From contig JADGIF010000001.1 in assembly GCA_018985225.1 (NCBI GenBank), forward strand, positions 60,001 to 92,000: a stretch of 32,000 bases of DNA, written 5' to 3'. The notes beneath the pieces were generated by a model. The model did no database searches. It saw only the letters and a program-made list of their open reading frames with translations, and was not told where the DNA came from. The first letter of the stretch is position 1, and each line of letters begins with the position of its first letter. Source of the stretch: Amoeboradix gromovi X-113 (lineage: Eukaryota > Fungi > Sanchytriomycota). Both the position numbers and the translations under genes were made by a program. Shown here piece after piece: positions 1-32,000 of this stretch.

Positions 1-182
1 ATGGAACTAATTACATTGAAGCTTCAAGGGTGAGTATCCACGCAAACACTAGAATTCGAAGAGTGTATTTTAGCGAGCGACTGTATAGCGAAGAAGAGTT
101 ACCAACTGAATACAAATTATTCTTACCTTTAAGTCAAAGGAAAGAAAGCGACAAGAAAAATGTCTTAGAGTTGAAAAAGTAA
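1..182 (+). CDS. CFAP20: Cilia- and flagella-associated protein 20 (BUG22/GTL3), 3' partial
   Basis: Frame 3 reads [42 protein letters not shown]...KK* with TAA at 180-182. This matches the conserved CFAP20 C-terminus ([28 protein letters not shown]). It is absent from the ORF track because the gene runs off the window edge. Confidence 0.93.
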
Positions 183-183
183 A

Positions 184-828
184 TTAAAGATATTTAATCA
201 TCTCTGAATAAGAGCATCCAACATCTTCGTCTGTTTCTATACCAATACTTTCAACCAGCTCGCTAGGCTTCTTTTCCATTTTGTCAGAGAGTTCATAAAC
301 TATTTCCATTGCTTTTGACTTGCGAGTCTTCCAAAGCTTTAGCATAGCTATGTAAGACTTATTTATGTGGTCTTTCTCTTCTAGATCCATGGGTTGCTCT
401 TTCAACAGGTCCAAACTTGAACTCAGTTTATCTCGTTTAATTCCCAACTCTTCAAGCTCTTTCAACAGGTCCTCGTCGGATGGATCTTTAGCGATTTCAT
501 TAATAAACTGAGTATTGCTTTGGACCGTTGCCTTCAACTCTGCTATTGATTCTTCTAATTCTTTTGTTTGCTGTAAAACGACTTCTTCCTCTTCCGGCGT
601 TTGTCCATCTTCATCCTGGTGCACATAGTAAATAACCTGCTTTCCGTTCTCTTTAAAAGCAATGCTGTCGTTTGCTGCCATATCTGCTAACGCCTTGCTG
701 GTTGCCGTTTTCTTCAATTGTAAATTTAGACTTATGTCTGTGGCAGAATATGGTCTATTTGTCTCTTTTAAATATTTTAATATTTGAGTTGCTATGTTTT
801 CAATGTCCGCTGTCTTCGCTTTTGCCAT
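184..828 (-). CDS. HOP2: Homologous-pairing protein 2 (Hop2/TBPIP)
   Basis: N-terminal winged helix ILKYLKETNRPYSATDISLNL and KENGKQVIYY, then a coiled coil and C-terminal WKTRK...ESIGIETDED. Confidence 0.9.
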   Translation of the reverse strand: MAKAKTADIENIATQILKYLKETNRPYSATDISLNLQLKKTATSKALADMAANDSIAFKENGKQVIYYVHQDEDGQTPEEEEVVLQQTKELEESIAELKATVQSNTQFINEIAKDPSDEDLLKELEELGIKRDKLSSSLDLLKEQPMDLEEKDHINKSYIAMLKLWKTRKSKAMEIVYELSDKMEKKPSELVESIGIETDEDVGCSYSEMIKYL

Positions 829-868
829 TTTACGGTATCAGGGAGTCTCTTCTTTTTTTTCAAACACA

Positions 869-3695
869 ATGAGCTTATCGGAATTGTTGCTGCAAACTCT
901 CAACCCTTCAACTCAAAAGAACGCAACATCCTCTTTGTTTCTTCTGGTGGAATCACAGCCAGCTACACTGATGTCATTGTGCGATCTTGTGATATCAAAT
1001 GACAAGGTGGTTTCTCATACAAGTGCAGTTTTTCTAAAGAATTCGATTGCCAAGCATTATCATAAAAGTGAATACATGGATGTGAATAGCCGAAATGTTC
1101 TCAAACAAAGATTGCTTGATCTCTTGATACATCCGTTGTGTTCTAAAATAGTAAGACAGCAAATTAGTGTTTCCATCTCTAGCGTAGCTGATACAGATAG
1201 CTGGACTGATCTACCTAGTATTCTAGGCTCTACTCTAACAAGCTCCAGCTTGGAAACTCAGTTATTATGTTTAGAAACTATTTATTTGTATGTCACAGTT
1301 TGGAAGAAGTATGACTTGTCCGCTAATGTCGTACTGGATATTCAGCATTCATGCAACACTTTCTTTGTTCCCTTGTTTCTTCCATATATTGAGAATTGCT
1401 TTTCCAGTTTACCCAGCAATCGGGAAGTTGAACAGTATGATATACAATTTCAGTTATTTCTGATCATATCCAAGATATTCAAGTGCTTTATTATTCATGA
1501 TATTCCTCAGCAGTTAGAGCCCCATATTCCTCGACTAAGCAGTATTTTATGTTTTTTTATTAGGTTCAACAATCCCCAATACAAACAGCATGAACAGAAC
1601 CTACTGCATGAGTCCACGAAACTAACTAAATTAAGAGGTTCTATTCTAGATACTATCCATCTACTATTATCTAAATACCTCGATGATGTCGCTGATATCA
1701 AAAGCACTTTAATAACTGCAGTTTGGGATTTAGTTATTGAATATTCATTTACGGTCGAAGAATCCTTAAATTCTACCAACTTAACTACTTCTACTAGGGA
1801 TGTTATGATATCCAAAGCTTTGCAAGTGATTTGCGTCTGTATAATCCATAATATTAATAACGAGATATTTCTAGGCAACGGAAATGTAGAATCAGTTGAT
1901 TTTCTAGTAAACAAGGTTATAATTGGTAATATTTTAGTCCGGAGAGAGGATCTGGAGCTCTTCGAGGATGATCCACTCAGTTATGCATTTAGAGAGTTGC
2001 ACGGAACCGAATCTAGCAGCATTAACAAGTCAACAAATGATCTTGTTAGCGCTTTGTTAAAGTTCTCTCCACTAGGCTCTTCTATAATATCATCATGCAT
2101 TAGATATATTGATTTGTTTATCAAGTCATTCAACAGTAACGATCCCAACAGCTGGAAGTATAAATCAACAGCTACTCGTATTATATGCTGTTTGAACCAA
2201 CCAGACGTTTGCACCCAGTACATAATTAACCATGTGCTACCTGATTTAAATGCGTCCTCCACTATGCCCTTGTTGTTAAGCGATGCTATTTATTGTATCA
2301 CTCATTTTAAAAACCTGCTTGGTAGTGAAATAGAAAGTATATTGACTAAATTAGTAGAAATCCTACATGTCCAGTCCATGAGTAGCCAGCTTAATACAGT
2401 TGTCTGTACTTTTAGTTGCAATGCTATTTCTCTGCTACTTTCCAAATCAACAGCATTTGATCACTCTTTACTGTTAACTAGTGTATTTAGAATATTGAGC
2501 AACCAGACAGGGGTGTACAAGTCAGAAAATGAATATTACCTAAAGGTGGTCGTAAAAGCGATTTTAACAATGCCAAGTGTTGAATTACAGAACAAAAGTA
2601 ATGTGTTGTTAAATGAGCTAATATCTATACTAGAGATAGTAGGACAAAACCCAATTAACCCAAAATTTAACCACTATTTGTTTGAATGTATAGGGATGGT
2701 ACTAAGACAATCTAGCTTAAACAACCCGTCAATTAGTAGCCAATACGATGAGGAGCTGGTGCCTATGTTTGGGAATATATTGAGAATGGATATTAGTGAA
2801 TACAGCCCGTATATATTCCAAATATTGACAATAATGTGTAACACAGCAAATACTCCAAATTTGGATATATTGATGCCAACCTTGGTGAAACCGAACGTGT
2901 GGGAAAGCAATGGAAACATCAAGTCACTTGTAGTACTGTTTAGCATGTATATGGTACACCATCAAGAGAAATTAAAAGAGATTGTGCTCCCATTGCTTGG
3001 CGTGTTTCAAAAATTAATACAATCAAAGCAAACTAGTAGAGAGGGAATGAAATTGTTACAATCCATGTACCACTACAACTTGATATCGCCAGAGTATACA
3101 AACACGATTTTTAATGTATTATTGACCCGATTGAACCAAAACAAGCAATTCGGAATAGATTTCACCAACTTTGCTTGTTATTTGTCTTCTAACAATAACT
3201 TTGGAGCAGACTATTTCATTAACTGTTTAGAAAGTATACAGCAAGGGTACTTATTATTAATCTAGGATTACTAGCGGAATCTTGAAAAATGTAATGATAG
3301 TTAGTAGCAAAGAGATCCTAGGAGTAACTAATCGAAAGCTGTGTATTGTAGGGTTAGGGAATATAGCGATGTGTAACTATGTTATTCAAGGACCGTTAGA
3401 GCTTCTAGTAGAGTTGATAGATGGGATTATAACTCTTACACAAACAGTATCAACTTATACTGCGAAACCCAAAGATTTTGTAGAGCTAGACGATGAAGTT
3501 GAAGATGAAAAAGACTACGGCGCCACTTTCGTACAACTGAAGTCAGCAGTTACTGTGGTAATGGATCCAGTAAGTGAAATAAAGAATACAAAAGAGTATA
3601 CTATGGATTTGATGAAGAAGATATATGGAGTAAATGCTGATGTATTTAATAAGATTCAGTCACCAGGCAGTGTAGCGTTTTTAAGGGAAATGTAG
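869..3695 (+). CDS. CSE1: Exportin-2 / importin-alpha re-exporter, two exons (869-3246, 3266-3695)
   Basis: Importin-beta N-terminal-like start (SAVFLKNSI), DLELFEDDP, ENEYYLK, NPINPKFNHYLFE, EYSPYIFQIL and LLGVFQKLI. The 19-nt intron gtacttattattaatctag (3247-3265) joins the 794-3265 ORF in frame with the 3282-3695 ORF. ATG 869 is preferred because ATG 794 overlaps HOP2. Confidence 0.88.
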
Positions 3696-3741
3696 TAAAT
3701 TAATAGCTTCGTATCATTTGTTTTACCTCTTTGAAACCAGC

Positions 3742-4269
3742 ATGTCTTTTGATGATGATTTTGATGTACCGTTAACAGATATCATGGCAAATGTATCAGA
3801 AGTAACAGTACTTAAGCATGAGTCGAAGAGATTCTCTGAGCACTATTATACTATTTATCCATATTATTTCAATTCTACAAAGTTGCCGAAATGCACTAGA
3901 AGCTGTTATGAAGGAGTGGACATCACAATATATCACTTGACAAAGACGTTAACTAGCATGGGATACGAATTTAAGCTGGAATGGAAGAGACATCCGAGAG
4001 ATTTATTCCATATGGGAAGATTACTAGTGTTCACAAACAAAAAGAAGAGAGCATTACTCAATGAAATTGGTCAGAATTTACCAATATGCTTCAAAGAATT
4101 TGATGATCAGGTAACGGAATTTAAAAGATTGGCAGATCAGGGAGTATCTTCAAATGATGAATACTTGTTAGTTGTTGATCCATTCTACGTACCTACTGCA
4201 ATGCGAAAAGCTGAAAAGGAAGCACCGGAAAAGGTGAAATCCAAGAAATCTGGCAAGAAAAAGAGCTAG
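3742..4269 (+). CDS. SEC65: Signal recognition particle SRP19/Sec65-like protein
   Basis: TIYPYYFN...KRHPRD...GRLLV...KRALL resembles the SRP19 domain. The acidic N-terminus and basic C-terminal tail are as in fungal Sec65. Confidence 0.7.
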   Translation: MSFDDDFDVPLTDIMANVSEVTVLKHESKRFSEHYYTIYPYYFNSTKLPKCTRSCYEGVDITIYHLTKTLTSMGYEFKLEWKRHPRDLFHMGRLLVFTNKKKRALLNEIGQNLPICFKEFDDQVTEFKRLADQGVSSNDEYLLVVDPFYVPTAMRKAEKEAPEKVKSKKSGKKKS

Positions 4270-4280
4270 GCCTATAATAA

Positions 4281-5429
4281 ATGTCAATTAGTTTCAAAGC
4301 CTCTTATAAGACTACTGCAATTACTCAAGCATTTGCTAAAAGAAATTGGACAGAAAAGAACGTGGATGACTCAGATTTCACATTATTTTGGAGTGATGTT
4401 TCCTGGATATACAAGTTTATGGATTCGCTGCCATTGCAGAAACACCAGCTAATCAATCACTTTAGAAACAATTATGAGCTAACAAAGAAAGACTTACTGA
4501 TCAAGAATTTAAAGATGTATTGGAGGAAGTCCAATCCTTTTGCTCTATTTTATGATGCTGTAGACAACATTGTACCAGTGAGTTTCGAAATTCCTACGGA
4601 ATTTGCAATATTTCATGACTATTATAAGAAAAATCCAAAGAAAATGTGGATTATGAAGCCATCTGGAAAATCACAAGGTAAGGGTATATTTATGGTTACT
4701 AAACTGGCTCTAGTTCGTGCTCAATATGACCAGTGCCGTAAAGTCCTGGGGATGTCCTTTGCAGAAAGAGAAAATTTGGAATCCTCGGAAGTTGAATCTT
4801 ATGTTGTACAGGAATACATCATAAATCCGCTTCTTATAGGGTTTCGAAAGTTCGACATGAGACTATATGTTTTAGTGACCAGTTTCTGTCCTCTTATAGT
4901 CTATATTCATAAGCTAGGATTTTGCAGATTTAGCCAAAGTTTGTATTCTCTTGATTACTCCAATCTGGCCGTGCATGCCACTAACGTTGCAATTCAAAAA
5001 AACCACTGCGATTACAACAAGAAGTATGGGTGTAAATGGAATTTAAACAAATTCAGAAGCTATCTTGCGGCTAAAAAGGGATATGATGCTTGCGTTGAGC
5101 TATTCAACAACATTGAAAAGGTTATTCTAACTTCACTTTTTTCCGTGGAAAACAGAATAATACATTCTAATCAAGCATTTGAGCTATACGGATATGACGT
5201 ATTAATTGACGAAAACCTTAAACCCTGGTTAATCGAGGTTAATGCCAGTCCTTCTCTCACAAGCGAGAACGATGAAGATCTGTCTATAAAAGTCAAAGTT
5301 TTGTCTGATATGCTGGATTTGCTGCATTTAGACAAGAAAGTTGAGTTTGTGAACGGATTTCAACCGGTTTACAATAACGGATTTATTGCCGCAGATGAGA
5401 CATATTATTCTAAAATAGGTACAAAGTAA
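4281..5429 (+). CDS. TTLL9: Tubulin polyglutamylase, TTLL9/TTLL1-like
   Basis: INHFRNNYELTKKD, WIMKPSGKSQGKGIF, YVVQEYIINPLLI, KFDMRLYVLVTSF, FELYGYDVLID and PWLIEVNASPS are TTL-family motifs. GCKW and HxTNVAIQK favour TTLL9. Confidence 0.85.
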   Translation: MSISFKASYKTTAITQAFAKRNWTEKNVDDSDFTLFWSDVSWIYKFMDSLPLQKHQLINHFRNNYELTKKDLLIKNLKMYWRKSNPFALFYDAVDNIVPVSFEIPTEFAIFHDYYKKNPKKMWIMKPSGKSQGKGIFMVTKLALVRAQYDQCRKVLGMSFAERENLESSEVESYVVQEYIINPLLIGFRKFDMRLYVLVTSFCPLIVYIHKLGFCRFSQSLYSLDYSNLAVHATNVAIQKNHCDYNKKYGCKWNLNKFRSYLAAKKGYDACVELFNNIEKVILTSLFSVENRIIHSNQAFELYGYDVLIDENLKPWLIEVNASPSLTSENDEDLSIKVKVLSDMLDLLHLDKKVEFVNGFQPVYNNGFIAADETYYSKIGTK

Positions 5430-5444
5430 ATTTATTAACTGCAG

Positions 5445-7042
5445 TTATATAACAGTCCATTGTAAGTACTTTTCGGCATACTCTTCTGCGTCCTCGTATT
5501 CAAAGTTAGATGGTTTAGTGGTTAAGCTGACTTTCAGTAATAGCTCATTCCCTAATTCTGAAATGCAATGCAATGCATAATCCAAGTCTTCTTTTGTGTG
5601 AGCAGCCGACAAACAGAATCTAACTCTGCTAGAAATTATAGGAGTTGCTGGATAACCACTAAATAAGTACTAAATTACACTACTACAACGGCAATGCCTC
5701 TTTCTTTCATTCCTCTTGAAAATCCAGGGAGTTTTGCAGTGTTAAACAGCAATAATGGTACAACTGGCGATGCAGGGTCACCTAGAACACAAAATCCCAT
5801 ATTCTTTAGGTGATGGTAAAAGTATCGACTATTCTCATGGAGCTGATTAATCCGATACAGTCCCTCATTGCTTAAAATACTGGAAAACGCAGCCGTTACT
5901 TGATGAACAACTGGCAACGGCATTGGTTCACAGTACACCATGCCGTGAGAGCTCTTTCTCAGAAACCGAGTTAAAACTTTACTACCAGCAATATAACCTC
6001 CAGCGGCTCCGAAACTCTTTGTGAATGTACCCATTAAAATATCAACATCCTTTGGATTTACTCCTAAATGCTCACATACACCCCTACCAGTATTCCCTAA
6101 TGCTCCGATTGAGTGTGCTTCATCCAGGTATAAGTAAAAATTGAATTTCTTTTTTAATGATACAATTTCTTTTAAATGAACAATGCTGCCTTCCATACTG
6201 TATAAACCTTCTACTACAACTAATATTTTTTTCCAAGGTCTATGAGTCCTGGGTTGTCCTTGAGAAATGGCATCACTTAAGACTACTGCCAAACTAGCTG
6301 CATTGTTATGTTCAAACACCTTTATTGTGGCACCGCTTAACCTAGCACCAGTAACCAGTGAGCTGTGATTAAATTCATCAGAAATAATTAGACTACCTTT
6401 ACCAACAAGTGCGGGAATAACCGTAGAGTTCGTTGCAAATCCCATGCTAATTACAATAGCATCTTCGCTACCAATATATTCTGCCACCAACTTTTCCAAT
6501 TCAACATGTGATTTTGTATTAAAATCGGACCTACTAGCACTTACGCCTAAGCCTTTAGTCATGTTTTCTTGGACAAACTCAGCACAATCACCCTCGCATT
6601 CGGCAAATCCTAAATAATTGTAACTACTCAGATTTAAGACTCTTTGACCGAATCCAGTAAATTGAAATGACTTACAGTAGTCTTCAGTACTTCTGTCTTT
6701 AAGAGTCATAAATCTGCCAGCGGCTGAACAGATAGGCCTATTAAAACAGTCACGTATGCGTCTATAGATTCTGCGTATGAAGAAATTGCTGAAATCATTA
6801 ACTAATGGAGCATATCCGTCATTGTTCTTCAAATGGGAATACTCTTCGCTTTTAAAGACTTTTCCAAAAACATCTCGGATATGTCCAAAAAGTATCAACA
6901 AAAGATAATTCAGGTAAGTAGTTATTATAACATACATTTTCACATCATCCTCAACCTTCTGATGTACATGTGAATGGACGTCACCTTTATTGCTTAATAA
7001 GGAAATTGCAGAATCTTTAGCTCTCTCTTGCTTACCCTTCAT
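5445..7042 (-). CDS. LCB2: Serine palmitoyltransferase subunit 2, two exons
   Basis: [28 protein letters not shown] and the PLP-lysine motif GTFTKSFG. A 20-nt intron gtaatttagtacttatttag (5659-5678) restores [24 protein letters not shown]. Stop at 5445-5447. Confidence 0.95.
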
Positions 7043-7191
7043 ATTGGAAATAAAAATGCGTTTCAGATTAAAATCTGAACGTGTAAACGGGATTGCGTTA
7101 CAAGAATTGCGCGTTGAGTTATGCTGACTCAAACACACAGTAACACATCCGATTTAATCTTGTATTCTAAAATAAACCATTCCCCTGTTTT

Positions 7192-7704
7192 GTGATGGTG
7201 CAGCTATTTGTGATCACTGCATCGAGTCATGCTGTCAAAGAACACTGGGAAGCTTGTGGATTATCCACCGCTACAGAATCTTTAGGGATAAGAACCTATT
7301 TGTTTGAAAACCAAAAGATATATTATATCTCACTGAGTAATTATGAGTTTATTTATCAGTTACCGCTGCATAGTTTAATCCAGATAAATAATGTGAAGCT
7401 TCTAGATGTGCTGCTAAATAAATGGAATAGAAAAAGAGATCAGCTTTATCAAGGTTATTCTACTAGTTGTTGTAACATTGATTTTAAAGTATTTCAAATC
7501 AACAACCTAACTCTTCTTGAAATATCTGGTGAGTTTAAGAAATGCCCACCAGTGCTATTAGAGAAGATTGTGCCATTTCATTTGCAGCAAACTTCTGAAG
7601 TTTTGATTAAAACTCATTTATTCAAAAATTGTACAATCGAGCCAAATACCAGAGACGGGATGCTTTTATGGCTGCAAGCTATTTTTGAACACGAAATTCA
7701 GTAA
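7192..7704 (+). CDS. Hypothetical protein (170 aa)
   Basis: Open frame that fills the gap exactly, with its stop 1 bp from the convergent gene. No motif recognised. Confidence 0.5.
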   Translation: MMVQLFVITASSHAVKEHWEACGLSTATESLGIRTYLFENQKIYYISLSNYEFIYQLPLHSLIQINNVKLLDVLLNKWNRKRDQLYQGYSTSCCNIDFKVFQINNLTLLEISGEFKKCPPVLLEKIVPFHLQQTSEVLIKTHLFKNCTIEPNTRDGMLLWLQAIFEHEIQ

Positions 7705-7705
7705 A

Positions 7706-8830
7706 TCAAATACTTCTCAATACTCGCTGTCTATTCTGCGAGGGTTGAAATATATTCCTCACCAAACTCTGTAATCTAGAAGATTCAATAGTCCACCTCC
7801 TCCGGGGTATATCCAACAGTGCTATATTTAGGATTGCCTTGGTATCTGATAGTTCTTCCAACTCAGAATTTTGCGGAGCTATATCAATGCACTTGTCTAT
7901 TAGTAGACATAAATCATCTATCAAATTTGCACTAATTGGAGAAAAGTGGATTCCATTTAAAACCTGAGTTTTGACGTGGTTCCACAACATGGCAAACAGC
8001 TCATCATTTATATAATCAAATGTATTGAAATGTAAGGATTTAAATTGGTCCAGTAGCTCTATAAATGATTTTATTCTGTTTCTAGAGCTATCAAAAGATT
8101 GCAGAGATTCTGCCACTGGTAAAAGTATCTTGTGTTCCTCATAAATAAGGTTTACAACGAAGATAAAATACTTTCGAGGTACATGATATCTAAGGTTCAA
8201 AATAGCAATATCATTTAACATATGAATTGGGTATTCACAACTCGAGGCGACGAATGTATCGAGTACTGATTCATCAAATCCAAACACGTCAAAGTAAGCC
8301 AAAAGTGGATAAACACCAAGGCAATCTAGCAGTTTGTCTTTAGTTTTGCGTAGGTTCAGAACATTTAGTACATCTGAGAGATGTATTGATAGCAATTGCT
8401 TATTTATTGATAAATAATCTTTGTTTAGAACATTTGATGAGAACCCCAAGACTAGATCATGATAGTCTAAAGAAAGCTTATCATAACATTCAACCGCTTC
8501 TTTGACACCGTGATCTATCAATTCTTTTAGGAGTTCGTGGTTACGGAGGTTGTTAAAATGATTTATCAAGTTGGCTCTGGCGCGAGAAGGATGAATTGCA
8601 TTGTCTAGCTCAATCGTCTTACTCAATATATTCTGGAGTTCCACAAACTGTTTGTAGTCCTCTATTAAGTTGTAAATTTTGCCTTGTTCCGTTGGAGAAA
8701 TTAATTTTATCAGTTTTTCGTTGACGGTCTGGGTCTTTTTGAATTGAGATAACACAACATATTTTAAAGATGAGTCTATTTTCTCCAAAGGATATTCAGT
8801 GAACTCGAATTGATTGATGTCATGTTGCAT
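7706..8830 (-). CDS. Divergent, shortened ZW10/Dsl1-like tethering/kinetochore protein
   Basis: C-terminal LQSLVRNIFQPSQNRQRVLRSI resembles the ZW10 tail (LIRALFQxxxxRxxxLxxI). MLNDIAIL resembles the ZW10 NxxxYL helix. The rest is not recognisable. Confidence 0.55.
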   Translation of the reverse strand: MQHDINQFEFTEYPLEKIDSSLKYVVLSQFKKTQTVNEKLIKLISPTEQGKIYNLIEDYKQFVELQNILSKTIELDNAIHPSRARANLINHFNNLRNHELLKELIDHGVKEAVECYDKLSLDYHDLVLGFSSNVLNKDYLSINKQLLSIHLSDVLNVLNLRKTKDKLLDCLGVYPLLAYFDVFGFDESVLDTFVASSCEYPIHMLNDIAILNLRYHVPRKYFIFVVNLIYEEHKILLPVAESLQSFDSSRNRIKSFIELLDQFKSLHFNTFDYINDELFAMLWNHVKTQVLNGIHFSPISANLIDDLCLLIDKCIDIAPQNSELEELSDTKAILNIALLDIPRRRWTIESSRLQSLVRNIFQPSQNRQRVLRSI

Positions 8831-8892
8831 ATCTATTTCAAGGAGAACGATTCCATTTTTATTAATTTCAAATTTTAGACGTCGCGCTTTGC

Positions 8893-10032
8893 ATGTTTAC
8901 AACAAACGATGTATTTCACAGTGCTATTGTTAAATTGGAAGGAATTCCATGGGATCTTAGAGTTGAAGAGATTTTAAACATGTTGTACCCTTTTGTGCCA
9001 ATAGGACAGCCTCCAAGATTGCATATACCCATAGATGTAATTACTGGAAAAACGCTTTCTTGTGCGTTTATAGAAATTGGCACTATGGAAAATGCTTATG
9101 CTTGTGTAAGGCATTTGGAATCCAGGAGACCTATTCTACATGGCAAGGCACCCAGGGTTACTGTCTCCAACCACGTAGAATTACAGAATGCGTTCTTTTC
9201 CAATGGAAGCCTTGTTCGGGAAGATGTTATTAAAATATTGACTGTTTGTAGAAACTACAAACGTCAATATAACAGAAGGTGTCCCAATAGACCGTTCGAT
9301 TATGTTATATCGCTCATACAAATATTTTCGTTTGATTCTATCCAAGAGGCAACGCAAAGAGATCAAATCTTTGAGTTCCATAAAAATGCTGTAGAGTTGT
9401 TGAAAATTTTTACTAAAAAAGATTTTTCGTACTTTAGAAAAGACTTATTGTATAGCCTGGTACTATGTGGAGTAGTATGTCTCGGATACACTTTAAAACA
9501 GCGTGAAGTACTAGTCAGAACTAGTCAAATTAATTTACCTGAGCGTTATATTAGGTATTTGAAGGATGAAGAGACTACTGGGCATTTAGTGAGAAGATTG
9601 AAGAGAAAGCTAGAAGTTCCATTGCTGGGTAAGTTTTCAGGGTTTGGTCATACTTTAATTAAACAGTTTACGCACGAAATTCAAATTCCTGATCTATATG
9701 ATTTGAGTAGTCAGATGTGTTCAAGACCATCCGGAGTTGTCCCAGTAGCTAGACATTCATCATATGAAAGCAATAGGTTTGACAGCAATAGTGAAATCAA
9801 GAGATTGACTGAGATAATTATTGAAAACCAAACCCGAATTGGCAATATTGAACGAGCTATGAAAGACTTAATTACAATCAGACAAGCCAAAGAAGCCAAG
9901 GATGAAGCCAAAGATTTTCCATCATTAGATGTAGCTACTGAAGTATCGGAGTTATTTAAATGTGGTGCATGCTGCAAAGTTGATCATTTGCATTCAAAAC
10001 TAGCGGCGCTAGAACCGGAAACCCAAATGTGA
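8893..10032 (+). CDS. RRM-domain RNA-binding protein; last codons supplied by an inserted element
   Basis: VKLEGIPWDL (RNP2-like) and TGKTLSCAFIE (RNP1-like). The terminal TQM* is encoded by the first 12 nt of the element at 10021. Confidence 0.75.
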   Translation: MFTTNDVFHSAIVKLEGIPWDLRVEEILNMLYPFVPIGQPPRLHIPIDVITGKTLSCAFIEIGTMENAYACVRHLESRRPILHGKAPRVTVSNHVELQNAFFSNGSLVREDVIKILTVCRNYKRQYNRRCPNRPFDYVISLIQIFSFDSIQEATQRDQIFEFHKNAVELLKIFTKKDFSYFRKDLLYSLVLCGVVCLGYTLKQREVLVRTSQINLPERYIRYLKDEETTGHLVRRLKRKLEVPLLGKFSGFGHTLIKQFTHEIQIPDLYDLSSQMCSRPSGVVPVARHSSYESNRFDSNSEIKRLTEIIIENQTRIGNIERAMKDLITIRQAKEAKDEAKDFPSLDVATEVSELFKCGACCKVDHLHSKLAALEPETQM

Positions 10033-10303
10033 ATTTCTTAAATAAATCATAGTTCTCTTCAATTTTATTAGCGTATTTTATAAAACATTTAGTAATACGA
10101 ATAACACCATTTAAAGGATTTTAGCGACCTCTCATTGGAACGCAACTGTTGATGAAGAATGAAAAGCTATCCAATTTCGTTAGAGTTGCCACAATCCAAA
10201 AAGAAGATTCAAGGAAGATGCTTAAATGGCACTTACCCAAGTTGTCTACACTGAAGGAGTGTGGGATCTCGAAGTAATTTGAGAGCTTCACATTTAACGT
10301 AGG
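10021..10303 (+). mobile_element. Non-autonomous TnpB/Fanzor-derived element, copy 1 (283 bp)
   Basis: 10021-10167 matches the reverse complement of 24892-25038 (145/147). 10218-10305 matches the reverse complement of 24730-24817 (88/88). Direct repeat CGGAA at 10016-10020 and 10304-10308. Imperfect subterminal inverted repeat aaatgtgaatttcttaaat vs aaatgtgaagctctcaaat (16/19). Confidence 0.9.
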
Positions 10304-10321
10304 CGGAACTCAAGAAATAAT
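10218..10321 (+). ncRNA. Putative omegaRNA (88-nt scaffold plus flank-derived guide), copy 1
   Basis: Manual folding gives an outer stem ttaaatg (10222-28)/catttaa (10291-97), hairpin tctacact/agtgtggg, and hairpin tctcgaa-GTAA-tttgaga (GNRA loop). A pseudoknot cttac (10232-36)/gtagg (10299-303) lies next to the element end. Expression is not shown. Confidence 0.55.
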
Positions 10322-10330
10322 AAAACAACT

Positions 10331-10978
10331 TTATTTAATATTTTTAGCTATGTCATAAACACCATTCAGTGCTGTAATAGTGCCAAACAATCCAATCGAA
10401 GACTCCGAGAACGAAGTGTATCCCAAAGAATTCAATGGAATCATTAAATCTATAAAATCCATGAACAATGACTTTTTGGAAATCAATTTCTCACGAATGA
10501 GCTGCTGCCTTTGAGGGTAATTGAAGGTCAAGTGCAACTGCTTAATTAAACTCAAAACAATACCAAAGGCCCAAAAACGCATGTGAAATTCTTTAATACT
10601 TTTTAATCGATCTTTTGAGGGGGAATAAAGCCTTAAACCATTGAACAATAAGGCATGATCGCAATAGAAGAAAAATTGCATGGAAATATTGCGAGCCACA
10701 GATAAAAAGCGAACGACGGGATCTTTATCTCCTGTACCTTTAAAATTTTGAGTTTCTTCCACCAAAGGTACAAAAAAATCTAAGCGGAATAGCCGTAGCC
10801 ATTTCCTGGTAAGTGAGCCGCTGATCATTATAGATCGGAATTTTTCTTGCAACTCACCAGTTGTGTGCTGAACTAAAAAGCGACAAAGGTATTGAACTGA
10901 TCGATAAACCTTGTCTCTTCCAGCAGTGGTAGCAAAATAGATTTGAAATGTCTTCAAAGCTCTTAAACCTTTAAGCAT
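10331..10978 (-). CDS. PEX11: Peroxisomal biogenesis factor 11
   Basis: TTAGRDKVYRSVQYLCRF, SLTRKWLRL and DLMIPL...GLFGTITAL. Confidence 0.9.
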   Translation of the reverse strand: MLKGLRALKTFQIYFATTAGRDKVYRSVQYLCRFLVQHTTGELQEKFRSIMISGSLTRKWLRLFRLDFFVPLVEETQNFKGTGDKDPVVRFLSVARNISMQFFFYCDHALLFNGLRLYSPSKDRLKSIKEFHMRFWAFGIVLSLIKQLHLTFNYPQRQQLIREKLISKKSLFMDFIDLMIPLNSLGYTSFSESSIGLFGTITALNGVYDIAKNIK

Positions 10979-10991
10979 TGTTTTGAAAATT

Positions 10992-11267
10992 CTAATTTAT
11001 TAATTTTAAGGAAGACTCTACCGATTTAAGAGTAGTTAGCTGCCTCCTGAGAAATATCTGAATGAGTTGAATAGCACTGGATCTTGAAGCAGTATTAACT
11101 AGCGCAAAATTGACTGGGTCTTGCTTAATTGCCAAATTCATTAAACTTCTAGAAAGTACTTTCTTGTAAAGATTGCTTGATTTGAAATCTATGATGCTTT
11201 TCGAATAGCACTTTTGCATCACTATATTGGATCGAGTCTGCTCTTTATAATGGCGAATGCTGATCAT
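10992..11267 (-). CDS. Possible small hypothetical protein
   Basis: 91-aa ORF filling the gap between PEX11 and PEX10. No motif recognised. Confidence 0.3.
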   Translation of the reverse strand: MISIRHYKEQTRSNIVMQKCYSKSIIDFKSSNLYKKVLSRSLMNLAIKQDPVNFALVNTASRSSAIQLIQIFLRRQLTTLKSVESSLKLIN

Positions 11268-11307
11268 TATTTCACCCCAGCCTCACGTGCTACTTTGCAA
11301 TTGCTCT

Positions 11308-11961
11308 ATGCATCCACTCATCCAATTTGCCAAAACAATCGATTTCAAAGTCATTCAATATGCGCAATCTCTCTTTTTAAAGATAACTGGTAACCGGTAT
11401 CAACATTTCCTAGCCTATTTTCCTATTTTGTATTATGTGCTATGCTACTATGGAAAAAGACAGCAAACATTTGGCGAGTCACTATCTATGATAAAATTGA
11501 ACAACTCTAAGATACGGCTTCTGTCGGCTATATTGCTGCAATTTATCTTTGCACCAAAGTTTCCGGAGTACAAGCATGTTTTTGAGAAACTTAATGACAT
11601 TTTGTATTACTTGTTTTCAGTACCTGGTTGGCTAGCAATATTTAATCTAAAATACAACCTGACTAGGCCTCCTTTGCCATTTGACAAATCTAAGGTTTTC
11701 CAGTACATCGGAATTTGTTCAATCGTTTATTACGGGATCCAGGAGACTAAAAGATTAGCCGCAATGACTATATCTGAGGGAAATGAGTCTAATTTTACTT
11801 GTTCTTTATGTCTCGATCCAGTATCTAGTATTACCAGCTTTCCTTGCGGGCATACTAGCTGCTGGAGCTGTGCTGTTGGTTGGGTCCAAAAGCAACCGAA
11901 GTGCTACATCTGCAGAGAGAAGTGCGAGTTACAAGATCTTATAATGCTAAACGGAAGTTAA
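11308..11961 (+). CDS. PEX10: Peroxisomal RING E3 ligase, Pex10-like
   Basis: QTFGE (cf. QTLGEEY) and a C-terminal C3HC4 RING, CSLC...PCGHTSCWSC...W...CYICR. The start codon is uncertain (11257 or 11308). Confidence 0.75.
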   Translation: MHPLIQFAKTIDFKVIQYAQSLFLKITGNRYQHFLAYFPILYYVLCYYGKRQQTFGESLSMIKLNNSKIRLLSAILLQFIFAPKFPEYKHVFEKLNDILYYLFSVPGWLAIFNLKYNLTRPPLPFDKSKVFQYIGICSIVYYGIQETKRLAAMTISEGNESNFTCSLCLDPVSSITSFPCGHTSCWSCAVGWVQKQPKCYICREKCELQDLIMLNGS

Positions 11962-11970
11962 GTAATGGGT

Positions 11971-14900
11971 TTATTGCACAGCCTCGGCAAAAGTCTCCGA
12001 AACAACTTGAGGTCCATTCTTCAGAGAGGAGTTTTTTTGCACTTTAGTGTGAGTCTGTTTTTGATTGAACTCTATGATCAAATTTTGCAAAAACCTAAAT
12101 AAATTAAATGTACACATATCCGGATAAAGTTTGCTGCTTCTTGTTAATTCTACCTTTGATGAGTATAGTTAATACGAATAATAGAGCAACAGTCAAGCAG
12201 AGCCCCAAGACCAAAATCGTAGATCTCCTTTTTGTCAATAGATCTTCGAGCACAAGAAGACTCATCATATCTTCTAACCTTTTCCAGGATGACTTTGCGA
12301 TGGCAGTGTTCATCCTGTCTGACAAATCATTGCAGTCTATCGTAAAGCATTCCAAAACCGATCTTACGAACTCGTTCACTTCAAAATCCAACGATTGATC
12401 ACAAATATCACTCTCACAATTCTTGTCCAGAATCAAGCCCTTATAGTATTGAGAATGGCTCAATTCCACGAAAAACGGGTCTCTTATTTGTGATGCTAGT
12501 TCGGCCATGTTTTCGGCCATGAAAAGCAAGCTGAAGTTTGCGGCGTTGTAGAATGACTCTTGATGAATTGAAACTAGAGAACTCTCATTAACTTTAAGAT
12601 ATCCTAGAGATTGAATATGATAGAACGAAAACAAAATGTTTGACGCTGCAGAAGCTAATTTTGTTTGAAAATAAGCACAATCTATAGCCTCCTGTCTAAC
12701 AGTGAAAATCAAATACAGAAACACTGCTGTTATACCAACAATTGAAAAGGCCAAAAATAATGACATCAAAAAATTGTTTAAACTACTTTTAACTTTGATA
12801 TTATATGAATCAACGGCGCTAGCTAAATTGGCATAATGATCTTCAACAGATGAAAAGCTTTGGGTTTTAATCTCCAGCGTTAATTCTGAAATTTCTCGAG
12901 TTTTTGTCCGAATATGTACTAACATTTTTTCTTTTTCTCTATCAACGTAATACAAGTAAGTGTAAACGACAGTCGCAATAAGAATGATTGAAGCTGAAAT
13001 AATAGGTAAAAATGAATACTCAAAGTAGTTCAAATTGTTTTCAGCAAATCGAGATTTCAAGTTGTTATTGAAATCGTTCAATCTCCCGTTTTGTAAAATG
13101 CTTGTATTCATAGTAACAAAGCTTATGAATGCTCTTTTTAGATCACTAGGCAGCAAGAGGTTTGTGTACAAAATCATGTGATCGAGATTCGCATCAAGAT
13201 AACTAGCATCAATTAATGTGTACTGAGTTGCATTTATTAAGCTTGGAGATTTTATAGTGGATGCATCTAAAAACTGCATTGTAGCATAGCTATCTAGTCT
13301 CCCCATGTAAATTAAGTTTGTTGTGCACTCTTCTAGCTCTAAAAGAGTCCATGAAAAGCTTTCTCGGCTTTGAAAATAAGATTCGTCTGCTCTTTGTCTC
13401 TTAAATGGTAAAGTGGACGCAACTTGTGAAAAACTTAACTGAAGCGCTACATAATCCATTAGTAGGTAGCCGTTCAGTAACACACATGTAACTAAAGAGG
13501 CAAACAAGATAAAAATTGATATCTTTAATGCATAATGAAACTGTTTTTGCCATTGTAATTGTTGAAAGCGATTTTTTTTCATGTTTTCGTTAATAAGTAA
13601 GAATTTCCCTACATAATCGAATTGAACAAACGAATCTGATCTTTCATTTTCTTCTTCCGTGACAGCGGATATATCCAGAATATCCTTCTCTACGCCTCTG
13701 TTTGTATCAAACATTTGCATGGTCTTTACAACAAAATCCCCAGCTTCTAAATCATTTTCAACAGAGTTGAAATACGACGCCAATAGCCTTAGAGTTGCAG
13801 GATCTTGGGGATATTTCTGAAATAATTCTTTAATACTATGAAACGATTTATAAGCATGATCTACAAACAAGTGCGAAAGTATGTGCAACTTGGCGTCTTT
13901 TTCAGAGTTCGCCGCCTTAAGCAACGCATACAAAGACGTAGATGCTTTTATCAATTGTTTTGCACAAAATTCTTTAAAACTGTCCTTCATTAACACAGTC
14001 AAATCATTTTCTGATGAAAACTCGACCAAATCCTTTAATTTTCTAATTGTAGATACCAATATGAGGGTATATGAAGACAAAATTGTTCTTTTTCCTAAAA
14101 TTATTTGATTTTCAAGTTCGACAGCTCTTGTCTTGTCTTCAATTACTCCAAAGTTCATCCAGCAGTACCTCACAATATTGCATTTTAGCATTGCGCAATT
14201 ATCCAATTTTTTCTCTGCACTATTAAGACAATTGTATACTGTATTAGCTAAAAGACAATGACCTTTATGTCTAGATGAAAGCAAAGCATTGGGAACATCA
14301 TTGCTTTGCTTTGATGAACTTGCAGTTCCACCATTAGAAGTGTCGCCGGAATCGATTTCCTCTACCAAGTTAAAATTAGAAAGAAAATGTACCGATACTA
14401 AAAATTTCAGCAAGCTTTCCATTGGAACTAAAAGTGGCAGCTTTTGGTTATACTCTGTCTGTGTCAAATGGCCTTTTAGTAGGGCTTGTGTGATTCGGAT
14501 GGCATTGATATCAGGTAAGAAAGATCTGATATGTGGTTTCAAACCGCTATAAAGTAGGTAAAACAGCAATGCACCTTGTACAACAGAGAACACGGAGCTT
14601 GAAAGATTTAAGTTTGGAAAAATCAAAAAAACTAACTGGAAAACCATGAAAAACAAATAAGACCAATAAAATGCAAGCTGAACTTGGCAAAGAGATATAG
14701 ACTGAAAAGATGGCATTATGTATCCTCTGTAGCTTAAATGTATTCCAAAGAGTATGCCAACAGAAACAGAGAGAATTGGTGTGTGCAGCAAGAAACATAA
14801 CCCTTGCACAAGTAAAAGCATAATTTCACTAGCTTGAGAATTCCTATCAAATCTTCCAATTCCTTGATGCAGTGGTAATTTATAATAAAGATTTAAATAA

Positions 14901-15355
14901 GACGAAAAGACAGTTAAAATCATTTGGCCGCCAACTACGAGGAAACCCAGAACACTAGTAATCTCACTTTTGGTAGATAAATTTCTCTCAAGAGAGTCTA
15001 CAACACTTAACGTACAGTAAAACATTGGCGGTAACATAACATATCCATTCATAAGTAGAAGCAACCTAATGACCTTTATTGATTGGGCAGTTGGGTATAA
15101 GCCAGTTTCTAGATTATAAACGACCTTTCCTATCAAGTATGTCTGCAGTGATATTAGAAACATGCCAAAATACAAAAAACCATAAGCTTTATCATTATTT
15201 GCAAAATCGACCCATGTTGAACTAATGTGATGTAAAATTGCCAAATAATTGAAGCAAAAGACAGAAAACAACTGTAGAGCTCCAGATAGCTCCATCAACC
15301 TACTTTGATGAAATACCAAAGTGTTAAATCTCATGAATGAATCTGAAAATCCCAT
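11971..15355 (-). CDS. Large multi-pass membrane protein with a TmcB/TmcC-like TPR segment, two exons
   Basis: N-terminal hydrophobic bundle, then KYPQDPATLRLLASYFNSVENDLEAG (TmcB/C-type repeat) and further TM pairs. A 19-nt intron gtacatttaatttatttag (12095-12113) extends the frame to a stop at 11971-11973, 9 bp from the PEX10 stop. Confidence 0.7.
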
Positions 15356-15406
15356 TCGACTTTGGCCTTTGTTGAAACAAAAAAAGATTTATTGAAAGGA
15401 AATATT

Positions 15407-15835
15407 TTATTTCCAGTTGTCCCTGTGAAAAACAGGATCCTGCAGAAACGGAATTAATATCTTTGAACTGGTTTGAACCAAAGGGTGTCCCGCGACAATT
15501 TGCAAAAATCTCTCAAGTCCTTTCATTCTGGTGTCTATTACCTCATCACTAAACCTGTTTCTAAGTACCTTCCCTGGAAGATTTGGAAGATGAACATGAG
15601 GACATTCTCTCTCCAAATAGCTTTTGAAAATTTCGCAATCCTTGTATCTTCGACGAACGATACTTTCTTTGATTTTAAACAGCGGCAAATTAGTTTTCAA
15701 ATGAACCTCATAAGTGGTATATAAGTTGCTTGGATTTTCTGGATTCTCACTCAACGGATTCTTTACTCTAATTTCTAAATAATTTTCTGGCGTTGAATAG
15801 GTAGAGTGATTAGACAGTTTTTGTTCAGATATCAT
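15407..15835 (-). CDS. SNX3: Sorting nexin-3 (PX-only)
   Basis: YSTPENYLEIRV, YTTYEV..KTNLPLF, VRRRYKD and GLERFLQIVAGHPLVQ. The likely start is ATG 15835. Confidence 0.9.
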   Translation of the reverse strand: MISEQKLSNHSTYSTPENYLEIRVKNPLSENPENPSNLYTTYEVHLKTNLPLFKIKESIVRRRYKDCEIFKSYLERECPHVHLPNLPGKVLRNRFSDEVIDTRMKGLERFLQIVAGHPLVQTSSKILIPFLQDPVFHRDNWK

Positions 15836-15972
15836 TCCCTCTCTAGTAAAGGAAATCCTTATTGTAGGAGTCGTTAATAAGCGATCCCATAAAGCACTCA
15901 TATAGTAATATTGTTTGAGGGGTGAATAAGTGGAATAATTTATTTGTGCAAATACGGCTCGTAAACAAGGCT

Positions 15973-16737
15973 TCATTGGGCTGCTGAAGAATGAATATGG
16001 TTTGCTAAATTCTGAATTTCTTTGGAAAAGATGGAGTTACTTAAATCAGACAGGATAGGAGAGCCTTTATCCATGTTTTCTGATATTCTAGGATCAAAAG
16101 GTAGACTAGCTAAAAATTCAGATCGCTTCCAGAACTCTGTGTTTGCATCAGGAAAAAGTGAATGTAATTTGCTGCAAGATGGACACTGAAAGGTGGACAT
16201 GTTTTTTACCATTCCCAACAACGGGATTTTCACTTTTTCAAGCATCTGAACGGCTTTCTGGGCATCGATTATACTAATAGACTGCGGCGTACTTACTACA
16301 ACGCAACCGTGTAGATTTAATTGTTGTACAACGGTAAGCTGTGCATCTCCGGTTCCAGGTGGAAAATCAATTAATAAGTAATCCAAATCACTCCATTTGG
16401 TATGCCAAATCAAATCTTGAACAGCTTTCATCACCATTAAGCCTCGCCAAACAACTGCTTTTTTAGAGAAAAGTCCCATAGACATAAATTGAATTCCATG
16501 ATTTTTTAGTGGAATCATCCGACCCGTATCATCTATTTCTGGCTCCCTAGATAAATTCATTATTTTAGGGATTGAGGGGCCGTAAACATCTGCATCCAAT
16601 ATACCTACTCTACCTGGAAGTGTATGAGCTAAACAAGCAGTTACACAGCTTTTACCCACGCCTCCCTTCCCGGATAGAACTCCAATTACTCGCTTCACAG
16701 TTGGAATATTCTTTGGAACCATTAATCCTAGTGCCAT
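15973..16737 (-). CDS. IND1: Mrp/NBP35-family Fe-S carrier ATPase, Ind1/NUBPL-like
   Basis: SGKGGVGKS, DADVYGPSIPKIM, VVWRGLMVMKA, DFPPGTGD and NMSTFQCPSC. The first in-frame ATG is at 16737. Confidence 0.85.
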   Translation of the reverse strand: MALGLMVPKNIPTVKRVIGVLSGKGGVGKSCVTACLAHTLPGRVGILDADVYGPSIPKIMNLSREPEIDDTGRMIPLKNHGIQFMSMGLFSKKAVVWRGLMVMKAVQDLIWHTKWSDLDYLLIDFPPGTGDAQLTVVQQLNLHGCVVVSTPQSISIIDAQKAVQMLEKVKIPLLGMVKNMSTFQCPSCSKLHSLFPDANTEFWKRSEFLASLPFDPRISENMDKGSPILSDLSNSIFSKEIQNLANHIHSSAAQ

Positions 16738-16761
16738 CCAAACAATGCTCCTTGAAGCCAA

Positions 16762-17313
16762 ATGCTTTGTAACGATGATGAAAAAATTTTAGATTTAATT
16801 TTCTCAGGTCCTATGGACGGCTATGTGTTTGATTCAAATGCTACTACAGTTGATAGCTGTCCCGAAACTTCCAAAATAGTTACAAATGAAATTTCACAGC
16901 AGTTAAAAGAAAAGGAAATCATTGCAGTTCATTTGGCAGAAGATGGAAAAATAGATGAAAGCATTTTGCTTTTTAATGAAATTATTAAATCAAACAGAAG
17001 TTATTATTCGGTATATAACAATAGAGCTCAGGCATTCAGGATAAAAAAAGAGGACAAGAGTGCATTAAATGATTTAAATTTTGTTATCAAAAACTGCAGG
17101 GACTCTGAAGTTTTAAAGCAATCGTATATCCAAAGAGCAATTATTTTGAAAGCCTCAGATCCAGACCAAAGCTACACTGATTTTTGTAAGTCAAACGCAT
17201 TGGGTCAGAAAATCGCGGAAAAAGCAGTTGTTGAAAACAATCCTTACAGAAAGTTGTGCAATTCGATGGTGTCGAAAGTTTTACAGCAAGAAATATCTGG
17301 CAATAAATTTTAG
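16762..17313 (+). CDS. TTC36: Tetratricopeptide repeat protein 36-like
   Basis: SVYNNRAQAFR, QSYIQRA and NPYRKLCNSMV (cf. NPYAALCNxML). Confidence 0.8.
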   Translation: MLCNDDEKILDLIFSGPMDGYVFDSNATTVDSCPETSKIVTNEISQQLKEKEIIAVHLAEDGKIDESILLFNEIIKSNRSYYSVYNNRAQAFRIKKEDKSALNDLNFVIKNCRDSEVLKQSYIQRAIILKASDPDQSYTDFCKSNALGQKIAEKAVVENNPYRKLCNSMVSKVLQQEISGNKF

Positions 17314-17345
17314 TAATATTTAACTTTTTTTGTTAGCAAGAGGGT

Positions 17346-18290
17346 ATGACAGGTGGAAGAAAAGAAAATAACTTCAGAAAAAGTAGAAAGGAAAGGCAAG
17401 TTGTTAAAAAGAAAAAGACAGAGACTATCTATGAAAAGCCCAGCTATAATAATAACATACTTAAACAACCGCTTCCTCGACTTTGTAAACTTAGCATAGC
17501 TTTACCTGGAAGCATTATTGACAATTGCCAAGGGCTTCAAATGAAGACAATTATGGCGGGTCAAATTGCAAGAGCGTGTGCAGTTTTCAGAGTCAGTAAC
17601 ATTTACGTTTTTAATGATACAGATACAGTATGGGGCGCTAGGTTTATGGTCAAGGTTTTGAATTATTTAGAAACCCCGCAGTATTTAAGAAAGAGGCTAT
17701 TTCCTAAGAGTGACGACATGCGATTTTTAGGTATACTGCCTCCACTAGATGTCCCTCACCATTTCCGAAAATCTGATAGGTACGAGTATCGAGAAGGCGT
17801 GGTTGTTGAGCAGCTAAAGGAAGCGTGCCTAGTAGACATTGGCGGTGAGAAACCAATTATTTCGACTGTTGTGAGGGAAACAAATACGCGAGTTACTGTT
17901 AAAGTCGATTATGACTCAGATCTAGGAGTCGAGGGTGTAATTGTTGAAAAAGAAGAGGCTGCGAAAAAATCTTACTGGGGATACGACGTTCACACTACAA
18001 AGACCATATCTGAAGTATTGGAAAGTGAAAAATTTGATTTCGTACTAGGAACATCTGAGCGGGGATTGTCTCATGAGGAACTGGTTGTCAAAGACGACGT
18101 GAAAAATGCACTGATTCTGTTTGGTGGCGTTGATGGGTTAGAAAAAGCGAGTGACCATGAGGGAGAGACTAAACCCCTTAGCGAGAGATTTGACTTCTAC
18201 ATTAACATAAATCCTCATCAGGGATCCAGAACTATTAGAACAGAAGAAGCAGTTTTGGCGACATTAAGTTTGCTGAATTCCATGTTTTAA
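17346..18290 (+). CDS. SPOUT1: SPOUT methyltransferase (C9orf114/CENP-32 family)
   Basis: LSIALPGSIIDN, GQIARACAVFRV, YLETPQYLRKRLFP, GTSERG and QGSRTIRTEEA. Confidence 0.92.
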   Translation: MTGGRKENNFRKSRKERQVVKKKKTETIYEKPSYNNNILKQPLPRLCKLSIALPGSIIDNCQGLQMKTIMAGQIARACAVFRVSNIYVFNDTDTVWGARFMVKVLNYLETPQYLRKRLFPKSDDMRFLGILPPLDVPHHFRKSDRYEYREGVVVEQLKEACLVDIGGEKPIISTVVRETNTRVTVKVDYDSDLGVEGVIVEKEEAAKKSYWGYDVHTTKTISEVLESEKFDFVLGTSERGLSHEELVVKDDVKNALILFGGVDGLEKASDHEGETKPLSERFDFYININPHQGSRTIRTEEAVLATLSLLNSMF

Positions 18291-18308
18291 GCTTTTATTA
18301 AATTATCA

Positions 18309-18989
18309 TTACTCATAAAGGTACGACTTCATAGTCTTTCTCATTCTTTGAAACGCAGCTTGCGGACTATCAAATGCAGGTCTTACGTCGCAATAGAAGG
18401 TTGGGTTATCATTTTCTTCTTCTCCCTCATAGTAATCAATAACGTATCGGACATGCCTACCACACCTGTCAATGATCCAATCATGTCTGTCAAAAGCATG
18501 CTGATTGTGCACCATTGCTACCCACTTAGATTTCCAAGTTGGACTACTTGCTTTGCCTTGAAATCTCAACAGCTTGGGATTTGGACATACGCCTTTGTAC
18601 TCACTCTCCCACTTCAGGATTTCCTTCCAGACTTCTTCGTTCAGAAAATTATGTATGTCTACCATAGATTCAATGCTTTCTTCTGGTGCAGCCATGTCTT
18701 TTTTCTTTAATGCGTGATAAAATTGCTGGGGACTGGGATAAGACCAGTTTTCTTCATTGCTGTTACTTCCGGGTCCATCAGCGTGCTCCGACTTAGGTAT
18801 TGTAGATATTTCTCTCTTCTTCGACAGTTCAACAGTTTGGTCTGGATCCTTTTCTTGTGAATATTCAGGCATCAAGTTATTTGGATTTATTTCTTCCTTT
18901 TTGTTATGGTGTGGGCATCCGCTCTTTGATGCTCTTTGAAATGACTCGTTTTTCATATCTAGGGGTAAATCAATTCGCAAGCTCCTCAT
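18309..18989 (-). CDS. HCCS: Cytochrome c/c1 heme lyase (holocytochrome-c synthase)
   Basis: CPH heme motif, REISTIP, WSYPSPQQFYHAL, IHNFLNE, FDRHDW, RYVIDYY and DVRPA. The exact start is uncertain. Confidence 0.93.
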   Translation of the reverse strand: MRSLRIDLPLDMKNESFQRASKSGCPHHNKKEEINPNNLMPEYSQEKDPDQTVELSKKREISTIPKSEHADGPGSNSNEENWSYPSPQQFYHALKKKDMAAPEESIESMVDIHNFLNEEVWKEILKWESEYKGVCPNPKLLRFQGKASSPTWKSKWVAMVHNQHAFDRHDWIIDRCGRHVRYVIDYYEGEEENDNPTFYCDVRPAFDSPQAAFQRMRKTMKSYLYE

Positions 18990-19226
18990 TAAAATCCTAG
19001 TTTTCTAGAAATGGAGAATTTCTATCAAGACACTAGCAGTGATTGTTGCTCCGTTATAGTGACTACTCATCCATACTGAGAAGCAAACAGCGGTGCTAAC
19101 GTACTTAAAAGCTTCATTTTTGTGACCGCTAAAGGTAGTTCAGATGTTCTGATTTTTGCAATCTGGGTAAAATAGAATCGTCAAATGCACCATGGGCATA
19201 GATTAAATAAGAATTAAAAATTTTAC

Positions 19227-20876
19227 TTATCCCAACTTCATCAGTATTTCCTTCTTTCTTCCACCTTTTTTCTTTTTGCTGCTGTTATTTGTATTATCCT
19301 CACTTGCCGTGGAGTCACTTAATGCACTCAATTGAATTGTCCTCCTTGGCGGAACTGTTTCTGCCACCGCTTCTTCTTTCTTTACTGGTAATGGAACATC
19401 TGTCCATAGCCATGGTAAATATATCGGATTACCAACTTCTACAATTTTATCACCTCGATTTACCATTGTTAACATCGATCTTGGTTTCTTGTCTTTCATT
19501 TTGGGTATGTTATTATTAACCGTATATCTACTTACACAATCTGCAACATTAAGGTCAGGAAATTTACAGTTGCTCTCGTAGAAAGGCTTCCACTCATTTT
19601 TCAGCTGATTTCTAAATTGAACAGGACTAGTACAAATAAGCCATTTGATTAATGCAGACACGTCTGGGTATGTAAACAGTCTAGGCTGAAGCCTAAGTAG
19701 TTCTTCATAGACAGACTGCGCATTCAAATGACTCTGCTTGACTAAAAACGACTGGAACATTGCACACCTCTCATCGTGGTGAAACACAGCGCATAGAACC
19801 TTGAGGTCTATGTTCTGGCTGCATAAACATTCACTGTTGGACCTGTTTAACCTAGGGGCCCTCTGATATGTGGTAGAATCGCTGGTGCTGTGATCTTGAA
19901 AGTGTGACGTCGGTTTAGTTAACTGGCCAATCCTCAGTTTGCTATTGATAGCGTGAGAAGCGGATAAATGTGACAAGTAGTCTAATTCTGTGGCAAACCC
20001 TAGTAACCCATCTGTGTTGATGCAATATTCGCACGCAATATGATCTTCTTTATAGTGTTTTTTGAGTTCGTTTAAGTTTTTAAACCATAAGCTTTTTCCT
20101 GATTGCTTACAAAGTGAGCATTCCTCGTGTCTCTGCTTCATATGATGCTTTAAATATTCATCGTTCACAAATCTTTGACTGCAGAACTTGCAGAGGGGAT
20201 GACCCGTAAAATTGATTAGAGGGTTGACAACATTATTAGAATGCGTAATATCAACAGTGATTTCGTCACTGTTATTGACAGTAGATTGCAAAAACAATTT
20301 GTCACCTGTTTTAATATGGCTAGCAAGAAGATCAGACGGATATATGTTCAGTTCGCTGATGAATTTCTTAGATTCCCTAATGCATATTTCACAATATTTG
20401 TAGCCGTTTTTGATGTTATCATGTTGAGTTAAATGATTTTTCAATTCTTCAAACGCAGCGTAGGTTTGCTTTGTATACTTAACGTGCTCAATTATACCAC
20501 CAGTAATAGGTTTATTACGAACAGCGGGAGTGAAGTACAAGTAGGTGTTCCATTTCTTTGTGCAACCTGGAACCGGACAAGAAAATCCCAAAAGATTCAT
20601 AACATGAAAATAAGCGTCATTAGACTTGTAATAAATCTGCCATTTTTGATGAGCATAAGGATACACATTCAGATCAGACGTACTGCCTTTGCTTCCAATG
20701 ATAATGTAGCTTATAGGCTTTTTGCAATAAACGCAATCGGTACTTTTAAATAGTAAAAACATGCGCAAAGCACATACAGAACACATTTCGTGATCGCATG
20801 ACATCCTGGCATTGTACAAAAAAGGATGCGAACAAATGGGACAAACTGTTGAATTTGAACTGGACATTTGGGACAT
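19227..20876 (-). CDS. HEL2: Ribosome-collision RING E3 ligase, Hel2/ZNF598-like
   Basis: N-terminal RING CPIC...CDHEMCSVCALRM...CVYCK, then FTGHPLCKFCSQRF...HMKQRHEECSLC and C2H2 repeats. Confidence 0.85.
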   Translation of the reverse strand: MSQMSSSNSTVCPICSHPFLYNARMSCDHEMCSVCALRMFLLFKSTDCVYCKKPISYIIIGSKGSTSDLNVYPYAHQKWQIYYKSNDAYFHVMNLLGFSCPVPGCTKKWNTYLYFTPAVRNKPITGGIIEHVKYTKQTYAAFEELKNHLTQHDNIKNGYKYCEICIRESKKFISELNIYPSDLLASHIKTGDKLFLQSTVNNSDEITVDITHSNNVVNPLINFTGHPLCKFCSQRFVNDEYLKHHMKQRHEECSLCKQSGKSLWFKNLNELKKHYKEDHIACEYCINTDGLLGFATELDYLSHLSASHAINSKLRIGQLTKPTSHFQDHSTSDSTTYQRAPRLNRSNSECLCSQNIDLKVLCAVFHHDERCAMFQSFLVKQSHLNAQSVYEELLRLQPRLFTYPDVSALIKWLICTSPVQFRNQLKNEWKPFYESNCKFPDLNVADCVSRYTVNNNIPKMKDKKPRSMLTMVNRGDKIVEVGNPIYLPWLWTDVPLPVKKEEAVAETVPPRRTIQLSALSDSTASEDNTNNSSKKKKGGRKKEILMKLG

Positions 20877-21427
20877 GCTCTAAGAACAGTAGACTTGGGG
20901 TAATAGAGGGTGACACGCGATTATATTTTACTCATGGCGATAAACTCGTCATAAGTCTATGATTCCCAGAATATCAAGAATTTCCATCCAGAAACTGAGA
21001 ACTCAAGTAAATCTGATAAGCATTTGCGTTTAAAAATGCATATAGACTGTACTGAGAAATTACTGTGGATCTAGCAATACAAACTTTCTGCTATAGATGG
21101 AAGAATTTCGCTGACTGTAAATAGAGTAAAGGTGAAGATCCAGCAACATTTGAGTACTCCTAAAGCATAAACGTTAAGAAGTAAATGGAATGTCAAAGCA
21201 AAAAATTTCTATCTTTTAATCCACAAAAAATGCGTAGTGAACCTACAACCATTGCGATGAAGTCTCTTGTGGCATTGTGAATACTAATTATAGAAGCTTT
21301 GAGCTCTTTAAACTTAGTAAGCAATGGTGAAAGGTCTGGAAAAGAGAGGAACTGGTAACAGCAAATTTTCTGCTAAAGCACACGTTACAAAATAGCAGAT
21401 ATTCTACTCGAGAGTTTTAACTTTTTG

Positions 21428-21893
21428 AGGCATTTTTTGACAAGATGTCTGGTTTTTATGGCGCTAATGAGTTAAATCTGATTAAATAATATTGTAGAAG
21501 CTAACCGTTTAACTGAATAAACCATTTATTGTAATAATATGAGCTAAATCACTCCAACATCTGTCTTTCTATGTTTTACTAGTTGCATAAAAACACCATA
21601 CTCTTGTTATCGCCAATTAAAAATGGCCCTAAATGGTCTCCTGAATATTTCGATTTTGAGAGATCGCTGGCAGATGCAGAATGCAGTCTTTTGCATCCAA
21701 ATATTTAGGAACAAAATTATTATCCAAAGAAAGGTGAAAGGTAGTGGTGGAATATAACGAAGCATTTATTGGCCAAATATACACAAGCTGTGGTTCTCCG
21801 TAGAAAACCAGTTTGGAGGCATTAGCATGCACAAAATTTCATTTTAGACGCAGATAGAGATCATATGGCACAGCAAGAAGCATATATTTGAGA
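21428..21893 (+). pseudogene. Decayed Fanzor2/IS607-TnpB-like nuclease gene
   Basis: From 21681: MQSFASKYLGTKLLSKER*KVVVEYNEAFIGQIYTSCGSP*KTSLEALACTKFH, then LDADRDH in the +1 frame (21844-64), then GTARSIYLR back in frame (21867-93). The order and spacing follow RuvC-II (ExxTSxxC), CxxC...CxxC and RuvC-III DRDxNGARNI. A weak RHFLT at 21428 may be a RuvC-I remnant. Confidence 0.75.
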
Positions 21894-22373
21894 TGTATGC
21901 ATCCTATCTATCCCACTCAGTGTAATACAAACAGCCGTCATGGAGCTTTTTTCAGATTCACTTGGGAAGTCATTGATTTTGTAGTAAATCAGGACTTTTA
22001 TGAGTTTATTGCTCTATGAACAGATATGAGATCCAATTTCAGAAAATATCCCCAAATTCTAGTCGGAGGACCTCTTAGAAAGATGTGTCAGTCCAATAAT
22101 ATGCCATCAAGCTTTCTCTCAATATGAAAAATGCACTGGCAAAATATCTTGGCTGATTAGCACTTGAGCATATGTTGCAATATCTCAACTGATAACCATT
22201 TTTGATATTCTGTCTTGGTGATTGTAATGACGTCTTGTTCACAAACAAGGCAGCATCTGGATGCCTTTCTTTCGTATCTGGTGACATTATAATGGGAGTG
22301 TGTCTTCTAAGTGTTCCTCCTACCTGGAAATGAGGACAATTCGTCAGAATGGGTCCAAGATATTTCGAAACCG

Positions 22374-22796
22374 ATGTTTCTTCAGAACGGATTTCATGTG
22401 CACTGGAAAAATGACAAGCAAGAAATTAATGAGCCATGTTTATATTTTAGAGTTACAGAAGATGTGATATTTGATCCTTTTGAATTCCCGGACTGCAAGA
22501 CTAGAGGCAATTTTGATTTGGAGATGTCAAAAGAAGAATGGAATCAAAAGTTGGATGTCTGGTGTCCGAGTCAGTTGGAAAGTGTTCATTTTTCTTGCAG
22601 ATACCAAAACGCAAAAGGCCTTTGCAAGCTGTACCAGCCTCTTCCCTCTGACTGTCTTGTAATCCCTAATGAACAATTGCAAGACATTACTTACACAATT
22701 CCGGTAAAAAATGACGCGCATGCTAGTTTTGTAATCTACAGTACATTTTCTTATTTTATATTTGTGAGCTGGCTGTTAATAAGTAAAATGAAATAA
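22374..22796 (+). CDS. PIG-X/Pbn1-like GPI mannosyltransferase I subunit
   Basis: GFH, IFDPFEF (cf. xDPYEL), HFSCRYQ (cf. LHxRY) and IPV...H..FV..ST followed by a C-terminal TM helix. The start is uncertain. Confidence 0.55.
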   Translation: MFLQNGFHVHWKNDKQEINEPCLYFRVTEDVIFDPFEFPDCKTRGNFDLEMSKEEWNQKLDVWCPSQLESVHFSCRYQNAKGLCKLYQPLPSDCLVIPNEQLQDITYTIPVKNDAHASFVIYSTFSYFIFVSWLLISKMK

Positions 22797-23290
22797 ATAT
22801 GAGATCTCCATGAGTCGCAGTCAAATATTATAATAAACACGTTAATTTGAAGAAAAACTCATTTGGATTTTCAAAAGAACAAGGCCCAGTGAAGCGTCGA
22901 TGAATTCTAAAGAATTTCCACAGACAATCTAGATTTTCTATCTCACATGGTAATATTTTGCACTGCGTACTGAAAATACTTGCAATCCATTAAACATGAC
23001 TTCGGCTACATAGCAGAACCAATTGTAGTGCAGTAGATCAATTGAACTGTTGATTAAATAGTGGTCATATTGTCAAAAATCTCGTCTACAGTTTGTGCAT
23101 TCGTTAAAAGCGAAAATTGTCTCGTGATCCACGAGTAATAAAATACGGTTAAAGTTTACAGTTGCTCACAAATTGTAGATTAAAAATGGCATAGCAGTTA
23201 AATGAATTTAGATATTATTCCCGAGCCATTCTCAAAGATTAATTTACAGCACATTATTTAAGGGGTTTCGCAGCTGTATCTCAAACGTAA

Positions 23291-23947
23291 ATGAAGAGGT
23301 TCATTTCTCCATCAATTTTGTCGAGCGATTTCAGCAGACTTTACGAAGAATGTTCGCTCTGTCTAGACAAGTCAAAATACATCCATCTTGATGTTATGGA
23401 CAACCATTTTGTTCCTAACCTGACATTTGGTCCGCCAATTATAAAATGCCTAAAGAAAAGGTTAGAGCAGCAAACAAAGCCCTATTTTCTAGACTGCCAT
23501 TTGATGGTAACCAATCCAGAATCAATTATACCTTTGTTGGAGGGACATGCGGACAGCATAACTTTTCATTGTGAGGTCTCAACTGATACTCTGAGTTTGA
23601 TTGAACTGTGTCGCAAGCACGGATTAAAAGCCAGTATGGCTATTAAACCCGAAACTCAGTTATCCACCGACTTAATCAGTCTTTGCAAGTACTTAGATTC
23701 AGTTTTAATTATGACTGTTAACCCTGGCTTTGGTGGGCAGTCTATGATTATGGAATGCTTAGATAAGGTCAAAAAATTGCGAGCAGAATATCCTGAATTA
23801 GATATTCAAGTTGATGGCGGTATAAACGTTAAAACAATTTCAATGGCATCAAAAAGCGGTGCAAACAATTTCGTCGCAGGAAGTGCGATTTTTAAACACG
23901 AAAAAGGCATTCACTATGCAATTGATGAATTAAATAAATTAATTTAA
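23291..23947 (+). CDS. RPE1: Ribulose-phosphate 3-epimerase
   Basis: ISPSILSSDF, IHLDVMDNHFVPNLTFG, DCHLMV, MTVNPGFGGQ, IQVDGGI and VAGSAIF. Confidence 0.97.
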   Translation: MKRFISPSILSSDFSRLYEECSLCLDKSKYIHLDVMDNHFVPNLTFGPPIIKCLKKRLEQQTKPYFLDCHLMVTNPESIIPLLEGHADSITFHCEVSTDTLSLIELCRKHGLKASMAIKPETQLSTDLISLCKYLDSVLIMTVNPGFGGQSMIMECLDKVKKLRAEYPELDIQVDGGINVKTISMASKSGANNFVAGSAIFKHEKGIHYAIDELNKLI

Positions 23948-23960
23948 GTTTATTTAGGCA

Positions 23961-24668
23961 TTACGCATCTTCTATTAATGGTTCTATAAAGTATTCTACA
24001 TAAACATTTTGTTCTTTTATGGGCAAAAGCATCTGCCATTGCAAAACACCATCTTCGTTTAGTCTAAGAGTAATCTTACTTGCTTTTTTTAGGGTATATT
24101 TGAGATTTGCAAACTTTTTGTACATGTACCGTAGAGAAAGCGATTCTTTCGGATATTGGAATCGAAACTTCTCCAAATTAGATAACGAAGAACTAATTCT
24201 GGCGCCCATGCTTGATATTACCTGAAAAGATAAAGACTTCTCGATTTTCAGTTCAACCACTCCATTCAGGATCGGAACTAAGAATATCGATTTTAATAAA
24301 GAAGAGGGTTGTATAATGGTATCAAGTATTACTTGAGATGGATCCCAATAGGATAGGAAGTTCTGACCCTCCCACACAAGAGTCGGAATTTTAATCATGG
24401 CTTTCTCGTCGCTTAGAGTTAGTTCAGATTCCGTAAATCTAATTTCAATGTAGTCTTCGAACAGTTTGATGCCCTCTAAAAATGGTTTAGAGCTTATTAT
24501 GATTGCAGTTGTACTAGGATTAAATTGAGTGAACAACTTTGAGGAAATGTACAAAAATGTGTCAAACGTACCTATTTTATATCCAGAATCAGACGCTGCA
24601 AGCGTTATGGAAGGATTCTCTTTAAACATGTTTACATTGTCAAATGCGAATGCTGGTAAAATACTCAT
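23961..24668 (-). CDS. RAD1: 9-1-1 checkpoint clamp subunit, Rad1/Rec1-like
   Basis: C-terminal LKKASKITLRLNEDGVLQWQML...YVEYFIEP matches the Rad1 pattern (SxKVSIRxDxxGxLSLQxM...FVEY). Confidence 0.65.
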   Translation of the reverse strand: MSILPAFAFDNVNMFKENPSITLAASDSGYKIGTFDTFLYISSKLFTQFNPSTTAIIISSKPFLEGIKLFEDYIEIRFTESELTLSDEKAMIKIPTLVWEGQNFLSYWDPSQVILDTIIQPSSLLKSIFLVPILNGVVELKIEKSLSFQVISSMGARISSSLSNLEKFRFQYPKESLSLRYMYKKFANLKYTLKKASKITLRLNEDGVLQWQMLLPIKEQNVYVEYFIEPLIEDA

Positions 24669-24713
24669 TACAAACAACGGAGAACGTTATTTCATTTAAA
24701 AAAAGTTGCTTCA

Positions 24714-24817
24714 TCAGAATGAATATTCTCGCCTACGTTAAATGTGAAGCTCTCAAATTACTTCGAGATCCCACACTCCTTCAGTGTAGACAACTTGGGT
24801 AAGTGCCATTTAAGCAT
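24714..24817 (-). ncRNA. Putative omegaRNA, copy 2 (same scaffold, different guide)
   Basis: Scaffold identical to 10218-10305. The following flank is AGAATATTCATTCTGA, unrelated to the copy-1 flank. Confidence 0.55.
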
Positions 24818-25038
24818 ATTTTTCCCTACATTAATAAAATAATACCTGGATTAATATCTCTACGATCTTCGTGACCACACGCATTACATTTGCTTTTCAT
24901 TCTTCATCAACAGTTGCGTTCCAATGAGAGGTCGCTAAAATCCTTTAAATGGTGTTATTCGTATTACTAAATATTTTATAAAATACGCCAATAAAATTGA
25001 AGAGAACTATGATTTATTTAAGAAATTCACATTTGGGT
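24732..25038 (-). mobile_element. Non-autonomous TnpB/Fanzor-derived element, copy 2 (307 bp)
   Basis: Inverted partner of 10021-10303. Direct repeat CGAGA (plus strand TCTCG at 24727-24731 and 25039-25043). The unique 74-nt core (24818-24891) encodes KCNACGHEDRRDINPG. Confidence 0.9.
24758..24891 (-). pseudogene. C-terminal TnpB/Fanzor fragment (zinc finger plus RuvC-III) with a putative 20-nt intron
   Basis: KCNACGHEDRRDINP-G[gtattattttattaatgtag, 24826-24845]-KNMLKWHLPKLSTLKECGISK*, compared with the consensus CxxCGxxxxRDxNAAxNIL. Confidence 0.7.
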
Positions 25039-25126
25039 TCTCGGTTAACATAACGAAATTCTTTTTTGGCAGAATGTTATCGGACTTCGTATGAGTTTAT
25101 GAAGTAACAAATTTTAGGCTCTAGAA

Positions 25127-25199
25127 GGGCTTGTGGATTAATGGTTATATCGTCTGACTTCGAATCAGAATGCTCGGGGTTCGAATCCCTGCTGGCCCT
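25127..25199 (+). tRNA. tRNA-Arg (anticodon UCG)
   Basis: Acceptor stem gggcttg/ctggccc (one T-T mismatch), D arm gattaatggttatatc, anticodon arm tctga-cttcgaa-tcaga (TCG at 25160-62), T arm cgggg-ttcgaat-ccctg, followed by a TTTT run. Confidence 0.9.
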
Positions 25200-25229
25200 T
25201 TTGAGGATCCATTTTATAATTATTGATAT

Positions 25230-25685
25230 TTATTTTGCTTGGCTTTCTTTTTTCTTTTCCTTCTTTTTGATTTCAATCAATAGATCAGGTCCAAGGGCTT
25301 CTTTCAAAATGTCTTCAATTTCATATGTGAGATCACCTTGTACTACGATTTCATTTGAATTCGCGCTGGTAGAACATGCGAATTGCTTTGCTAACGTTTT
25401 TGCGAATGCCTTCATATCTATTTCGTGTGCTTCCAGTCCAGCAATAGAAGTTATATGCTTTTTTTTGCTTCTTGACGTTATTGTAACTACAATTTGTCCA
25501 CCACCCTTTATCTTTTCAGTTTTAACCTTCTTTGGTTTCTTATATTCCTGAGAAAGAGATTCCTCAATATCAGGATGTTCAACTTTCCAGAATTCTATAC
25601 ATTTATCAGTTTTGTAGCAATACTCTAATGGAAGGGTGCAATGAATGCAATAAATTGGAACTATCTCTCGAACTTCAAATTCCAT
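25230..25685 (-). CDS. TMA22: Density-regulated protein / Tma22 (SUI1 domain)
   Basis: YCIHCTLPLEYC, RSKKKHITSIAGLE, KQFACSTS and EIVVQGD. The likely start is ATG 25685. Confidence 0.9.
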   Translation of the reverse strand: MEFEVREIVPIYCIHCTLPLEYCYKTDKCIEFWKVEHPDIEESLSQEYKKPKKVKTEKIKGGGQIVVTITSRSKKKHITSIAGLEAHEIDMKAFAKTLAKQFACSTSANSNEIVVQGDLTYEIEDILKEALGPDLLIEIKKKEKKKESQAK

Positions 25686-25717
25686 TTTGTCTTGCTTCAA
25701 AAAGCGACCCTTGAAAA

Positions 25718-26959
25718 ATGGAGAAATGTGTTGGTTGTGGAGCAATTTTACAGACCAATTTGCCAGGTATTGCGGGATACCTTCCCCCGATTAAAGAAGA
25801 GAAAAGCTGTATTGTTTGCGAGAGGTGCCACAAACTGAAAAATCAAAATGTCATGATCTCCGAGATACCGAATTTCTCTGAAAGCGAAATTGGAATTCCC
25901 AAGGATTCATTGCATATTGTTCTGTTTGATCTTATCAGCTATCCCAAATCAATTTGCAATTATAAATTTTTAAACTCAAAGAACATTTGGCTGGTAGGTA
26001 CAAAATTAGATCTTCTGCCAAAATCTGTAAACTGTAACATTATCAGTGAAAACGTAAATAAAGACTTTCCAGATGTATTAGGACATAGCCTAGTGAGCTC
26101 AAAAACTAGCCAAGGAATGAATCAACTTATTAACAGCTTAAAAAGAGAAAGAAGAAGATTGAATCTGACACATTTCTCTTTGTTAGGATTTACTAACTCA
26201 GGAAAGACCAGTTTAATGAACAGGTTACTAAAAATGTCTCAGCTCTCGAGTACTAAGAATAGAACGGGAACCGATCTCACATATTCAAGTTATCCAGGTA
26301 CAACGGTTGGAAACATTGAATTTCCTTTAAAGAAAATGGCAATTTTTAACAATCCTACAACTGGAAAACTCGTAGATACACCAGGAATGTTTGACCGAGA
26401 TTCCAACTATAACTTGTTGAATCACAAGGAAATATTTTCTTTGTCGCAACAAAAAGACTCTTTTAATTCCAAATCTTTTTTTGTACCAAAATACTACCAG
26501 AAGTCGCTTTTCATTGGTGGACTAGCTAGAATAGATATTTTGGACATCAAAGAAGATCCTTTAAATCTCGTTTGGTTCGGTACTAATCGCCTAAATCCAC
26601 ACTTTGTAAATTTCGATAAAGCAGATTATTTTTGGAATCGATATATTAACAAAATTATAAAAAATCATGGGCCACCATACGATCCCAGTAGCTTATCTCC
26701 TCTTAGAATAGTAGACGAATTCACCATTGAAGGAGATAAAAAGACGACCTTAAAAGAAATCGTGTTGAAAAATTTTGGATGGTTTAACATAATAAAACAG
26801 TGCGGATCTGCCACCATTCGTCTCCATTCTACTCTTCCGAAATCTTTATATACAAGACACCCGTTTGTTAAATCATACGATTACCGAGGAGTGTATGCAA
26901 AAACTCATAGATTCTTTGGTAATCATGTATTGAAGAGTAAAAGATTCGTTAAATTGTAA
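25718..26959 (+). CDS. Circularly permuted GTPase, YqeH/NOA1/Gep3 family
   Basis: CVGCG..LQT...GY...CERC zinc ribbon, TKLDLLP (G4) placed before GFTNSGKTS (G1), SYPGTT, DTPG and SLFIGGLARID. Confidence 0.9.
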   Translation: MEKCVGCGAILQTNLPGIAGYLPPIKEEKSCIVCERCHKLKNQNVMISEIPNFSESEIGIPKDSLHIVLFDLISYPKSICNYKFLNSKNIWLVGTKLDLLPKSVNCNIISENVNKDFPDVLGHSLVSSKTSQGMNQLINSLKRERRRLNLTHFSLLGFTNSGKTSLMNRLLKMSQLSSTKNRTGTDLTYSSYPGTTVGNIEFPLKKMAIFNNPTTGKLVDTPGMFDRDSNYNLLNHKEIFSLSQQKDSFNSKSFFVPKYYQKSLFIGGLARIDILDIKEDPLNLVWFGTNRLNPHFVNFDKADYFWNRYINKIIKNHGPPYDPSSLSPLRIVDEFTIEGDKKTTLKEIVLKNFGWFNIIKQCGSATIRLHSTLPKSLYTRHPFVKSYDYRGVYAKTHRFFGNHVLKSKRFVKL

Positions 26960-26962
26960 TAT

Positions 26963-27685
26963 TTATTCTGCAAGTCTTTTTTCCAAATCTTCTTCCTTCA
27001 ATAAACGATACCCATCTTTATCAACAATCCCAACTTGAATGTTAACTTTGCTAATTTTCTCTTCCATAACTTGCTTTAAAATCTTCAAAGCTAGTTTTAA
27101 TGCATCTTCAGTAGATAAATTCTCTTTATATTGTTCTACTAACTCTACTTGCGCAGCTTCCCCCGCACTTCCAATAGCCTTAGCTTGATATTGCATATAA
27201 GTACCAGAAGGGTCAGTGACGTATAATTTAGGACCGGTTTCATCAAATCCAGCAAACAGTAATGCAACGCCATAAGGTCGTGCTGTACTTGTACCTTCAC
27301 CAATGTCGCCGAATCGTAAAGCGACATCAGAGACACTTTGAGCCAGAGATTCAGTTTTAATCGGTTCATCGTATACAAATGTATGGTTTACAGCCGCTGC
27401 ACGAGCATGTTGAACCAAAGTTTGTGCATCTCCAGTTAATCCTGAAGCAGCAACAGCAATATGTTTATCTACTTCAAACATCTTTTGAATAGAATCAGGT
27501 ATCAATAATTTAGATGCTACTCTTCTTTCGACTGCTAAAATTACTCCATCTTTGGCTTGAATTCCAAGTGCAGTTGAACCGAGTTTGATAGCCTCAATAG
27601 CATACTCTACTTGAAAAAGTCTACCCTCAGGGCTGAATGTATTTACACCTCTGTCGTATTCGCTTGATGGGTTTGCCAAAAACAT
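26963..27685 (-). CDS. PUP2: 20S proteasome subunit alpha-5
   Basis: SEYDRGVNTFSPEGRLFQVEYAIEAIKLGST, RPYGVALLFAG and ILKQVMEEK. Confidence 0.97.
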   Translation of the reverse strand: MFLANPSSEYDRGVNTFSPEGRLFQVEYAIEAIKLGSTALGIQAKDGVILAVERRVASKLLIPDSIQKMFEVDKHIAVAASGLTGDAQTLVQHARAAAVNHTFVYDEPIKTESLAQSVSDVALRFGDIGEGTSTARPYGVALLFAGFDETGPKLYVTDPSGTYMQYQAKAIGSAGEAAQVELVEQYKENLSTEDALKLALKILKQVMEEKISKVNIQVGIVDKDGYRLLKEEDLEKRLAE

Positions 27686-27835
27686 TTGTTACACATTCCC
27701 CAAATAAAATTATTCTTCCCAAATAATATGTCTTATTATTACGAAAAGTCATACATATAAGAGAGGCAGCTTTTATTGATTTAAATCTAGGATTGTTTAA
27801 TTTGATTCTAGAACAATTTCCCTGAAACCGTCAAA

Positions 27836-28897
27836 ATGAGTCAAGAAAGTGAAGCTATGAAATGTCTTACCCTAGCTAAAAGAAAATATGTCCAAAATGA
27901 TGTAGAAGGTGCTATAAGACTAGCTAAAAAAGCTAAAAGAATGGATTCCAGCTTGGAAATTGACAACCTAATAAATGCGTGGTCCAAAGAAATCCCTGTA
28001 GAGATTGAATTGACTAAAAAGCAAGAAGAACTACTAAACCGAATTTTGAATACTGACCCTGCGAAATTTTATGATATCTTAGAGCTGGAAAAGAGTTGTA
28101 CCGAAGTTGAAATTAAAAAGTCTTATCGTAAGCTAGCTCTGCATTTGCATCCAGACAAATGTCCCCATCCTAAAGCGAAAGATGCTTTTCTAATCGTTTC
28201 AAAAGCTTTTGACGTACTTTGCGACCCAGATAAAAAGAGAATGTTCGACATGAATGGTTTAGACCCAGATGATAGGAGTTCACAGTCTTCTAGATATCAG
28301 AGGTCTCAGAACATGAGAGATACTTTTAATATGGATGACATTCTAGCAGAACAGATATTTGCGCAGTTTTTTGGTATGCAAAGTGGATTTCAGCAATTTC
28401 ATAATGTTCCTCGAAGAAGACATCAGACTTTTCATTACTCCAATCCTCCGAATAGAAATAGAGCAAGGGAGAATGATGATGGATCGATACTTAGGATGTT
28501 AATCCAATGCGCACCACTAATTTTATTTATTGCACTGAGTGTCCTACCAAGCCTGATGAAGGTCTCTAATCCGCATGTTTCCTTGAATCCGGTTATGGGG
28601 TTTAGCCAGTATACGACTAGATTACGATTCAATTATTACGCCTCAGAACAGGACATTAATAGATTTGTACAGCAGGGTGGTGATATTGATAAATTTGAGA
28701 ATGAGCTAGATAAGGATATTGTAAATAAGTACAGGCAGAGATGTCTTCATGAAAGAGATTATAGATCGCAGCAAATATCAATGGCATCAAATACTTGGTT
28801 TGGGCTCAAAACTGCTGATGAAGCTGCCATTTCCAAAGCAAAAGATATTAAAATGCCGTCATGTACAGAACTGAATAAAAGAGGAATAAATTATTAA
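27836..28897 (+). CDS. ER-membrane J-domain protein, DNAJB12/14 (Hlj1-like)
   Basis: J domain EIKKSYRKLALHLHPDK...AFLIVSKAFDVL, then a G/F region, TM segment LIQCAPLILFIALS and a DUF1977-like C-terminus (C..E...MPSC..L). Confidence 0.9.
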   Translation: MSQESEAMKCLTLAKRKYVQNDVEGAIRLAKKAKRMDSSLEIDNLINAWSKEIPVEIELTKKQEELLNRILNTDPAKFYDILELEKSCTEVEIKKSYRKLALHLHPDKCPHPKAKDAFLIVSKAFDVLCDPDKKRMFDMNGLDPDDRSSQSSRYQRSQNMRDTFNMDDILAEQIFAQFFGMQSGFQQFHNVPRRRHQTFHYSNPPNRNRARENDDGSILRMLIQCAPLILFIALSVLPSLMKVSNPHVSLNPVMGFSQYTTRLRFNYYASEQDINRFVQQGGDIDKFENELDKDIVNKYRQRCLHERDYRSQQISMASNTWFGLKTADEAAISKAKDIKMPSCTELNKRGINY

Positions 28898-29460
28898 TTG
28901 GTTTTATTAAAATATGCGATCTAGTGACAAGCTGTATAATCCTACAGATTCAATGAGAGAACGGCCTTTCCCTTTGGATGGTTGTTCTAATTGACTTATG
29001 GAATGGGTGCCCCTCAAGGATTAGGTTCTTTAAATCCACTTGTTTGTCGTAGGCTTTTCTTCGGTATACCAATAAATTTACAACTAGCTTTGTTTTAGAT
29101 GTACTCATATTGGTAGGGTATCACAAGCAAGCTTCATTATAAATAACACCAAACTTAACCATTCCAAGTACTTCAGCCATGATTACCTGAAAGTCAAATG
29201 TTCAAAGTAATGAAAAACTAGATCATTGACAAAACGATACAGCTTTCAAAAGATTCGAGTCCGCATGTGAGCTCTTATTATTGTTCTTCATCAAAGACTT
29301 CAAGAAAAATTAAGCATAATCAAACAAAGGTTCTCAATGCATACTGATATCAGCAAGCCTAATTTGGTAGAAGTATATGCGATTATAGTATTCTTGGTTA
29401 CTAGAAAGGCTGATTTGATGTGGGTTATTACTCAACAAAAGACTGATACTGAATCGCCGA

Positions 29461-29940
29461 TTGGTTGACTAGATCATGGCTGCCCTCAGTAAAGTTGCTT
29501 TTATAAAGCCAGTAAACGATAGGTATAGAAATTTTGCTCTGGGTAAGGTATTAGTGACAAATATGAAATACAATGAGAGATAAAAGGAACACAACATGTC
29601 GAGAAAGTGAATGAATGTAATTAAGTGATTGCTATGGTGATGCAAGCTATTAGTGCGACAGATAGGGCCATTGTCTCACCTTGGATAAGTAACTTGTGTA
29701 TGTACTTGGTATATGGATGTTATTTTTACTTATCTCTGACTTCTGAACATCCAAAAACTGCTATGAGCATGGTGACATATTTAGATCATTCATCGATCTT
29801 TTAGAGGTTCAAGGTTGCGCCAGTCTATCCACTGCAATGTAGTTGTGGGTCAAGATGTGAATGCAAGTTATAAAAATCTTCAACTAACAGAAGTTCTGGC
29901 AAGATAGCGGTGTTTGGCCTGAATGGCAAGGAAGTATCAG
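29461..29940 (+). pseudogene. Decayed Fanzor1-like nuclease gene
   Basis: LDHG at 29469-80 (cf. RuvC-I GxDPG). One frame from 29633 reads YGDASY*CDR*GHCLTLDK*LVYVLGIWMLFLLISDF*TSKNCYEHG...EVQG. After a frameshift, LRQSIHCNVVVGQDVNASYKNL (29815-80), then GVWPEW (29909-26). This is collinear with the Fanzor1 motifs YGDxxF..KG...P, DEFxTSKxC, VxGLRxC..C...RDVNA and GxRP. Confidence 0.75.
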
Positions 29941-30212
29941 TAAGGAGAGTTCCGTAGTGCTTTATGTAATGGAAGATAGAATATCTTAGAAAATGAGATC
30001 TGCTATTTTTAGACATGTTTTCAAATTTGTTTGGTTATTGTTAAGTGTCCCATATTAAGTAACAGGGTCGCAATCAACAATTCCGAGTATTTGACATCTA
30101 AGATGTTTTCCATTATGAAAAAGTTAAATATTCTGTGTAAACACCAATTCTTTGTGTCACTTTTGTGCTCAAAGGTTAATTGTGTAATCCATTTGGGTAC
30201 CTAATTATAGGG

Positions 30213-31421
30213 ATGAAACCGGTATTAAATTCAGACAATAAATCGGGGATTGTAAATGCTATATTTCTTATGACTAAAGCATTTATAGGTACCGGTGTAT
30301 TGTTTTTGTGCAAGGCTTTTGCTAATGGTGGACTACTTGGAAGTTTAATGTTATTGTTAGTGATTGCAATATTTAGCATGATTGGAATGTGGTTTTTATT
30401 TAAATCATCATTAGGGACACCCGGGACTTATCAAGATATTGCGGGAGCACTTTATGGCAAATCATTCAAAACACTAGTAATGGCATCGTTGGTAATGTGC
30501 CAATCGGGATTTATTATGGTCTACTTTTTGTTCGTAGCATCAAATGTGCAGGATCTTGTTTCTACCCTAAGCAACTGCAAATACGAAATCGATAATAAGC
30601 CAGTTTTAATTACAATGCAGTTAATTATATACATACCTTTAGTGTTGATACGAAGGATTCAAAGTTTAACAAAATTTGCAGTTTTAGCGAACATTCTTAT
30701 GCTAGTAGGTGTTGTGTTTGTTATATACAGCTCTTTAGTGAAACTCGTTACAGAACCAGTGAACATCAAATTGTTTAATAACTTGTCTGACACTTCCTTA
30801 TTTCTTGGTACAGCTATTTTTACTTTCGAAGGGTTTGGATTGGTTATTCCTATTTCGCAATCTATGAAGGACCCTCGCCAATTTAATGGTGTATTAATCT
30901 CCACAATTGCTCTTGTATCCGCGTTGTATTTAACTATAGGAGCCATAGGTTACTCCGCCTATGGTGTAGATACACAAACTAATATATTGTTAAATATGCC
31001 TAATAACATTCCTCTAAAGATTGTGCAATTTTGTTACGTTATCGCTGTCATGCTGAGTTTTCCGCTACAGTTATTTCCCGCGATTGAGATTCTGGAAATG
31101 CCGTTCTTTTCTGATAAACCTAATGAAACATATCGCAGCGTATATCGTGCTGCTATAACTGCAGTGGCGGCTTTAGGTGCATACTTAGGTGCCAATTCGC
31201 TTGATGTATTTACTTCTTTTATCGGTGCATTTTGCGGAATGCCAGTAGGTTTTATATATCCACCGATGTTGTATCTTCGAAGCTGTGCTAGAACTAGGCT
31301 TGAAAAGACTTTTTGTTGCCTTTATATTGTTTTTGGTATTTTGGCAACAATATTTGCATCTTCGATGGCATTCCACAAGTTAATTTATGCCGAAGAAGAA
31401 TTTCAACTAAGCCACTGTTGA
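30213..31421 (+). CDS. Vacuolar/proton-coupled amino acid transporter (AAAP family, Avt3/4-like)
   Basis: KAFIGTGVLFLCKAFANGG, GTAIFTFEGFGLVIPI, SFPLQLFPA and FIYPPMLYL, with about 11 TM segments. Confidence 0.92.
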   Translation: MKPVLNSDNKSGIVNAIFLMTKAFIGTGVLFLCKAFANGGLLGSLMLLLVIAIFSMIGMWFLFKSSLGTPGTYQDIAGALYGKSFKTLVMASLVMCQSGFIMVYFLFVASNVQDLVSTLSNCKYEIDNKPVLITMQLIIYIPLVLIRRIQSLTKFAVLANILMLVGVVFVIYSSLVKLVTEPVNIKLFNNLSDTSLFLGTAIFTFEGFGLVIPISQSMKDPRQFNGVLISTIALVSALYLTIGAIGYSAYGVDTQTNILLNMPNNIPLKIVQFCYVIAVMLSFPLQLFPAIEILEMPFFSDKPNETYRSVYRAAITAVAALGAYLGANSLDVFTSFIGAFCGMPVGFIYPPMLYLRSCARTRLEKTFCCLYIVFGILATIFASSMAFHKLIYAEEEFQLSHC

Positions 31422-31434
31422 CTAAATAAATTAT

Positions 31435-32000
31435 TTATTCATCTAAACATTCTAATGCCCAGTCTGCTATAATTTTTGTTCCTTCAATTGATTTTGGTAA
31501 AAATGATTTGAAAAGTAAAAAGCCATGGCTCCTACATTAACTAGTAATTTACCATCCTGGAATAACTGTTAGCTGTGCTGCATTGTGATCTTTTTGGGCT
31601 CTTCTTAGTTTGGCACACATTAATATCGAGTCGTCCAACAATGGATCTCGATCTCCAACTAAAATACTGACTTTTGGAAACTTGGCTAGAACGACATCCG
31701 GTGCTAATAACGGTGAGAGTACAAAGTTTGTGTTTATTTGAGGGTCCATTGGAGAGTTCTTAAGATAGAGCAGAACAAGCGCCCTCATTAATTCCGCAGG
31801 TAATATTTTATCTTGAAAAAAGCATATTCTAGATGTCAACGCTATATGCCCGCCATCCTTGTTCTGCAAATAATCAAATGTAGCAGGAGAATTGTGATTA
31901 ATGTCTACGTCATAACTTCGCATTAATATCCGCTCATCTTCTATGTCATTTCTATTTCCAAATTCGGACCAAACAGTGGGGTCCTTGTACAAATCTCTGT
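31435..32000 (-). CDS. Hormone-sensitive-lipase-like alpha/beta hydrolase, 5' partial
   Basis: LSPLLAPD...FPKVSILVGDRDPLLDDS. A 21-nt intron gtaaattactagttaatgtag (31532-31552) restores the catalytic GWSHGF. Stop at 31435-31437. Confidence 0.88.

Follow-up and report, generated by a model that had tools for sequence, protein, structure and literature searches.

The closest described systems are the IS607 elements that carry TnpB or Fanzor2 (ISXfa1, CboIStron, IS1535 and the Mimivirus ISvMimi/ApmFz2), the Fanzor2 nuclease NlovFz2 of Naegleria lovaniensis, and the Spu-1 'ghosts' of Spizellomyces punctatus. The IS607 pattern consists of a shared crossover dinucleotide, an upstream preference and no TSD (PMC6188088, PMC4058570, PMC10690162). 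Changes in the terminal left-end bases are tolerated (PMC6188088), and crossover and TAM are coupled (PMC10690162, PMC10711439). The IS607 cores described in the literature consulted are GG, with the motif (T)GGG, and a pseudoknot is required in ISXfa1. Fanzor proteins are marked by DPG in RuvC-I and by an alternative glutamate located six residues ahead of the zinc finger (PMC10711439). For NlovFz2 the measured TAM is 5'-CCG, as given in the original prediction for a Naegleria Fanzor2, and no link to a transposase was found in the same paper (PMC10432273). Spu-1 is a Fanzor1 element; its terminal inverted repeats measure 30 nt, 19 full-length genes are present in the genome, and its ORF-less ghost copies yield omegaRNAs that have been shown to work (PMC10432273).

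The Amoeboradix gromovi family analysed here resembles the IS607 systems in combining a serine-recombinase TnpA with a TnpB-type nuclease, in ending on a common dinucleotide without a TSD, and in having a subterminal imperfect inverted repeat, a right-end pseudoknot scaffold (here predicted) and a target motif that overlaps the core. It differs from them in its core (CG) and motif (CCG), its nuclear fungal host, the micro-intron in its nuclease gene and the lack of a group I intron. Its likeness to NlovFz2 is one of class and motif, whereas a TnpA and an insertion logo are visible only in the present family. Like the Spu-1 ghosts, the mini-elements are ORF-less copies in a fungus and retain both ends and a guide scaffold (here predicted), but they belong to IS607/Fanzor2, have no intact cognate gene in the assembly and are known from DNA alone. 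The family is a rare eukaryotic case in which the transposase, the CCG logo, the CG core and the scaffold are all legible across many copies, and its logo is the measured NlovFz2 TAM, so the coupling of TAM and target is directly testable with an intact relative of the L081 type. Taken as a locus by itself, copy 1 is most likely dead, a relic of a class already known.

The window is the 32,000-nt stretch that was analysed (contig JADGIF010000001.1, positions 60,001 to 92,000) from an A. gromovi assembly of 1319 contigs; the published genome has 10.5 Mb, 36.3% GC and 1167 contigs (PMC8371127). The window holds an inverted pair of mini-elements whose arms match as first described, with 2 mismatches in 147-148 nt on the left and 88/88 identical positions on the right, and AACCG indeed precedes both. 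Copy 1 (10016-10305, plus strand) measures 290 bp with CG at both ends counted, its true boundaries being CG 10016-10017 and CG 10304-10305. The left CG is the left crossover dinucleotide and the last two bases of a CCG target motif, a candidate TAM (10015-10017, plus). The left end (10018-10151, plus) opens with GAA where the family has TAA and includes the subterminal motif AAATGTGAA (10025-10033, plus), one arm of an imperfect 19-bp inverted repeat with the right end (16/19); the two arms start 7 nt and 8 nt inward of the CG cores. The initial 17 codons of an IS607 tnpA follow (10152-10203, plus; ATG at 10152), with 98% DNA identity to the tnpA start of the longer copy L013, and then 14 nt that remain of the Fanzor zinc-finger region (KIQGR; 10204-10217, plus), recognized by alignment to 370-bp copies and to L029. 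Directly after this remnant lies an 81-nt deletion with ATG microhomology that is private to copy 1. The right end (10218-10305, plus), consisting of the last Fanzor codons and a predicted omegaRNA scaffold, terminates in the crossover CG. Copy 1 encodes neither TnpA nor a nuclease.

The insert had been called intergenic, which is not strictly so: copy 1 lies in the last four codons of a single-copy host ORF of 379 aa (8893-10032, plus), the present stop codon of which (10030-10032) is supplied by the element. The C-terminus now reads ETQM and at an empty site would read ELKK, of equal length. Because the ORF and the scaffold are on one strand, read-through from this ORF into the element is possible.

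Copy 2 (24730-25043, minus strand) measures 314 bp with CG at both ends counted and has the same ends as copy 1, except that its left end opens with AGAA where the family has TAA(A). It carries a 57-nt deletion complementary to that of copy 1 and retains the zinc-finger tail along with the RuvC-III motif DINP. The two cores do differ, as stated in the original prediction, but they have no separate origin: since copy 1 lost 81 nt and copy 2 another 57 nt of a common form, they are complementary leftovers of one 370-bp element, the tnpA start being kept in copy 1 and the nuclease tail in copy 2. Captured cargo is ruled out, both cores being parent sequence. Next to copy 2, some 80 nt beyond its left end, lies a tRNA-Arg(TCG) gene (25126-25200, plus) that is divergent from it.

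A search of the A. gromovi genome with a left-end 22-mer gave 25 matches and with a right-end 22-mer 30, about 21 of the latter belonging to the family of the window copies (subfamily A); reversed controls gave 0. Subfamily A comprises about 24 left and 21 right ends. Ten aligned copies had a mean identity of 97.0% (95.3-98.8% pairwise), in agreement with a fairly young non-autonomous TnpB/Fanzor-type family. The usual mini-element is about 370 bp long, and a third private deletion was seen in the copy L030. In the 370-bp copies (L002, L007), the founding deletion joins the frame of the second ATG (+7) in frame to the Fanzor zinc-finger tail and yields, once spliced, a mini-ORF some 59 codons long; unless selected, this would be a one-in-three chance event.

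The long parent looked for was found, in that longer copies with the same ends carry a RuvC ORF. L013 (1.45 kb) encodes an IS607 TnpA and the N-terminal half of a TnpB-like/Fanzor protein. Its TnpA matches the IS607 transposase model NF033518 at 120.9 bits (cut-off 110, also passed by L033), and the domain order, a MerR-like HTH followed by Resolvase, is that of an HTH-first serine recombinase. L013, L041, L071 and L029 (also L044) overlap at 94-100% and together tile the whole parent. Two sister subfamilies, B and C, have 65-72% DNA identity to A and the right end in common with it; on contig C459, a subfamily B copy encodes an intact TnpA (160 bits), and its Fanzor2 shows DPG, the alternative glutamate (NEAYS), a zinc finger and DINP but is interrupted by one stop. 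The Fanzor2 hallmarks LDPG, NEAYS/DEAYS, CxxC pairs and DINP are present in the parent pieces and in intact relatives. The latter, which occur in Logan, JGI and ENA contigs and have the same terminal 13 nt, are 45-68% identical to the A pieces; five of them (L081-L085) have a CCG left junction and the right end TTTAAC(G/A)TAGGCG in common, and the best PDB match of an intact relative is the Mimivirus Fanzor2 9b0l. One close intact relative with 53% TnpA identity (L084/L097, JAYTPS010000196.1) lies on an AT-rich contig that was assigned to a Flavobacterium MAG and is probably mis-binned eukaryotic or viral DNA.

CG was present at all 14 subfamily A right ends that were read. The left junctions were CCG in 19 of 22 cases and CTG in two, against a CCG background of 0.43% per position in the window, a strong CCG bias. 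CCG also stands at the left ends of the sister subfamilies and of metagenomic relatives, despite unrelated left-end sequence and varied flanks. Judged from the junctions, CG would be the IS607 core in this family. The sequence was traced to a single DNA run, of 2021, and to no RNA run. Both junctions are continuous with their flanks in the contigs of this DNA run; no empty allele or excision/circle joint was seen in these contigs, which show presence and not absence. Restoration of ORFs at empty sites was uninformative because most copies are intergenic.

Copy 1 is non-autonomous, very probably arose by internal deletion from an IS607/Fanzor2 element that resides in the nuclear genome of A. 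gromovi, and today is most likely a stranded relic. Directly visible are the ends, the genes of the parent, the CG at each junction, the preference for CCG, the deletion structure, the conserved fold of the scaffold and the intron. By analogy with IS607 biochemistry, TnpA supplied in trans would have excised copy 1 as a circle, and the circle would have been integrated by crossover at CG in an (A)CCG target, leaving no TSD. While the Fanzor2 was intact, RNA running from the right end into the flank would have guided cutting of the empty CCG-plus-flank allele and favoured retention of the copy. At present the scaffold looks usable, the cognate nuclease is not in the assembly, and the stranded state is the most likely one.

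The right 88 nt are predicted to form a guide-RNA (omegaRNA) scaffold with a pseudoknot, the loop GTCTAC (10244-10249) pairing with GTAGGC (10299-10304) and a long hairpin occupying 10257-10295. Folding of the last 88 nt gave z=-2.2 in copy 1 and -4.7 and -3.2 in intact relatives. The small hairpin, the 6-bp pseudoknot to the terminal GTAGGC and the long hairpin were 85% paired in 13 related sequences (slid controls 24-44%), seven pairs being changed on both sides and the covariation score being reached by 0 of 500 shuffles, figures that are inflated by the relatedness of the 13 sequences and by partial overlap with coding sequence. The pseudoknot was 96% paired with one compensatory change, and hairpin and pseudoknot change together in the most distant relative. 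The omegaRNA-like right end of the original prediction thus gained covariation support as a predicted fold. Searches for the right end gave no Rfam match to the scaffold and no IMG/VR match to the pattern. The predicted guide in the host flank (10306-10325, plus), placed by IS607 TnpB rules (PMC10711439), matches only the empty allele of the copy 1 site, and no exact CCG-plus-guide site was found elsewhere in the genome.

Every Fanzor of the copy 1 lineage in the assembly is broken or deleted. Open frames around the cognate C-terminal matches reach at most 220 aa, and RuvC sequence of subfamily A is confined to deleted or stop-containing copies. The candidate C392 (L068) was rejected as a spliced intact Fanzor, its first frameshift being a deletion before DPG and not an intron. 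Among 560 TnpB zinc-ribbon candidates in the genome, 150 were scored, and the sole long open frame was an intact 671-aa Fanzor2 ORF on contig C542 (L079:974-2989, minus) with DPG, alternative glutamate, zinc finger and DRD. It belongs to another IS607 family and overprints its own broken tnpA; it was rejected as the cognate nuclease on the basis of 25-36% identity to the lineage and a different right end. An intact cognate nuclease in the same genome, as expected beside a ghost guide donor, was not found in this fragmented assembly filtered for bacterial-looking contigs, from which an intact parent could therefore be missing. What is on paper a ghost guide locus thus fails for want of a cognate nuclease in the assembly, and the proposal that the mini-copies supply guides in trans, a hypothesis, is unsupported by the assembly. 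A second Fanzor2-type family, which is more abundant and has the right end GGACTTTTAACGAGGAG, is represented in the window by decayed remnants at 18980-19069 (minus), 20945-20996 (minus) and 21730-22004 (plus), and was also found beside many of the loci examined.

The main alternative, which we consider unlikely, is a live guide-donor system in which an unassembled intact Fanzor2 acts with transcribed mini-copies and homing continues now, the flank matches and private deletions being gap-repair footprints. Copy 1 keeps exactly the 88-nt scaffold, in sense orientation in a host 3' end; many copies lie at contig ends, which suggests collapsed repeats; and Spu-1 ghost omegaRNAs work (PMC10432273). 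Against it are the short cognate frames, the stop in C459 and the frameshift deletion in C392, and the fact that the only intact Fanzor among the 150 scored is from another family. The left-end changes bear on both sides. Copies 1 and 2 have 3-4 extra matching nt beyond CG, their GAA and AGAA equalling their own right flanks, and over all ten complete copies the excess of left-end/right-flank matching reached P=0.017-0.03 by permutation, values that are post hoc and driven by two copies. The private-deletion copy L030 has no such match, and terminal left-end bases are known to tolerate change. The matched bases may have been left where a flap was incompletely trimmed while the gap in a cut empty allele was repaired, an event that would also account for the private deletions; chance in a change-tolerant position is another reading. 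It is likewise doubtful that the window copies are footprints of Fanzor-driven homing (left ends overwritten by flank, plus private microhomology deletions) from a CG-core, CCG-TAM IS607 element whose nuclease of about 600 aa starts 7 nt after the tnpA ATG and overprints the whole transposase gene. Two further flank resemblances, a match at 8 of the first 9 left-end nt to the right flank in L068 and ATTACCT on both sides of L013, are possibly due to chance or target similarity.

It is very improbable that the family is a cut-and-paste element of the TIR/TSD kind (of the Fanzor2* type or a Spu-1-like ghost) that acquired its Fanzor2 by capture and makes 5-bp TSDs. The direct repeats first reported, CGGAA and CGAGA(A), do flank copies 1 and 2 (5-6 bp), and there is a subterminal imperfect inverted repeat. 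The repeats arise because the first left-end bases depart from TAA(A) and equal the own right flank; the eight other complete copies share CG only, with 7 nt of flank matching beyond CG observed against 7.1 expected (permutation, P=0.75), and rule out a 5-bp TSD. As described for IS607, this inverted repeat lies internally and is asymmetric, and the junctions largely refute this alternative. The parent transposase is a serine recombinase and not an unrelated DDE enzyme, and in place of a Spu-1-like TIR/TSD parent an IS607 element with a CG core and no TSD was found.

The window copies lie among eukaryotic genes (CSE1, TTL, PEX11, SUI1), and a protein of a sister copy is in EukProt as EP00835 Amoeboradix gromovi. 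A host-type GT-AG spliceosomal intron of 20 nt (24826-24845, minus) follows directly after DINP in the Fanzor gene; its removal restores PGKNMLKW. It is 20 nt long in subfamily A and 19 nt at the same site in C, and the site is unoccupied in subfamily B and the metagenomic relatives. Copy 2 keeps the intron, and copy 1 lost it within its deletion. An intron of the same size and grammar (20 nt; 5659-5678, minus) was identified by frame continuity, with exons translated separately, in the aminotransferase gene of the window, which we take to be serine palmitoyltransferase-like. Candidate host introns of the 19-21 nt class lie at 12095-12113 and 31532-31552 (both minus). The host-type intron indicates, at the sequence level, that in the A. 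gromovi lineage the element existed as a nuclear transcript; intron gain by Fanzors was already known (PMC10530073). Bacterial or viral contamination or an amplification chimera is least probable of all. Amplification of the genome from few cells and the mostly prokaryotic or viral occurrence of IS607 speak for it, but copies lie among eukaryotic genes at >20 different sites, and the host-type micro-intron and the run contigs that carry both junctions continuous with the flanks refute it.

The Fanzor frame of C459 and of five intact relatives begins at a second ATG, located 7 nt downstream of that of tnpA, and stays open through the whole of tnpA; copy 1 retains both ATGs, the second at 10159 (plus). 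The +1 frame had no stop within 160 codons in 42 of 74 tnpA genes that are followed by a tnpB in the same orientation, where synonymous shuffling predicts 2.3 such genes, and the mean number of stops in these 74 genes was 0.86 versus 3.62, in a sample that was seeded with overprinted elements and is not phylogenetically independent. Six tnpA genes with tnpB placed elsewhere, which are much more AT-rich, had no stop depletion (27.5 vs 28.0). The full N-terminal extension was present in 84 of the 151 top protein clusters. Cyanobacterial and viral elements likewise have an open +1 frame, their second ATG lying at +4, +10 or +13. Overprinting in cyanobacterial pro-Fanzors and giant viruses makes it a clade-wide trait, not one special to the copy 1 locus, and weakens the idea of a eukaryote-specific leaky-scanning adaptation. 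Partial tnpA-tnpB overlap has been described (PMC9956272); full overprinting of tnpA by the nuclease frame was not found in the literature searched, a search that left many journals uncovered. The overprinted N-terminus may account for the long disordered N-termini reported for Fanzor2 proteins. Across the pro-Fanzor/Fanzor2 clade (L081-L095, L098-L256), the IS607 tnpA +1 frame is stop-free, and the second ATG is at +4, +7, +10 or +13.
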